Part shown: piece by piece, positions 1 to 64,000 of the stretch
Layout of the letters: the number at the start of each line of letters is the position of its first letter
Position numbering within the stretch: position 1 is the stretch's first letter
Assembly: GCA_047495785.1 (NCBI GenBank)
Contig: JBLDXI010000074.1
Location: 868,001-932,000 of the forward strand
Length of the DNA: 64,000 bases
Direction of reading: 5' to 3'
From: Lepidodermella squamata
Lineage: Eukaryota > Animalia > Gastrotricha
Notes under the pieces: model-generated
What the model was told of the DNA's origin: nothing
The model's database searches: none
What the model saw: the letters and a program-made list of their open reading frames with translations, nothing else
Made by a program: the position numbers and the translations under genes

Positions 1-575
1 AAATGTTCGAAAATCAAGATAAATTGAGTTTAATTAATTAAATAACTAATTAGTGAATGATAATCAATTCGATTTTACTCACCCTAAAATTAAAGCCATT
101 ATTGCTGGTCCAAACTCGGAGGAAAAATTACCCAGTTATGGCATGCGGGCCAAAAAATCGTATCAACTTCTAGAATAGACGCTATTCACTTCAGAAATGA
201 GTTGGTATAAAAATAAAAAACTGATATCAGAACTTAATTTGGCGGTCAATGAAAAGCACCGGTTGCCGCGCAATCGCCGTACTTGAAACGCGCACCTATT
301 CCCTTTCATGTAGATTATAGCCTCATTCACGGGTCATTCAAGCGTGACATGTCAATATCGCGGGTTGCGTGCCCTGCTAGCAGTGGGCCGGAAATAGAAG
401 CAAATGACGTAATACTTTTGATGAGCAGAAAAAACTGGTGTTCTGGTGATCAATCACGCGACTGACTTGTGGACTGACTTGTGGGCAAATAATCTTCTAT
501 TAATTTATATCCTTTATTAGTTAATCAAATAATTATAAATATTTTGTATAAATATTGGAGATATTTCCCGAAAAT

Positions 576-1413
576 TTAGTCCGCTATATGAAGAACTTTG
601 AAGTCGCTGTTAATCTCCTGAACAGCGCCGTTGTAGGCCATAGTCGCTTTCAGCTCCCCGTCACGCACCTTGCACACGTAGTGGCTGTGGTACTTGTCGC
701 CGGGCGGTCGAGCGTGACCTACGTATAAAACGTCATTGTTCGCCGCTTTCAGCCCGCCCTTGATTGAATGCTTCGGAACGGTGAAATCTGCCGATGGCGC
801 CGACCAGTGCAGGCGGCAGTGCACAGGCTGGTGATTGACTAAAATTTCGTAATTCGAAGACTCGATGTATTTGCCGTTATAGGCGGCGATGCATAGCTTT
901 TTTGAAGGAATCACGGTTCCTAGGTAAAATTAATAAATTAATTGATAAATTTTCAAAAACTACTAAAAATCAAACCTAAACCAAGAGTTTTATAACTTCG
1001 AAAAAATTGCAAAAATAATGATGAGGCTTTTCTAAATTAGAAAATGATGGATTTTAAAATTTAAAGGATATCTACCTGAATTTTTATAAATTACACTGAC
1101 CGCATTTTGAATATTTAAATGAATTAATAGACATAATTAATTTGTATTTGTAATATTTTGTTTACCTGGAATGATGTCCCCTGAATCTTGAAATGTGATA
1201 CGGCCGACGTAAAGTGGGCTTTCGTCTCCGATACGGCCGCACTCGACTGATCCTAAAGGTATGGGGCTGTCCTTGGACATCGGAGTCCAGTGAAGCTCCT
1301 CCATCAAACGATGCGTATTCATTCGATGGAGAGTCCTCGCTCCACCCCTGAGAAATGACAAGAAAATCAAATAATCTCACAATAGCAAAGTTTGCTCACG
1401 CTAGTAAAGACAT
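576..1413 (-). CDS. DM9-repeat (DUF3421) protein, copy 1; 3 exons (1400-1413, ~1165-1349, 576-~920)
   Basis: Spliced model MSLLA|GGARTL..LHWTP..YVGR..DIIPG|TVIPS..YEILV..LHW..YVGHA..YNG..FKVL gives two DM9 repeats with GT-AG introns. Confidence 0.85.
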
Positions 1414-2236
1414 TCCGCGAACAATTAATTCGAGAAATAAAGAATACGATACTTTACTGGGCTAATTTACGCCAGTGCAAGAGAGAAATTTGCCTCACTG
1501 TTTCAATAAGTATTAAATGTACCGGCATGTTGTCTATCTTATTCGCGGTGGTGGTTTTAAATGCAGTGGGCGATCCGGCTATTCATCCGGCTTATAATCA
1601 GTCAGCGCATGACAGGCCTATTTAAGCCTGACCTGACCTACAATGCGAATGTGGAATCTGGGTCGGCATTTATATCAAATGACTGAATGGTACAAATCAT
1701 AAATTGCAGGTCAGCGTAAATTGGTTGATTGCGCCTATAAACGAGACTGTTGAAAACTGCGCCCTGATGAAGAAACCGAGGAACCCGCACGGAACATAGC
1801 ATATTAAAATATGAGGAGAAATTTAGATTCATCATTACCACCAAGGTTGCATATATGAAGGCTCTGGCATGAAAAATTATGTACTCTCTACCATGCTGGG
1901 GTTAAATTAATTGGATAGCAAATCAAGTCGCGCAGATCGGAATCACAATGCACGATTCTTTCGCTATTTTCCCATTTCTATTTACTACCTCAACTTTTTA
2001 TCAGGGGGTGAAAAATTGCCATCGCGCGAATACCTGGTGGCCCAACAAACAAGCTCGAATCCTCTTTCGAACGGTGGTCTTGGGAGAAACTCCACGCATG
2101 GCATCTTTCCTTTTTACTTCATGATTGTAATAAAAAGCTAATTTTGTATATTGTATATACATGATTGTAATATAAAGGGTGTTTATAAGCTGTTACAAGG
2201 CAATCACGCTGTCGTGGAATCGATTTCCTCGGCTAT

Positions 2237-3269
2237 TTATTCAGCATCGTTGCTATTCAAGGTTCCTGCTGAACCACTCCGTCCTTGTTCAACATGAATG
2301 TTTGATCCAGCGACTAATGGAACAGATTCGACGGTTGAAGAATCATTATTCGTCGATTGATTGCCAGCTGTCCGTCGTCGTATGAGACCGTCTTCGAGAT
2401 TCCCAGCCGCGATCCGCTGCGATTCTTCTTGGGCAAAATCACCGAATGTATAGCTATCGGAGCGACTGAAAAATTTAATAACTCGCATTGTTAAACCCAA
2501 TAGAAAATAAGCCTGATTACTTTTCCAGCCGTCGATTTACATATTCGTATTCGGTTTCTCTAAAGCCTGCGTTCAGCAAATAGCAACACGATGATATGGC
2601 AACCATAATGTATCGAAAGACCGTTTCAGAAACAGTCGGATTCCAATATGAAGGTGGACAATATGTTCTGGCTAGTAGGAAGCCATTGAAAATAACGAAA
2701 ATCAGGGTCTCAGTATTGGTGGCTAAAGTGTAGAAGAAATGTTGTTTTCGTGATAATCGATCTGCAATCGATCTGGTGATGCCTGACTGCAAACTAACAG
2801 CACTCATGTAAACGCCTGTATACCCCTCCTTGATGCTTAGGGATTGCTCAGAGTACAAAGCTAGCCACCACCAACAGGCTAACACTGCAGTAATGACAGA
2901 GATTGACACATATATGAACTTATTTATGCGCAAGAGAATTTGGGCAATAGCGGATCGAAATTTTTGAAACAAACTTAGCTGCAGAACTTGGTCAGCAATC
3001 CGAAGTATTGCAAAGTATATGGCAGCGACGACAAAAACTGCGCGAGGTGGGTTATCGTTTGTGCACCAATAGAATACATCGTGCAATTGAATGAAGACGA
3101 GCCAATCCAAAGCCGAGACTGCAACTAAAGGAAACCAACCACGAAAAATAACACTCGCTTGCGATGATTTCAGCCTGGACTCGTTTTCAACTGTATTCGC
3201 CGTGGTTTCGCTCACAGATTCGTCAACGTTAACGTTAACGTCAATGATTTCATTAGATGGTTGATCCAT
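2237..3269 (-). CDS. Multi-pass membrane protein of unknown family (~325 aa, 2 exons; intron 2466-2520)
   Basis: The 250-aa ORF has about 6 hydrophobic segments. A 55-nt GTAATC...TTTTTCAG intron joins it in frame (EN|RSDSYTF) to ORF 2237-2500. Confidence 0.65.
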
Positions 3270-4139
3270 CGTGCAGTTGAATTGAAGACTTTCGTGGGAG
3301 TCCGGACGCCAAATTGAAGAATTACAGGTTCACCAGGTAGTCGGCAAATTCACCAATCTGTGGAGGTATCATTCACCGGCAAAAATCGGCGTTCTTGTAT
3401 TTAAGTCGAATTAATCTGAGTCAATTAATTTTGTAACATTGTTCTGATGAAAACTATAGCACTTCTTTTTGCTTTTATTCAACTATGCTTTTCCGATTGC
3501 AATGGAAGAGAAAAAGAATAGACATATGCCGCATGTCGCTTAGGTAAGGATGAATACCTTATGAGCAGAGAATCTCACTTTTCAAGCTTTGGAGTATAAG
3601 GGATTCCTAAAAATACAAGGATGGAGCATGATAGATCACTGCTTTATACCTCATCGTTGAGCACCGTGTGATACGATCCTCGCTCTTATGTCATTGCAAG
3701 TTGATAAAATGGTACGTGTAAACGATAAGATAGAAACAGTCATGTTGGAAAAGTGCATAAGATACAGTTAAGGGATGATAAGGATCTGGATCAGATAGTC
3801 GGGAAACAGAAAATAATAGGAGAATTTTCGATCTTTTGGTTTGAGTTCGCCTGGTATATATCGGTATATCTGCGACTGCTGTATGTGCCGTGTTCAAGTC
3901 TTATATCAGCTGCGATCGTCTGCAATCCATCCATAGCGAAGTTATCAAATGTAATAGTAGAAGGCTGGCAGTGGCGCAGTGGCGGTGGCGCCCCTGCAAA
4001 TAGGTCTAAAAGGACTGAAGTGCTTAGTGACGGCGTATCTTAATAATTTGAGCCAATCATTCGGTCTTGGAAATATTTTATTGAATACTCTAGCATGTTA
4101 GCTGATCATGGTTCCCGCCGAATCATGCTGTTCTGCTTG

Positions 4140-4430
4140 ATCATTAACTTGTGAGTGAACGACTAATGGAATAGAAATGACGTTTATATCGATATCCATT
4201 GATTGATCGGCAGCTGTCCGTCGCCGGATTCCCAGAGGCGATCTTTGCGACTAATTGATGGCGAAATTATGAAATGTATAGCTGTCCGAACGCCTGAAAA
4301 ATTGAACAGCTCGTGCAATACCATGAGTAGAAAATTTGCAAGACTTACATTGCCAGCCGTCGAGCTACAAATTCGTTGCCGGCTGCCCTGAACCTTCGTT
4401 CAGCAAGTGGCAACAGGATGAGATGGATGA
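4140..4430 (-). pseudogene. Degenerate partial copy of the 3' part of the 2237-3269 gene
   Basis: Shares the cttac..ccagccgtcga donor context, the ctgaaaaatt acceptor, 'tgtatagct' and 'cgactaatgga' with 2237-2600, but the frame is broken. Confidence 0.5.
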
Positions 4431-4855
4431 GAACTACGTACAACAACATTCGAGTTTGTGAACGTTCAAAATGCAATAGTAATTGGGAATGAAGAAAAAA
4501 CATTTGCACATTTTGCTAACACTTTTGCTAACACGCCAAATTGAAGTATTACCGATTCTTATTACCAGGTCGACGGCAGACTCGCGAAAGTATCATTTAT
4601 TACCAGGAAATACCACCAGGAAATACCATCTGCTCTTGTGTTGAGGTCAAAGTCACTTGATGTTATGTCATGTCTCACATATATTATGACAAGTTTGATA
4701 ACAAGATAAATTGTTATCTTTTACCTGAAGATAGTAAAGAAATTCCTATTTCATATGGCGGCTTATCTGGGATAGCGTAGAAGCCTTCGATCAGATAGCC
4801 ATATCGAGCTTGTTAGTTATGCGAAGGCAATCGGGCGATCTTTCATTCAGATTAT

Positions 4856-5530
4856 TCAAGTTTCCTTTGCATCATTTCGTTCACCTTCAACATGAAAGTT
4901 TGAGCGAGCGACTAATGGAATAGATTCGATTGACAAATCAGGATCCGTCGTATCATTGCCGGCTCTCCGTCGCCATGTGAAACCGCTGTATTCAAGTTTC
5001 CCAACTGTTATCGTCCGAGATTCTTTGGCAAAATCTTCAAATGAATAGCTATCCGAGCCCCTGAGACAAAGAGACAAATACAAAATAAATTTCCGTGTCG
5101 ATGAGGATCCCCATTGACAAGGCGATAATTGGAAGGTGCAACATCTGAGAGTAAAAGTCGACGACTTTTATTTTGAGTAGTTGAAACATTTTCTGGAGGC
5201 CAAGTTTTGAATGTTAACTCCGGATTGAGTAAAGCTCACGAATAATCTCACGGAATTGGCTTATTCCTGGGCAGAAGATCGAACTATAGTGCAAGCGAAT
5301 TGAAAAAAGTCACGGGGGTTCCGGGTGACTATTCTAAAACGCATGGCGATCCTCGCCGTTATTTTATGGGTAGTGGATAAAATAGTGATAAGAGGTGAGA
5401 TCGGAACAGTCATAGAACTACGAGTGTGATACTGCTGAACTTTTAGGCAGACCATTCACAAGAAAAGAAAATATTGCAATGGCAAATGATCACCGAAATT
5501 TGAAAAATTGAGTTCCTTTCCAATAATAAT
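4856..5530 (-). pseudogene. Second paralog/relic of the 2237-3269 gene
   Basis: RGSDSYSFEDFAKESRTITVGKLE..ESIPLVARSNFHVE matches RSDSYTFGDFAQEE..ESVPLVAGSNIHVE. The upstream hydrophobic part is fragmented and the 5' boundary is approximate. Confidence 0.55.
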
Positions 5531-6177
5531 TGCTGAAGAAACCTCGCATGTCTTGACTTGTCGATTGGATAAAAAAGGTTTGAAAACTCAAACGAAAACA
5601 AATATGCTCAAATGTTACATCCCTTTTCCTTCACACGAAATACGTTTATTCCTGGGAGCCAGCTTGGACGAATTTTTTCTGATAATTATGAAATTTCTTT
5701 CATTCTTTTTCACTGCTATACATTCGAACTCTGTTCCAACTTCTGACTTGATTCAGCCACACCACGTGCTCCAAATTAAGATTCTGGATTTAATCAAACC
5801 GGCAATATCGATTGTTATAATGTAAAAACAAGCAGAATAATTTATGAAATTGTATAAAATCATGAAAAAATCGTCCAAGCTCGCTTCAAGCATCAAAATG
5901 TAGAGCTTGATCATAATTACTTGGTCTACTTCAATTACGCTGCCATCAGGATTAGAACATCGATCTTACAACTAGCTCTATGGTCTATGTGTCTAAAGGC
6001 TGTTGTTATGCCTAGATCGCCAGCCGAATTATCCAACACCTTTCACAAGATGGAGCAGCACCGTGCAAATATCAACAGGTTCGCCACAAGCAGTTGCAGC
6101 CCCGCGTCCCAACAACGAATATTTAATTCGCTGTTTGGGGTTTTTGTTACTTGCATGTTCCATTGTCATATAGAATA

Positions 6178-6714
6178 ATGTCTTCTACGCTGGTATTACT
6201 GTTAATTTGTTCCATTGGCCTTGCCGAAGGGCTTGTAGCTAACGATGATTCACTGGACGCTGACGAACGAGCTGATCTCAACGCTGAGCAAAATCTGCAG
6301 GACGCGCTGTGGAGCGAATTCGCCATGCCGAGTCTCGAGAAAGGCGCCGGCAAGTCGGATGAAGATGACGGCGAAGATTCCATGTCGATGGCAGGCGGCC
6401 CGCTATGTGGCGACGAGCCTCTGGTAACGCTGAAGCCTGCTACTGATGACGATAATGAAGAAGAAGGCGATGCGGAGTCTGGCCGTGCTTTTGCCAAAAC
6501 GCCAAGGCTGTGCCGTAGCCATACAGATTGCGCCCAGTCGAAGCGTGTTTGTTGCCGATCGAAGGCTGGAGGTGATGAGGCGAGAAAATACGTATGCCGG
6601 CGACCTGACTACGCCTTGGCTAGGAACGACAGGGGCGAGCTGACGGTCCGATTCAGTTGCTGTAACCGCCGACCACCTTGCTTTTTTCCTGATTTAAGTT
6701 GTTATAAGTCATGA
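6178..6714 (+). CDS. Secreted precursor: signal peptide, acidic pro-region, Cys-rich C-terminal domain
   Basis: MSSTLVLLLICSIGLAEG signal, D/E-rich middle, C-C-CC-C-CC-C-C tail, AATAAA at ~6731; clear paralog at 52297-53811. Confidence 0.8.
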   Translation: MSSTLVLLLICSIGLAEGLVANDDSLDADERADLNAEQNLQDALWSEFAMPSLEKGAGKSDEDDGEDSMSMAGGPLCGDEPLVTLKPATDDDNEEEGDAESGRAFAKTPRLCRSHTDCAQSKRVCCRSKAGGDEARKYVCRRPDYALARNDRGELTVRFSCCNRRPPCFFPDLSCYKS

Positions 6715-7007
6715 ATGTTTTTTACTTGGTAATAAATCTAGACTCATCTCCGTTTCTACGCATGCTTTTGTTATTTTTTTGATCAAAGAGCCATAAAGCC
6801 CAGAAGAGGACAGCTCAGAGAAGTGATCAATGGAAATTTTAAACAAACACAAACAACCGAAGGCATTTGATTCCACAATTGCGGGCCACGGTACGACATG
6901 CTTAGCTGGCCTCGCCCGGATGTGCAGGTCGGTTTGAACATATGGGTTCGAAATTACGGCAGCTGTAGCCGTGGCTGTTATCGCGCAGCTTAAACATCAA
7001 TGTAAAG

Positions 7008-7370
7008 TCATCCTGCGTCATCTGGTTCAGGCTCTTCCACGTGAATGTAGATAGGTGCATCGCGTGTTACTGGCCAAATGTTGGCCACCCAAGTCGAAGC
7101 CGAAGCGGGGCCGGATCCCGGATCCGCCAATGGATGAGCGCCGTATATGATTTTGATAGTTCGATCCTGTGACGATTGCAGTTTGTCGCGAGTCGATTTG
7201 GATGCCTGTCCGAGGATGAGGTCGCCATAATTCTCAGGCAATTGGTCATCATAACAGCAGTTTTGCGATCGAGCGTCAACAGCCTGTTTGAGAGCAAACA
7301 CGCCTTTTCGGGCTTTGCCTTTAACCATCTCGACGCGCTTGTTGTCAATTTTGACACCAGGGGTATCCAT
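7008..7370 (-). mobile_element. Degraded non-LTR retrotransposon fragment (region C-terminal to RT)
   Basis: YGDLILGQASKSTRDKLQSSQDRTIKIIYGAHPLADP..LRLRLGW (frameshifted) aligns with 33199-33600 YCDIILNEACPTSLQKLQSLQDKAVRIV..DPSPLRDELKW. Confidence 0.65.
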
Positions 7371-7508
7371 GATTTCTGACGGCTTTGCTACTCCCCCATT
7401 GTGACCACGAAATCTAAAAAATGTGTGGAAAATCTGTATTTAGCAAACCTCGGTTGCATCGACTCAATAAAAGGGACCCGAAACCAGCACCATGTATTTA
7501 CATGTATT

Positions 7509-8559
7509 TTACTTTTCATAGTCGACCAAGCACAGAATACGAAAGTCTTTATTGATAGGGACCGAAGCTCCATCGTAAGCCATCAGGGCTTTGACATCAC
7601 CATTGCGAACTTTACAGACGTACGTGCTATTCGGCGGCGCATTAGGTGCCCGTGCTCGAGCGATATAGAGAATTTCATTCTGGCCACCAGCGACATTGAG
7701 GCCACCTTTCACGGCATTTCGTGGCATCGAATAGTCGGCGGAAGGTGCAAGCCACTGTATGCCACCGACTAGAGGCTGAGTGTTGACCAAGACTTCATAG
7801 CTTGACGATTGAATTTCCTTGCCTTGAAATGGTGCGAAACAGGCTTGTTTTGATGGAATGATTGTTCCTGGAAAATCGTTCACGATTAACTTCTTCAGTA
7901 AGTGAAAGGAAAGGAAAGGAAAGGAAAGGAAAGGAAAGGAAAGGAAAGGAAAGGAAAGGAAAGGAAAGGAAAGGAAAGGAAAGGAAAGGAAAGGAAAGGA
8001 AAGGAAAGGAAAGGAAAGGAAAGGAAAGGAAAGGAAAGGAAAGGAAAGGAAAGGAAAGGAAAGGAAAGGAAAGGAAAGGAAAGGAAAGGAAAGGAAAGGA
8101 AAGGAAAGGAAAGGAAAGGAAAGGAAAGGAAAGGAAAGGAAAGGAAAGGAAAGGAAAGGAAAGGAAGGAAAGGAAAGGAAAGGAAAGGAAAGGAAAGGAA
8201 GGCGAGCCTGGGGATAATAGGAATAGGATTAGGATGAGGATTAGGAATGCGAAAATAAAAATAATAGGAAAGAGAATAAGTGTATGGATGATAGGCATTG
8301 TATTATAATAGGATTTAGTCCCAACCTGGCACGATGTCGCCCGTCTCAGGCAAATTAATTCGGCCAATGTACATAAGGCACGACCCAGGTCCATTATGGA
8401 TCCCGACTTCAATAGCCCCAGCCGGAACTTGGCCATTCTCAGCTGGTTCCCATCTCAACATATCGAACAACTGCTGAGTGCTTCCACGCTTTAACCGGGC
8501 TGAATATCTTAACATTCTATTTTGATTTATTAGAAAAATGCGTACCCGTCGAATGACAT
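7509..8559 (-). CDS. DM9-repeat protein, copy 2 (exons 8546-8559, 8326-8516, 7509-7867)
   Basis: LRWEPAENGQVPAGAIEVG..MYIGR..DIVPG|TIIPS..YEVLV..YIARA..YDG. First exon is inferred via a 29-nt intron; alternative start at ATG 8515. Confidence 0.85.
7904..8202. repeat. (GGAAA)n microsatellite, ~60 units, intronic
   Basis: Nearly pure pentamer tract with one irregular unit near 8161-8170, inside intron 7868-8325. Confidence 0.97.
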
Positions 8560-9281
8560 TGCAAGTGGCTTACCTCTACTCTTCAAATCAACACTGTTTT
8601 GTTTGCTTAGAATTGGTTAATCACTTTGACGCGACGACGAGGCGTTTTAATTACACTCATATAATAACCCATTTTATGCGCGTTTTTTGGTTGACGGGAT
8701 CCAGACAAAAAACCAGATTTCATCTTTATATTCCAGATGAAATTTCTTTTCATCAATCCTCTGCTAAAAAGCTGTTGCAAAATGACTGACGGCAGTCGAT
8801 GAGTCTACCTCTCAGCCGTGTTTATTCATCAAATTGTGCGATATTTTTAATTAACTCACCCGGCAATATAATGAGGTCGAAGCATATAAAGAAATGTCGG
8901 CAAATAATGATTTTTGATCCCATTTCTTATAATATTCTAACCAACCTGGCCCAAGCCCCGATTGATGATAATTTACCATTTTCCTTATTCTTATAATCAA
9001 TTACTTCCTTGAATCAAATACTTCCTTGACAACCAACCGATAATAGTGGCATATAAATTCTCTAAAATCAAATTTTCCATTATTTTTTCACGAGCTTTTT
9101 ATTAACATGAAAAAAGAACAATGCTCATCCAATGACGTAACTCATTCGAAAAGTAAAATAATACAATCGATGAAATAAGCGTTGGAAGAATCGATAAAAC
9201 TGCACGATCATGATGTCAAGATCGAACTCGGAGAACAAAATGTGGAGAAGCTTTTTTTCGGAATGCAGACAATAAATCATC

Positions 9282-11623
9282 TCAGCTTGTAAACGGCCGT
9301 TGGTGTTGCGTCGCCGTCAGCAGTTTTCGGCATAGAATTTTAAAATCAGCAACTTGGTACTCGGATCCGCCATACGACAAGGTAGCTACTGTGTCACCTT
9401 TTCGAATTTTACCTATAATTAACAAAAAAAAATGGGTTGAATCATAGGGAATGGGGAATTTGAAATTTTAATAATTTAATAATTTCTTTTCAAATAAAAA
9501 ATTATTTAATGTAGTTTTTTCCTGAATTTTCCTGAAATTCAAAAAATCCGTAATTTATTCAAGAAAATCAAGGAAAATTATTGTTCTCGAAAAACGAGTT
9601 TACGGAATTGGCATGGAATATAACTAACCGACATGAGTTCCGACGATGCCTGGTGGCCGGGCTCGGGCAATGTAGACGAGCTCTTCAGAGGCTGTATCGT
9701 AGCCGGCTTTCACAGCATCTGAAGGTATCGATCCGTCAATGCCCAACGATGTCCACTGAAACAAATGTTCGAGATTTTCAAAAAAATTCAACAAATTATT
9801 GAAAAAGACGTATTTATTTTTTTAAAAAATGCCGTCATTTAAGGACAAATTTTCTACGAATTTTCAATTTTTTGCTTGACATTTTAAATTTTTCAAACAA
9901 ATTGAGAGACTTACGTGAAGATGGCACAAGTCGGGCTGTGTATTAGTGAGCACTTCGTAAGTATTCGCCTCGATTTCTTTGCCGTTCCACGCGACGTAAC
10001 ACGCGTTGCGGCTGGGTATCACCGTACCCGGCACGATGTCATTCGTCGACAGCGTCACGCGGCCGATGTACATGAACTCGCCACCTCGACCGCCAAGCCT
10101 TTTAGTAACAAAGCGAACATTTTAGCATTACATTGTTTAACGCGGTTCAAGTTGGGCAGACCGTAATAACAGCAAATACCCAAAACAGCAAACGCGATGC
10201 ATCTTTTATATTGTAAGTTTTCGCAGATTTGTCGCGAATTAAAAAATTTGCTGTTTTGTCGCCGTACCTGAAGTTGAGCGTGCCAATAGGATTCGCTATA
10301 AATATTGGGTCCCAGCACTTAATCGCTTATTTTTAAATTTCGAGTTTCCCCTTCTTCCCTAGAATTATGACGTATCGATTCCTTGTATCGGCTATCGATT
10401 TCAAGAATCGATTTTACCCAAAATTGATTTTCGCAAAGTCGTGGAAGCGAACGTTAAATATGTTCCTAACTACAGCTGATGGCACCACAGGTAGCTTTAA
10501 TAAAAAATTCCAGGGTCATAAGTATCGCTCTAAAAAGGAGCAAATCAAAATAAAACCGCAAATGTCAAAATAAAACAAAACTAAAACTGATGTTCCAAGT
10601 GAGCATCACTCAGTTCAGCCGAAGGCTTCATCACTCAGTTAGGGAAAATAATATGTAGACCCTTTAAAATCTGTGGTAAGAAACTGGAATAGCTGGAAAC
10701 AACTTTACTTTATGGCCACCCCCACATCCACCACATCCACCCCCTTATGCTACCAAATTGAAGTAAAAACACGCCAGCTCAATATTGTGCTGATCGATTA
10801 TTTCCAAGCATAAAATTCGAATAAAATACTGAGAAAATGCATCATATAAGGTAAATTTTTCATTGATAATCTATAAGTTGGCAACTGGAAAGTGTGTTAA
10901 AACTAAGAACTCACCGGCCAACTTCGACGGCGCCAGATGGCACGTCGCCATTCTCGGCTACGACCCACTTTAAATTGCGATCAGATCCACGGCGCTTCCA
11001 TGCCAGATATAATCCGGCGCTGTGGAAAGAAAATTGAAAATTAGTTTGAAAATTAGCTTGAAAAATTGCTTTCAATTAGTTATATTTTGAATTAGGTATA
11101 ATGAGTTTATCACGTCCAGAAATGTCCACGGGCCGAATTTTCGGAACCCGGCCCGGCCCGTAAGAACGAATGTGAAACCCGTCCCGGCCCGTCCCGGCCC
11201 GTAGTCACAATTAGCTGTATTTTAATCAGTGAGAAGTTGAAATTTTTTAACTAAATTTGTACTGGAAAAAGCGCCCAACACTAAGTAATAAAAGTTAGAT
11301 TGTTATATCATTAAATACTGCCATTTGAGGTGAAAACGGACGTGTAGCAGTGGCATCTAGTTACCTATAGGTTCCGCACCACTGGCGGCGGGTCTCAAAA
11401 GTCAGACCCGAACCCGGCCCGTGGACAACTCTGATCACGTCAAATTCTTCATCCTACATCCTAATGCTGAACCACCTAATTTTTTCCTAATTTTGCGTTC
11501 TACGGTGATGCGTTCTAGATTCAGACCGAATAGTCTGGTTTTAAAGTTGACTTTCGAAAGCAATTGAATTCATTCAGGTGCAACCGAAAGATTAGATTGA
11601 AATTCCTACCTGTGCATCGACAT
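9282..11623 (-). CDS. DM9-repeat protein, copy 3 (5 exons)
   Basis: MSMHS|AGLYLAW..LKWVVAENGDVPSGAVEVGR|..MYIGRV..YEVLT..|WTSLG..VYIARA..|GKIRKG..YGGSE..FKILCRK..FTS*. Confidence 0.85.
11117..11433. mobile_element. hAT-type MITE, 317 bp, in intron 1 of DM9 copy 3
   Basis: TIRs CAGAAATGTCCACGGGCCG / CGGCCCGTGGACAACTCTG; 8-bp TSD ATCACGTC at 11109-11116 and 11434-11441; subterminal CCCGG repeats. Confidence 0.9.
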
Positions 11624-12534
11624 TTTCGAAGCTGTTCAGTAGTCGACAATCGCTTGATCAGCAGCAACAAGTGGTCATTGATAAACGGGAATCAATTTAA
11701 CCAGTTTAGCTCTTGTATAAACAGCCTGAATTAACACAATTTTTTTACTCACGAGTATATAAAGAAAACGCGCTTTTAATGTCTATATAACAAAATTATA
11801 GCTTTTCGTTCGAAGAAGAGTGAAAAAAATGGGCCATGATGGCATCGGCTATTCAAGCGATATCAAAACAACCGGCGATGAGAAGCTATTAGGCGGGTGC
11901 ATTAATAATCCTAGTAATAAAAGCACCATAAGAAGACATTCATCGATCTCATTGGCGATGAATAGCGCGCAAAAATGCGAATCGCGTGCCAAGATTATTC
12001 ATACACAATTTTTATGTGATATATACCTGCCTGCACCCGCGCACCCTCTAAATTATACGCGCCAGATGGTAATAAAATCATTCAGGTTAACATAAAATTA
12101 TAAAGAATAAAATACGCATGCGGTCGATATTATTAATACTGCGCATGATTAATCAATTAAGAAAATACTTCATTTTTTATCAATAATAATATTAGTGTTT
12201 TAAATAGATTTTGCGTCCCTAAAAATAAATATTGATAGAATGATATGGAAAAATCAATCATGCGTGACCGTATTTGCCCAAAGCCAATTTTTGTCCCATT
12301 CAATGGAAAAATTATTGGGAAAATTAAAATAAATTTTCGACCTGCAATCTACTATACTATTTTCATTTTTGGGCCCGCTGAAAAATATTTTGATTGATTA
12401 ATTAATTAATTCTAAATAGTTGATTTATAATTAATTGCAACGTTTTCAACGGTTAGCCGAGTCAATCAGTCTTTATTTTTCTTATTTTATTTTATTTTAT
12501 TTTTTTCCAATTTTATTTCGATTTTTTTGTATTA

Positions 12535-14436
12535 TTATGAAACTGGCACAGCCATGGCTCTTTCTTGGCACAGAACTTCGTATTCTTTGACAGCGTGTTC
12601 GACGCCGTCGTAGGGTATGTAAGCGTAGCCGCCGCCGACTTCTTCGTCGTAGAGCGCGCCCTTGTGCTCGACTTTGCCGCCGTGGGTTCCGTGAACATCG
12701 GCATTCGGCTTGCCTCGAGCGATGTAAAACACGCCGCCAGTTGCCGCATCGTAACCAGCTTTCACCGCTCCCTATAGCAAAAAATTGAAGAAGAACATTT
12801 CAGTTTTCAAGAATTCAAAGGTTATAATAGGTAACTGTCTCTCACTATGGGCAGCAAGAAAACCTTTTCTCAATTTTACTGAATTTGAAAACGAATAAAT
12901 CTTTGCACCTCTGAGATCCAGGAATCAGCGGCAGTTTAGCCACTCACTGGGAAAACCCTCAAGCTATGGAATTTACGAAAGTTTGGTAAAAAAAATAATT
13001 GAATTGTTGTCCCCAATGAAATAACACTAAAATCGAAGATTTCAGGAGTTGAAGTGCGCCTGAAGATCCGAAATTCAGAGAATGCTTAGGTATTCCTCCT
13101 AATATATAGCGATTGATGAATCATCAACATAACCACCAAACCTTGGAGCTTGGGGCCAGAGCGTGAACTTATGAACTCCTGTAATTTAGGCGTTCTTTCA
13201 GTGTCCTTGAAAAGGAATCTGCCAATTCTTTTGATTGAGGTGCAAATCTTCGCAATGCTTCAACAGATCTTCGAAATCAATTTCTGACGATCGTATCGTG
13301 AATATTTTCTAGAATTTTGTAGAAATATTTTCATTTTGCCCTCTCGAGCTACTGATATCGGTAAAATAATTGATTTGTAAAATCGACACACGGAATCGAT
13401 ATCGGATCTCGTAAATTGATGGCACGATGTCACATAATCATGAGATCCAAGGGGGTTCAGCAAAGCGAAATTATGAAGCCATTATTTACCAACCTCTGAA
13501 TGTAAAAGGCTAAATAAACGATGGATTACGCTTGCTATTGAAGGAAAAACTTAGATTCAAATATGTTCAACTCGATAAGAATATATCAGAGATGTCTAGG
13601 GTGGATCCTAGAATTAGGAACTGGACCCTTACATTGAAGGTGTCCGATTCTCGCTGCATCCATTTCGAACCTATTTCATCCGAAATATAGATCCTGAGAG
13701 CTATTCAATTTCCAAGTCATGTGGATTCCGATCAAGAGGCATAATGAAATCGGGATTTAAATCGCAAATTTAAATCAAGGAAACTTTGAAAGACATGAAA
13801 GTGCCATTTTTAAAATGAAAATTTTTTGGAAATTGGGAAAATAACTTTGCCCGATTGTCATCAATCATTTAACCAGTTTCAATTCGACTAAATTCAAATT
13901 CCATCAAAAATGTTCCGACTTTAACCCTAAATTTAACTCCAAAAAAGCTTAATCATCAACTTGATAAAACTGTCAGCCTTTTTTTCTTTCAAACCGCAAA
14001 AAAACAAATGAAGGATTAATTTTGTCCATACCTGAGGTGTATGGCCGTTTTTCGAATGAGCCCAGTGCAGGATGCAGACGTCAGGCCGGTTATTAACGAG
14101 GACCTCGTACTCGTTAACACTCAACACCTGGCTATTTTGGCCGACGTAGCAGCACTTGTGGCTGGGTATAATCGTGCCAGGTACGATGTCGGTGCTCGGA
14201 AAATGCACACGGCCTATGTACATGGTCTCGCCGCCCTGCCCGCCGAAATGGCCGACTACAACCGCGTTGTTCGGCACGTGACCGTCACGCTCTGGCACCC
14301 AACGCAGACCATCGTGTTGCGCGAGGGTGTTGCGCCGAATCAAGGCATACGCCACAGCTCCATTCCTAGTAGGTAATAATTTCGAAATTCGGAAACATTG
14401 AAATTTTCACATTAGGCTATAAGCAAAATCTTACAT
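12535..14436 (-). CDS. DM9-repeat protein, copy 4 (3 exons; probable intron-split start codon)
   Basis: AT|G NGAVAYALIR..LRWVPERDGHVPNNAV..MYIGRV..YEVLV..HTPQ|GAVKAGYD..YIARG..GGKV..YIPYDGVEH..YEVLC. Confidence 0.85.
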
Positions 14437-15989
14437 TTTTTTCACACGCGACTAATTATGGTAGGTGATAATAATAAAGGTGTGAAGGAAGCGTGATTTT
14501 TTACACCCCGCTCCGGTTCTATTCACTCAGCGATGCGTGACCGCATGAATCGAGTGGCATTTTTTGTATACCGATTATTATTCCACTGATAGAGCAGCTG
14601 CTGTAGGCATAAAAATGTGATCGCGCTTATAACGACTAGGTATTTTGCCCTGAAATACCCACTGCATGATGTGAATTCAAGTGTGTTTATTATTCATCGG
14701 TTTCGCGGCTTTACACCTTGGCAACGCACTCGGCCACACCTATTTTGTAAACAGAACGCGATTGACCCAATTTTATGCCTCAAATTTGATAATTCTGCTG
14801 CGAATTGCAAACGCAAAATTGAGAAAAATATGACAAATTTGCATGAGATTGAAATTAGGCGTGAACAGCCTAAATTTAGAGTTCCCGATAGCGCTGAGAG
14901 TACTGCTTCGCTTTTTACTAGTCGAGTTCACTTATTTTCTTTCGAATCTTATTTTTTCAATTTCAAGCAATTTTAATATAACTCATTATTACGCGTAATT
15001 TTTGCTATCGGAAGTTAGTTAACATTTCAGCCTGCAGAGCCGATATCAATTCCAAGTATCGATTTAACAAATCAGTGATTTTTCGAAATCAGCAGTCAAA
15101 GAGGCCGACATAGGCTCTGCACGGGAACTAGATTGCTGAAATACAAAAGCTTTAGGTAATAAAATATTTAAAACAAGAGTGAAAAGCAATTGCGCCTCAA
15201 CTTCATCAGTTATTTGGGCGACATTTTACAAATTTAATAATTAAATAATTTTAAATTTCAATAGGTATCAGAAATTCGAAGGGGTCAAAATATTTCCACA
15301 AATAAAAATGAGGTTCCAGCACTAAATTTAAGCGTCCTGACATTTTTAGAAATTTTTAGATTCTTTGCGATTTCGGCGTTTTCGGTTTTCGATCGATCCT
15401 GATGCCCTGATCCGAGGATTTTATATTTTAGCTACATCTTTTACATAGTTTAGCCGGTTCCAAGACGGCTGATATCGGTAAAATCACTGATTTGTAAAAT
15501 CGATATCGGCCTTAAGAATGAAGTATATAATTCGTAAGTCGTAAGCTGACCGCTCATAGCGCGAAATACGCGCAGTAATATTGGTCTATCGTCTATCGGC
15601 ATAATAACAAAAAAGTTCAGATTCTAGTGGAGACTAGTAATTCAAAAACCCATATTTAGGGGAAAACTATTAGTGCTGGAGTCTCAAATGTAGCGCTGGA
15701 ACCCTAAATTTGGGGTGCGCACTTGGCTCACCCAATTTGAAGTCAATAAAAGATTCTTCAATGACTATCAACGCCGATTTATTTATAATTTCACAGATAT
15801 GCACGCCCCTTTTTGCTTTTATTATTCCCTGGTTCCGGTTGGTTGATTCGCCCTACACAGGAATTAGGGGTTGGACGGCTAATAGGAAAGAATCGCCAAT
15901 AAAACATCGGACAATTATTCGGGTGAAATTAAAAAGGACAAAAAGGTGATTTCACGCTTGAATAATCAGGTCAAGCTATTTTCCAGGGT

Positions 15990-16709
15990 TCAAGATTTGT
16001 CGACCAGAACTTCGTAATCTAATTTTGAAAGATTTTTTAATGCATAATTTTTCCAAATTTTCCGAAAAAACTTACGAGCGCATTGGACTTCAGTTCCGTT
16101 GTAAGCAATGTAGACACATTCGTGAGAAGGGTGCAACTTGCCGCCAACCCAAGCATGACGGTCGTTGGGCGGATGAGCCCGGGCGACGTACAAGTCCTCA
16201 CCAGTTGCAGTCACCTTACCTCCGACTACGGCACCTTCTGGAATCTTTCCATCTTGAGATGCAACCCATTCCAAGTAATCGGTTCTGCTGTCGGAAACCA
16301 ACACTTCGTACCGGGTCAGTCCCTAAAAATCGAACAATTAATTTAAGAAATTATTAAAAATCGAATTTCTACTAAATATTATTTGACAATTCATAACATT
16401 TCAAAAATTCAAATTTGGGATGCAATTTAAGTGCCAATGCAATTTCAATGACGAAGAAATTTCCTACGTCTTCTCGGTTGTTGCACCCAACGAAGCAGGC
16501 GCCTTGAGAGGGTACGACACTGCCCGGGACGAGATCACCATCGATGTAACCCCGGCCGATGTACAACGTCTCGCCCGTACACGATTCGCCGACCTCTAAC
16601 GCATTGCGAGGCGTTTCGCCATTAACTGCTTCCTCCCACCTAAGAACAAAAATGTTAGCCAATTGACAGAACTCTAACAATTTGTAAGAGATACATACCA
16701 TAGAGACAT
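15990..16709 (-). CDS. DM9-repeat protein, copy 5 (4 exons)
   Basis: MSLW|WEEAVNGETPRNALEVG..LYIGRG..PGSVVPS..|..YEVLV..LEWV..LYVARA..GGKLHPSH..YNGTE..|YEVLVDKS*. Confidence 0.88.
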
Positions 16710-17447
16710 GTTCAGGCTGATTGAAAGATGAAAAAGAAGTTTACTTTAAAGCGAGTCTTGCCTTTTTTGCCATTTGCCTATACCTGAAGGCTATGCGTCA
16801 TCAGCTCGGTGCGATGGCCTGGGGACGGCTAAAAAAGCTGATCATTTGCGTGTAAATTGCACATTGAAACTTAATAGGTATGACGCGCCTAATTATTTGC
16901 TAATATCTATGACGGGGATTCGAGCATCATTATAAAAATGTGGGTCAGGCGATTTTCTTTTCATTGCAGCTTTAAAAATGCTAGGTATGTGGTATGTATA
17001 AGTAAAATCGGATAAAAAATGCGTTCTTGTTTGTAATTATTTTTCAGTTGAAGATCAGAAAAATCAGAAAAATCAGGGAAAATTGGGTGCCCACTTCTAT
17101 TTTTATTCGTAACATTCGCGAAAAATATGACCGCAATTTATATTTTCAATTTTCAAACCTCATCAAGCCGGATTTCATTCACGTTTGGATCTGGTTAGTT
17201 GAAGGATGATGCGTAGATGTCTGTTTTTAGCATGAAAGTCTTAAGAATTGATTCTGAAGTTCGATTATTTCATCCTACGATCCACCAATCCGCGCCCGAC
17301 TGTAGTAAACGAGAGTAATGGGGTAACGAGTAATTGATAGACTGGAGTATTTGAGATGTTTCAATATCGCCACTCTGGAGACCCAGGGGTTGGAAACACA
17401 GTGCGGTAGATCCCCGCATTTGGAAACGCCCGCATCGAGAGTAACTG

Positions 17448-18335
17448 ATGTCACGCTTGGCTGATCCGGCAAGTCGATGGCTGGCCTACGTATGGAACAA
17501 TGGCTCAACTATTCGGATTTTCGATGGACGTGCAACTGGACCCGACTCAGCGCCCTCTATCAGCTCTCTGAGCCCAGCATTCGCCGCAGTTTCAGTCCGT
17601 TTCTACGTTGACAACTTCAACTCTCAGCCCATCGGAAGATTCAGCGTTAAAGGATGTAGCTACGTCAATGACATGGGATTTGCTGGCTCTGGCTTTTCCG
17701 TTCGTCTCGCAAATTCTACGCCAGCTACAGCAGCTGATGTTTCAAATCTACCAAAATTCGCTGCGGATGTGGAAGCTGTTCCGTATCGATCTCGGGTTCT
17801 TCTTACATCCTACCCAGGGAACTCAAGCCGCTATTTGGTTGTTACGGCTAAGAGTCCTGATTTCTTGTTGTGTCAAGTCAGTGTTGGCTACGACGGAGCA
17901 ACAAATTTCGCCCTATGGAAATCAGTTACTTCGTCCAGTTTCAATCAAACGGCCAATTCTGCTTTAACAATTGGTGATTCAGTGACAGACCCAATCGGCC
18001 CACAACCTGCCACTTCTGGCTTGTATTTTCAAGTTGATCTCGGCTCTTCTTTCCCAACAATTTCAAAAATCGTCCTAACCCTGTCTGCTAGCAGCGGGTG
18101 GATAAATTATGCCAACCCTGTCGGGTTCAGGCTGACCATCCGTGTCGGCGATGCTTTAGCTCCAAATCCTCAGAAAAACGAAATCTGTGATTTCTACGAT
18201 GGGTATCGCATTCCGAATTTGGTTGCTGGACAATCGATCGAGTTGTATTGCACACCACCGTTGGGTGGACGCTACGTCACGGTCGAGAAGATCGGCCAAA
18301 TCCAGATTATTTTCACCGAAATTCGCATATTTTAA
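17448..18335 (+). CDS. Protein with C-terminal F-type lectin / F5-8 type C-like domain; 5' end uncertain
   Basis: YFQVDLG..ISKIVL..LTIRVGD....NEIC..IELYC.PPLGGRYVTV..IIFTEIRIF is the typical fucolectin/discoidin pattern. No clear signal peptide in the ORF. Confidence 0.6.
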   Translation: MSRLADPASRWLAYVWNNGSTIRIFDGRATGPDSAPSISSLSPAFAAVSVRFYVDNFNSQPIGRFSVKGCSYVNDMGFAGSGFSVRLANSTPATAADVSNLPKFAADVEAVPYRSRVLLTSYPGNSSRYLVVTAKSPDFLLCQVSVGYDGATNFALWKSVTSSSFNQTANSALTIGDSVTDPIGPQPATSGLYFQVDLGSSFPTISKIVLTLSASSGWINYANPVGFRLTIRVGDALAPNPQKNEICDFYDGYRIPNLVAGQSIELYCTPPLGGRYVTVEKIGQIQIIFTEIRIF

Positions 18336-18770
18336 CAAAATAATTCTACATGGTAGGATCGCCAAAACAGTTGGATTTGATAAAAGCTCTCTTAATTTTG
18401 AACGCAAGCAAAGCACTTGTACTTAATATGCACATCTCAAATAGTTATTTGTGATAATCAAAATATATAAGATCATTTTTTCATCATGGTCTATCAGTTT
18501 ATAACGCCTCTTCACTCGCTGCTTCTGTTTTTTCTGGGATTTGAAATAAAAGTAAGAATCCACTCTCGGTTAATCCAGCTTCTCTGTATGCAAGTCGAAT
18601 GCTCTTCTGATCATTCGCTCATTGTTTCTTACCGTCCTATATGAATCCCTAGATGAATTCACGGTCTGTTAATTCGGCCGATATTTTTGTTCATCACTTA
18701 AAAACAGGCAATGCCACTTTAATTGTAGAACACGTATGAATCGATCCTTTATTATTGGAAATATTCAACA

Positions 18771-20578
18771 TTATTCAACAAATTGACTCTCAGCCGAATC
18801 AACAATTTCCTCGTCCCCTTGCGTTTTCTTTTTCGGTTTACGGGTAGTCTTGGGGTTCGAAGGTTTACGAGTCGTTTTGCCACCAGATGGCCTTTGAGTC
18901 GCCTTTCTCGTCGTTCTCCCGCCATTCGGCTTACGAGTCGTGCCCGGCTTGCGAGTAGTTTTGCCTCCGCTGGGTTTCTTCGTCGTCTTACCGTTGCCAG
19001 GCAGCTTGCATGTCACCCCTGCCGCTCGAGTACAGGGCGGCTGGTCCTTCACCGACTTCCTAAATCGCCTTAGCTCCTGCCACATCAGCGTGATCACAGA
19101 TCGAGCGACGATTCCGAGCTCCTTTTCTACGACTTCATTGAACGAGCTAACCACCTTCAAGGCATACTTTTGCTTGTCATTGATCGCGACATCCGGAGTA
19201 CTGGGAATGAAGTACCTGAAAAATTAAACCAATTAATTAAAAAACGTTTTAAATTTGAATAAAGCTTTCATCTTTCTACATGGTTCGTAAGGCTCTAAAT
19301 AGTCAGTTTCCAAGGGTTCTAAAAGTTCCAAAGGTTCCAAAGGTTCCGAAAGTTCAAAAGGTTCCAAAGGTCATAAAGGTTCCAAAGATTCTAAAGGTTC
19401 TGAAGGTTCAAAATAATCAGGCTCCAAAGGTTCCAAATATTCTCATATCGAGCTTTAACGCCTGATTTCACATTTTCAACGTTTGGTCTGTTTACAGGCC
19501 TCTATCTTGTGAACTTCGCTATTTTCCTGCCAGCTATTACGAGCCCTCTTTCAAACATCTACCAAGCCACGAAAATCTAAACATTGAAAGATTCGAGCTT
19601 GCGAAGCTTTTAATATAAGTTAAACCAACTTTTTAAACTACCTCGAGGATCCTAATTGGATTAACAGGACTTGTTTCGCCTGGTTTATTTCCCCATTTCA
19701 TGCCAAAAGGGCCTAAGGACCTGTGGTTTTTGGGTTTCCCACCTTGGGCCTTGCGAGCTGGAAGTACGATGCCCCCATTTCCCCGGTACTTCGCGCCCTG
19801 ATTCCAGCCCACTGATGTAACTATTTCGGAATTTCGAAGTAAAATAAAAGAGTAAGTTTTACCAGGTGATGTAAGACTCGCGAGCATTACCAGCTGCATC
19901 TGCAGCATTGCCGTAGATGTCGATCAGCTTGTTCTCCTTGGTGCAAATCTTCTGCAGAATCTCAAACTTCCTCGCGTCATCCGTGATGCCCTTGTTCACA
20001 AAGCCAACGCCCTTGCCATTGAGAATGTGCGTCAGCCCAGCATTGTCGTTGCCACGTACCATGAACATCTCGTCATTGAACGCATTCTCCCGCTCCCACC
20101 TCCGCTTAACTTCGTCCGAAGCTGGGTTCTTCAAATTCTTCCGCCGCGTCGCATACTGCCCCTGAATCACCTGCGTAACCGCAAACCGATTCTCGCCGTA
20201 CTGGGCTATCAACTCATCGACAAGTTCCTTCCGCAATTGGGCATCGGTTTTGGCGCCGGCTTTCCAAGTGTTGTCAGCAGCATCTGGCAAGAAGCCGTCT
20301 TCTGTTTCGTCGGTCGAGTTATCGTCGACATCGATACCTTCGTCGATTGAAGATTCGTCCCAATACTCATCGCCTTCACCTTCGCCGTCCGAATCTGAAG
20401 TTTCGTCGTGTGTTTCTTCTGTGGGTTCTTCGCCATCGTCGAAACCTTCATCGGTCAACTCTGCCTCGGCGTTGGTTTGATCAGACAGCGGATGTTCTTC
20501 TTGATCAGTTTCGACATTGGCATCTTCGAAACTCGCGACAAGTGAGATGAATAGCAGAAGTAAGAAACAAGCTCTCAT
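18771..20578 (-). CDS. Secreted 386-aa protein: acidic N-region, putative BECR-fold RNase-toxin-like core, basic KTTRKP-repeat tail (exons 19863-20578, 18771-19215)
   Basis: Signal MRACFLLLLFISLVAS; splice TG|G joins the two ORFs in frame (ESYITW-YFIPS); motif VRGNDNAGLTHIL..FVNKGI. The gene model is more secure than the toxin call. Confidence 0.75.
19308..19437. repeat. Degenerate 9-bp tandem repeat (CCAAAGGTT)n, intronic
   Basis: Repeated ccaaaggtt-like units inside intron 19216-19862. Confidence 0.8.
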
Positions 20579-21858
20579 GATGGTTTACTCGAGCAGCGAA
20601 ATTGATCGACTGAATGAGTAAATGGCTTAGGTTTCAGCTTTAACGACTGGTCACACTTTCGTCACCTGTTAGGTGTAATCGATCAAGGAGCGCGTGCCTT
20701 TTAATGCCTTTGAAATTCTGGCGCCCAATTATGCAATTTGGTGCATGGTACATTTGGCAGTGGATTAAAACTCGGCCGATTAATAACTTGAAATATTTTG
20801 AATAATTAGCAAAACTTGTATGCCAACGCAGGACTTCAGAGTGATTTAATTGGAATTTCTTAGATTTTCGACTGGATGGTCTCTAAATTTTTCTTGAAAA
20901 CGCACTAAATCGTGTCTCTTGAGCAGCGCGACAATTTTTTAATTTCGCATTTTTTGTAGGAAATTCACCTGATTTTTATATTAAAACTGCCGGGAGAACC
21001 TTCTATCATTTATCCACTATTTTTCCGAAAAATGAAATGAATTTATCGGAGAAAACCCGAAAAATCCTGATGGTAACTGGTTCGGTAATTTTCGGTATTT
21101 TTCCCAGTTGCACCAAATTTCCCCGAAATTTTGCAATCCCATTGCCAAGTGAAATGCGTCATTGATATTATTTTTGAATTTTGATTTTTCGCCATGACAT
21201 GTCTAACTTCGTCTCTAATTTTAGAGTTTCTGTTTCCTCGTCCGTGTATTTTGTTTGTTTGCGTTACTTTTGGGACACGCGAAATAAAAATTATAAAATT
21301 TCCGCTACGTGCAGAATAATCGGCAAAAAATGAGAAAAAATGATCAAAGCATCTACGCAACGCTCAACACGCCTTAGCTCAATATTCCATTAAAACTAAA
21401 TTAAATTCAATTAAAATTATTTCAAAAGGATTCCTTTCCTTTTTTAACTTTTTGAAGCCTCAGAGCTTCTGAAGAATGCTGCTAGGTACCGAGACAGGCA
21501 GCAGTGCTGAAATATGGGAAAAATCTTGAACCTTGAAGTCGAGGGCAGAGATTTTGAGTCCTTGTACGATATTTACTAAAGTCGGATGTTATAATGGATG
21601 TCGTAGTCAGCGGTCATTGAATGCTTTCCACGAAGCCATCAAATAAAACTTTCAACGAAAGAAATTGATTTCTAACATTTCTTTATTCTTCGCTCGATTC
21701 TCGAATAGCTGTATAGATATCGCTGGATTTCATTCTTGAATTAAACTAAAATAGCATGCCTCTGTTTGCTACAATTTTAATAATCAATTATTTAAGTGTC
21801 AATTAATAAGGGAAATAAATTATAACGGGGTGTACGTTTCGTCAGATATATCTGATGC

Positions 21859-22437
21859 TCACAAGATTGTGCAAGAGCTTGACTTTTCGCAGAGAACTTC
21901 GTACTCGGTCATGGAAAATTCACGATCGTCATTCGCGTAGTACAAACACCCGTGAGATGCGTGCAACTTGCCGCCGAAAACGGCGCCATCCTCGCCACTC
22001 GGGTGGCCACGAGCTACGTAAAGCTCTTCGCCAGTCGACACCACCTTCCCACCAACAATCGCGCCTAAAATATCGGAAAAATCAAAGGAAAATATCGCAA
22101 AAAAATCAATTAAAATACCTGCGGGAACGGTTCCATCAGCAGCTGGGACCCATTCGAGTTTATCGGTATCTTTCGAGACCAGAACTTCGTAACTCGTTAA
22201 ACGGTACAAGTTGTTGTTATTGCCAACAACACAGCAATGTTCCGATGGGTAAATGATGCCTGGAACTAGGTCGCCGTCAGCGTAGCCGCGGCCAACATAC
22301 AGCTTTTCACCACTCGCCGAGTGACCGCTGACGATCGCATTATTAGGCGCTTCGCCGTTAGCCGCTTCTTCCCACCTTAAAAATTAATTAAAAATATTGG
22401 CGAGATTATTAAAATAATTTTACCAAATATCAGGCAT
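21859..22437 (-). CDS. DM9-repeat protein, copy 6, ending in a CaaX-like CTIL
   Basis: MPDIW|WEEAANGEAPNNAIVSG..LYVGRG..YEVLV..LEWVPAADGTVPA|GAIVGG..GGKLHASH..YEVLCEKSSSCTIL*. Confidence 0.88.
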
Positions 22438-22830
22438 GCTTTTTCGTTAATTTTAGCAGATGACAGGAAATAATTGACAGTAATTTTTAGTGCAGCTCGA
22501 TGAGTGATGAAAATTGCATGACCCAGACGCAATTATTACCAGTGGGTCAAGGTAATATTCGACGAGCAACTGGTGCCGCATAATGCGAGCAAGTCACGAT
22601 TATTTGAAAGGCCTTCAATAAAAAAATGAGTAAAATGAGGTCACGTTTTCATTATTACGCAATTACTGGACTGATTTGATAACAATCGCCAATGGCTGAA
22701 TATAAACGCCGCAACAGCAATTTTTTCGAATTTTCATTTTTTTTCATTTTTTTCCTGGAATTGTATTTTTGTAGGGAATTTAATTCGAACTTAGTGAACT
22801 CAGCTCAATTTTTGCTCGAAATCTCGAAAA

Positions 22831-22998
22831 ATGCCAAAGGACGACGCTGGTAACTGGACGGAAGATACGGCCCAGGCCGAGTTGGACAATTATTCCGATC
22901 AGAATAACCCGAATAACGATGAGTACGCCGGTGGCCACGCCGATGCCCACAACCCAACCAGCGAAGACTTCGGCACCTGTGACAAATGTGACAAATGA
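22831..22998 (+). CDS. 55-aa acidic microprotein with NPNN motif (below the ORF-track cutoff)
   Basis: MPKDDAGNWTEDTAQAELDNYSDQNNPNNDEYAGGHADAHNPTSEDFGTCDKCDK*; homologous to 23219-23467; AAAA context before ATG; TATAAA at ~22701. Confidence 0.75.
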   Translation: MPKDDAGNWTEDTAQAELDNYSDQNNPNNDEYAGGHADAHNPTSEDFGTCDKCDK

Positions 22999-23218
22999 GT
23001 GCAACAGCAAAATTCGAGACTCAACAAATGACTTCCAAGCCAGACACAGTTTTGTTACTGATTTTTGTAAAAAAAAATTCATGAGGTGTGAAATAAATAA
23101 GTTGCATTGAAAATTGTGATCTATATTCGAAATGTTATTTGCGTGAATTTTATACCATTTTTGATAACTTCTTTTTGTAGACTTCTTTTTTATTTTTTTC
23201 CGATTCATCTGAATAATT

Positions 23219-23467
23219 ATGCCGAAAGGTGGTGGTGGAGGCGGAGGAAAAGGCGGTGGTCATGGTTCCGGCGCCGGGCATCATTCTGGAGGCGGTGGCG
23301 GCGGTAGTAAAGGCGGCGCCTCATCGCACCAAGCTGCAATGAACAACTACAGCAATCAACTGAATCCCAACAACGCCGAGTTTAGCGGTGCCCATGCCAA
23401 TGCTCACAATCCCAACAGTGCGAATTATGGTGGGTGCCAACAGCACTCGGGCGGTGGCGCCAATTGA
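23219..23467 (+). CDS. 82-aa Gly-rich protein with NQLNPNN motif
   Basis: MPKGGGG..AAMNNYSNQLNPNNAEFSGAHANAHNPNSANYGGC; AATAAA at ~23559. Confidence 0.8.
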   Translation: MPKGGGGGGGKGGGHGSGAGHHSGGGGGGSKGGASSHQAAMNNYSNQLNPNNAEFSGAHANAHNPNSANYGGCQQHSGGGAN

Positions 23468-24205
23468 AAAGACGGCGCACTAATGACTCGATGCAACTGA
23501 TTTGCCAAACAACTTTCATCTTTTCACCCATTTTCATACTGAATTTCAAAAATATGAAAATAAAACGTGTATAATGTGCGCATGAAATAATTGACTGATC
23601 ATCTGTGATGGGTGATAATATTGCCGGAAATGGAAATTTTTCGAAATTTTAATATTTTCGCAACTAAAATTAGGGTTCTAGCGCTGAATTTTTGGAATTA
23701 AGTTTTCGATTTTGTCGATCTAGATTGATGTTGAACCTTGACCCTATTTTTTATTTCAGCCACCCTATCTATACTCTCAGCTGTGTATAGCTCTCCCATA
23801 TTGTGTACATGGAAGCTTCCTAGATAGGCTCGAAAAATCACTGATTTGTAAAATCGATAATAGAAATCGATATCGTCTCTGCAACCCCAATTTAAGGTTG
23901 ATACTTGGCATAATGTGATTTCGACGGTTTTTCACGGGCAAAATGTCTGCTTTTTTGCCAATTCGACGCCTATTTTCAACAAATTCTAGCTTTATTGCAT
24001 CCAATATCATCATCAGGCTCATTATCACAAAAATTCATAATACAATAATATTGTTAATAATATCCAGGTAAATAATTGTCTAAATAATAATTATAATAAT
24101 ATATAAATAGTAAAATTTTTGATATCAGAAGATGGTTGAAGAAACTCTGTACAGAAAACAGCTACAACACTTTTGCTTTAAGGCATACTCTTGTTGAGTG
24201 ACTCA

Positions 24206-26145
24206 TCATACGCAGTAAGTGTCACACAGAATTTGGTACTCGGGCAGTGTCACTTTTCGATGGCTAAATGGCACAACAACGTCACGGCCTTTCAGCAGCG
24301 CTCCGCCATAAATTCTAAAAAAAAATAATAAATTTGAAAAATTCGAAAAACGCTTTTAATGAGTCCTCAATTGAATGAGGCGGCTAATTTAGGACAAATT
24401 ATTACAAATCAATCAATTAAAAAATCGAATTGAACAGACTTCTCTGATTTTTTTGTAACTTTTTTGTAACTTTTTAACATAAAAAATCGCATTTCTAATT
24501 TTTGCCATTTAAAATTTAAAAACTTGAAATTTGAAGTTTGAAATTTAAATTTTTTTCAAATTTTCCCCATTTTTAAATCTGAATTTTTCCGCGATCTTGC
24601 AGTAATTTGATGTATTTTTTCCAATCACTCACACATCAGGCATGTCTGGAATTCGACCACGGGCTATGTAGACGAGTTCGCTTGGGTGCTTGCCAACCCG
24701 GCCGCCGACAATCGCCCCGCATGGCACCATATCAGGCGTGTAGCTATGCCGCCACGTTAAATTGTCACAATCTCGGCAGACGAGAACTTCGTACTCGGGC
24801 GACACCTTCTCCTCGCCGTTGTGAAGCACGATGCAACCGCCGAGGTGGGTCGAAACCATGCCGGGTACGACTTCGCCTGATCCGAATCGCACCCGTCCGA
24901 CGTACAGCTTGTCACCGGCTGCATTGACGCCAATTTCGACTGAGTAAATAGGCACGGCGCCGTCACATGCGTCTTCCCACCTATAATTTCCAAAATTTAA
25001 GGTTATATTCACCAATATAATGAGTAATGACCCGATATTTTTATTCCCAGCCCGTTGAACTCGAGATGAATAAAGAACATTTCTCAAAAATGCGGAAAAT
25101 CTGAGATATACATTTTTTTGAGCGCCAAAAATGAGTTTAGGGACACTTGTAAGATTGTTGTCTGATATTAAAATTATTTACCATAAATTTAAGCAAATTG
25201 TACCAGAGTCTACTTCTTCGTTGAAACTTGATACCAGGGAGGCTCATAAATATTAACCTAATTTTTGTGTTTCCAACGACCCATAGAGATTTGATGATTT
25301 TGGTAATTTTACCGAAAAACCCGACGGTTTCATGGACGGTTTGGTAATTTTATAGTAATGTCGTTATTTGACCTGTTTCACCTGGAATTCTCCGGGTTTT
25401 TCATTATGTTACATGGCTTGAAAGTTATCATTAGCACGGCCCAGGATACCCAGGATCGGATTCCTTCTCTTGCGTTACTTGCGACACACCCTGTAACTTC
25501 GACAAGGTTTAACATTTGGTTTCGTGTGAATTTCGTTTATCCTCTTTCAATCCCAAATTTGTCGGCCGGGTAAAATTTAGTATTCAAACTTTCAGAGGTA
25601 ATGAAGCTAAACGAAGAGAGCTCAAGGCACCTCAAGGCATCGAGATTCACAGTTTAATTAATTAAAAAAAATAGTAAAAATTGTTATAATTTCAAGAAGT
25701 CTCATCGAGCAAAAGAGAAAAGAATTAATGTGGCTTAAAATGAGGAAAATTTGCATTAAAATAGCATAAATACGGCAAGTCAACTGACTGCGAGAGCAAC
25801 CTTAACCTTTACCTTATAAGACCGTTAGTAAACCCATAAACCGGGAAGAGAGCTCCCAAACAAGTCAAATGGGTTCTCAAAAAGGTGATCGTGCAACCAG
25901 TGTGTCCTATTTTTTTCTTCAAAGTTCAACGGATTTGAAACCAGTGACTCCAATCCACAGTTTTGGGAATTTAATAATTTTAGCCTGAGTTCCGCAGCCA
26001 AAATTCGGCGATTTTGTGAGGCTTTTTATGGCTTCGATATTCGATAAGTTGACGATTTTTGAATTTGATGAGCCGATCAATCAGAAATTTTCAACGGAAA
26101 TCACCGGGTCAAAGAAAAAACCACTTACCAAATATTGCCCGCCAT
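24206..26145 (-). CDS. DM9-repeat protein, copy 7 (3 exons)
   Basis: MAGNIW|WEDACDGAVP..LYVGRV..PGMV..YEVLVC..YIARG..DV|IYGGALLK..VPFSH..YQILCDTYCV*. Confidence 0.82.
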
Positions 26146-27083
26146 TAAATCTATAAGTATTGAATTTGAAATCTTCAACAGACGAATTTCGCTTTAAATG
26201 ATCATATTTTTCCTAAAATAAATAAGAGTTCCATTGATTAAAACATGGCTATCAAAGGCTATCAAGGCTATCTCAATTAAACCGAGCTCACTCAACAGCG
26301 ATGAATATTCGAGAATATAGTGCCGTAGATATTTCCTTAATACACTTAGCTGGCATATAATATCGCTGGTATGAGCGTATAACATTAGAGCTGACGTAGA
26401 GTAAATACACAAAAAAACGCGCGGTTTTTCGCTTCTACTGCGATGCTGCTACTATTTGCTGCGCAGCTTAGCGGCGACGAAACGGCCAACAGACTACAAT
26501 ATAACTGACACGTTATTTATCGGCGCCAACATGTCGCCGCTCGGTTTTTCGGCTATAATTTGATAACACACTCGCCGCAATAAAACAGCTGTCGAACGCG
26601 CACACATAGGAAGCCGCGCGAGTCAAGTGAAAAATGGTGTCTAGCGACGATTTTTCACGATCTTAGGGACCTACATTTTTTTGAAGGGCGAGAAAAGACG
26701 ATTCGATTGATATACATGTTAAAATATGTTTAAAAATGTGAAAAATCGCGTTATTTATGAGTGCTGGAAATTGAAAAATTTGAAATTTTATACTTTCAAT
26801 GCTGCTCAATGATTATTTCGCCAATTGAAAACATGAGTGACGCCATCGTCGCGTAAAGTAAATAACAACAATAATGATATCCTTTTGGCTGAAATCGATA
26901 ATGAAGCTGAAATCTGCATGCGCGCCAATCTCAAGGCGCTACTTTATTGACACGCATCACGAAAATAATAGGCGGACTTTTTTATTCACTCTCGCCGCCG
27001 CCAAATGAATCAAGAACAAAAAAAACGAAAAACAAGTTTATATGCAGTTTGTCTTTGAAATTTGAAATTACCGCGAACAACAC

Positions 27084-27971
27084 TCATGCCCAAAGGTATT
27101 TTTGGCAAAGGACTTCGTACCTAAAAAATTAAAACAGTAATTATATCGCGAGATTTATTATTCAGAAGAAAAATAAAAAATTCTCGAAAATTCGGCATTT
27201 TAAATTGCATGCACGTAATCATTATATTTTCCCGATTTTTAATTTTTTTAAATATAACTGAACTTACTTCTTGCAAGCGATCTCGCGGCCACCGTAAGGA
27301 ATGTATGCAACTGATAGAAACATATATAGCGTGATTTTGATTGAAAATTTGTTTAATATTTATTTTTTACCTCCATGAGTGGCGTGGAGCTTGCCGGCGT
27401 GAAAGCTGTTCGGCTCATCTGGAACTGTGGCTCGGGCAATAAACAGCGGCTCGCAGGTTTCCTCCACGCGTCCGCCTTCAATGGCACCAACTGGCACCTG
27501 GCCACTCTCAGCAGGAACCCAGTGAAGCTAACGCAAACAAAATCAGAGAGCTATCTTCGCATATTCTCAATTTTTCAAAGTTAAATTTCAAAGTTTCTTT
27601 GAAATTTTAAAAAATTTGATCGTTTTCTTTGAAGTGCAGATTATTTTCGTGAATCTTACCTCGCAACTTTCGTCATTGTTGACGAGAACTTCGCATTTCG
27701 GCTCGCTGATTTCCTCTGAATTAAGGCTGACGTAGCACGTCTTGTGGCTGGGGACAATTTTGCCAGGTAAAATGTCGCCGATTTGCGCGACAACTCGCCC
27801 GACATACAGCGTCTCGCCACTAACGCCGCTTTCACCGGCGACTACGGCGTTGGGCGGAACTTCGCCGTTCTGGCACGGTTCCCAATGCGGCAAATTTTGC
27901 CTATCAAAAAAGGATGAAGATATTGGGATAGAAAAAATTGATGGTTTAGTGAAATCTTACTTTTTAACCAT
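27084..27971 (-). CDS. DM9-repeat protein, copy 8 (about 5 exons)
   Basis: MVKK|QNLPHWEPCQNGEVPPNAV..LYVGRV..PGKIVPSH..|..GKLHATHG|..YIPYGGRE..|YEVLCQKYLWA*. Confidence 0.87.
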
Positions 27972-28608
27972 TTTGAAGAATCTATTCGATAGCAGTGAAT
28001 GCACAGTTTATGCCTGAAAAATACTGATCCAAATATATTGACATATCGATTTTTTTAGTTCGATGATTGCACGTGGCTGATTGCGCAATACTTCCTACGC
28101 TCTCATTCACAACAAAAAAGCGCGTGACTTGCGATCGCGTGCTTGGCTTTACTACATATCACTACTACTCATCGCCAAGAAATGCGAAATGCGAGCTTTT
28201 TGTTATTTGGGTATTATGCCCTAATAACATAGTATAGCTGATCGATTGACAGTATTGGTCATTTAATGCTTTTTATACCAAACTGAAGCCATAATATCGA
28301 TAATTTGATCTGTCTTGCCAATTTTGGCGTTCTGCTATTTTCTGCGGAATTTAAACCTTCAGAAGTTTTGTTTATGAAAAGGAAAAGTATATAAAATTGA
28401 CCCAATTTTTTTAATTCTTGAAATATCGTTTACAATTTTTTCGCTATTTTTTTTATTGCAAATTACTTTATTAATTGAATACGTTTCAATTATCACTGGC
28501 CTTCTTCAACTTAATTGCGATTCTTTTTTGAATTGTTGTGCCATTTTTTCAACCATAGAGAAACTTATTGGGATTTTTTTATTTGAAGTATATCGATATT
28601 TTGGGGAA

Positions 28609-31600
28609 ATGTCGCATGACACGTCGTACAATGACAAGGCGCCTTTGACGTACCCGCGAGCGCCCGAAATGCCGCCGCCCGCCTATGTGCCGCCTGTTAT
28701 TCCGCCCAACGTTCAGGCGGAACTCGCTCAGCAACGCAATCATGCCAACAACCCACCGCCGCAGACCGTCATTTACGTGCAACCAGTCGCACAGGTACCA
28801 TACATCTTTAATCGTTTTTTATCAACTCGCTTTTTTCGATTTTCCGAATTTTAAACATAAAGAAATTTATCTTAAATACTTATCGAATCTTTCTTTCAAG
28901 ATTTCAATGTAAGTATTGAACCCAAATTCCGGTTCAAACTTTCACAAAATATTATTAAATTTTTACCTGAATTGAAGAAAACTCGAGTTTTCATTTGCTC
29001 CCTTGATGCTATGAGAAAGTTATTATGTCGAGTAATTTTTCCGATTTACTCCAATTTATTCTGTCAAAAAATTCTGACAACTGTCAATCAGAGACTTCGA
29101 TGTATATCAATTGTTGACAGAGTTTTGGTCTTTTCAAATTTGAAGGTAAAGACCAAACCACTACCATACCAGATAAAAATGTGTGCTATACCAACTACCA
29201 CTATCGTTACGTTTCGAAGAGGCAAATACCAATACCAATACCAATACCAATACCAAAAACCTATACCAGATAATTGCGCGCGTTGAAACATCAACTTTTT
29301 AGCGCTGAGGAATTTAAAAAAAAACAAATTAGATATTCTGAATCAGCGCAAAAAGTTATTCGAGAATGAAAATTTGCGCACTATTATCTGTCAAAATGAG
29401 CAAGAAATTGAGAGGCAAATATGAACGGAGCGCGGCGCGCGCGTGTGTGTGTGTGTGACTCCGTACTTGATGATTTAAAGAAGGAGCTGAGCTCAAAAAG
29501 GAGCTGAGCTCAATGGAGCTGAGCTCCCTGAATACCGCGCGCGGTCAAGTCAAAGGCCAAGTTCATGGAACAATGTCGGTTTTACTACCAAAATATAGAT
29601 CGTTCAATTCTCTATCGATCGAATGTAGATTTCTCGATGGAAAAAATCAATCAGAAAAAGTTTTACGCCCATGCTAGATTGCGTATTTAAGTGTGCATAT
29701 CGCTTGAGAGTGCGCGCAAATGGCATTAATTTATTTACCAACTTAACTTTTTTCTGTTTAGTTTTTCGAGCGACATACCTATATTCAGTCGATGGAGAAT
29801 TGAACGATCTATATTTTGGTATTGAAACCGACATTGTTCCATGAACTTGGCCTTTGACTTGACCGCGCGCGGTATTCAGGGAGCTCAGCTCCATTGAGCT
29901 CAGCTCCTTTTTGAGCTCAGCTCCTTCTTTAAATCACCGAATCTGAGGGGGCGTGTGACTGACCGTGCGCGGCCTTGCCGCTCGCAACTGCGCACCTTGT
30001 ACTGAAAGGATGTCGCGCGCACTTGCGGGTGAGCGTTGATTTCGACGTGCGCACGCGCGCCCGCGCTCACAAAAGTGGCATTTTTCATTTCTCTATATCT
30101 TTCCTAATTTGGAATATAAGCATGCGCAATCATTCGCTCTAGACCAACTTTTTGCGCTGATTCAGAATATCTAATTTGTTTTTTAAAATTCCTCAGCGCT
30201 AAAAAGTTGATGTTTCAACGTGCGCGCAATTATTTGGTATAGCGCGGTATGATCAGAATATTTTTTATCTTTGGAATAATATACAAGTTGTTGCGAATAT
30301 ACATATGTGCGTTTTAACCTGTAGCGTGTAGTGCAGAGACGCCACGTTGTGCCAGGTGGATTATATCGCTTGCTGAAGCGCTTTTCGAATTTTTTGCAAA
30401 TACCGACATCGGAAGACCATACCAGACCGCCTTAAGCTATACCGTAGACCATACCATCATCTTTATTACGGCCAAACCGGTCTCGGACCGGTATTGGTAT
30501 TGGTATTGGTATGTATTGGTTTGGTATACTTTAGAAAGACCAGACCAAAACTCTGATTGTTGACAGACTTTGGAAGGCGAAATAAATTCAATTTCAAGCA
30601 GTCTGAGCATCACCAATGAGCAATGACCTTCGTAAAAATTTTTAGTTTCCAAAATTAGGGTAACGTGGCCCATTATTAGGCTCACATCTGTCTTCTGGTA
30701 GAAATCTTCATATTACCTGGAACTTATCGCAAAATACACCGTGTGTTGACCACAGTTCTGTTTAGCAACAGTTCTACGACAACTTTGAATTCCCATCGTC
30801 TTGACATCCGCAATGCCGATGAGTGGTAGGATGCCATCTGATCTTTTTTGTCGATGCCGCACTTGCATAGATTTTAGCCAATCACCTCTACATTGGAAAG
30901 GATTTCTAAAGGTTTTTTATTTTCGTGCAAGTTTGAAAAGAAACATCACTTCACGTCGATCAAAGAGTCGAAAAATTTAAGCTCCAAGGTCATCATTCGC
31001 AGCAGCCGGATCGCCGCGTTCCATGCGTCGCTGCCAGTTTTCCTGGGGCGGGTTTCCGTTTCTGCTTTTACGCAAGATGTGCGATTCGTTTCCATAATTT
31101 CCGAGGAAGCTAGTAAGATGTGAAATAGTTATCGGTGAATATGGTGTGACCTTGGTCGAGGTGGTGGCGCATGCGTGTCTTTTTTCAGATTTTCTTGTGC
31201 AGATTTCGAACCGATAGCAGTTGCAAGTAGGATCGCAGAGCCCGTACACTTTGATACCATATTTGTGGCGCTTTGTCTTGTTAAATTGTCGAAGAACGAA
31301 GAAACGTTGATGGTACTCAACTCAATCAAGTTCGACCTCCTCGACTGATACCCTGCTTTACTGCAGCCGGATCCGAAGGGCTAGCCCCCGTTTCGGCCAG
31401 CTTTTTGTGTTTCGCTAGGCCGGTCTTCGATGGCCCGATTGATGTGGCAGCAACGGCTGCCGTAGAGCCGTGTTAGAGCTGGTATAGCCATCGGGTTTAG
31501 CCCAGCGATGCGTTAAATCAGGCGATGATAGAGACTGGCGCATTTTCCGAGCCGATTTCCTTCGTTCGTTGCGCGGGCGAAGCTGGAGGTTGATTGATGC

Positions 31601-32624
31601 CTTGAAGCTGTCTTGGTTTTAGAATGCGAATGCTTTAATCTAACGTTAGTAAATGACACTGGTACATGACCCGACTTTCCAGCTTTGACAAGTGACGAAG
31701 GGAGAGGGCTAATCATCGTTGTTTAACAAGTTTGATTTTGGCAATTAAAATAGAGTCTATTCAATTTCCGAGAGAATAATCTGAGAGAAAATTCAATGCG
31801 CGAAAATGCAAATATTTTCTGTATTTATTTTAGAATATGGGCCAGCCTGTGGTCGGGAGACGAGGCATTCCACTGGACGAATGGCAAATCGGTCTATGCG
31901 ATTCTTGCCACGACTGCGGCAACTGGATGATGTCCTGCTTCTGCCCGTGCCTGCTGTCTTGCAAGGCCGCGCAACGCTTGAATGAACACTGCCTGTTCCC
32001 GTTCATGTGCGGCGTCTACCCGCTGCAGGTCCGCTTCCGCACCCTCGTCGGCATCCGTCAGAGCATGTGTGAAGAAGCCGCCCTCTTCTGCATTTGCCCT
32101 ACGTAAGTTTGAGTTATCACTCCATGAGCCGGTGCTAAACCGTTCGGCTTTTCACAAGCGACAACAGAACAAGTATCCGACCTGAAATGAATCTGGGATC
32201 CTCATAAGCATATGTCTTAATTTGGAAAAAATGTGTAGCACACATGTTCAGTTATTAGTCATATTCTTTAAAGAAAGTAAGCTTCCCTCTTCTGGGCGAT
32301 ATGGCTTCTTAAATAAATAAATAAAATCGATTTCACCGATGGTTCGATTCAAGGAAATCACTTGTGGTCGGCTCGTGAAGTTGATTGTTGCCTTAGTAAT
32401 GAAATCGTCCTATCTAGGGATCAGAATTAGGATAGCTACTGTTAACCCGTAAGCCGTAGAGTTTTTGTAGTTGAAAGAAACTTGACCCTCCTTGAAGATC
32501 CTATAAACACCTGAACTGTCTTTTTTACAACCTTCTAATTGGCTTTTAATATACTTTTAGATGTTCAGTCCTTCGCTTGGTCAACGAAATGGACGAGCGC
32601 GGATTCAACATGGAGCGGTGCTGA
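28609..32624 (+). CDS. PLAC8/cornifelin family protein, copy 1 (exons ~28609-28793, ~31834-32102, 32561-32624)
   Basis: Pro-rich PPPAY N-terminus; WQIGLCDSCHDC..SCFCPC..LNEHC..FR..GIRQSMCEE..ICPT|CSVLRLVNEMDERG. Confidence 0.85.
29266..30237. mobile_element. TA-flanked MITE (Tc1/mariner-like) with ~90-bp TIRs, middle layer
   Basis: CCAGATAATTGCGCG..GAATCAGCGCAAAAAGTT is mirrored at ~30146-30237; TA on both sides; ends could shift by 2 bp. Confidence 0.82.
29479..29928. mobile_element. TTAA-flanked MITE (Kolobok-like AG..CT ends) with ~130-bp TIRs, inner layer
   Basis: TTAA-AGAAGGAGCTGAGCTC...GAGCTCAGCTCCTTCT-TTAA; GGAGCTGAGCTC occurs three times in each arm. Confidence 0.82.
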
Positions 32625-33198
32625 ATGTTCAAAAGGAATACTGGCTCAACATCTTGAACATATTTTGAAATGTCAATATATTTATTTGAATTTCGGGATT
32701 TGAGCTTTCTAATATTTCGATTTCATCTCATGTTCAATAAACTTGGATAATTTACAAAGAAGAACAGGTCTAAGCAGTAGCTTTCGCTATTATGATATAC
32801 TAGTCCCGATATGCAGTGTCAAAGTCCAACAATTTTCTACAGGGTCGGTCGCGGTGGTGGGGTTGGTGAGTGTGCTTTTTTTGTAAACAATGCTAATCGA
32901 GTGAAAGAATCGCATGCTGCCAATTGGTACGTGGTTATAGTTGAACCGACCTCTGCTTGGATCTAGGCTTCACCACGGCTTGCATCAACATAAGAATCGC
33001 GGCATAACAGTTAATTATAAAATAATCATGAAACTATAAAAAATGGCGGCTTTTCAGCCCGATCCTTCATTTTAGATTTACTATTCCAGCTATAATACCG
33101 TCAGTTGGGGCTATCCGGACGGCGAAAAAAAATTACCCCCTGATTTTTTTGCATTTTTACACGTTTCAGAAGGTCCTGATTCCAATGATTGAATAGGC

Positions 33199-34168
33199 TT
33201 GAATAGGGACTGCCTGAAATCAATGGCAAATGGCTTGATTTTTTCGCACTTACAGTACTGCGATATTATTCTAAATGAAGCCTGTCCGACTTCTCTTCAA
33301 AAACTACAATCTTTGCAAGATAAGGCTGTCAGAATTGTCATGAATGCGCCGGATTGTGCCGACCCTTCTCCTCTCCGCGACGAGCTCAAATGGCTTGACC
33401 TTCAGGGCAAGCGAAACGTGCACATCGCCACCTTAATGTACAGATGTCTTGCTGGTGACGCACCCGATGTTATAAAATCTATTTTTGTTCCTAATCCTCC
33501 ATCTTCTACTCGTTCTTCGCGTCTCAGCTTCAAAATTCCTACTATGAGACTTGACTACGGCCAAGCCTCTCTTAGTTACGCAGGACCTCTCTTGTTTAAC
33601 AATTTACCACTCCACTTTCATTGTCCTCATCATCGCCCAGTCGATATTTGTCAGGATCTAGAACCTTCCATGTTCTGGAACCTTCCATGTTCTGGAACCT
33701 TCCATGTTCTGGAACCTTCCATGCTCTGGAACCTTCCATGTTCAAGATTATTCCATAGACATTTATAAAGACCTTTTGCTTTCTGTTAACTTCAGATCGT
33801 ATTATTGTATTATTGTACAAAGTTACTGGCTCTTGTTCCAATAAAGGCAATACCTAGCAAACAGCTTCTCGTGTTGTTCTCGGTCCTTACAATATTACTT
33901 CCTATACTAGCCTTCCTCCACGATGCGATTGCGGCTTCAAAATCTGTTACAATGTTCACTCTTGCCGACAACTTGTTTACAATTATCTGTTGACTAAACC
34001 TAAGCTCAAATCATATAAATGCTAAATTTTGTACATCTTTTGTTTTGTTATTATCAAACTTTGAAACGGATTGAAACATGACTCGAATTTTCTGCCACTT
34101 TTATACCACTTGAAACTTTTTGTTATCGTGCTCTCAACTTTGGGATTTATGCACTTAAATAAATAAAT
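33199..34168 (+). mobile_element. 5'-truncated non-LTR retrotransposon (CR1/L2-group-like) 3' end
   Basis: SHLQYC..LQKLQSLQDKAVRIV..LKWL..SYAGPLLFNNLP is a typical post-RT region; (TAAA)n tail at ~34156-34168. Confidence 0.75.
33661..33743. repeat. 17-bp minisatellite (GAACCTTCCATGTTCTG) x ~5
   Basis: Direct tandem copies visible within the LINE fragment. Confidence 0.9.
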
Positions 34169-34267
34169 GGCACCAGGATTCCGAATAGCCCCACGGATGG
34201 GGCTATTCGGACAGGTGTGGGGCTATTAATGATACATAAATATTCAATTCAAATTTTACTGATATGT

Positions 34268-34350
34268 TGTGCTCAGTGGTCGAGTGGCTTTGGATGTGCT
34301 TCTAGAAAGCACAGCAAAGTACAAAACGAGGGTTCGAGTCCAGGCCACGA
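34268..34350 (+). pseudogene. tRNA-derived segment inside the 33098-35023 element
   Basis: A-box-like TGGTCGAGTGG and B-box GGTTCGAGTCC followed by a T-run; stems do not pair properly. Confidence 0.55.
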
Positions 34351-35937
34351 AACAATTTTTTTCCAAACAAAAGTTGGCATTTTTTTGCAATTATTCGAAT
34401 GCATTGCATATCGATGGTTTTTAGCTTAGTTAGTTTTTTAATTAGCAGTAGTAAATTAGCGAATTTTTCATTCATGCCACGAGCACTAGCCTTTCATTCG
34501 GTTAACCTAACGAAAATTTTACTAACCTCTTAAATTCAAAGTATGCCTCAATTGCTGAGAAACTTATCAACTACAAAGCTCATTAGAATATTCCAATCCT
34601 GCCGCATTTCTCTGTTCCGATTGCCCCACAACCTCATTTTTTCGTGGGGCTATTCGGACGCAATTAATTAGACAAAAGTATGAGTCGGATCGGGGCGGTT
34701 TAAATTTTCATGGGTGCCCTATCATCTGTAGGTTCAGAAAAAATTGATCGCAGGTCCAGCAAAATTCTCATCTGGTCCAGGTAATTCAACGCAGAACAGT
34801 GCTTAAACTGAGTTAAGCTTACACCTGGAAGGTAAGCCCATATCTTCACAACCACTTACTCTCAGGTCATGACATTTTTATGGCATGTGGGTCGTCCTTC
34901 CACCTAACTCCGTGCAAAATTTCATTGCTAACGGCCGGGTAGTTTTGGAGTCATGCTCATTCTCCCGTTTGCATGAACATTCGTCCGAATAGCCCCAATG
35001 ACCCAGATTACCCCAACTGACGGTATTAGGCCAAATAATAAACGCGGCTAGTTTGAACGGAAAATGACAAGTCGAACAGCGAATGAGATGGTTCAAATGA
35101 TTCATAAGACGAGCCTTGCAATGGCGTGCACTACTGCGCCCGTTGGATGGGAAGCCGATTCAGCGAACCCTATAAATATGCTCGTAAAATAGCTCAAAAT
35201 CAACCGCCGAGGTGTTCACTTTTCACAGCCTTCCTTTTTCAATTAGAAAGAAAGAACCTGAAGAGCCGGAAGGTTTGACATATTATCCAGCCCTGCTCAA
35301 GTTCCGTGGAGACAGCAAGTTCATTGAAATAATAAGGGACCCGGTGCACTGGACGTGCTGGACCGGACGAATAGCTACCCTTCGAAAAACTAAAAAACTG
35401 TTTCTTTTCGTCCCTTCCCTTGCAAACCAAGCAGTAGCTGGAGTGATCGTTTCAACTGCGACCCTATTATTTCGGACCTTATCTCTCAGAAAATCCTTGG
35501 ACGAGACTGCTTGTTTTAGATGACCTTGGAAATCAGGTTCATTTGTTTAAAAGCAGAAAATTGAATAGGCTCAACATTCGTTTATTAGAGGTTTAAACGG
35601 TTTTTCATGATCGTTGATCTTGTCTGTAAAATAGATAAGGTGCCCATATTTCAAGAAAAAATTTCTCCTATCGAAAAATAGCCATGGCATTTATTTTCAG
35701 GAACTCAAAATTAGTCGAGAGGGCTTTTTCGAGGCAGGCAATTTTTCATTCATACTTAAAATTTTCATCATTGTTGCTATCTATGGTTACTATAAAATTC
35801 AGGTTAAGCAGCATGGCGCGGCACGCGATTGCTATCTAATCGCACCGGGGTCATTTGCTCGCGACGATTTCAAATTTATTATCGCTAACATCGCTTCATT
35901 TTTCAACGTAACTCGACACATATTCTTCAACGTCATA

Positions 35938-38900
35938 ATGCCAATGAAGCAGCTCAGCATAACGATTGTGCTGTTAGCCGCCGTTAATGCTATTCTCTGT
36001 CAAGAATGGGCTCGATGCTTCTCACGATTCGACGACACCTTCACGACATGCCGCCAACTACCAGCTGGCTGTTCGCAATCGCGCGAATATCAGGTGAGAT
36101 CTATCACTCTAACAAGTTTTTTCTACGACGGCATTTTATTATTTTGACGATAAGGTTGGAGTGAGCCAGCCGGATGAAACTGCCTGTCTACGAGCGGTGG
36201 GTTAACAAGATTTCCGGTCTTAATTTTTATCTCGCTTTTGCGCCTAACAGACTGCTAGATTGTGCTACAGGTTCAACACCTTTACGGCGACATGTCGACC
36301 CGGAATACCCGGATGTTGGAAAACAACCGAAATAATGGTGAGAAATCTGAGCTCCATCTCCATACTCAATTCAGCTTATTTCCAAGGCTCCATTTTGTTA
36401 AAATACTACTATAGCATAATTAAAATAAATTTTGCAACATCGAGCGAGACAACAAATTCTTGTTGAGCAAACCACACTATTTTTTTTTCGCACAACCATA
36501 ATTAGGGTTTCAGCTTCAACGATTTCAACGTAATTTTTCCCGAGTCTTCTAACCCGAGAAATAATGATCATATCTCAGATTACAAGATTCTATTCGTGCG
36601 TGGATACGGCCAACAGTTTTGTTACCTGTGTCCCAAACGATTTCTCGTGCCCATCAAATACCGTAACGAGTCATGATAGATTTTTTCACATTATTGTTTA
36701 TCAGTATTTTTTAGTTAAAATCTACGACATGGTTTTCTAATTTGGATTCCTGCCTGCGAAAATTCAGCAGTGAGTTTTTATATTGGAGCTTGTGATGGCA
36801 TTAAAACCTTTTGCCTATTACTTAGGTGCCGCTGCTGATTCTGTGAAGCCACATATCCACTGCTTCAATGCTGCCACTCGCGAATTTACCGACTGCCGAC
36901 TAAGCAGCTCACGGTGTTTAGCAAATGAAACAAACCAATTTTCTGCTGGTGTTTACAGAAACAAAGCAAACTGCCTGTCAGCGGTGAGTGCACAACAACC
37001 CAACTGCAATTCGTGGTTTGGTTGCCGTTGCCTATATTATCGTCGCAGTAGTCTTCTTCGTCGCCCATTTCGATGTTAATTTCGATGGCGTTGCTGTTGT
37101 TGGCCCATCCAGCGTCCCCAAAGGTCCCATTAGGCAGTGGGTCTCGATTGAAGGTAGTTTCGAAGCGGCTCCGTAGTTGCGGCGACCTGGTTGAAGGCCC
37201 CGACGCCCCGTCATTAGGTTGTTGTAGTTGTGCACCGTGATGCTGCGGGGGTTTTTGTTGATTCGGTTGCTGCTAATGTAGATCATGTTGTTTTGGTGGT
37301 TTTTGGTTGGTTATCGTTTGATGATTTATCACTTTATCTTTCATCACTCTAGTACGCCGTTCAATGCGATACGGCCGGTCTGAAGGGATGCTACAATATC
37401 TGCCCAGATATTGCAACCTGGGTAAGCAATAACTTGTAAGCTTGTAAGCATAGACAATCACTCAATAATATATAACGATATATGGGCATTTTTTCTTCCG
37501 TCACAGGTAAAAACATACGCAAAGTCTGCAAAATTTGCTGAAAATCACGCAAGCTGCATAGGCGAATTGAAACCGCGATCCTATTTCCTGTCTTCGTTGC
37601 AAAGTGGACCCTTCCGTGGTCAGCAGAATCGATGTTCCAGCGAAGGCGACCGCCTGGCGACGATTTTCTCACCAGCTCATGTTGCAGGCGTAGCAAACAT
37701 AACGCAAACTTCCCGCGATAAGTTCATTGGCTTGGTTGCTGATTTCTTGTGGAGCGACCGCAGTCTCGTTAATGTCATCTCGCCCTTCTGGGAGAATAAT
37801 AAGCCAGGGGGCGGCGGTCCATGTATGATTTACTTATTGCTTTCGTTTCTCAAACTTCTAGTTGTATGCTTTATGGTGCGTCTAATTTCTAATTTTTCCA
37901 GTTTCCTCAAATTTTAGGTGGAATTTTTGTTTCAACTGTTGGAAAATATAATTACCCTAGGCGTGTACCCGAGGCTAGTCTCAAGGTTTTACATCGGAGA
38001 GGGGGTGGTGTTTTGTCCATGACTAGCCATAATGTATTCCCTTATTAGTCCTCTTCGAAGCAGAAACAGGCAATTAACGGTACTCGGTATAAAACACTAA
38101 AAATTCCACGCGATTATCTATCCGCTATAAAGGCGGGGTGCGCACAAACAGTCATTTCATCGCGCATAGTTAGTTAGTTAGTTAGTTTTATTTTTGCTCC
38201 CAACATGTTACAATTTTTTTTAGGTATCTATCATATAGATACTAATTAGTTATATATATCACATATATATTGATAAATCTGGAGCCAGGGACACTTATGC
38301 GCCCTGTCCATCCGCATCACAGCATTGAGATAGAATTTTTAACATTATTTTTAAAGATAAGTCTATCTTTGATATCAATAATATTTACAGGCAATTTGTT
38401 CCACTTATTAACTACTCTATAGCTGAAAAAATTATACAATACATCTAGATGAGATTTACGCATTAAGAGATAATACTTGTGACTACGCGTGTCATAATTA
38501 GATTTTTTAATATCGAAAAAGCAAGTGGTATGCAAGTTAACATTTCCTTTTAGAATATCATTTGTAACGCACAGGTCCCTTACTTGGTGGCGTTGAATAA
38601 TACTTAAGCGATTAAGAGAACGAAGCCTTAATTCATAGTCGTGTGTTTTCATGACTCGCCACGTGAAATTTTTTTGAACACTTTCTAACAACTTCTGGTC
38701 ACCGATAAACCTAGGAGACCATACTGTGCTACAATAAAGAACTATAGGTAATACATAGATATCGAAAGCTTTCATTAATATATCAACTTTCTTAGTCTGG
38801 AAGGAGTGAAGTATCATGCCACATAGGGTAAGGTTACCTAAATAAGCATAAAACGTTAGACTTTTTTCAAACACTTGATATTCCTTAAGCATGAGGTTCC

Positions 38901-40880
38901 ACGGGCTCATTATTTTGAACATTAACAGTGTCAGAACCCATGTGGTTAATCTCACAAAATCTCATGAGGCAATTCATCTCCCTTACCGAGCCATAGCTGC
39001 TCAAAGTTGAAAAAGGGAAAAATTGAAAAACCTCACGACGGTGCCCTACATTCGCATGAAAGCTTCACTTCCGAACCTAAACTGCATACTCGCTCAATTT
39101 CTTTTCTTTTAATTTTTCTCTTTTGACGACGGTGTTCAGCGGGTTTTAAAGTACAATTCCTAAAAGTTGTGGCCCGAAATCGCCCAAATTGAGCGAGAGT
39201 ATTTCAAGGAGATTTTTGGAGGAAACAGAAGACAACAGGCACACGCGGGAATCGAACGCTAGACCTTCTACAATCAAGTCCGCTGTACAACTGAGGCTGA
39301 TAATGAAACACAACCACCGATTAGTCGTCTTGAATTGAAAAATATTGTCAATATCTTCGACGAAATCGTCTGAAGAAATTTACTAATCTCGCAATGTCCC
39401 AAACTAGCAGTTATGTAGTAAGAGGCGGCATTAGCAGTATGTCGTTAAATAAATGCGTAAATACTGTCGTATCGATGCATTCAATTTTGCATTTTTTCTC
39501 CACTCGGCACGAGGATAGTATCTGGATGACTTTTATGCGGGAATTTGTTTCGCTTAATTCACCAAGGCACTGTTGGCTTATTCAGAAATATATGCTGCCA
39601 CCACGGTCACAGTGACTTGGGTTCGCTTCCCCCGCGTGCCTGGTTTTTTTACTCCTCGAACAATTTTCTTAGAACCTATACAAAAAAATTCGAGTTTGTG
39701 AACTTTAATAATGAAACAGTAATAAGAAATTTTTTAACAATTTTTTAACAATTTTTTTTTATTTCTGGAGCATATTTTGTTTCAACACCCAATGGGTGAA
39801 ATAAAATGCGTTTTTTGTCGTCTGCCTTGCAGGCCTGTTCTTGGGAAAGGATGGTATTTTCGATCAAAACTGCGCGACTCAATTACCTGGTCTTTGCGCT
39901 GGATCGGTGAGTTGCTACTATCCTATATATACTTGATGCTGAAAGTAAACTATCATTAGGCTCCTGGAACCTTAGAACTAACTTCAGCAGCCGGCAACAG
40001 GGTGGAAATGGAGTCTGCTTGTCGAGCCCTCAACAAGGCGCTGGTGACAATCAAAGATCAAGCGACCTACGACGCCGCCGTCGGCGTCATATCGTCGCAA
40101 GCGCATATCGGCGCACAACGCGCTGTTCCAACTTCGTATTCCTGGATTACAGGCGAACCGTTCGACAGTTCCCTGTTCAGTTTCAGCGATGCAATAGATC
40201 CATCGCTTCTACCTTCCTTTCACTGTAAGATTCGTTGATGTTTAATAATTTCTGTTTCAAAGCGAGCTTTGAGGACTAGAAGGGCATGTCACTTACTCTA
40301 GCCCTAGGTCTTATCGTAAGTGAGTGAGATTTCCATATGACACGATTCGGCTGGTGCAGTCTAGCTGACACTCCCAGCCTCACAATTTTCTATTTTTTAA
40401 CGCGATGGATTGGTAAAACCACTGCGAGGCCAAGGGGAGTTGGGTCGTTGAGCTACTGTGTATCTGAGGGGATATCGCTCGGGACTGGGCTCAAGTCCTA
40501 GTGACGGAACCAGGATCGAGTCACCCCTAGGCCTCGCAGTGGTTTTACCAATCCATCGCGTTAATAAGTCGAAAAGTGTGAGGCTGGGAGTGTCAGCTAG
40601 ACTGCACCAGCCGAATCGTGTCATAGGGAAGTCTTTGTCAACAAGATTTATTCAAACAAATTGTAATACGGGAAATCCTACTTGACGCCTTTTTCCTCTG
40701 ACTTGTATAAACAAGCCTAAATTGAATACTTTCCGCTTCTCTAAATGATTGATATTGATATTGCTTATATTAAATGATGTGTTGCAGGTGTTACACATGA
40801 TAAAGCCGTTTTTTCTCGCGCTAATTGCAGTCTTTTCAATCCTGGTACATGTGAGGGTGTACGCCGTTAATCTGGCATGA
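35938..40880 (+). CDS. Probable multi-exon secreted protein with short Cys repeats and two C-type-lectin-like domains (model approximate)
   Basis: Signal peptide; repeats CFSRFDDTFTTC, CYRFNTFTATC, CVDTANSFVTC, CFNAATREFTDC; CTLD-like exons ..C..EGDRLATIFS..FIGL..FLWSD..W..NKP (~37508-37821) and ..CRALNKALVTIKD..HIG..YSWITGEP (~39960-40223). Confidence 0.55.
38168..38900 (-). mobile_element. 5'-truncated CR1/L2-like LINE, intronic
   Basis: YVLPIVLYCSTVWSP..LESVQKNFT..RL..FFSYRVVNKWNKLP; 3' end has AATAAAA followed by a (CTAA)n tail. 5' boundary approximate. Confidence 0.85.
40338..40623. mobile_element. Palindromic MITE (~290 bp) with ~100-bp inverted arms
   Basis: TGACACGATTCGGCTGGTGCAGTCTAGCTGACACTCCCAGCCTCACA... 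is mirrored at the right end; TA-flanked; exact ends ambiguous by ~10 bp. Confidence 0.85.
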
Positions 40881-41048
40881 AGGTCCGATTTCCCTGCTGA
40901 GAAATGCAGCCGATTATACGTTGACTTCGTTTAATATGACATGTAGCATCATCTGATGTGTTTATTGAAGGATGTGATCAGTGAATGACAGATTTGGCTT
41001 GTCCTATAAAAAATAAAAACAGCTATCTGCTATTATTAATTATAAATA

Positions 41049-42591
41049 GGGTAAGGTGCCCTATTGTGTCATAATTTTGCTTACTTTTTTCGGGGACCGA
41101 TATCTACTAGCAGGGCCGGATTAACGCATATGCACAGAGGGCACGTGCCCAGGGGCCGCCAGCCAAAAAGGGCCGCCAGAAAGTGGTGAAATGTTCGCTT
41201 TTATTAATTATACCCGGAAAATTTTTGGGCCTTTATTAGGTTGTTATGCTTTGCAATTGAGAGCATTTCCAAGCATCCGGATCAGCCTATTTTTTTTATT
41301 TTTCTAAAAATTTTCTCGCTTCGCTCGCTAGTTCTTCACCTATTATACAGTTTATTTCATCGTTACTACCCCTATTCAATTCATCTTGATCAAGCGTTAA
41401 CTCATTTAGAAAAATGACCGAGAGTTGCCTCAATGTTGTTACTCTATCAGAATGAAACGGGAAAAGCAAGGATTTTTCTACGTGACAAAAACGATTTTCA
41501 GGGATATTTTGGAAAAGTTGTCGCTTCGCTCGAGGTATGGTGACAATATTCCAAAATTTCGGTTATTTTGTAGGAAAATGGAAAGCAATTATTAACGCTA
41601 ACTCGAGCGATGCTACGTAGCAATATTAGGTGGCTTGAAGCAACAAAATACCAAAGCAAAATGAAATAATAATAGGAATTTGTGCTTCAAGGAGTCTCTA
41701 TTTCATCTTGAAATTGAGATAATAGACTTTAACCATGGTTTCAGGTATGAAAACATGGTTTAGCGGAAAAGTATGAAGAGTGGGGCCGCCAACCAGAAAT
41801 TGCCCAGGGGCCACCCGAATGTTAATCCGGCCCTGTCTACTAGCCTGATGGGTCCCGGTCTGATTTTTTTTTGGCAGGGACCTCAGTTCAGGTCTCGGCT
41901 TCAATAATCCGTCGACAAAATTTGACCCGATTTGGCAGCAGATGGTTACGCAAGATACCGGTTTTTTTAAATGGGCAGGGGCTCCTATTGTGTCATAATT
42001 TCTGGACCAACGGTCCTCATGAGACGTACCAGGACGCAGCGGCTTCGAAGCTCCCATTATCCGGGTTTGCGTAAAAAATCACGTGACGTGTTTAGCTTAA
42101 GTGTGCATAATAATTACTTTCGATGGCAATTTTTTTTTAGAATATAAAATAAATTTGCCATCGATAATAAAAATTTAAATTGAAAACAAAATAACTGGTC
42201 TTTTCGCGACCCGCCGTTTTCTTTAAGATCGAGATCTTCAGATCGCAGCAAAAAACTGATCTTTGCGAATTAAGTGATTTTCAGCCACAACGACCTTTGG
42301 ACCTTATTAAGAAATAACACAAAAATCAGGCGTTTATATCGAAGCGCCGCGTCCTGGTACGTCTCATGACGGTCCTAACTGTCATAATGGGGTCAAAAAT
42401 GATTTTTTTGGCCTGCCGTAATAGGAGTAGGTAAATCAAGGTCGGCGGATTCGATTATCGTGGTCAAGAGGCCGCCATGTTGCTCGCATGGGCCTGCTCC
42501 CATAACGACAGGCCAAAAAAATCATTGTTGACCCCATTATGACAGCTAGGACGTTGGTCGAGAAATTATGACACAATAGGGCACCTTACCC
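41049..42591. mobile_element. TA-flanked non-autonomous DNA transposon
   Basis: TIRs GGGTAAGGTGCCCTATTGTGTCATAATTT / AAATTATGACACAATAGGGCACCTTACCC with TA on both sides; additional internal inverted repeats. Confidence 0.88.
41111..41835. mobile_element. hAT-type MITE nested in 41049-42591
   Basis: TIRs CAGGGCCGGATTAAC / GTTAATCCGGCCCTG; 8-bp TSD TCTACTAG at 41103-41110 and 41836-41843. Confidence 0.93.
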
Positions 42592-43225
42592 TATTCCGAT
42601 TTTTTTAATACTTTTTCGGCCAATGCAATCGCGCTGACCTGAGCTTTCTGAATATGTATTTAGATTTGAACCAGGTCTAACCTGGTTTATACTAACCGGG
42701 TGAAAACCGATAATTTACGATCGAGGCCTCGATTGTTTTAATAACTAACCGGGTGGAAACCGCCAAAGTAATGGCGGGTGGCTGAAAAATGGTGATTTAA
42801 TTTGTGTGAGCGACCATTTGTGCACATTTTTTGCCTCGATCTTAAATTATAGATTTTCGTGTTTGCGTTAACAGCATTTTACTTTAGTGGAGTCTCCATA
42901 ACGTTATTCCTCTCAAGGCCAAGACTAAGGTCACGCGCTTCGCCACCAGGGAGCCTCAAATTAGAGCTGAATTTTCCCCCGAATACATGCCGAATGCCGA
43001 ATTCGGGATCGATTAATCCCGTTTTCCTGTGCTGCTGAGTTATTAGGTTTGCAGCTTTATATGGGTAGTTAATGCGACCTGTGTTTGAATGAAACCTGTA
43101 ACGCTTGCTTAAATCCGAGCTCTAATGCCACTCGAGAAGGGATCAATATGGCTTGAATAAACGTAAGCATCAAAGCCTGTATCACGGCACAACATTTCAT
43201 TATAAAATTCATAAAAATACACAAA

Positions 43226-44674
43226 ATGGCGGCTCTTTCAGGCCAATCTTTGGTTAGATTAGCTATTCTAGCTAGACTGAGCCATGAAATTAACTCAGCT
43301 AGTTTGAATGAAAAGTGCAAGTCGAACAAGGAATGCGATGACTCAAGTGCCTTTTGCAATATCAAATCGCCAAGCTGTGGTGCTGGTGTTTGCTCCTGCT
43401 TGCCTGGATTTATTCCAGATCCGACCAACCAAAAATGCAAAATGTGTAAGATGAGCGCTTTGAATCTGAAAATTCCAAATATCTAACAACAATAATTGTA
43501 TTCGATTTTATTCGAGGTTAATGACAAATTGAGATCTCATCTGGTTTTCGATTTTTAATCACTGCTAATTTAAAATAATTTGTTTAGAATTCTGTTAACT
43601 CATCCAAATCCTTAATCAGCGTAGAGTGTACTTGGACTTTGCAATTTTTCACAATCTAGTTAACCATTGCTTAGTCACTCAGGCCCGGTTAAATAGTCAC
43701 TAAAACTGTTCAATTTCAGTTGTACCTATTAGTGGTCCCTGTGCTAATGGTACTACTTTGTGCTCATCGACATACGCGACCTGCGCAGCTGGAACCTGTA
43801 CGTGCAATCGGGGCTTTTACGCCTTTGGAAATGAGTGCGTCTCAAATCTTTCAACAAAACGAATCGGCGACAACTGCTTCGACTCGGCCATGTGCCTACC
43901 TGGGTTGGTCTGCTTGGAAAACAAATGCGGTTGCTACTCAGGCTTCAAAGCAACTACCTTAACCACATGCTCTCCACGTTGGTCTCCGATAATCAGGGAA
44001 TTTTAAGCGTTTGAAGACTTTAAGTTTAGGTCAAGTTGGCGATACTTGTGCGAAGAATGAAGACTGTTCTCGAGTTCCGAATATGCAATGTGTCAACAAT
44101 CTCTGCTCTTGCGTCAGTGGCTACAAGAAAATCGACTACATGAAATCCGCCAACGAGTGGGCAACGGCTTGCATTCTTAACTCAGGTTTCTTTTATTATA
44201 ATTTGTCTGAAATCAGAGCAAGATAGCTATCGCCGTTCGCATTGCCCCCATGAGAAAATGAAGCTAGAATGCTAAATCCCTGAAGGACTCGAATAGGCAA
44301 CATTTTCTTTTAATCCATTCCGATTATTTTCAGGTCCAATGTGTATTTTTTGGTTTCAACTCACAACCATCATGAGGGTTTTATTTATTTTTAATGAATT
44401 GTTTGTGTCTTGCCAGATAATCCCGCGACTGAAGGCCAGGCGTGTAACGTGACTCTCGGCGCTAGCAATGCTAAGTTTTGTACCAGGTCATTTGTTTGCA
44501 CCCAGTGCGACAGCTCTACAAGCGTGTGTGGACGTAAGCACATCAATTTACTGCTCTAAATCACGGCTATTCGTATTTTTTATTTGCGCAGGCGTTCAGC
44601 TGCCATTAAGCAGCACTTCATCTACCGTCCTTGCATCGGCAATGTTGATCGCGAGTTCCATTTTCCTCAACTAA
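43226..44674 (+). CDS. Cys-rich EB-module repeat protein, probably GPI-anchored (about 5 exons)
   Basis: Repeated C-x5-C...C-x-C-x2-G[FY] modules (LNEKCKSNKEC..CSCLPGF; GDNCFDSAMC..CGCYSGF; GDTCAKNEDC..CSCVSGY); terminal hydrophobic tail VLASAMLIASSIFLN. Confidence 0.75.
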
Positions 44675-45458
44675 CGGACATTCAACTCAACTAACAACTG
44701 CTTGAGAAACACTGATTGAGTTTGTGTTTTTTACAAGTCTGTTGATATTATGATCGGATATTACGATGAACGGAAATAAAAACGATTGTTGACGAGCTTT
44801 GAGGATTGAAAGTTATTGCTTTTTAATCAAAATGATCTAACTTTTTTTCCTATGCAGTAGAAAACCGATACAATGGACGCCGTTATAGTGGACAAAATTG
44901 TTCACGCAAGCAATAAGCAACGATTTTCGCGCATCTAAAATAAATCGAAATGTATAACGCCAATTTTTGTACAATCTTATGAATATTGTAACTTTTTACC
45001 GCGGGGAAACTTGGGAGTAGCTTGCCGGTAGCTCGTTTGATCGTCCCAGCTCGTCATCTTACTAGACGAGTCGTTAACTGCATTTTTCACGTCTTTCACG
45101 CCTTTCAGGTCTTAACAAATTGAGTTTGCAGACCTGTTACTTGCCAACTGGTGATGGCACAACAATGGGCGATGGCTCGAAAAAAACAGGCGATCGTCCT
45201 CCGTCGAACGGATGTAGCCTCGTGGGAAAAACTACTGAAATTGATGAAATGGCAGGTAAAAACAATTCTTGGACTCTTTGTATGTAGCTCAACTGCAGTT
45301 AAGTGCAAGCGAGAATCGCCAAGATTCGCAACGATAAGATTGATAGTTTAGAATTTTATTTGCGGGTCACAGAAGCTCTTAATATTCAATAAAGAATAAA
45401 TAAAATTGTCCGGAATGTCAATTTTAAAGTCCGAAGTTTGATTCCCAGTTCACGCGCT

Positions 45459-45806
45459 CTAGTAGTAGTAACCTTGTCCTGGTGATCGATAACCATATTT
45501 CTGGCTTTTGATCAGGTACTTGATCTGCTGGGCCTTTGCTCTGTAAGCCTGCTCTCTCGAGTTGGGTGATCGACCGCCGTTGTAATAAGAAGATCGCTTT
45601 TCTTCATTCAATGGGGCTTCCGCAGACTGCGATTCGCTCTTCTGTTTAGTAGAGAGTCGACCGAGGAGTGGCTTGCTCGCCTTACGACGTAACTGACTGA
45701 ATACAGTGCTGATAGATTGAGACCCTGTTCTTTGGCCTTCCGTGTCATCTGGAAGTAAGATGGCGATCAACGCTAAAGAGAAACCGATTCCAGTACAAAT
45801 TCTCAT
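45459..45806 (-). CDS. Small secreted precursor, FSxLRRxASKP family copy 1
   Basis: Signal peptide, SQSISTVFSQLRRKASKPL, KR site, Tyr-rich C-terminus; single exon; two paralogs nearby. Confidence 0.78.
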   Translation of the reverse strand: MRICTGIGFSLALIAILLPDDTEGQRTGSQSISTVFSQLRRKASKPLLGRLSTKQKSESQSAEAPLNEEKRSSYYNGGRSPNSREQAYRAKAQQIKYLIKSQKYGYRSPGQGYYY

Positions 45807-47285
45807 TTTCAAGAAAAAAATATATCGCGTTTTTTATATGAAATTCCACTTCTTCGATGCTATAGGTGTGACGGCAAAACGATGATTTTCCCACGGGGAT
45901 TTGTCGCGTATTGTTGAAACCATTATCCCCACTTTCTCTCTAGAGCGTTCATAATCGCACTGTTTGCGCACGAGCGCTCTAGAAACACTTAATACTGAAT
46001 AGTTTATTACTATCATTACGTCAGTTGAACATGTCATAGCCGTCATTGATTTTACGAGCCTGGATTATACCTACTACCTACGTCACCAATTGAGCTAAAA
46101 ACATAAGGAGCGGATTGGCCAAAGAATTGTTTCCTAATCAAAAGTCTCACAAGCCCATCGAATTCTACATTTTAAAGACCGGTGCTAAGTGCTGATAGAA
46201 TTTCAATCGGGTGCTTGACCGATAACACGTCACGCCCATGGGTTACTTTCACTGCAGCTTTCGCAGCTTTCGACGAGGCTTCGCCCTGGACCCAAGTCAT
46301 TGCTTTAAAGGTGGATTGATCATTTTAATCAGCGCTCATATCTCAAACCACCATACCTATGCCATTATCGCAAACAGGAATTGGAAAGCTCTCTTCCTGT
46401 GGAAGCTAAGCCATTCAAAGAGCAGACCCTCCAAATATAAGAGTGACGCGCGCGCGCGGTATTAAATTTGTCAAAAATTAGGACTTGGCTCACGCGGATC
46501 AGTTATATTATTGTAAACAAATTTACCACCGCGCGCGAAGATGTTAAGGTTACTTTCAAATATCGCGTCGGTTTTTATAAGTATTGGGATAATTTAAGAT
46601 AATAAAATAAGATAATATAAGATAAAAATAATTGGGATAATTCTCTATCGATTGAATATGGGGTTCTCACGCGAAAAAATAAAAATAAAAAGGTTTTACA
46701 TGCACCTTAAATTGTGTGCGCAAATTGAGAGCGCGCGCAGTCGCTCTTCAAAAGTTAGGAAGCGCGTAAAACTGTTTTTCATTATATTTACGGGAGAAGT
46801 CTATGTCTATTCGATAGAGAATTGTATGACAATGTTATAAAGCCGCCTAAACAATCAAAACCTGTCATTTCACTTTACCGCACGCGGCTTGGGGAATTAA
46901 TATGGGTCCGGAATTGAGCGAATTTTTAACGATAGTAGACGGTAGCCGGTTCCAAGCTGGCAGCAATCGCCTTCAAAGCTGTACTCATATGATTAAAAAT
47001 TTGCATTGCCCCGGCAGGAGGCAGTAGACGAACATTATTCGAAATAAAATGAAGAAATCCCAATAAGTTAAATCCACAGTCAGTTGCATAAAGTTTATGA
47101 CAAAGAACTTCGAGTCCACAAATTTTATTCGCAATCGCCCTTCGTAAACTACCTCATCGCCGAAACGGAAAGTGAAAGGACAAAATAAAGAGCTTTTCGT
47201 TTCGAAAGGATACTGGACAGCTAAAAGATTGCATAATAATTTGAATTCAATTGAGACTGCTTGTGCGAATGCGCATTAGTCTCTG

Positions 47286-47615
47286 TTACCACTTGTTATT
47301 CCGCCCTGGAAAGCGGTAGTTTTGCTTTATAGCGTAGACAGGGTAACGTTGCATGGGCGTTCTAGACTCAGTTGATTCCTGATCATCGGAAGAAGAAGTC
47401 CGACGTAAGTTCAAGTTGAGTCGCTTACTGTCAGATTTGCCAACGACGATCTTTGAGATGCCCTCGCGAGGTGGCGAAATCCCATACGGCTTGCTTGCCA
47501 TTCGCCGGAGTTGGCTGAAAACAATGCTTATGGGCTGCGATTCGCGGCTCTGGCTGTTGACATGCCTGATAACCAGTTGAACAGCGGTTAGAAACAACAA
47601 ACTATATCGCATCAT
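47286..47615 (-). CDS. Small secreted precursor, FSxLRRxASKP family copy 2
   Basis: Signal peptide, SQPISIVFSQLRRMASKPY, KR/RR sites, C-terminal NYRFPG. Confidence 0.78.
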   Translation of the reverse strand: MMRYSLLFLTAVQLVIRHVNSQSRESQPISIVFSQLRRMASKPYGISPPREGISKIVVGKSDSKRLNLNLRRTSSSDDQESTESRTPMQRYPVYAIKQNYRFPGRNNKW

Positions 47616-48667
47616 TTTATTAGGCTACAATAAAAACTGTATTCCACAGTCCACAGCGAATTATTATTGTTGCACCGGTTATCATTTTCAGCAGGAACGC
47701 CTCTTTTCCGCAGCAAATATTTAGAAATTGATTTTTGTTAAAAAATTACCAGCAGGGGGTGTTTTATAATGTGCGTCCATTGTGACCGGTGGTGCTATTG
47801 CTTATTCCTCTCTTCTGCCGTAGCAAAAAAAAATTAAATTTCCGCGAACATCATGACAGCTGCGTTGTTTGAATTGCGTGGAGCGCAGAGATTGCTCAGC
47901 TAGCACGGGGTACGGTATCAGCTCAAAGAGTCTTTGTGGCGACTCGTCTATTTGAACAAACTTCGTTTCGCGGACAGACTTTTACTCGCATTTTCGACAT
48001 CATAGGGCTTCAAACTTAAATTACTGACCGACGACAGATGTAAAAAAAAGCCCGAAAATGGAAGTAGTAGACTAATTATGGCTCATGAACCGATCGCTAA
48101 ACTTAGTGAACTGATGTAGCCAATGAAAGTATTTTTCAAAATAATTGATCAGAAATCAGTGGCAAAGATCTTCTGCGGAAAAGACGCGTTTCTGCCGGAA
48201 ACGAAATTTGCTGCGAAAACAATAATTTGTCACGAAAAGAATAAGTATCGTCCGCTAAAAGCTAAAAGGGACTTCAATGCATATGATAACGTGGTGATGG
48301 GATTCACAACAAACAACAATCGATATTGCGTGAGGCAACATGCTGTGATAACCTATTATCGGCTCGTAATTAGTGCCTGCGCTTCTGATCATCGCATTAA
48401 TGGACCAGCGCTAAAGTTATCGCACCGAACTCGCAAACCGCAAACAAAAACACAGCTCGAATCCAACAAATGCAGAAGCCAAATACGGCTGTTATGAAAT
48501 TCTAAAGAGGCATATTTCCCAAAACAAACACTGACTGAAGTTCGAATTTTTATTGTTATTTGCTGAGAGCCGTTACTATAGTTTCAACAATACAGGAGGT
48601 GCGATTCTCGCATAAATCAGAAAATTTTAAGTCTGTCCCATATATGACTTATTCTTATATATTGTAT

Positions 48668-49030
48668 TCAGCCCTTGTAGGAGGCGTAGTAATTCTGCTT
48701 CGGTGAGTTGTAACCCGACTTCATGTTGGTGTTGTGGTAATAGACTTGCTGCATTTTCGGGTTTGAAACCACTCTGTTCACCTGATCCTTCGACTCCCAT
48801 GAGCTGAAACCAGCTAACCGACTGTGACTTGACAGTGACCGCTTAATAACGGATTTTTCGATAGTTTCAGTGGTCGATTTAGCAATAGCTCTCAAAGGTT
48901 TGCTGGCCACTCGGCGAAGGTGACTGAACTTATTGCTGACCATTTGAACTGCAGCATCTTGGGGCAGAAGGAGACCGATAATGAATATCAAAGTAACGCT
49001 TAAAACCGCTAAATTTTTAGGGCAGCCCAT
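48668..49030 (-). CDS. Small secreted precursor, FSxLRRxASKP family copy 3
   Basis: Signal peptide, FSHLRRVASKPL, KR site, C-terminal GYNSPKQNYYASYKG. Confidence 0.78.
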   Translation of the reverse strand: MGCPKNLAVLSVTLIFIIGLLLPQDAAVQMVSNKFSHLRRVASKPLRAIAKSTTETIEKSVIKRSLSSHSRLAGFSSWESKDQVNRVVSNPKMQQVYYHNTNMKSGYNSPKQNYYASYKG

Positions 49031-49252
49031 CTTAGGGACAAGAAATTGTCAAAAAACAAGAATCGAGAAAAAATGCTTTTATCCAAATATCCCTTCGCAA
49101 GAACGATTTTTAATCCTTTAAGTGGTCTCATAAAATCCTCCTAGAAATTTCTTACACAGCCAAATGTCTAGCGGAGAAAACCTCAATTCCCTACTCAAAA
49201 ATCGATTGGGTATTTGAGCTTTATAACCTAAAATAAAAGAGAAAAAAACATG

Positions 49253-49269
49253 CGCTCCTGGGTGGGCTC

Positions 49270-49309
<40 letters not shown>

Positions 49310-49326
49310 AATTGCGCCACAGAAGC
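49253..49326 (-). tRNA. tRNA-Asn(GTT), intact
   Basis: GCTTCTGTGGCGCAATTGGTTAGCGCGTTCGGCTGTTAACCGAAAGGTTGGTGGTTCGAGCCCACCCAGGAGCG folds as a cloverleaf and is followed by a T7 terminator. Confidence 0.96.
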
Positions 49327-49474
49327 TGCCTTAATGCTACGAGTTATTAAGGCATGACAAAAGAAAAACAGCAAGCATCGCACTAAAAAGCGTGTTTGGA
49401 TCTCATTTAAGTGTAAACCCGCGATAGCTCAGCTGGTAGAGCGGAGGACTGTAGATGAAATGCAGGTATCCTTA

Positions 49475-50919
49475 AGGTCTGCGCACATACTCGTATGAAA
49501 AAATGTGTATGTGATTTGTAATAAGTTTTTTGCCGGGGTCGTATGTGTTGGCAAAAAAAATCACATACAGACCCGTTCACAAACTGATTTCTTTTCTCCC
49601 TGTATGTGATTTTTTTTCTGGCCGAAGAGGCCGCTGAAAAAAATGACCAACTTCGATGGGGCTCGAACCCCGTCCGCCCGTTGAACAGGCCGGTATGATA
49701 GCAACTGTACTATGTTGCCATCATATTTATCTGTCGCTATAAAAAGGCTAATTATTGGTTGCTAATATCTATAAAAGCTATCCGCGTTTTCTGGGTCAAG
49801 TGCGGGCATGAATCATTAATCTTCGACTTGTTTGTTGACGCTTTCATCAATGCATTTTTTGCCTTAAAGCCTAATTCATAGGTCACACATTAAGCTTGAC
49901 GGCTTAGCCATGTCGATATAATTATCGATGTGTGCGAAGTCGTCAAGGGTTCGATTCGACGTGCCGCCATCCCTTTTTTCAGTGGCCTCTTCGGCCAGAA
50001 AAAAAATCACATACAAGGAGAAAAGAAATCAGTTTGTGAACGGGGGCTGTATAGGTCTCCGCACAAACTCTGCATGAAATAAGTAGACAAGTTTTGCGTT
50101 AAGTTTTTTGCCTCGCTCGCATGTTTTAAGAAAAACATATCACATACGACCGATTCACAAACTCTGAATGCGTAAGCGTTATGTATTTTTGCAACGAGGT
50201 ATTTTTACATATCGCTTAAAAAAGTCGTGTGGTGAGCGGGGTTCGAACCCGAGCCTCCCATCGTCGAGGCCAGTCAATAACCAACCTCGCCACAACGACT
50301 TACGCAAACAGTGAGATAATTTCTCCGGTTTTAATCGTGCCACCATCACAACTCTGCGAACATTGAAGTTGAAAATATTAATTATTATGACTAATTGAAT
50401 AATTATCAAAAACTCGATGGAAATTCAGGAAAAAATCATAAAAATTCAGAAGAATTTTTTTTAATTCCCTGTACCTTTTGGGGTCATTTGGGATAAATAA
50501 ATAAGAAATTTTAAGTGCTCTATAAATAATTACCAATTATATTAATTAATAATTGTATCACGATGCGTGATCCGTCAAGTACTGATTACTACAACTCGAA
50601 ATCATGCGTCTTGTTAGTGTAATCGGTGTTATGCCGATCTCACAAACAAGTCACCCGGGTTCGATCCCCGGTCAAAGCAAGCCTTTTTTAGGTGACAACG
50701 CCGTTCAGCAAAAACATAACGCATACGCATGCAGAGTTTGTGAATAGGGTCCGTATGTGGTCGTATGTTTTTCGTCGTATGCGTAAGTAATTGGCCGTAT
50801 GCGTAAGCAAAAAAAAAGATACGGAGTTTGTGCGGAGACCTTATGCTTTTTGCTGTATGTGTATGTGTTTGCTCGCATACGCATGAGAAAAAAAAAGAAA
50901 CGAGTTTGTGGGAAGGCCT
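49475..50919. mobile_element. Non-autonomous DNA transposon with 3-bp TSD (TTA), PIF/Harbinger-like, inserted in tRNA-Tyr
   Basis: TIRs AGGTCTGCGCACATACTCG / CGAGTTTGTGGGAAGGCCT (15/19 match); TTA duplicated at 49472-49474 and 50920-50922; long internal inverted arms. Confidence 0.88.
50053..50841. mobile_element. Related element nested in 49475-50919 (TSD TAT)
   Basis: Perfect 18-bp TIR AGGTCTCCGCACAAACTC / GAGTTTGTGCGGAGACCT; TAT at 50050-50052 and 50842-50844. Confidence 0.92.
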
Positions 50920-51063
50920 TTAGGTCGGTGGTTCAAGTCCGCCTCGCGGGAATATTTTTTCAGCAACCACCAATCTTGTAACCGTGATTATTTTTATTTC
51001 AGAATAAATATGTAAAATACCAACAACAAATGTGAGTATAATTTTGGCCGAGGGTAAATAGTC

Positions 51064-51824
51064 TTAGGCGAATAGGTATTTTCGACACAGCACCTCGTAT
51101 TGCTTGATGGGAATTTCCTTTCCACCATAAGGCATGTACATACAGCCGTGAGACGGGTGAACCTGAAATACATGAAATACGTTACTTCAGCCGAATGCCG
51201 AATAGATTTTCAAAATTTCGATAAAAAGAAGCATTTTAGGCTAGAGTCAGGAAGATGAAGAGCCCCTTCACAATGTTTGCTAAGTTTGAGCGTCCGCCCC
51301 ACTGAATTATCCTCAAGTATTGGCAGTATATCTCACCTTGCCTCCGTGCAATCCGCAAGGCTCATCCGGCGGTGATGCTCTCCCAATGTACAGCGGTTCG
51401 TTGGTACTCAGAGTTCGACCAGCTTCAACAGCTCCTTTCATTACGAATTCTCATAACCTGAATCATTCGCTGGTCAGTATGTTACCTATTGGTACCATGC
51501 CATCGCAAGCCCGGACCCATTCGAGATGGCAGTTGCCAGCGTTTACCAAAACTTCGTAATTTTTCTCGCCTCGCTCCTTCAAGCCACAACCGACATAGCA
51601 GCAGCCATGTGAGGGCACAACTTTACCCGGGCACAGATCTCCACACATTTTCGCCCGCCCGACAAACATGACTTCGCCGTTCTGCTGGCTACGGCCGATT
51701 TCGACCGCGTTTGGCGGGATCAGACCGTTGTAGGCCGGTCTCCAGCAGGGTTCGTCTTGTCTAAATAAAAATAAATGAGACTATCTGTTGAATTGCAAAA
51801 TGCATCAGCGAACCTTCTTGCCAT
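51064..51824 (-). CDS. DM9-repeat protein, copy 9 (4 exons)
   Basis: MARR|QDEPCWRPAYNGLIPPNAVEIG..FVGRA..PGKVVPSH..YEVLV..LEWV..|..GGK|VHPSHGCMYMPYGGKE..YEVLCRKYLFA*. Confidence 0.9.
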
Positions 51825-52296
51825 GTTTGGAAATTAAACTTTTGAAGTCGAAATGAATTGACTGCTCGCTGTCTTTAACAAGATTTTTATACTCCGCTCG
51901 AGTGAATAATCTCTCATTAGTGAAAAGATCGGCACCTCATCGGTATGCCACGTATGAATTTCCATTGTTTACCTAGCGGGTGGTTTAGCCGACTATAGGC
52001 GAAGGGTAAGGACGATGTGATTCACTGAGTTGAATAATTCGTGTGTAGTTTCTCTGCCTAACACACTATAGTTTCATAATAGCCGCGGTTTTAAATGATT
52101 CACTAAGAGCTAACATTTTGGTGGTAGATTTCAATTATTATTATATGAAACGAGAAGGGATGCACATTCTCGGAATCCACGGCAATTTATTGTTCATATT
52201 TGTCTTTATAGTTGAATATATTTCAAGAAACGAAGATGAAATAGGAACATCCTTCTTTATTTCGAAAATCAATTAGGCACTGGTAACGGGTAACGG

Positions 52297-53811
52297 CTAT
52301 CCAAAAACACTTGGTTTGGTGAAACATTCGTCGGGTGTTATGAAGCAGGGAGGGGATCGTTTGCAGCAAGTAAAGCTGATTTTTAGCTCACCACTTTCCT
52401 GTTCTCTGATCAAGCCATAGACAGTAGAGATCAAAATCCAAAATCCAGACGAGGCCCGGGTTAACCCGGGTTTGACCGCGGTTAACCGAATTAACCGTTA
52501 TATATTTGAAAATTCTGAAAAATCGATCAAAATCGAAAATCGATTATCGATATTCGGCTGCACTCCGGCTTCATTCGGTATACAGGATGAAAAAATGGAT
52601 TGAAAATTCGGAATCAGCATAAATAATTACCCTAGAACCGACTTGCAACATTTCAGAGAGCGAATGGTAGGGAATATAAATCATGGTATCTTGTTTTACT
52701 TTCGTTTTTCACTTCCGGTATCCTTTCCAATTTCTTTAAAACCTAATTTTGAAAACCAAGATGAAAGCGGCTTCTTTTCCTTAGAAATCTCCCATAAAAC
52801 CCCCGTGGGGGTAAAACTTTGACGCAGATCACGCTCGTGAAAGCAGAATTTCAATATCACACACCGTGTTCGAGATAGTAATTAGGTTTATTGCCATAAT
52901 TGCTGTAATAAAATAATAAAATTTTCAGTGGTAAATATTTTTTTAAATAACAATATCTAGGGTAGAGTTTTGCGCTGATTTCAAATCTGAACTCAGAATT
53001 GATCTAAATGTCAAGGGCTATTTTCTATGATTCATTTTCTAAATCAGAATATTAGTTGATTTTTTCGGAAAAAAATAAGTTATTTCCATTTTTTAAGTGA
53101 TTTCCTTGAAGAACAATAACTAAATTCTTTCTGTCATAATGCTACTCATCCATTAATAACAATTACAATAATTTACATTGAGTATAGTTATGAATGCGCA
53201 CGATGATGACCCCAGAAGCCAGAAGATTCAGTAATTCAAATATATAAAGCATAATTCCCGGTTTTTTCGGTTAACCGCCGGGTTCGACCACGACGGCCCG
53301 GCCCGCCGCGGGTTTAACCGGCCCGGTGGTTAACCGCGGGCCTCCGGTTAAATTTTTAACCGCGGCATCTCTAATAGACAGGTCGCCGACACACGAAGCT
53401 GCCTGCGCCTCCGGACCTTGACCGGCAGCATACTCGTTTCGACTCAGCGCAATCCGCATGGCTTCGGCAAAGTCTTTGCTTCTTGCTAAAATCACGACCT
53501 GTCTCAGTAGCTGCGTCCTGTTCTCCTTCATCGTCGGTAGCCGGCAGTGTGACTATGGCCTCGTCGCCACACATAGGACCGCCAGCCATCGACATTGAAT
53601 CTTCGTCTTCATCTCCATCCTCTGCCCTGCCGACGCCACTTTTGAGATTTGGCAGAGCAAATTCGATCCACAAGGCATCCTGAAGACTGCGCTCAGCGTC
53701 AAGGTCAGCTCGCTCGTCAGCCGTCTGCGAATCTTCGTTGGTTATCAATCCTGCGGCTGAGTTTGCGAATACGATTGAAGCAGCTAGCAGTAGCAATAGT
53801 TTGGTCAACAT
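52297..53811 (-). pseudogene. Paralog of the 6178-6714 Cys-rich precursor, interrupted by a hAT insertion
   Basis: The ORF stops at CRRPVY* on the element's terminal TAG. Beyond the insertion the frame resumes GLIREQESGELKISFTCCKRSPPCFITPDECFTKPSVFG*. Confidence 0.88.
52425..53373. mobile_element. hAT-type non-autonomous element, 949 bp
   Basis: TAGAGAT...ATCTCTA termini; 8-bp TSD ATAGACAG at 52417-52424 and 53374-53381; subterminal GGTTAAC(C) repeats. Confidence 0.9.
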
Positions 53812-54599
53812 TTTGCTTCACACAAATTGACTGTATTAGGTTTTCAGGAATATTCTTTTACAAGTTCGAAACACAGGGTAACACGTGTAAATACAAATAC
53901 GTTATGTTGCAATCCGTGACAGCTCAAAGATGACCACCTGATTCATTGACTGATTGAAGGCAGCTGTAACCGCATGCACGCATGCCAGTGGCTCAACATT
54001 ATCATCTTCTTCGAGTTCATTTAGATTACCAGTGCTCTATTTTCGTAATCTTATGCTATATCAAGCCATTTTTCATTGGAGAAAACAGTCGGATGGTTAA
54101 CTTGAGGTGATCGTAATTGCTGCAGCTTCTTCGGAATACTACAGCCGATAGCTAGTTTTTAAAATGTGAAAGTTGGCGATAAAATAATTATAAATTAAGA
54201 AAATCAATAATTTCCTGGTTTTCAACATAATTTTTGCTTGTGTCCCGTTTGGCATTTCGTTAGAGCAGCAGTGCTGAATATCTTTCTGAAAGCTGAATAT
54301 TTCACTCCGCAACCACTCACGTTCTACCTTAATATAATTACAATATGAATGTGCACAAGTATCAGCCAAGCTGTTGTAGGCCGAAATGATTATACATCTC
54401 CGGTGTAAATGTCCGACGATTAAAGTGAAGCCAGATTTTTAGTTGAGCCTTGCTTCATTCCATGATGCACAGGTGTGAAAGAAATTCTGGATTTTTATGA
54501 CTTGGAGCGTGGGTGGGAAAGGATGCGGATCAGCGTTTTGGAGAAGCTACATTCATCATTCGCTGAAAAACTACTCCGTGTATTAACAAGTATTATTTC

Positions 54600-55284
54600 A
54601 TGGCGGCTGTTTATTATCCGAGCAGTTCGTTTGGCGAGCAGAATCCTAATGTAACTAATTCGAATTCTACTTCATCGGCTCCTTCAGTTGTTGTAATCAA
54701 CACCCAGCCTAATGCTGCAAATATTCAACAGGTAAATTGGAATAATTGGAATTGGAAAAATAGTAAACACGCCAGTAAATTTCAAATGTATTCCTAATCT
54801 CTAATTTGAATGAAAAATTCCGAATATAATCTGAATTTACTAATTGAATGCAGACGCTATCTTGATTTGCTGCAAACTTTTTAAATTAAATGAATTTTTT
54901 CCATGGATTTAGCCGCATTTTGTGCGCCAATCGCCTGAGCACTACTACGTCAGCCTGTGTAGCATTTGTCACAGCCCGAGCAATCTTCTGCTTCACTGTC
55001 TGTTCCCGTTCTGTTCGCTGTCCAAGATGACCAGTCGCCTGAATGAAAACTGCTGCTACCCGTACTTTTGGGGCTGCCTGCCGCTGAGTGTTCGATTCCG
55101 CACGCTGACTGGAATTCGCCAATCTATGTGCGACGAAGCGTTCACGTTCTTTCTGTGCCCATGGTAAGTGGCGTTTTCAGTTACTTATTGTCTACAATGT
55201 CTCTGAATTTTCACGTATAGTTGCGCTCAATTACGGCTGATCAACGAAATGGAGGAGCGCGATTTTCAAATGCATCGGGCTTGA
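54600..55284 (+). CDS. PLAC8/cornifelin family protein, copy 2 (3 exons)
   Basis: ..VVVINTQP..|..SLCSICH..CLFPFC..LNENCC..FRTLTGIRQSMCDE..LCP|CCAQLRLINEMEER..A*. Confidence 0.85.
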
Positions 55285-56365
55285 TTCGAATGAAAAAGAG
55301 AAGAAAAAACTTGAAAAATCTCTTCCAATGATCATCATTCATTTTCGCTCTGCTTATAGTGATTAAATGCAGCGAAACCTCTAACATTTTAAAAGATCTT
55401 AATTTGTGAATAGCAGTGATAGCATTGTAGCACCGCACCATGAGTTCAGCAGTAGCAGAACTATTATTTGCACTGGCAACTGCGAGCTCAGTACCACTAA
55501 TGTAATTATCAGTAATTGTTGATTAAATGCCGCGTGCATCTTCCGACTTCCGACCTTGATTGGCGCTAACAAACGACGGATCAGACACAGAATATTGGAA
55601 AATCGTTCATCCATAATAGGAGACACAAAATAAACTCAGATAAATATTACAACTACTAAGCTATACACAAAGTGCAATGTATAGGTATCAATCGCGGTTA
55701 CATATTTACTTAATGTCTCGCTCAAAATTGGTGACATTGACAGCGAAAGCGGGGGACACAACTTAATATCCGCTTGGCCTTGTTTTGCGCGCGCGCGCAA
55801 GTCAATTAAATGAGAGCGCGGGCGAGCGCGCGCGCATATATAGAGATTTTATGTACAGCCAGCACTCAATCAATTTGAGCACATCATATCGCACCCTTAA
55901 TATACCATTGCGACGGATCTTGTTAAATGAGCCAAAGTTAAGTGCTCTTCGATTTCACGCGCCGGTCATTTAATCCAATTTGCTGCCAAGTGGCTTGTTC
56001 GCGTTTTACTGTAATAACTAGAATATCCTGGCTTAAGAACTGTTGTAAATAAACAGATCAGTCATTTTTTGGCACATCGTTGTTAGTTTTGCTTCAGTAT
56101 TTTTGAGAAAAATTCAAGCTGTCTCATGAGAAAGTAATTTTCGATAAATTATATAAACGAGATCAAGAGTACAAGTAACGATTCCATTCCATAATATAAA
56201 AATGACAATCATCCTAATTCTCGACTGGGTTTTGCTTCATTTTTAACAACTTTGCACCAAAGTTTGGTTAAATATTTGAATACGCTAACGAGTGAACGAC
56301 CCGATATGCTTAAACTCAAATCTTCCACTTCCCAACTTCAATAACGAGTTTCAATTATTTTTAGC

Positions 56366-59300
56366 ATGATTGTTCTCATTTCACTTATTTTGTCAATTTC
56401 GGTGAGTTTTCAAGTCAATGGCATTCTGGACGAGGACTACCCCTTACCTGGATTTCCTCATCAACATTTCGCTAATCCGGGCATGAGCGTGAATATTTCT
56501 GCATCGATACCTCAAGCTCCACTGGTATTCACTCTCGGTATTGTGCTCACTAATCCGCAAATGACTGAGGCGTCGATTCGACAAGTTTTGAGTGCTGTGG
56601 AACAGAGGGAGACGAGTATTGTCCCCCTCGTAGCGCCTTACTTCACCCCGCATGGATCGCCAATTCTGCCACAAAGAGCTACTCACATTAATTACCGCCT
56701 TCAAGTAAATTTCCAAAACCGAATTCTAAAATTATTCGCGGCATTTTCTGCCTGTGATCTCCGTTGTATTCTGGAGTTATCTTTTTACATTTTATTCAAT
56801 TTCAGGTAAATCCCGTCAATACTCATAACATGGGGCTGAATCGGCTTCTTAAGACCCTCTTCTGCTCCAAGGCCTCTCAAGGCACAAATGCTTTATTCAT
56901 CCTGGTCGATAAATCGTCAACGCGCCATAACCAAGGCGCCCAACTCACGAATATGCTGGCAACGTTGGCTCAAAACATTGGACTGCCTATGATAGCGTGG
57001 TCCTCGTCTGCGTCAGGCTTGAGGGGTCTTCAAACATCGCCATCGGAAGAGCAAGATAGTAATATGGATACTTTACTACTAGCCCCAGCTATAAGAAGCC
57101 AAGCTAGAGCAATTTACTCGTTCTTGAAGCAATACCATGGAGACAGAAAGGTAAACATTGGAACTCTTCCCTTCTTATTTTTAGTTATTAAAATCTCCTT
57201 CAGGTAACTGTTATTGCCTCAGTTCGTACTCCGGGCTATGAAACCTTCGTCAATGAAATTCGAGCTACTTCAGATATCGAAGACAAACGGGAATCGATTT
57301 TCGAGTTCGACGCGCATCAGTATCACATGTCTTCGAGGATCATCCAAATCTTGCTACTCGATGACGCGTTTGCTGAAAATATGAACCGAGAACTGGGTTC
57401 GATCCGAGACCATACTGAAACTAGAGCCTTCGTTGTCTTCGCTAATCAAGCAGATAGCGATAAAATTTTCGAGGAGGCTCATCATTTAGGTATATTAATC
57501 CCGGAATGGTTTCGTAAAATTGATTTTTTTCCTCAATATAATTTTAGGCATGACTTCGGCAGACTGGCTTTGGGTTCTCGGGAAACCGTCCCTGGGTGAT
57601 CAGGGTGAGCACTCGGTTATTCCTCTGAATTACGTCCCAGGGCTAGTCGCTGTGACTTACAATACCTCTTTGAGTGCTCAAATTGTTGCCCTGCGCAGTG
57701 CAGTTCAAATCTGGTCTGAAGGCTTTCAAAAATTTGCTCATCTAGCTAGGGCTACCAGCTTACAATCTTCGCCTCCCAAAGCCGTGAAATTAGCACCTGT
57801 AATTTCGTGCAATAATTCTGCTCAGGTAAGAAGAAATATTTCCTGGCACCTCCGGTATTGCATGTCCTTTTTAGGTGAAATGGCAAAATGGCCACTTATT
57901 CTACCGAGTTCTGAAGCATCGCCTAGCCAAGCTGATGAATAGCAGCCAATCGTCGGCAATTCAAGGCCTGAGTGATATCATCTTCTTAGATTTGCAGTTC
58001 AACCGCAGCTGGAAGAAAATCGGAGGTTGGTCATCGACCACTAACATGGCCAATATTGACGATTCGCGGTGGCTGCAAAGCTTCGAACAGCGGCAAAGAT
58101 ACGCTATGTCTCGTAAGTTTTGCTAGAGCTCAATTTCGCGTCTGTGAATAGCATTTCATGAGAAATTCGGTTGTAACCAATTTTTTCTAACAATAGCGTG
58201 GGGAACACCTACAGGTGAGTTGCATGAGGATTTTATAGAAGGGTAGAATTTTTGTTAACGGAATGCACCATCTGAATGGGTGTTTATAGCGAGAATTTGA
58301 TGTTTCTGTTTAGAATGCAATCCATAATCCATGACATCATTCATTTATTCAAGTTTTAATTTCAATCAGGTAAGAACAATGTTGTGAGAATAGCGACGCT
58401 AGAAGAGCCGCCCTATGTGCTCTATGAATTCCCCGACTCGAAAACAGGGGCCTGTGATCGAAAGGCGATCCCCTGTCGTTTGTCGCCCCTTGCATTCGTG
58501 AAAATGCCTGAAACTAAAGACGACGCCCATATGCATGTGCACATATCGACAGCGGCTGAAGACTCGATTCACAATCACCATCGTAACGGTTCAATGATGT
58601 GTTGCGCTGGATTTTCGATGGATCTACTCAAGCGATTATCTCATGACATTGGGTTCAATTTCGAGCTGTTCGAAGTTCGTGACCGAAAATGGGGTGCTTA
58701 CGATCAGGTGACAGGTGGCTGGAATGGCTTGGTTCAGGTATGTTGGACTTTAATCAGTTTATACGAAAAACCCCGTTTAAATAGCACCAAGATCATTTTA
58801 GAACCAGAAGAACCAAATTATAGAAAATTGTCCTTCTTTTATTTACTGACCGATCTCGATGTAAAAAAAAGCTTAATTAAAAACGTTCTCTGTTTGGGAA
58901 AGTTCTGGCGACCTCTTCATAGCTTGGTGGAGGTTCGTCCATACTTTCATTTATTGTTGCATTCTGCTGCGGCTGCTGTGAAATGGAAGCGCTAATAGAC
59001 TGCATAGCCACAATAGGACTTTCACATGCTGCCACTCTGTTAGCTGAAACCTGCCTCTGAATTCGCTGGTTTCTCATGATATTCCTGGCGTGAACTGCTT
59101 CAAAATAGGCGATTCTCTCGGCTTGTAATTGCGCTAGCCGAGCTTTGAGGGAAGCAGTTCTAGCCAGTGTTCGATTTTGTTTGCTGTTACTACTTGCTGC
59201 CGAGTCAGATGACCGCATTTCTTGACTAGGCGCGACTCGATAGTAGGCTTCTCCTTTTGATTTGCAATCGCCGTTCAAGCACTTGATAAGTAGCACCATA

Positions 59301-62058
59301 GCTATTAGCAGGACCAATCCAGCCAAGGGGCAGACAATATCGACGATCTCTTCAGGTGATAACCCGCTACTTTTTGCCCTAGAATCGGTAGTTGTAGCTA
59401 ATTTTAACAGGGCAGTTTTAGGTAGGGGTGAAATGCCACTAGAATCTGCATAGCCTTGCGGGGCTACGATGACAAACAACCTCCTTGATGCGGGAAACAT
59501 TTTCTCATAATAAAAGTAAGAAAAGCGGCAATGTGGACTCAAATTTTAACGGAAATACGAAAGGGACTATGTATCCAAAAATCGATATATCGTGAGTCGA
59601 GGATGGTTGCCATGGTCCCGGTTCCTTCGTCGGTGCAGATCCAGGAAAGGAAATAACAAAAATTTTGCTAATTTTATTGCGGGACAGAAAAGCAGAAAAC
59701 ATGAAAATTGATTGAAATTCGACTAGTGATTTCAAGAACACAACTAATTTTCGATTTTTACAGGTTCTTCTCGATGGAACAGCTGACATGGTGGTCACAT
59801 CTCTTAAGATTAATTCGGACAGAAGCAGTGTTATCGACTTCAGCGTGCCTTTCTACGAAACCGGGATAACAATATTAGTCAGAGTACGTGAAGGCATGGT
59901 ATCCGCAGTCGCTTTCCTCGAACCCTTTTCCAGAGATACGTGGCTTGTGGTTTTCTTCGGCTGCGTTAATGGCTTCGCTGTAATCATGTTCACGTTCGAG
60001 CTGGCCTACCATCGAATAACAGTCATCACCAAAAAAGAAGGGGACGATGGTAATAATTGAATCATTTCTTATCTGCTGATGCCTTTTGAAGTGAAGAAAA
60101 TAGTTAGAAAATAGAGAGACTTCACCTAAGATATACTCTAAAATGGATCCAGAGCTAAAAATAATGCATGTTTAGAGGATCTTGAGCTGCAAAGAAAATC
60201 TGATAAGCTGGAAACTTGCAAACCCCCTGGTAGGCAGTCATTTTTTCCTGCTAAAACAAACTTCAACTATGTTGCTATTCAGGGGTGATACAGATAGACT
60301 CATTCTCATTTCTTCTTCTTACAGCTAAGCGAATTTCTTTCGTGGAGTCCTTCTGGATTGTGTTAAACATGCTATTCAATGCAACTGCCAATGGGAAACA
60401 GCCGAAGAGCTCCAGGTAAACTTTATCACCCTTAAAACGGCCTGGTGCATCAATGAACCATGCAATATATGTGCAGCACAAGATTCATCACAGCTTTATG
60501 GGGACTAGTCTGCCTCATTCTAGTCGCATCCTTCATGGCTAACTTGGCAGCTTTCATGATAACGAAAGATGACTACCACGACTTTGCTGGGGTCGATGAC
60601 TACCGGGTAAGTTCAAGCCACAAATTAGAATGAAAAACTAATGCTTAATCTCTCAAAGCTCAAAAATCCCTATACGAAGAACCCGGCCTGGAGGTATGCG
60701 ACTATCCCATCCGGAGCTACAGAAACCATAATCCGAAGCAATTTCCCGGACATGTACGAGTACATGCGAGCATTCACCCGCCCGAACGCCGATTCGGGAG
60801 TCGACGCAGTTCGGAAGGGTGAACTAGATGCTTTCATCTACGACGCCTCCGTCCTCGAGTACAAAGTCGGGCGAGATAAAGACTGCGCGTTACGAACCGT
60901 CGGCAAATGGTACGCCCTGACTGGCTACGGCATCGCCCTGCCGAAAAACTCGAAATGGCTGCATGCCATCAACAAATACATTGTCGACTACCAGCGTTCT
61001 GGCTACCTGCAACATCTGGAGGAATACTGGCTGGCAAGTGCATGTAAAGAGCGACAGAAAAGTGACCTGCGGAAGAGTCACGCGCTGGGTATTGCCAATC
61101 TCAAGGCGGTTTTCATCATTCTGGCTGTCTGCATGGTTGGCTGTGCGATTTTTCTAGCGATTGAGCATCTCTTCATGCGGCATTGTAGGCGGCAACTGAG
61201 GAAGATCGATCGGTGCAACTTTTTCGCGGCAATGTCGCCGAAAATGGGAGCCGCTCTCAGTTTCACAGCAACTGTCGAACAGGTACATGCTCCTCTCTTT
61301 CAATTTCCACCCTCCAATTAATTGAAAATATCCAAGACGTAACAGTCAGTTCGCGTTTCATTGATCCAAATTATTTCAGTCATCTTCAAAATTTCTCCTA
61401 AAAACGATCACGTTCGATTTTTTTACGAAAATCGATAAATTCGAGAATTAAGTAATGAAATTCGTTGTTTTATCAATATTTTGGCGTTGTCTAGCCTCGA
61501 AGAGAGCTCATCTTCAAGCACGTAGAAAACGCGTTCGTGCTCACTGATCACCCGCCCACTCCGTCAGAGGTAAAAATCGGCAAAAACCCATTCTAAAATG
61601 CATCCGCTTATTCACTCTACCGCTTTCGCTTTGCTTTTTAAAAAATTTCGATGTTCCCTAAATTTATTGTTGTTCCCTTTGGTTTTTCACAGGCTTTGTT
61701 GGAGAGACAGCGAACCCATAGTAAAGCAAGTCGGCATCGAAGTCAGCTTCATGGCAGCGGCAGCAGTTTATCGGCTAATCGTCCGTTGGAACGACTTATA
61801 TTCTCAACCAATAGCAATACCACAAGTTACTTGACAAATCGCGGTCAATCCCAATTGAGACAAAGTCAGCGAATGCGGCAAACAAAGAGCGGCATTGATT
61901 TCGGCGAGACATCCCGGCTTCAAAATCAAGTCCGGAAAAGCGTTATAGTCGTTAATTTGACTCACTCGCAATCGACGCCATTCGTAAATCGCCGAGCGGC
62001 TGGGGTCAACGATGACGATAATTACGTTATAGATGACGTATTGTTAAATTTACGTTAA
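56366..62058 (+). CDS. Ionotropic glutamate receptor, NMDA type, GluN2-like subunit (about 11 exons)
   Basis: Signal and ATD exons; RIATLEEPPYV, CCAGFSMDLL, SLKINSDRSSVIDFSVPF, AFLEPFS, ANLAAFMI, LDAFIYDASVLEY, TGYGIALPKNSKW and M4; the Cys-containing loop 1 is typical of GluN2. Confidence 0.9.
58877..59500 (-). CDS. Nested antisense gene: single-pass membrane protein with PPPSY motif (~207 aa)
   Basis: Long ORF inside intron 58738-59763; TM IVCPLAGLVLLIAMVLLI followed by KC; cytosolic tail ends EPPPSYEEV. Confidence 0.7.
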   Translation of the reverse strand: MFPASRRLFVIVAPQGYADSSGISPLPKTALLKLATTTDSRAKSSGLSPEEIVDIVCPLAGLVLLIAMVLLIKCLNGDCKSKGEAYYRVAPSQEMRSSDSAASSNSKQNRTLARTASLKARLAQLQAERIAYFEAVHARNIMRNQRIQRQVSANRVAACESPIVAMQSISASISQQPQQNATINESMDEPPPSYEEVARTFPNRERF

Positions 62059-62479
62059 TTTTATTGTATTGCCAAATAGCGGAATAAAATGAGGATGACT
62101 CAGACTGGTTTTATTACCCTAGGTCGTGTGATCATGATTATTCTTATTATTGGCCGTTTTTATTCGCGAACTCAGCAGTTTTGATGATGAACACAAGTCA
62201 AAAGCAGCGCGCGTGCGTTGCGCAACCGAGTGGGGTCAAATGAGCGCTGAAAATAGCCATTGAGTGCGCATTACTCAATATGACGGCGGTTCGAGTGCCA
62301 ACAACTGCTCGCATATCAACAAACGCTATAATAGCTGTGTAATTTGACAGACAGGCTACAACATCAAACCCAGCGTCAAATTAACCGCGCGCTCACCAGT
62401 ATCGTATTCACGTTGATCCTCATTTTCTTCATTTCATACTCACTATCAATTTTTTCGGATTTAATCTATACGGAGGCAA

Positions 62480-63443
62480 ATGTTGCCGCACCCTCAGCCT
62501 GGTCAGTGCTACCACCAGTACCACGTTCTCTCGATGAAGGACGCGCCTTTCAGCGGCGATGTGGGCATCTTCGATGAAATCGAGCAAATGTCACTGCCGC
62601 GGCTTATCACCGTCATCAAACAACCGCAAAAAGTTATTTTTTTTTCAACACTTTTAATTAAGGTGGATTAAGGATCAAATTCTAAGTGTGCAACAACCTT
62701 TCTGCGTTCGTTCAATTTTTTCCAATTTTTCGAATGTTCAGGACAAAAAACAACATTTTCCTGAATTCATCTCGAGTTAGGAAAAAAAGATTACCTAGCA
62801 TCACAGGATATGAATCACCTCATTTTTCTACCTGATCATGTTATTTGGAAATCTATAGAAACAATTATTTAATAAAAGAGCTCTTTATTGTTTTGAATTT
62901 CAAATTTTAAGAAATCAATTTCATCACATAAGAAAATCGGCAGCGCATTATCACTTTGCCTAAAATTGGAAAAATAGTAGGAAAAAACTAGGAAAGACTT
63001 CTGTTTTTTTTCAATTTTTCATTATTTTTTTGTTTTTTTTTTACCGCAAATAGTTTTCCGGCAAAGATGTGAGCGCGAAAATCGAAGATGATTACCTGGT
63101 GGGCGGTCTCTGTTCGAGCTGTCTCGATCACAGTTCAACGTCCGATCTCGCACTCGCTCTCTTCTGCCCTTGTATTTTATCTTGTCGGGCCGCTCGTCGC
63201 CTCGACGAAAACTGCTGTCTCCCCCTTCTCACCTGCGGACCTTACCCTCTCAGCGTTCGATTTCGAACCCTGGTCGGTATCAATCACGACATGTGCGACG
63301 AAGCTTGTCAATTCTGCTGCTGTCCTCAGTAAGAAAAATTCGTAAAATTACTCGTAAAATTATTTCTAATTTTTTTTAGACTGGCGATTTTACGTCTCAT
63401 CAATGAAATGAATAAGCGGAATTTTTCTATGGAACGGAGTTGA
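62480..63443 (+). CDS. PLAC8/cornifelin family protein, copy 3 (first exon tentative)
   Basis: GGLCSSC..LFCPCILSC..LDENCC..FRTLVGINHDMCDE..CCCPQ|LAILRLINEMNKRNFSMERS*; upstream exon with ITVIKQP resembles the other copies. Confidence 0.82.
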
Positions 63444-64000
63444 AATCAAAGACACAATAATTTATCGTAGATCACTTGATTATTATTTGGTGGCGTTTTT
63501 GCGTATGGTTGACTGAGAATAAAAGAGGGCACGTGAAATTGCGTAATTCATTTTTTGCCTGAAGCACGAGCTGCTCTTCCAATGTAATTTTTCAATTTAT
63601 ATTCACCATCGATTTTCTCCTCATCGTCGTTTTGCAGTGCAATCAAAATTGACAAATTGCTGTATTATAATGCAATGAAAGTCACAACGGAAAAATGCGA
63701 GACAAGCAGCAGCAATTTGAATTGGGTCACTCCTAGCAATAAAAAGTCGCATTGCACGCGCTGTTTTGAGGAGTGTACTTTTCAGAAACACAACGACGAA
63801 TTTTTGATAAATCGCGCCTGCGTGGCTGTTTGTGTGTGTGTGCGTTATGTGGCTTGCTTACCTTGGACTTTCGTCGTGTCGACATACAGCCGACCAGCGA
63901 CTACACAATATAAATAACCCCGGCCTCTCTTTTGTAAGCAACACATGTGTAGTAGTAGCTGTTGTATTATTTATAGGCTTTTTGGCTGATGGAGCAGTAC

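Follow-up and report, generated by a model that had tools for sequence, protein, structure and literature searches.

A secreted gastrotrich protein with a core homologous in part to bacterial CdiA-CT(BWH57)/7M5F-type toxins

A spliced, expressed animal gene and its paralogue

The window, that is, the whole 64,000-nucleotide stretch of Lepidodermella squamata DNA analysed here, carries a two-exon gene on its minus strand (20578..18771) with a product of 386 aa; all gene and protein features given below lie on that strand. Coding exon 1 (19863..20578) is an open reading frame from an ATG at 20578 to a GT donor after 19863 and specifies residues 1-238 plus two bases of the Trp239 codon, while coding exon 2 (18771..19215) specifies residues 239-386 and closes with a TAA stop at 18771-18773. 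Between them lies a spliceosomal GT..AG intron of 647 nt (19216..19862) in phase 2, splitting its codon into TG and G, which contains a 9-bp tandem repeat (TTCCAAAGG, x11.8, 19308-19413); an AATAAA hexamer, read from the sequence as a possible poly(A) signal, lies ~18 nt past the stop codon (18748..18753). Both exons appear in cDNA-like contigs of the public runs X1 and X3, and the splice was seen directly: a 911-nt X1 contig joins 19212 to 19860 (cut +3), with ends CT..AC on the plus strand, and skips exactly the 647-nt intron for which an earlier note on this DNA, made from the sequence alone, had proposed an RNA-seq check. Runs X1 and X3 covered the exons only and DNA run X2 covered exons and intron; X1 was taken as cDNA from this coverage pattern, its RNA label being an automatic guess. 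A second strain shows V120I and two synonymous substitutions in the gene. DM9 and iGluR genes lie on the host contig, which exceeds 1 Mb, and contamination was ruled out on the grounds of the intron, the spliced transcript, this megabase animal contig and the paralogues. The locus is therefore a real gene of the animal, transcribed and spliced, and its product is read as a secreted protein.

The translation and the spliced contig bear out the order of parts described in the earlier note, namely one intron, signal peptide, acidic region, core and basic repeat tail. The N-terminus reads as signal-peptide-like (residues 1-16, MRACFLLLLFISLVAS; 20531..20578) and is followed by an acidic region of 88 aa (residues 17-104; 20267..20530) with 38 D/E and no K/R, for a net charge of -38, in which the sequence evolves fast and the composition is kept (pN 0.45, pS 0.63). 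Residues 105-169 (20072..20266), conserved between paralogues and modelled as helices by AF2, form a helical linker or the N-terminal helices of the core. The core itself spans ~190 aa, with FMVRGNDNAGLTHIL..GFVNKGI..KLIDIYG from exon 1 and KYALKVVSS..SVITL from exon 2; its exon-2 part (residues 240-296, YFIPS..KYALKVVSS..GIVARSVITLMW; 19043..19214), presumed to form beta-strands, is 57% identical to the paralogue (pN 0.29, pS 0.83). Beyond it come a Cys-x7-Cys loop (residues 300-308; 19008..19034), both of whose Cys are invariant between paralogues, and a basic, Thr/Pro-rich repeat tail (residues 312-369; 18825..18998) made of six [KGR]TT[RK][KR][PA] units of the KTTRKP type. Across residues 297-386, 23 K/R stand against 6 D/E, a net charge of +17.

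The paralogue lies on the same contig, 117 kb distant, and is an old, tandem-region copy of the window gene. It begins with MKFGFFLLLLLAASAA, continues into an acidic region with 42 D/E and 1 K/R in 103 aa and ends in a tail with 26 K/R against 4 D/E. Since all the parts recur in it and its intron interrupts the matching codon in the same phase, the architecture is not a chance reading frame. Evolutionarily, the core is under purifying selection, with a pN/pS of ~0.35-0.44 between paralogues at saturated pS.

The first half of the core matches a bacterial toxin family

For the core, the earlier note had pointed to a motif G-N-x-x-A-G-L-x-H-I followed by F-x-x-K-G-I, and this motif does mark an existing family of C-terminal domains of bacterial polymorphic toxins, that of PDB 7M5F, the CdiA-CT of Serratia marcescens BWH57, described by its depositors as having a BECR fold (PMC8616854). 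Searched with a family HMM built from 19 bacterial toxin domains (hmmsearch), the window gene scored 25.8 bits (sequence) and 23.1 bits (domain), and the paralogue 19.0 bits over the same profile positions; the match is limited to positions ~50-103, about 50 residues at ~30% identity. Residues 171-221 (MFMVRGNDNAGLTHILNGKGVGFVNKGI...KLIDI; 19916..20068) align with profile positions 50-98, and what the animal core has in common with the family is the pattern [IF][FM]xxxGNxx[AS]GLxHI...F...[KI]G[IV], then K[IL][IV].[YI].G, together with the first proposed catalytic His, since His184 (20027..20029) aligns with His47 of 7M5F. The invariant positions of G..G.HI (G53, G58, H61 and I62 of alignment A4) are all four present in the window gene (GNDNAGLTHI) and three of the four in the paralogue (NSERAGLRHI). 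Judged at the profile level, the first half of the core is homologous to the CdiA-CT(BWH57)/7M5F-type toxin domain.

The second half is a different matter. Exon 2 is the expected place of the last strands and of two conserved toxin positions, yet its part of the core matched neither the bacterial profile nor anything in the PDB or the Atlas. The bacterial C-terminal strand block R-P-I-Y-E ... N-G-[YF]-[IV]-V-G-A-N (RPIYE...NGYIVGAN; invariant N124, G125, V128) was not recognisable with the exons scored one at a time. The 7M5F type is a colicin-like BECR fold, distantly related to PBECR1. The earlier assignment of a BECR-type core is supported in part, through the profile match of the exon-1 half to a family whose solved member is described as BECR; for the whole animal domain, the BECR fold would be a prediction.

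Other family positions have changed as well. The invariant Leu-Glu of F-L-E-K-G-N is absent from both animal proteins, which read F-M-V-R (Val for Glu); the second His (H52 of 7M5F, kept in ~90% of members) is Lys189 in the window gene (20012-20014) and likewise Lys in the paralogue, as the earlier note had said in reporting that His missing; an Arg aligned with R89 is lacking in the paralogue; and the animal protein has a 21-aa insertion after helix 1. Because of the changes at Glu, the second His and R89, catalysis may have been lost in the animal core. It is conceivable, though we consider it unlikely, that the domain is homologous and no longer an enzyme, its scaffold being kept as an RNA- or polyanion-binding module of a secreted mucin-like matrix or coat protein with the charged flanks serving assembly; the replaced invariants would suit this, as would a basic Thr/Pro-rich tail that resembles glycosylated linkers. 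However, both paralogues have kept the first His and the G-N-x-x-A-G-L-x-H-I block despite saturated synonymous divergence, and Lys at the second-His site also occurs in a subgroup of the bacterial toxins (HIMEGKW in member L031), so this His is not strictly defining.

A short motif might also be reached by chance or convergence, in which case the gene would be a lineage-specific orphan encoding a secreted protein of no bacterial ancestry. Consistent with this, scans of the exon pieces with Pfam, NCBIfam, PHROGs and PADLOC returned nothing meaningful (LcrG and ValRS matches fell far below cut-offs), Pfam PBECR1 (PF18809) and PBECR3 (PF18812) gave no hmmscan hit on them at E<=1, an exhaustive search with the animal profile retrieved no bacterial toxin at E<=0.001, and exon 2 and the structure searches stayed without a match. 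The controls make such a coincidence improbable, though: the 25.8 bits of the window gene compare with <=9.9 bits for the best of 5,000 shuffles and 5.5 bits for the next-best six-frame piece within the window, the gene was the top match of the bacterial profile in a six-frame search of the 121-Mb genome (E 0.003), and hhalign of the core against the bacterial alignment gave 91.4% probability (E 9e-7, 49 columns), versus 0.3% against an immunity alignment as control. Further, both paralogues match the same profile positions, and the top PDB match, 7m5f_C, improved from E 0.16 with a single sequence to 0.051 with a two-sequence profile. The alignment is also co-linear through KLIDIYG / KIVGYQG and ARESY / GRPIY, with MAFFT pairing ARESY with GRPIY for the window gene only and not for the paralogue; between the helical linker region and the first helix of the bacterial toxins, the MAFFT alignment is weak. 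Independently, the language-model neighbours of the core were clusters of PBECR3, PBECR1, LPD3 and MuF_C. PBECR1 and PBECR3, which are BECR nucleases of phage polyvalent proteins, are thus the nearest named clusters by language-model features, whereas by Pfam criteria the animal protein is not a member of either; 13 of the 17 bacterial members match Pfam PBECR1, all below threshold (maximum 17.9 bits; cut-off 27.6).

Structurally, AF2 models of the exon-1 core pieces were of low confidence, with pLDDT of 43.5 (2-sequence alignment) and 59.6 (59-sequence alignment), the second being partly circular because its alignment was composed of the 7M5F family. In both runs, positions 12-27, 31-47 and 55-64/68 of the 139-aa exon-1 piece came out as helices, and these low-confidence models have helices after the His. 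The colicin-like BECR class is defined by a helix bearing the active-site His, a core helix and an antiparallel sheet of four strands, the His helix preceding the core (bioRxiv 10.64898/2026.08.28.747851). Searches with the exon-1 models by Foldseek and VIA were empty or generic, and the structure comparison suggested in the earlier note accordingly yielded no BECR-like Foldseek match for these pieces.

Distribution of the family and a third carrier in the genome

In bacteria, the toxin domain is found across at least five phyla, either as the tip of CdiA/polymorphic toxins or, in cyanobacteria, as standalone proteins of ~125 aa. Its carriers belong to the CdiA type and contain PT-VENN and CdiA_helical domains, and one bacterial locus (L007) has PT-VENN, CdiA_helical and CdiI together; NCBIfam holds no name for this 7M5F-type family. 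As far as the libraries searched show, all family members from beyond this genome are bacterial. Broad vertical spread among animals, which the earlier note had set against its own reading of a transferred gene, was not found: an exhaustive HMMER search of 1.84 billion representative proteins with the two-paralogue profile gave no orthologue of the window gene, and a word search with exon 1 gave no relatives. Two HMMER matches were rejected, one (P0001) as a junk tandem-repeat translation and the other (P0002) as a repeat protein from bacteria, with units similar to the helical linker (D.QLR......QYG.N...T...IQ) and a score summed over repeats, its Pfam matches being repeat artefacts; two loci from a metagenome pattern scan were dismissed, the word FNDEMFM having arisen there by chance in a protist-type protein of low complexity. 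Unlike the 7M5F family, the animal gene has neither a PT-VENN/CdiA carrier nor CdiI, a CdiI profile having found no immunity gene in the whole genome, and it lacks any bacterial delivery module (PT-VENN/CdiA, Rhs, LXG) with an adjacent immunity gene; in their place stand the signal peptide, the acidic region and the basic repeat tail.

The genome contains a third carrier of the toxin domain, a ZZ x3 - DUF4781 gene of several exons on another contig (C34; L033/L036), which bears the domain as its C-terminal tip. The signature of this tip, RHGNTKIGVDHILEGHAEQF, belongs to the same bacterial toxin family (hhalign versus the bacterial alignment, 91.5% probability), but this gene has no signal peptide and, in contrast to the window gene, has kept the second His. 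The family therefore entered, or spread in, this genome within two gene contexts. The phylogeny called for by the earlier note was run as a 52-column tree, in which the ZZ-DUF4781 tip falls with Flavobacteriaceae variants and the secreted type in a different bacterial subgroup; support for where the very long animal branch is placed is weak.

A carrier fused to animal domains in the same genome invites the idea that the core is homologous to the bacterial toxins with no transfer of its own, having been copied from an animal carrier such as the ZZ-DUF4781 tip or being an old animal domain lost elsewhere, but this is the least probable of the explanations weighed here: neither animal type is nearer to the other (hhalign of the L033 tip versus the animal A1 profile, 23.6% probability only) than it is to bacteria (91% each), no bootstrap tree (0%) unites them as one clade, evidence that is weak because the branches are long, and animal relatives were found for neither type, a word search with the tip also giving none.

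Proposed origin and function of the secreted protein

Taken as a whole, the evidence leads us to favour, at a probability of roughly 55%, an expressed animal gene for a secreted protein whose central domain comes from a bacterial CdiA-CT(BWH57)/7M5F-type polymorphic toxin. The animal has probably taken over a bacterial weapon by horizontal acquisition and domestication, as the earlier note had envisaged; the relatives are otherwise bacterial, and the confirmed intron, the expression and the native context on a megabase animal contig fit a domesticated transfer, alongside a paralogue with the same intron. We posit that the toxin domain was gained by horizontal transfer with its PT-VENN/CdiA carrier swapped for a signal peptide, and that CdiI would be unnecessary because the protein would never meet cytosolic RNA. 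Functionally, the product could act as an extracellular RNase-type effector against microbes or ingested cells, with His184 as the putative conserved active-site His and Lys189 standing where the second His would be, as a Lys does in one toxin subgroup of Flavobacteriaceae. Going by charge arithmetic alone, the acidic stretch (net -38) may mask a basic RNA-binding face and the tail (net +17) until secretion or processing, and the basic, probably O-glycosylated KTTRKP repeats might anchor the protein to anionic surfaces.

Should the core have remained an RNase, it would have to be explained how a toxin that acts inside cells is delivered from outside its target cell, and how the animal protects itself without an immunity protein. 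Candidates for these two jobs, self-protection and delivery, are the acidic and the basic flank. A bolder version, which we offer as speculation, is that a bacterial contact-dependent RNase toxin was rebuilt as a self-contained secreted weapon, the acidic piece being a built-in, cleavable substitute for CdiI and the KTTRKP tail a device for surface binding or entry that brings the BECR RNase into microbial or prey cells; the protein would then be the eukaryotic counterpart of a polymorphic toxin, with its immunity supplied in cis.

Animals are known to have taken over a few bacterial competition toxins, among them tick amidases that act on cell walls and certain nuclease and deaminase domains, and in the literature, which we covered only lightly, we came across no secreted animal protein derived from a CdiA-CT/colicin-like BECR toxin domain. 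One parallel is the domesticated amidase effectors (dae) of ticks and other eukaryotes, in which transferred interbacterial toxins gained eukaryotic gene structure and secretion and lack an immunity partner (bioRxiv 10.1101/2020.04.10.036376; Zhang et al. 2012, PMC3482391). The window gene likewise would be a bacterial competition toxin in an animal, with eukaryotic gene structure, secretion and no immunity partner; however, the dae proteins are cell-wall amidases that act outside the target cell, whereas a BECR RNase must reach RNA, and the animal BECR-type family has moved much further away from its relatives in bacteria. For the secreted vertebrate RNase A family, cationic RNases of host defence with a link to bacterial toxin/EndoU folds, an origin in the bacterial toxin world has been proposed (PMC7297114), and if the gastrotrich core is an RNase, both would be secreted, basic, RNase-type animal proteins of proposed bacterial toxin origin. 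The RNase A family belongs to a separate branch of the fold class, and its cores are disulfide-rich, against one Cys in the gastrotrich core. For bacterial toxin biology, the uncurated family around 7M5F gains a eukaryotic branch.

For the 7M5F toxin itself, candidate catalytic residues have been proposed, with activity not reported (PMC8616854), and it is with these residues that His184 and Lys189 align, the latter at His52.

Gene structure, paralogue and animal surroundings

The toxin-like gene occupies the minus strand as two coding exons, 20578..19863 and 19215..18771 (open reading frames and public-run contigs), separated by a 647-nt GT..AG intron (19216..19862) that divides a Trp codon (TG|G). 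A 911-nt contig from the public sequencing run X1 joins the exons and skips exactly 647 nt (CT..AC on the plus strand), which confirms the splice that the earlier note wished to see checked by RNA-seq. Runs X1 and X3 cover the exons alone, the DNA run X2 covers exons, intron and flanks, and X1 is taken as RNA-derived, a label that is a guess, with the coverage pattern being that of cDNA. A spliced transcript thus encodes the protein, which begins with a signal-peptide-like segment. Translation of the two exons gives 386 residues, comprising a hydrophobic, signal-peptide-like start (residues 1-16), an 88-residue acidic stretch (38 Asp/Glu, 0 Lys/Arg), a core of ~190 residues, a Cys-x7-Cys loop, a basic tail of six KTTRKP-type units and a short acidic end; the signal peptide, acidic region, core, basic repeat tail and single intron read earlier from the sequence are thus all present. 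The intron also holds a 9-bp tandem repeat (TTCCAAAGG, x11.8; 19308-19413), and in X2 two variant contigs span 19554-19672 (7 differences) and there are loose ends at 19336 and 19372, which suggests allelic or copy variation. In exon 1 this second strain (X2) differs by two synonymous changes and V120I.

A paralogue, L002, lies 117 kb distant on the same contig (G000:C74:1004082-1007438; coding ~L002:1147-2385) and follows the same plan of signal peptide, acidic stretch (42 D/E vs 1 K/R), core, Cys loop and basic KTTR[KR]P tail, with an intron of only ~52 nt at the identical codon and phase. The exon-1 cores are ~48% identical, the exon-2 cores 57%. Synonymous divergence is saturated (pS 0.77-0.83), and therefore the duplication is old; pN in the core is low by comparison (0.29-0.34), a mark of purifying selection. 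The charged flanks, where pN comes much closer to pS (acidic stretch, 0.45 vs 0.63; tail, 0.68 vs 0.74), conserve composition rather than sequence.

The contig exceeds 1 Mb within a 121-Mb assembly, and the host is an invertebrate animal, since neighbouring ORFs encode two DM9 repeats (24629-25087, minus strand, ~4 kb from the gene; Pfam E 3.6e-21), an ordinary invertebrate gene and evidence of animal context, and, in an exon-sized ORF, an ionotropic glutamate receptor ligand-binding domain (58384-58995, plus strand; Lig_chan-Glu_bd, E 1e-11). Tail to tail with the gene runs an uninterrupted 295-aa ORF (17448-18335, plus strand) with no Pfam match, whose C-terminal part (YFQVDLG...GRYVTVEK...) may resemble discoidin/fucolectin-type lectin domains.

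Profile match to a bacterial toxin family

Curated family libraries gave no match to the exon pieces, nor did a word search with exon 1. The earlier note had held that broad vertical spread across animals would speak against a bacterial origin; when 1.84 billion representative proteins were searched exhaustively with HMMER, using a two-paralogue exon-1 profile, no orthologues came back. The only two matches were both repeat artefacts: P0002, a 527-aa bacterial protein from this search, carries six ~70-aa helical repeats (…SD.QLRDMV..AF.QQYGRNATATE.FI.QWM…) that look like the animal protein's helical linker (DAQLRKELVDELIAQYGENRFAVTQVIQ), a relationship that is probably not meaningful, the E-value of 1e-5 being summed over repeats. 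Two weak, independent leads were concordant: the best PDB sequence match was 7M5F chain C, which is the CdiA-CT toxin from Serratia marcescens BWH57 (E 0.16 with one sequence, 0.051 with the two-sequence profile), and the closest named clusters by language-model features were PBECR3, PBECR1, LPD3 and MuF_C.

Profiles were built from 25 bacterial 7M5F-type loci (Enterobacterales, cyanobacteria, Campylobacterales, actinomycetes and Flavobacteriaceae), retrieved with 54 residues of 7M5F. An HMM of 19 of these domains scored the exon-1 core at 25.8 bits and L002 at 19.0 bits over identical profile positions; shuffling these sequences 5,000 times gave at most 9.9 and 6.6 bits, respectively. When the 64-kb window was scored piece by piece in six frames, the gene reached 23.6 bits (runner-up 5.5), and it was the top match of the bacterial alignment in the six-frame 121-Mb genome (E 0.003); hhalign gave 91.4% probability over 49 columns, versus 0.3% for an immunity-protein alignment as control, and a cyanobacteria-heavy profile (~140 sequences) still gave 22.0 bits. 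The alignment is co-linear, with MFMVRGNDNAGLTHILNGKGVGFVNKGI opposite IFLEKGNSKSGLQHIVEEHGDQFAQIGV, then KLIDIYGN opposite KIVGYQGA, and MAFFT aligns ARESY to GRPIY. At profile level we regard it as established, with a probability of roughly 0.85, that the first half of the core is homologous to the 7M5F-type toxin family. The exon-2 half, which matched nothing in the bacterial profile, PDB or Atlas, should supply the last strands of the core.

Fold, candidate active site and function

Structurally, the depositors describe 7M5F as a Barnase/EndoU/Colicin/RelE (BECR)-fold toxin whose sequence shows no recognisable kinship to known BECR enzymes (PMC8616854). Structure prediction covered exon-1 pieces rather than the spliced core: a two-sequence alignment gave a useless model (pLDDT 43.5), and a 59-sequence alignment one of pLDDT 59.6 with helices directly after the His, as in 7M5F, though partly circular since that alignment is mostly 7M5F family. 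Foldseek with the exon-1 model placed 7m5f fifth (E 9.8), and VIA returned generic helical matches (Z <=4.3). The earlier proposal of a horizontally acquired, bacterial polymorphic-toxin core of BECR type is supported by the profile matches and the distribution; a BECR fold across the whole domain is an inference.

The candidate active-site residues proposed for 7M5F are H47, E51, H52 and R89 (PMC8616854). His47 is conserved as His184; the Glu51 position is Gly, preceded by Asn (Glu in L002); and the His52 position is Lys189, also Lys in L002, so the second His is indeed missing, as first noticed. An Arg stands opposite Arg89 in the window gene only, L002 being without the 7-residue segment that holds it, and the LEKGN Glu, invariant in bacteria, is Val in the animal core. 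The foremost rival explanation, a non-catalytic binding module, would suit these replacements and sits less easily with the conserved His and with a Capnocytophaga toxin, L031 (HIMEGKW), that shares the Glu-Gly-Lys arrangement of L002 (HIYEGKR); bacterial members of the family thus naturally vary to Lys at the second-His site. Retention of RNase activity has slightly less than even odds.

Functionally, we posit that the protein would be secreted and act as an RNase-type effector, and that the acidic stretch (net -38) may mask the basic tail (+17) and an electropositive face, which in 7M5F is covered by the immunity protein CdiI (PMC8616854). The Thr/Pro-rich basic repeats could be glycosylated, keeping the protein on anionic surfaces; an antimicrobial role is possible but less likely than not. 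The literature searched gave no report of this toxin family in animals and no description of the flanking acidic/basic architecture.

Origin and bacterial relatives

Evolutionarily, the family is bacterial outside this genome, as far as the libraries searched show: each of the best 120 of 188 matches to a mixed profile came from bacteria, with cyanobacterial standalone proteins of ~125 aa in the majority and CdiA tips besides. In a 52-column tree both paralogues share a single, very long and weakly supported branch among the cyanobacterial short forms. The domain has a third carrier on contig C34, where it forms the final exon of a multi-exon gene encoding three ZZ fingers and DUF4781 (L033/L036, G000:C34:661000-669500; ZZ exons L036:3928-4606, DUF4781 exons L036:4972-5967, tip exon L036:6534-7010, with a GTGAGT..TAG intron upstream of the tip). 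This tip (RHGNTKIGVDHILEGHAEQF) keeps the second His (HILEGH), matches the bacterial alignment at 91.5% hhalign probability and had no relatives by word search. A domain copied within the genome, or one already old in animals, would accommodate a third copy here, but the tip is closer to the bacterial family than to the window gene and clusters with Flavobacteriaceae variants in the 52-column tree, which, its branches being long, weakly hints at two separate acquisitions. A chance motif, with which the unmatched exon-2 half would agree, is hard to square with the shuffle and immunity-protein controls.

Horizontal transfer followed by domestication is the best reading of the window gene, a known kind of event in which a bacterial competition toxin is taken over by an animal; dae amidases (bioRxiv 10.1101/2020.04.10.036376) and toxin domains catalogued in animals by Zhang et al. 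2012 (PMC3482391) are precedents. One bacterial CdiA carrier, L007, has PT-VENN and CdiA_helical domains upstream and a 98-aa CdiI downstream; a profile search found no CdiI in the animal genome, and bacterial carrier and immunity partner have been lost with the core kept under constraint. The bacterial family is itself uncurated, 13/17 members matching Pfam PBECR1 below threshold. Cyanobacteria carry the toxin as a ~124-aa gene of its own with a CdiI-type immunity gene after it (L018, Nostoc MAG, 774-2145); upstream in L018 lies another immunity-like ORF, which is truncated. The CdiI at L007 (1773-2069) agrees with the residues K5, D9, Y10, W16, D25 and Y98 named in PMC8616854.

Follow-up and report, generated by a model that had tools for sequence, protein, structure and literature searches.

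The retroelements Ty1 and Ty3 of yeast, and TRE and DGLT-A of Dictyostelium, have most or all of their copies at set distances from genes transcribed by Pol III. Tethering to a target is well established for retroelements and for P elements, although to our knowledge it has not been described for PIF/Harbinger transposons. Among DNA transposons, Dada elements have a short end sequence that recurs in the target beside the duplication (PMC3706591). With respect to non-autonomous elements, MITE multimers and self-insertion have been documented in plants and mosquito (PMC5172404, citing Jiang and Wessler 2001), and high self-insertion rates, in both nested and adjacent forms, were reported for Castaway and Gaijin (Jiang and Wessler 2001, Plant Cell 13:2553, summarised in PMC5172404). 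The ORF1 protein of Harbinger binds the element ends and recruits the transposase (PMC2836001, reporting Harbinger3N_DR work); literature searches yielded nothing on Harbinger subterminal binding sites.

The locus described here, a tRNA gene split by two nested elements, lies in a 64,000-nucleotide stretch of the Lepidodermella squamata genome (the window; contig JBLDXI010000074.1, positions 868,001 to 932,000), and coordinates given without a prefix refer to this window. The locus was probably made by two ordinary cut-and-paste insertions of a young, low-copy family of PIF/Harbinger-type MITEs.

Architecture of the split tRNA-Tyr gene

When introns are allowed, ARAGORN reads 49418-50951 as a single tRNA with a 1458-nt 'intron'. 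In silico excision of 49475-50922, that is, of the element and one TTA, joins 49418-49474 to 50923-50951 and restores a perfect 73-nt tRNA-Tyr(GTA), in which four of four arms are paired and a canonical 13-nt intron occupies position 37/38. The features of the locus are as follows.

49252-49326, minus strand: tRNA-Asn(GTT), intact neighbour (ARAGORN; Rfam RF00005, 69 bits)
49418-49474, plus strand: 5' portion of tRNA-Tyr(GTA), with exon 1 including the A box (49418-49454) and the intron (49455-49467)
49468-49474, plus strand: first 7 nt of tRNA-Tyr exon 2, ending in the target TTA
49472-49474: left copy of the TTA target-site duplication of element B
49475-50052, plus strand: left 578 bp of element B, with the 5' TIR (49475-49493) and the TAT target of element A (50050-50052)
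49572-49642 and 49974-50044: subterminal inverted-repeat arms of element B (71 nt, 97% complementary)
50053-50841, plus strand: element A, 789 bp, nested in B, with TIRs at 50053-50075 and 50819-50841
50150-50188 and 50710-50748: subterminal inverted repeat of element A
50845-50919, plus strand: right 75 bp of element B, with the 3' TIR (50901-50919)
50920-50922: right copy of the TTA target-site duplication of element B
50923-50960, plus strand: 3' portion of tRNA-Tyr with its terminator; the tRNA part (50923-50951) comprises the variable loop, the T arm with the B box GGTTCAAGTCC and the 3' strand of the acceptor, and the Pol III terminator is the T6 run at 50955-50960

The duplicated TTA corresponds to tRNA positions 42-44, which close the anticodon stem and include the first variable-loop base, and the gene is broken after position 44, so that the A box, which stays on the 5' piece, is 1.45 kb from the B box (GGTTCAAGTCC) on the 3' piece. 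The intact tRNA-Asn(GTT) gene lies 92 bp upstream on the opposite strand and is not part of the insertion. It was the only match accepted in an Rfam search of 48800-51600 (E<=1), in which a snoZ107 match, scoring 21 bits where 50 are required, was discarded as noise. Further downstream, the window encodes an iGluR ligand-binding domain at 58384-58995.

The outer element B spans 49475-50919, is flanked by TTA on either side and has ends, AGGTCTGCGCACATACTC and AGGCCTTCCCACAAACTC, that match at 15 of 19 positions. The inner element A is flanked by TAT (50050-50052 and 50842-50844), and its TIRs are perfect over the first 18 nt and 91% identical over 23 nt. Once A and one TAT are removed, B measures 653 bp and aligns over its full length with ten other genomic B copies, which are 94-99% identical to the B consensus. 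All ten read ...GGGGGCTG-TAT-GCTTTTTG, with a single TAT, at the position where A entered. Both insertions therefore have verified empty sites, provided for B by the restored tRNA and for A by the paralogous B copies; the assembly contains no empty-site allele, or paralogue with the intron of the split gene. Neither A nor B has an ORF longer than 76 aa. The inner end-motif, CACAAAC/GTTTGTG, is repeated within the long subterminal inverted repeat of each element, and the window contains four end-motif matches, compared with 0.02 expected. The copy of B found here differs by 1.1% from the B consensus and the copy of A by 0.6% from its own, which fits an earlier arrival of B and a later one of A.

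In its 3' half the split gene matches 221 intact tRNA-Tyr genes without a difference, and its exons are free of decay, as would fit the young age of the inserted elements. The first T6 run inside B occurs 52 nt from the start of the element. With T-runs and 1.45 kb of DNA between the A and B boxes, Pol III would be unable to make a tRNA from this copy, which is presumably dead. Its loss would be harmless, since more than 220 further tRNA-Tyr genes are present in the genome.

The A/B family and its PIF/Harbinger affiliation

A degenerate end pattern recovers 80 family ends in the genome and none in the reversed control. The family is of low copy number, with about 50-60 insertions that extend over ~33 kb of the 121 Mb genome (~0.03%), and BLAST together with the end types delimits three subfamilies.

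Subfamily A: about 780 bp, about 13 copies
Subfamily B: about 650 bp, about 22-24 copies
Subfamily C-type: about 640 bp and ~78% identical to B, about 15-23 copies

Elements A and B are small and non-coding, carry TIRs, generate target-site duplications and occur in multiple near-identical copies, as is characteristic of MITEs. Among the other A copies that were read, the eight youngest of nine (seven full-length) differ by 0.3-1.2% from the A consensus, while nine of the ten other B copies differ by 1.2-3.4% from the B consensus. Of the 22 copies with both flanks complete, 19 have a perfect 3-bp duplication; the duplicated triplet is TAA/TTA in 12 and TAT/ATA in three, the remainder being TTT, TAC, TGA and TTC, and no wider target consensus was found around the 22 insertion sites. 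MITEs in general are dense in this genome.

The only pair of family ends more than 1.5 kb apart bounds a 3.56-kb element at C25:400805-404365, which shares the first 254 bp and at least the last 103 bp of B at 94-97% identity and has the exact 3' TIR. This element contains a DDE_Tnp_4 (PF13359) match at C25:401651-402001 on the minus strand (50 bits, cut-off 24.8), which covers profile positions 27-127 of 158 within a 208-aa open frame. The Myb family PF13873, the only Pfam family tried for ORF1, has no match at C25:400-404 kb, and the element may be defective; elsewhere in the genome, PF13873 Myb ORFs are found beside other Harbinger copies. The presence of a PIF/Harbinger transposase match in the sole long element with B ends supports the Harbinger assignment, and judged by its ends and its transposase match the 3.56-kb element is a candidate for the expected autonomous, or formerly autonomous, partner. 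The 3-bp duplications, the shared 18-23-nt TIRs and the DDE_Tnp_4 match in the B-ended partner likewise support the view of A and B as non-autonomous PIF/Harbinger-type MITEs. Subfamily A has no long partner among the family end pairs and is presumably cross-mobilised. Genome annotation thereby gains a small, well-defined Harbinger-type family.

The first-pass annotation of this DNA had described an intron-bearing tRNA-Tyr gene split between its A and B boxes by a TTA-duplicating element, with a second, related element nested in the first at a TAT duplication. All of this holds: the coordinates are exact and rejoining yields a perfect tRNA, TTA stands at 49472-49474 and 50920-50922, and the nested element has perfect 18-nt ends and an empty TAT in ten B copies. 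The affinity to PIF/Harbinger that it had proposed now has the DDE_Tnp_4 match in the only long element with B's ends behind it, and a candidate for the longer partner with the same TIR, for which it had suggested a search, is provided by that element with its PF13359 match.

tRNA-like modules within the elements

Each of A and B holds two outward-facing tRNA-like modules, in which an A-box-like segment and a B box are accompanied by a T-run.

49645-49722, minus strand: left module of B; B box GGTTCGAGCCC at 49659-49669, T7 run at 49637-49643
49903-49973, plus strand: right module of B; degenerate B box at 49947-49957, T6 run at 49974-49979
50227-50299, minus strand: left module of A; A-box-like segment TGGCGAGGTTGG, B box GGTTCGAACCC, T6 run at 50218-50223
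50607-50683, plus strand: right module of A; B box GGTTCGATCCC at 50658-50668, T6 run at 50684-50689

None of the four modules is matched by the Rfam tRNA model RF00005, and none has a cloverleaf as its MFE fold. ARAGORN calls the left module of A only at 85% of its threshold, and the right module of A has an Rfam match, limited to 18 nt of the T arm, to tmRNA. Such tRNA-like Pol III modules within a DNA transposon are an unusual feature of the A/B family, and no account of Harbinger MITEs that carry them turned up in literature searches.

Association of the family with tRNA genes

The relation of the family to tRNA genes was assessed at 24 independent loci with both flanks read, corresponding to about half of its copies. 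The tRNA density of the genome was taken from the number of B-box motifs (9,475) less that in the reversed control (2,211), which leaves ~7,260 tRNA-like sites, a density of one per 17 kb. According to ARAGORN and Rfam, a tRNA gene lies near two of the 24 loci, in both cases within 50 bp. One of these is the split tRNA-Tyr itself; at the other, the 3' end of a B copy is found 44 bp upstream of a gene for initiator tRNA-Met. The other 22 loci have neither a tRNA gene (ARAGORN, Rfam) nor a canonical B box within 300 bp. Canonical B boxes within 300 bp of the 24 loci number two, compared with 1.1 expected from the genome-wide rate, and both belong to the split locus, one to tRNA-Tyr and the other to tRNA-Asn. 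Among all 80 family ends in the genome, a B box comes within 30 nt only after the one in the split tRNA-Tyr. The intact tRNA-Tyr genes that share the 3' half of this gene number at least 221 and lie mostly in tandem arrays.

Under uniform insertion, a single in-gene hit among 40-55 insertions has a probability of 0.07-0.10, given that the genome is very tRNA-rich. Finding a tRNA gene within 50 bp at two of 24 loci, with 0.25 such loci expected, has a P value of 0.026 under the same null, which becomes 0.21 when the locus that prompted the analysis is set aside; if only the lower tRNA density outside arrays is used, the corresponding values are 0.002 and 0.06. Overall, the chance probabilities for the tRNA association amount to 0.07-0.25. 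In elements of the Pol III-targeting class, most copies are located at a defined short distance from their targets; in the A/B family, two of 24 loci are within 50 bp, and the position relative to the Pol III unit is inconsistent, being +44 inside tRNA-Tyr and -44 upstream of tRNA-Met. Obligate or strong targeting of tRNA genes by this family is thus excluded, while a weak bias towards them, as judged from about half of the copies, may exist.

The first-pass annotation had suggested that the family may home to Pol III-bound DNA and had proposed a test for enrichment of its insertions in or near tRNA genes. Homing is not supported, given the 22 of 24 loci without a tRNA gene and the single B box following 80 ends, and the enrichment has a P value of about 0.2 without the prompting locus. 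Its observation that the TIR begins with AGGTC, the same as the adjoining tRNA bases, is correct for the split tRNA-Tyr; AGGTC is found beside the duplication at no other solo insertion site, and its sharing by the element end and the tRNA is therefore attributed to chance rather than to a rule of the family.

A milder form of the suggestion is a non-obligate preference for TFIIIC/TFIIIB-bound DNA, in which both tRNA genes and the family's own relatives, with their A-box/B-box modules, would be hit. Such a preference could account for the two loci that lie inside a tRNA gene or at most 44 bp from one (P 0.026 under the uniform null) and would give a role to the two outward-facing modules of each element, with their B boxes and T-run terminators, although these modules lack both a tRNA-model match and a cloverleaf fold. 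It is nevertheless unlikely, given the 22 loci with no tRNA or B box within 300 bp, the lone B box beyond 80 ends in a genome offering ~7,260 targets, many of them in open tandem arrays, and a P value that rises to ~0.2 once the choice of locus is allowed for.

Same-family nesting

At the split locus, the second insertion, that of A, entered element B and not the tRNA. The same behaviour is observed elsewhere in the genome. At C15:2671653-2673717, a C-type element holds an A element (TCA duplication), which in turn holds another C-type element (AGA duplication), and at C15:2057924/2057933 an A and a B element lie 8 bp apart, with insertion sites separated by 5 bp. Neither of these two loci has a tRNA gene nearby. 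The three nestings and one 5-bp adjacency compare with 0.013 expected (P <1e-6), and the excess of same-family nesting over chance is real. The two successive hits at a Pol III locus, from which homing had originally been deduced, are accordingly better described as one hit in a tRNA gene and one in B, the latter of a kind that recurs at two tRNA-free loci.

The nest sites share a sequence context. In both C15 nestings, the duplicated triplet directly abuts the subterminal GTTTGTGA of the host copy, the junctions reading AGAAA[TCA]GTTTGTGAGC and CATTC[AGA]GTTTGTGAAT. Where A lies in B at the split locus, the TAT is 11 nt beyond the GTTTGTG at 50032-50038, and in the adjacency case the insertion is 5 bp outside a B end. 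The GTTTGTG motif is absent from solo insertion sites. Relative to the tRNA-like modules, the nest sites are found ~25-75 bp past the terminators and the adjacency case ~175 bp past. Since the distances from the modules vary and the sites are near GTTTGTG, the double hit is read here as MITE self-nesting.

As the elements carry B-box modules, the nesting may also be read as an attraction to Pol III factors, and the four same-family co-locations against 0.013 expected count in favour of the preference for TFIIIC/TFIIIB-bound DNA considered above. Set against it are the inconsistent positions (+44, -44, 25-75 bp and ~175 bp) and the proximity to GTTTGTG that the nest sites have in common. A somewhat better prospect, though still a doubtful one, is that the incoming complex is tethered to a putative end-binding protein on the GTTTGTG/CACAAAC motifs of the resident copy, for which the Harbinger ORF1/Myb-type partner or the transposase would be candidates. 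Tethering would refine self-nesting by ordinary insertion, without excluding it. It would explain why two of the three nestings directly abut GTTTGTGA, why the third is 11 nt off and why the adjacent insertion is 5 bp outside a B end, and by analogy it is consistent with the characterised Harbinger ORF1 protein, which binds ends and recruits transposase (PMC2836001). On the other hand, the events number only three or four and the 3.56-kb element has no PF13873 match. The motif zones occupy ~1/4 of each element, so that proximity alone is weak evidence, and what stands out is confined to the two exact abutments. Insertions could also be drawn to long inverted repeats or to AT-rich, unconstrained DNA, and unrelated MITEs interrupt B copies as well. 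Two other B copies are interrupted in this way, which suggests that A/B-type elements are generally permissive targets; these interrupters are not family members and were left out of the self-nesting count.

The density of MITEs in the genome and the unrelated MITEs within B copies might suggest that both insertions at the split locus are pure coincidence, or the nested structure could be an artefact of assembly. Either is very improbable in view of the exact junctions with duplications, the verified empty sites and the recurrence of nesting at two other loci for a family that makes up ~0.03% of the genome and has a nesting expectation of 0.013.

Proposed course of events

Self-nesting by ordinary cut-and-paste insertion, the preferred reading, implies the following course. 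The 653-bp element B would have integrated at a TTA inside one dispersed tRNA-Tyr copy, presumably mobilised in trans by a transposase like that of the 3.56-kb B-ended element, and repair of the staggered 3-bp cut would have left the TTA duplication. With the A and B boxes 1.45 kb apart and T-runs between them, the gene copy would then have been dead. Later, the 789-bp element A, from a sister subfamily whose ends are almost identical to those of B, would have integrated at a TAT in the right subterminal region of B. The first insertion may be considered a chance event, or at most a weakly biased one, in a tRNA-rich genome, while the second probably reflects a tendency of the family towards its own relatives rather than an attraction to the Pol III locus. 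The locus is a clean textbook case of nested MITEs, which appear to have inactivated one redundant tRNA gene.

Comparison with known systems

The A/B family most closely resembles the Tourist-like MITEs, such as mPing with Ping/Pong and Harbinger3N_DR, with which it shares short, non-coding elements, TIRs, 3-bp duplications of the TTA/TAA type, homogeneous copies of low divergence and termini common to a longer DDE_Tnp_4-bearing element. Its repeated subterminal motifs are of the kind bound by the ORF1 protein (PMC2836001), and by analogy may be bound here. In contrast to Tourist-like MITEs, the target triplet is relaxed (including TAT, TAC, TGA, TTC, TTT and AGA), every element contains a pair of outward-facing A/B-box modules that end in T-run terminators, a Myb-type ORF1 is not detected by PF13873 in the putative parent and the family is very small, at 80 ends and about 50-60 insertions.

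The split locus recalls Dada in that a DNA transposon lies in a tRNA or snRNA gene and a repeat of the end sequence, here AGGTC, stands next to the duplication (PMC3706591). Dada elements, however, generate 6-7 bp duplications, lack TIRs, have nearly all of their copies at one site of the target gene and encode a different DDE transposase (PMC3706591), whereas the A/B family has 3-bp duplications, clear TIRs and one of 80 ends in a tRNA gene, and it therefore falls outside the Dada superfamily.

As for Ty1/Ty3, TRE and DGLT-A, the B copy 44 bp upstream of a tRNA gene is at a distance typical of these elements, but 22 of the 24 A/B loci have no nearby tRNA, and the mechanisms differ, being DDE cut-and-paste in one case and reverse transcription with an integrase or endonuclease in the other.

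Like plant MITE multimers, the nested and adjacent A/B copies represent independent insertions into or beside MITEs. Unlike them, they belong to an animal family of tens of copies and are found beside the subterminal motif of the host copy; as the family has only tens of copies, the excess of nesting over chance is far larger than in plant MITEs. There is a small chance that the family homes to itself beside GTTTGTG, through an end-binding protein or through Pol III factors on the modules, with the two tRNA-associated copies as the edge of a weak bias. Protein-mediated homing would give the self-nesting wider significance. With its ~50 copies and three exact nestings, the family would lend itself well to a test of such homing, and self-homing of this kind would be the counterpart, in a DNA transposon, of P-element homing or Ty/TRE targeting.

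tRNA-like modules within the elements

Elements A and B, which lie nested in the split tRNA-Tyr(GTA) gene of the window, each contain two outward-facing tRNA-like modules. In every module, an A-box-like segment is combined with a B box and a T-run terminator; the module is positioned between subterminal repeats on one side and the AT-rich centre of the element on the other. Neither a match to a tRNA model nor a cloverleaf fold was found for any of the four.

tRNA-like modules of B and A (window coordinates)
49645-49722 (-)
49903-49973 (+)
50227-50299 (-)
50607-50683 (+)

Insertions into and beside family members

On contig C15 of the genome assembly, a triple nest was observed, in which a C-type element of the same MITE family contains an A element that in turn harbours a second C-type element. 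The GTTTGTGA motif of the host copy directly adjoins the duplications of both inserted elements.

Triple nest, C15:2671653-2673717 (local stretches L009 and L010)
L009:960-3018 with L010:1-1618, whole nest
L009:1498-1500 and 2925-2927, TCA duplication of the A element in the outer C-type element
L009:2173-2811, inner C-type element
L009:2170-2172 and 2812-2814, AGA duplication of the inner element

One A copy and one B copy were also found end to end on C15 (L028:2283-2292; C15:2057924-2057933), the sole spacer being GTAATATA, which comprises the GTA duplication of A, AT and the ATA of B. This B copy is interrupted by an unrelated MITE of approximately 175 bp with GGGTGT ends, beyond which it is truncated. 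Another unrelated MITE, of 627 bp, sits in the middle of a B copy on C3 (L025:593-1219; B copy C3:2762119-2763398); its ends are TCTCTCCGTTGAGCA, and it carries numerous internal repeats resembling TTGAGCAC.

Genomic setting

The assembly represents a small genome that is tRNA-rich to an unusual degree. Genome-wide, B-box motifs exceed the control by approximately 7,260. The 3' half is the same in at least 221 intact tRNA-Tyr(GTA) genes, the majority of which are located close to contig ends in tandem arrays with a period of 3.4-6 kb. The intron variant differs from array to array, with one per array.

Locations of tRNA-Tyr(GTA) genes
C1:5.08-5.18 Mb
C9:5.55-5.65 Mb
C10:2.40-2.73 Mb
C20:3.19-3.26 Mb
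C24:4.95-4.99 Mb

On C1, an initiator tRNA-Met gene is present in two identical copies, 8.6 kb from each other (pair region L045:1128-1475 and 9744-9815; C1:3626427-3635114), with a U1 snRNA gene 117 bp after the first and a B element 44 bp upstream of the second. In the window itself, an ORF fragment at 58384-58995 (+) carries the ligand-binding domain of an ionotropic glutamate receptor (PF10613, E 1e-11), which identifies the DNA as that of an animal.

A candidate parent element

The distance between paired family ends exceeds 1.5 kb in one case only, at C25:400805-404365, where B-type termini enclose approximately 3.1 kb of other sequence. This 3.56-kb element keeps the B termini, including at least the left tRNA-like module, and contains a DDE_Tnp_4 profile match (C25:401651-402001, (-)); no PF13873 Myb match was found within it. 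For subfamily B, it is the candidate autonomous parent.

In other Harbinger copies of the genome, DDE_Tnp_4 and Myb_DNA-bind_5 ORFs are paired, approximately 1 kb apart. Judged by their ends, these copies are unrelated to the A, B and C-type MITE family.

Harbinger copies with paired ORFs
C34:531331-532822
C42:2046617-2048108
C23:424663-426141
C31:214503-215982
C48:1014151-1015630

Follow-up and report, generated by a model that had tools for sequence, protein, structure and literature searches.

Two sister families of non-autonomous PIF/Harbinger transposons, designated F1 and F2 and found here with one nested in the other, carry in each of their subterminal regions an outward-facing unit derived from a tRNA gene. 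It is secure that the units have this arrangement, that they were inherited from the transposon lineage, and that they evolve more slowly than the rest of the element. As to their role, the units may act in cis for the transposon as modules that bring TFIIIC, and probably Pol III, to both of its ends; we consider the chances for and against this reading to be evenly balanced, and we rank lower the explanations that the units are neutral relics, a site for a protein of the transposon itself, or sequences exapted by the host. In the following, the window denotes the whole 64-kb stretch of DNA that was analyzed.

A nested pair of Harbinger MITEs within a tRNA-Tyr gene

An intact tRNA-Asn(GTT) gene (49252..49326, minus strand; called by ARAGORN and scored at 69.2 bits by the Rfam tRNA model), which provides context only, adjoins a disrupted tRNA-Tyr(GTA) gene. 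Aligned to its intact paralogue L076, the latter consists of a 5' part with intron on the plus strand (49418..49474), which runs up to the TTA target site, and of a 3' part of the same gene preceded by the duplicated TTA (50920..50951, plus strand). The gene is broken after ...ATCCTTA, and its sequence picks up again at 50920 as TTAGGTCGGTGGTTCAAGTCCGCCTCGCGGGA. The paralogue represents the empty site and reads ...ATCCTTAGGTCGG...; since it contains a single TTA, the 1445 bp from 49475 to 50919 constitute an insertion flanked by a TTA target-site duplication (TSD). The genome possesses at least 40 tRNA-Tyr copies, many of them within 4.5-kb tandem arrays, and the loss of this particular one is consequently harmless.

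The inserted DNA is a copy of F1 (49475..50919, plus strand), approximately 653 bp in length once the nested insert is subtracted, with the termini AGGTCTGCGCACATACTCG ... CGAGTTTGTGGGAAGGCCT and the TSD TTA. Its right arm harbors a copy of F2 (50053..50841, plus strand; approximately 781 bp) with the termini AGGTCTCCGCACAAACTC ... GAGTTTGTGCGGAGACCT, bordered by the TSD TAT at 50050-50052 and 50842-50844; F1 copies devoid of the F2 insert read CTGTATGCT at the point of F2 insertion. Whole-genome searches yielded at least 14 full copies of F1 (91-98% identity), about 10 copies of F2 (87-98% identity), and a diverged F1 subfamily of 637 bp, F1d, with about 78% identity. Genome-wide, a sequence model of the arms gave about 113 end matches.

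The initial annotation had ascribed a common layout to the two nested elements, and all full copies of F1 and F2 indeed conform to it: a TIR is followed by a subterminal TIR-like repeat and an outward unit, then by a spacer, and beyond the spacer by a further outward unit, a subterminal repeat, and the second TIR. The left subterminal TIR-like repeat of F1 (AGACCCGTTCACAAACT; 49570..49586, plus strand) has its partner at about 50030-50047, and the inner arms at 49572-49642 and 49974-50044 are 97% complementary; in F2, the corresponding left repeat (ACGACCGATTCACAAACT; 50148..50164, plus strand) is partnered at about 50733-50750. The evident recurring motifs are CACAAACT and CATAC/GTATG. We rejected the idea that the inner section of F1 (49572-50044) might be a separate nested MITE, as this composite is common to all F1, F1d, and F2 copies. 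It lacks a TSD of its own, the flanking TAC and GTA being mirror images of each other. Because it occurs in every copy and without its own TSD, the inner repeat represents the TIR motif repeated in subterminal position and not a third element. A weak Rfam match of snoZ107_R87 to the left arm of F1 (E 0.35) was taken as chance.

The TSDs of both families measure 3 bp, with TAA/TTA in the majority. Fifteen F1 copies were scored, and 13 of these possess a perfect 3-bp duplication (TAA in five copies, TTA, ATA, and TTT in two copies each, TTC and TCA in one copy each), the two others being imperfect; in F2, the duplication is perfect in 6 of the 7 scorable copies. An autonomous partner with F1 termini and a TAA TSD is present at G000:C25:400805-404367 (L073 1006-4568; 3.56 kb). 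Its transposase is encoded by two exons; the ORF at L073 1612-2235(-) matches PF13359 (DDE_Tnp_4; E 3.6e-13), and homologues align over both exons. The second gene, represented by the ORF at L073 3465-3947(-), matches MADF_DNA_bdg (PF10545; E 2.5e-12) and is Myb/SANT-like. Matches to DDE_Tnp_4 are numerous in this genome, and the one in question sits between two F1 ends; the arms of F1 and of this element are 93-97% identical. The autonomous partner is apparently intact, and it carries both tRNA-like units, one per end: the left unit shares the strand of the transposase gene and follows it about 360 bp downstream, and the right unit points away from the MADF gene, at about 390 bp upstream of it.

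A DDE_Tnp_4 transposase accompanied by a MADF (Myb/SANT-like) protein is the canonical gene pair of Harbinger elements. As the F1-ended partner possesses this pair, F1, F1d, and F2 are Tourist-type MITEs of the PIF/Harbinger lineage. Like other Tourist-like MITEs, they are shorter than 1 kb, non-coding, and multicopy, and F1 has its termini in common with the autonomous element, whose DDE_Tnp_4 domain and Myb/SANT-like second gene, along with the 3-bp TWA-biased TSDs, are hallmarks of PIF/Harbinger. The initial annotation had spoken of DNA-transposon MITEs in general; the TSDs and the genes of the autonomous partner now give these elements a superfamily. No autonomous partner of F2 was found in the genome. 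A candidate on C31 was rejected, as it represents a 4.4-kb tandem duplication with a truncated F2 end.

The position of the insertion within a tRNA gene is reminiscent of Dada elements, DNA transposons with TSDs of 6-7 bp that are site-specific for small-RNA genes (tRNA, snRNA). Unlike these, F1 and F2 produce 3-bp TSDs and do not insert site-specifically into small-RNA genes. About 35 of the 37 other loci have no tRNA gene called by ARAGORN within 1.5 kb; a tRNA-Met gene is found 45 bp away from one other copy, and only the copy in the window, compared with the 37 other loci, is located inside a tRNA gene. We therefore rejected a Dada-like targeting of tRNA genes, given that the other copies lie outside such genes and that the TSDs are 3 bp long. 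The tRNA-Tyr insertion is incidental, and neither F1 nor F2 targets tRNA genes.

Position, geometry, and origin of the tRNA-like units

Each full F1 or F2 copy contains two outward-facing units of about 78 nt, located just inside the roughly 165-bp terminal arms. The left unit of F1 (unit 1) occupies 49644-49721 on the minus strand, with its B box at 49660-49669 and a T7 run at 49637-49643; the right unit of F1 (unit 2) occupies 49897-49973 on the plus strand, with its B box at 49948-49957 and a T6 run at 49974-49979. In F2, the left unit (unit 3; 50224-50301, minus strand) has its B box at 50240-50249 and a T6 run at 50218-50223, and it is closed by a long acceptor-like stem, while the right unit (unit 4; 50608-50683, plus strand) has its B box at 50658-50667, a T6 run at 50684-50689, and a perfect 5-bp T arm. 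All four units are situated where the initial annotation had placed them. Within the 64-kb window, GGTTCGANNC followed by a T-run occurs at six distinct sites, compared with 0.41 matches expected by chance; these sites are the four units, the genuine tRNA-Asn gene, and another tRNA-like repeat at 34331.

For comparisons across the lineage, we considered eight lineage-units, namely the two units, left and right, from each of F1, F1d, F2, and the autonomous element. GGGTTCG is found in all eight, and a run of six to seven T residues begins in 8/8 exactly 26 nt past the start of the B box, which bears out the earlier proposal that each unit possesses a B box and a downstream oligo-T. The neighboring tRNA-Asn gene and many genuine tRNA genes across the genome have the same 26-nt spacing of B box and terminator. 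The right units of F1d and of the autonomous element read GGTTCGTCTC, so that their B box has lost the conserved A58 to a T. The claim of an A-box-like motif fared less well: the best match, at 6-8 of 8 positions, does precede the B box by 42-43 nt in six of the eight lineage-units, yet it is weak, and taken individually it rises above shuffled sequences in unit 4 only (p about 0.01).

The units are not independent SINE insertions, an alternative that the initial annotation itself had raised for the event that most family copies lacked them. No full copy lacks them, and the autonomous element has them as well; they stop at the terminator, lack a tail, and display no autonomous dispersal. Moreover, a genome-wide list of pattern matches contained no solitary 3' half of the unit type outside of F1, F1d, and F2 copies. 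Because the autonomous partner has the same two units, they belong to the transposon lineage and were not acquired later as SINEs.

The stems of the units had been described as decayed, and our structural searches agree with this view. ARAGORN called no tRNA gene among the units, neither in the window nor in the 37 loci, and an Rfam scan of the whole region gave no tRNA call for them. When Rfam was rerun on slices of about 100 nt, one per unit, sub-threshold matches emerged for units 3 and 4 only. Unit 4 reached 16.5 bits with the tRNA model (gathering threshold 29; E 0.27 for all 4227 families), the model aligning end to end over exactly 50608-50679, and unit 3 reached 21.4 bits with the tRNA-Sec model (gathering threshold 47; E 0.018) over 50228-50294; the slice of unit 1 gave no match, and that of unit 2 none to the tRNA clan. 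ARAGORN calls obtained at relaxed thresholds were rejected as evidence for a cloverleaf. Shuffled bodies in which the T arm was kept were called equally often, and for this reason no cloverleaf is demonstrable.

Traces of a tRNA ancestry nevertheless extend beyond the B-box core in the sequence of the bodies. Outside of this core, the bodies resemble tRNA-Asp, tRNA-Glu, and tRNA-Pro of the same genome with z scores of 1.9-3.5 against shuffles in 7/8 lineage-units, and in five of the eight the similarity score was attained by at most 3.5% of the shuffles. Unit 1 resembles tRNA-Asp of its own genome above shuffles, and its second hairpin matches the anticodon arm of this tRNA, while unit 4 resembles tRNA-Glu/Asp, with a T arm that matches that of tRNA-Glu. 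As RNA, the units of the window would form stable folds of differing shapes (z -2.6 to -5.0, the latter value for unit 2). For 13 left units, RNAalifold proposed a three-hairpin fold with just three compensatory pairs, the variation among these sequences being too low to support the structure. Collectively, the units are best described as degenerate derivatives of tRNAs and not as functional tRNA genes.

Conservation of the units and their possible role

The initial annotation had suggested that promoter boxes and terminators are preferentially retained and that family consensus sequences should be compared in this respect. When the consensus sequences of F1, F1d, and F2 are aligned, only 12 runs of at least 6 nt are invariant; the B boxes and T-runs of both units account for four of these, and most of the others are cores of the TIRs and the subterminal repeats. 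Across the three families, the invariance of B boxes and T-runs equals that of the TIR cores. A comparison of F1 with F2 shows identity at 9-10 of 11 positions of the B box and at 6/6 of the T-run, whereas the 15 nt in between agree at only 5-6 of 15-16 positions. A similar picture is seen between the two ends of the same element: the stretch from B box to T-run is identical at 5/16 positions in the left and right units of F1, whose adjoining arms are 90% alike. In left-right comparisons, the 15 nt between the two motifs are about 30-40% alike in F1 and F1d, and 60% alike in F2.

On a larger scale, the F1 and F1d units are identical at 148/167 positions (88.6%), compared with 231/314 (73.6%) for the arms and 128/175 (73.1%) for the spacer, differences in favor of the units with p values of 1e-4 and 3e-4, respectively. 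By these alignments, whole units are the slowest-evolving part between F1 and F1d, slower than both arms and spacer. The proposal of preferential retention thus stands for the B boxes and T-runs, which are invariant; it does not single them out between F1 and F1d, where conservation extends over the whole units, and the A box is weak. The modules appear to evolve under constraint, as judged from a comparison of three to four related lineages in one genome. The right unit of F1 is a mosaic in which homology to the autonomous element begins at the B box; recombination has therefore occurred, and it could inflate the apparent conservation of the units. Within families, polymorphism at the boxes is sparse, with few substitutions.

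DNA transposons often carry captured fragments of their host. The units might be neutral relics, stemming from a tRNA gene that was captured by an ancestral Harbinger element, was copied to both ends by symmetrization of the arms, and has since decayed as a passenger, the conservation of B boxes and T-runs being apparent only and a consequence of young families with shared ancestry. The cloverleaf is gone, just three to four related lineages were compared, and the B box is mutated in individual copies (e.g., L013, L011, and L037), all of which would fit such a history. However, 15 nt have become nearly randomized from F1 to F2, and within F1 from the left unit to the right one, yet the 7 and 6 nt that flank them and the spacing are invariant in 8/8 lineage-units, and the F1 and F1d units are significantly better conserved than TIR arms and spacer. 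Nor is the spacing of 26 nt intrinsically fixed: indels in the decayed copy L019 have altered it to 25 and 27 nt, and it is hence free to change, while the decayed copy L027 has no terminator at all. We consider it unlikely that the units are mere passengers of this kind.

Harbinger Myb/MADF proteins bind to subterminal sites. The GGGTTCG block, the T-run, and the hairpins might form a site for the transposon's own MADF protein or transposase, or a DNA-structure signal, with the likeness to Pol III genes a leftover or a coincidence. In each arm, an almost constant distance separates the block from the subterminal TIR-like repeat, and the loss of A58 in two lineage-units is one that a true B box should resist. 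On the other hand, GGGTTCG is present once per end, while the motifs that are evidently repeated are CACAAACT and CATAC/GTATG; also, a transposase site would be expected neither to show an A-like box, a B box, and a terminator in this full geometry nor to have bodies that resemble real tRNAs. In our view, such a site is quite improbable.

We favor instead the interpretation that the modules serve the transposon in cis. With the promoter motif and the stop signal intact across related families, the element probably makes use of both. Of the tRNA gene, the spatial arrangement typical of type-2 Pol III genes would have survived, with its A-like box, B box, and T6-7 terminator, and the T-run would end any transcript ahead of the repeats to which the transposase binds. 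TFIIIC/Pol III positioned at the ends would render these open and nucleosome-poor, or else insulated from neighboring chromatin and transcription, and tRNA-like RNAs of about 80 nt could arise as a by-product. As the MITEs spread, potential TFIIIC sites would be scattered as a side effect. The full version of this model, in which the tRNA-gene remnants are working cis-elements, accessible or insulated ends help the element to move, and the MITEs seed TFIIIC sites genome-wide, is tentative, and we judge it possible but somewhat doubtful. A lead, and only that, comes from a fish, in which a MADF protein derived from Harbinger is reported to enhance the binding of TFIIIC to a neighboring Pol III gene, that for 7SL (PMC11893794).

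The beneficiary of the units could also be the host, which might have kept single insertions as tDNA-like insulators or as a source of useful tRNA-like small RNAs. In yeast and mammals, tDNAs and the B boxes of SINEs function as boundaries that depend on TFIIIC (background reviewed in PMC7990762 and PMC7014570), a precedent for such exaptation. However, the copies are young (91-98% identical), number only in the tens, and are nested, one of them disrupts a tRNA gene, and there is no sign of locus-specific conservation, for which the data within families are uninformative. Exaptation by the host is thus, in our estimation, highly improbable.

Three features point toward a use of the modules in cis by the transposon: their conservation in the autonomous element and the MITEs alike, a rate of evolution below that of the terminal repeats, and their termination just ahead of the transposase-binding sites. 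If this reading is correct, we are dealing with a transposon that has built the Pol III/TFIIIC machinery of its host into its own cis-architecture. Should the modules be inert, what remains is a well-characterized pair of Harbinger MITEs with decayed tRNA pseudogenes, a pair whose insertion disrupted a redundant tRNA-Tyr gene. The idea of a cis role is directly testable, as the elements are young and few and have an apparently intact autonomous partner.

Comparison with known mobile and insulating elements

With PIF/Harbinger transposons and their Tourist-like MITEs, F1 and F2 share the DDE_Tnp_4 transposase and Myb/SANT-type (MADF) protein of the autonomous partner, the 3-bp TWA-biased TSDs, the short TIRs with subterminal repeats, and short non-autonomous derivatives that nest in each other. 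They differ from these in that each subterminal region possesses an outward tRNA-derived unit with a B box and oligo-T. A distant Harbinger element from another organism (L081; TTA duplication), the one such locus that we read, is typical and has no such module, and relatives of the transposase across species are all at most 37% identical. In the literature that we searched, no description of a Harbinger element or MITE with paired tRNA-like units was found; the search was limited and does not prove novelty.

As in tDNA/ETC (extra-TFIIIC) insulators, the B box is a possible platform for TFIIIC, whether it is transcribed or not, and here the unit that it flanks might be in need of insulation. 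To our knowledge, the established examples of such insulators are host loci or SINEs and not the ends of DNA transposons; the putative ones described here are DNA-transposon ends.

Among mobile elements, retrotransposed SINEs are known to contain Pol III promoters, and their B boxes influence chromatin boundaries and loop formation. To move, a SINE depends on the reverse transcription of the Pol III transcript that it produces itself; SINEs possess one head, a LINE-related or A-rich tail, and TSDs of variable length. The units of F1 and F2 share with tRNA-derived SINEs such as mouse B2 (and with the 7SL-derived Alu, which has the same box layout) a mobile internal arrangement of an A-like box and a B box that stems from a Pol III gene, and the capacity to spread potential TFIIIC sites. 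In contrast to SINEs, the units described here end after about 80 nt, form an inverted pair, never occur alone, and travel by cut-and-paste inside a TIR element. If the modules do serve the transposon in cis, they would represent a new route for the spread of TFIIIC sites, and the DNA-transposon counterpart of the B boxes borne by SINEs.

Nesting, insertion sites and flanking sequences

Copies of F2 and of F1d, a diverged subfamily of the PIF/Harbinger MITE family F1, were found inserted into or beside each other in a cluster covered by the loci L020, L021 and L038 (G000:C15:2671653-2673717). Together with the nesting in the window, this arrangement suggests that the family often inserts into its own AT-rich arms. 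Besides the window copy, only a single copy lies near a tRNA gene: at locus L004, an F1 copy is followed, 45 bp past its right end, by a tRNA-Met gene (2112-2183). The right flank of an F1d copy at locus L022 carries, near the element, a short stretch of TTAGGG-like repeats (GGTTAGGGTTAGGTTAGGGT), a run that may hint at the type of telomere repeat used by the host.

Rearranged and truncated family members

A foldback derivative of F1 (973 bp; L028 803-1775, G000:C55:844886-845858) possesses at both of its ends the left arm together with a tRNA-like unit of the left type. Another F1 copy (L015/L024; G000:C3:2762119-2763398) is 1281 bp long and contains an additional insert of ~630 bp in its middle. 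Each unit of a 4.4-kb tandem duplication (L074; G000:C31:59500-67000) harbors one truncated F2 left end; since the homology of these ends stops at the T-run, they lack the B box.

Other tRNA-related sequences in the genome

Exceptionally dense tRNA arrays are exemplified by L076 (G000:C68:35100-38159), where 3 kb hold 17 tRNA genes of differing specificities, and are also present on contigs C10, C48 and C68. Arrays of this type are tandemly repeated with a period of ~4.5 kb, and the genome contains at least 40 tRNA-Tyr copies.

A further multicopy repeat with a tRNA-like unit is located at 34166-34480 of the window and has at least 40 matches in the genome (80-97% identity). It occurs in a short form of ~199 bp, which terminates at a T-run directly after the tRNA-like unit, and in a longer form of ~315 bp. 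The unit comprises an A-box-like motif (TCAGTGGTCGAGTGG) and a B box (GGTTCGAGTCC) at 34331, and ARAGORN made no tRNA call on the window copy. Other copies carry ...GGGTTCGAGTCCACGCCGCGGAGCAATTTTTTT; these may represent genuine tRNA genes that are preceded by a conserved leader of 95 nt.

Comparison with a distant Harbinger element

The B-box and T-run module is absent from a distant Harbinger of another organism (L081 3071-8692; NCBI GCA_977066305.1, CDRUPS010003488.1). This element is ~5.6 kb long, contains several ORFs, ends in TIRs of 28 nt (AGCCTCGGTCAGATTACACGATTT...) and is flanked by a TTA duplication.
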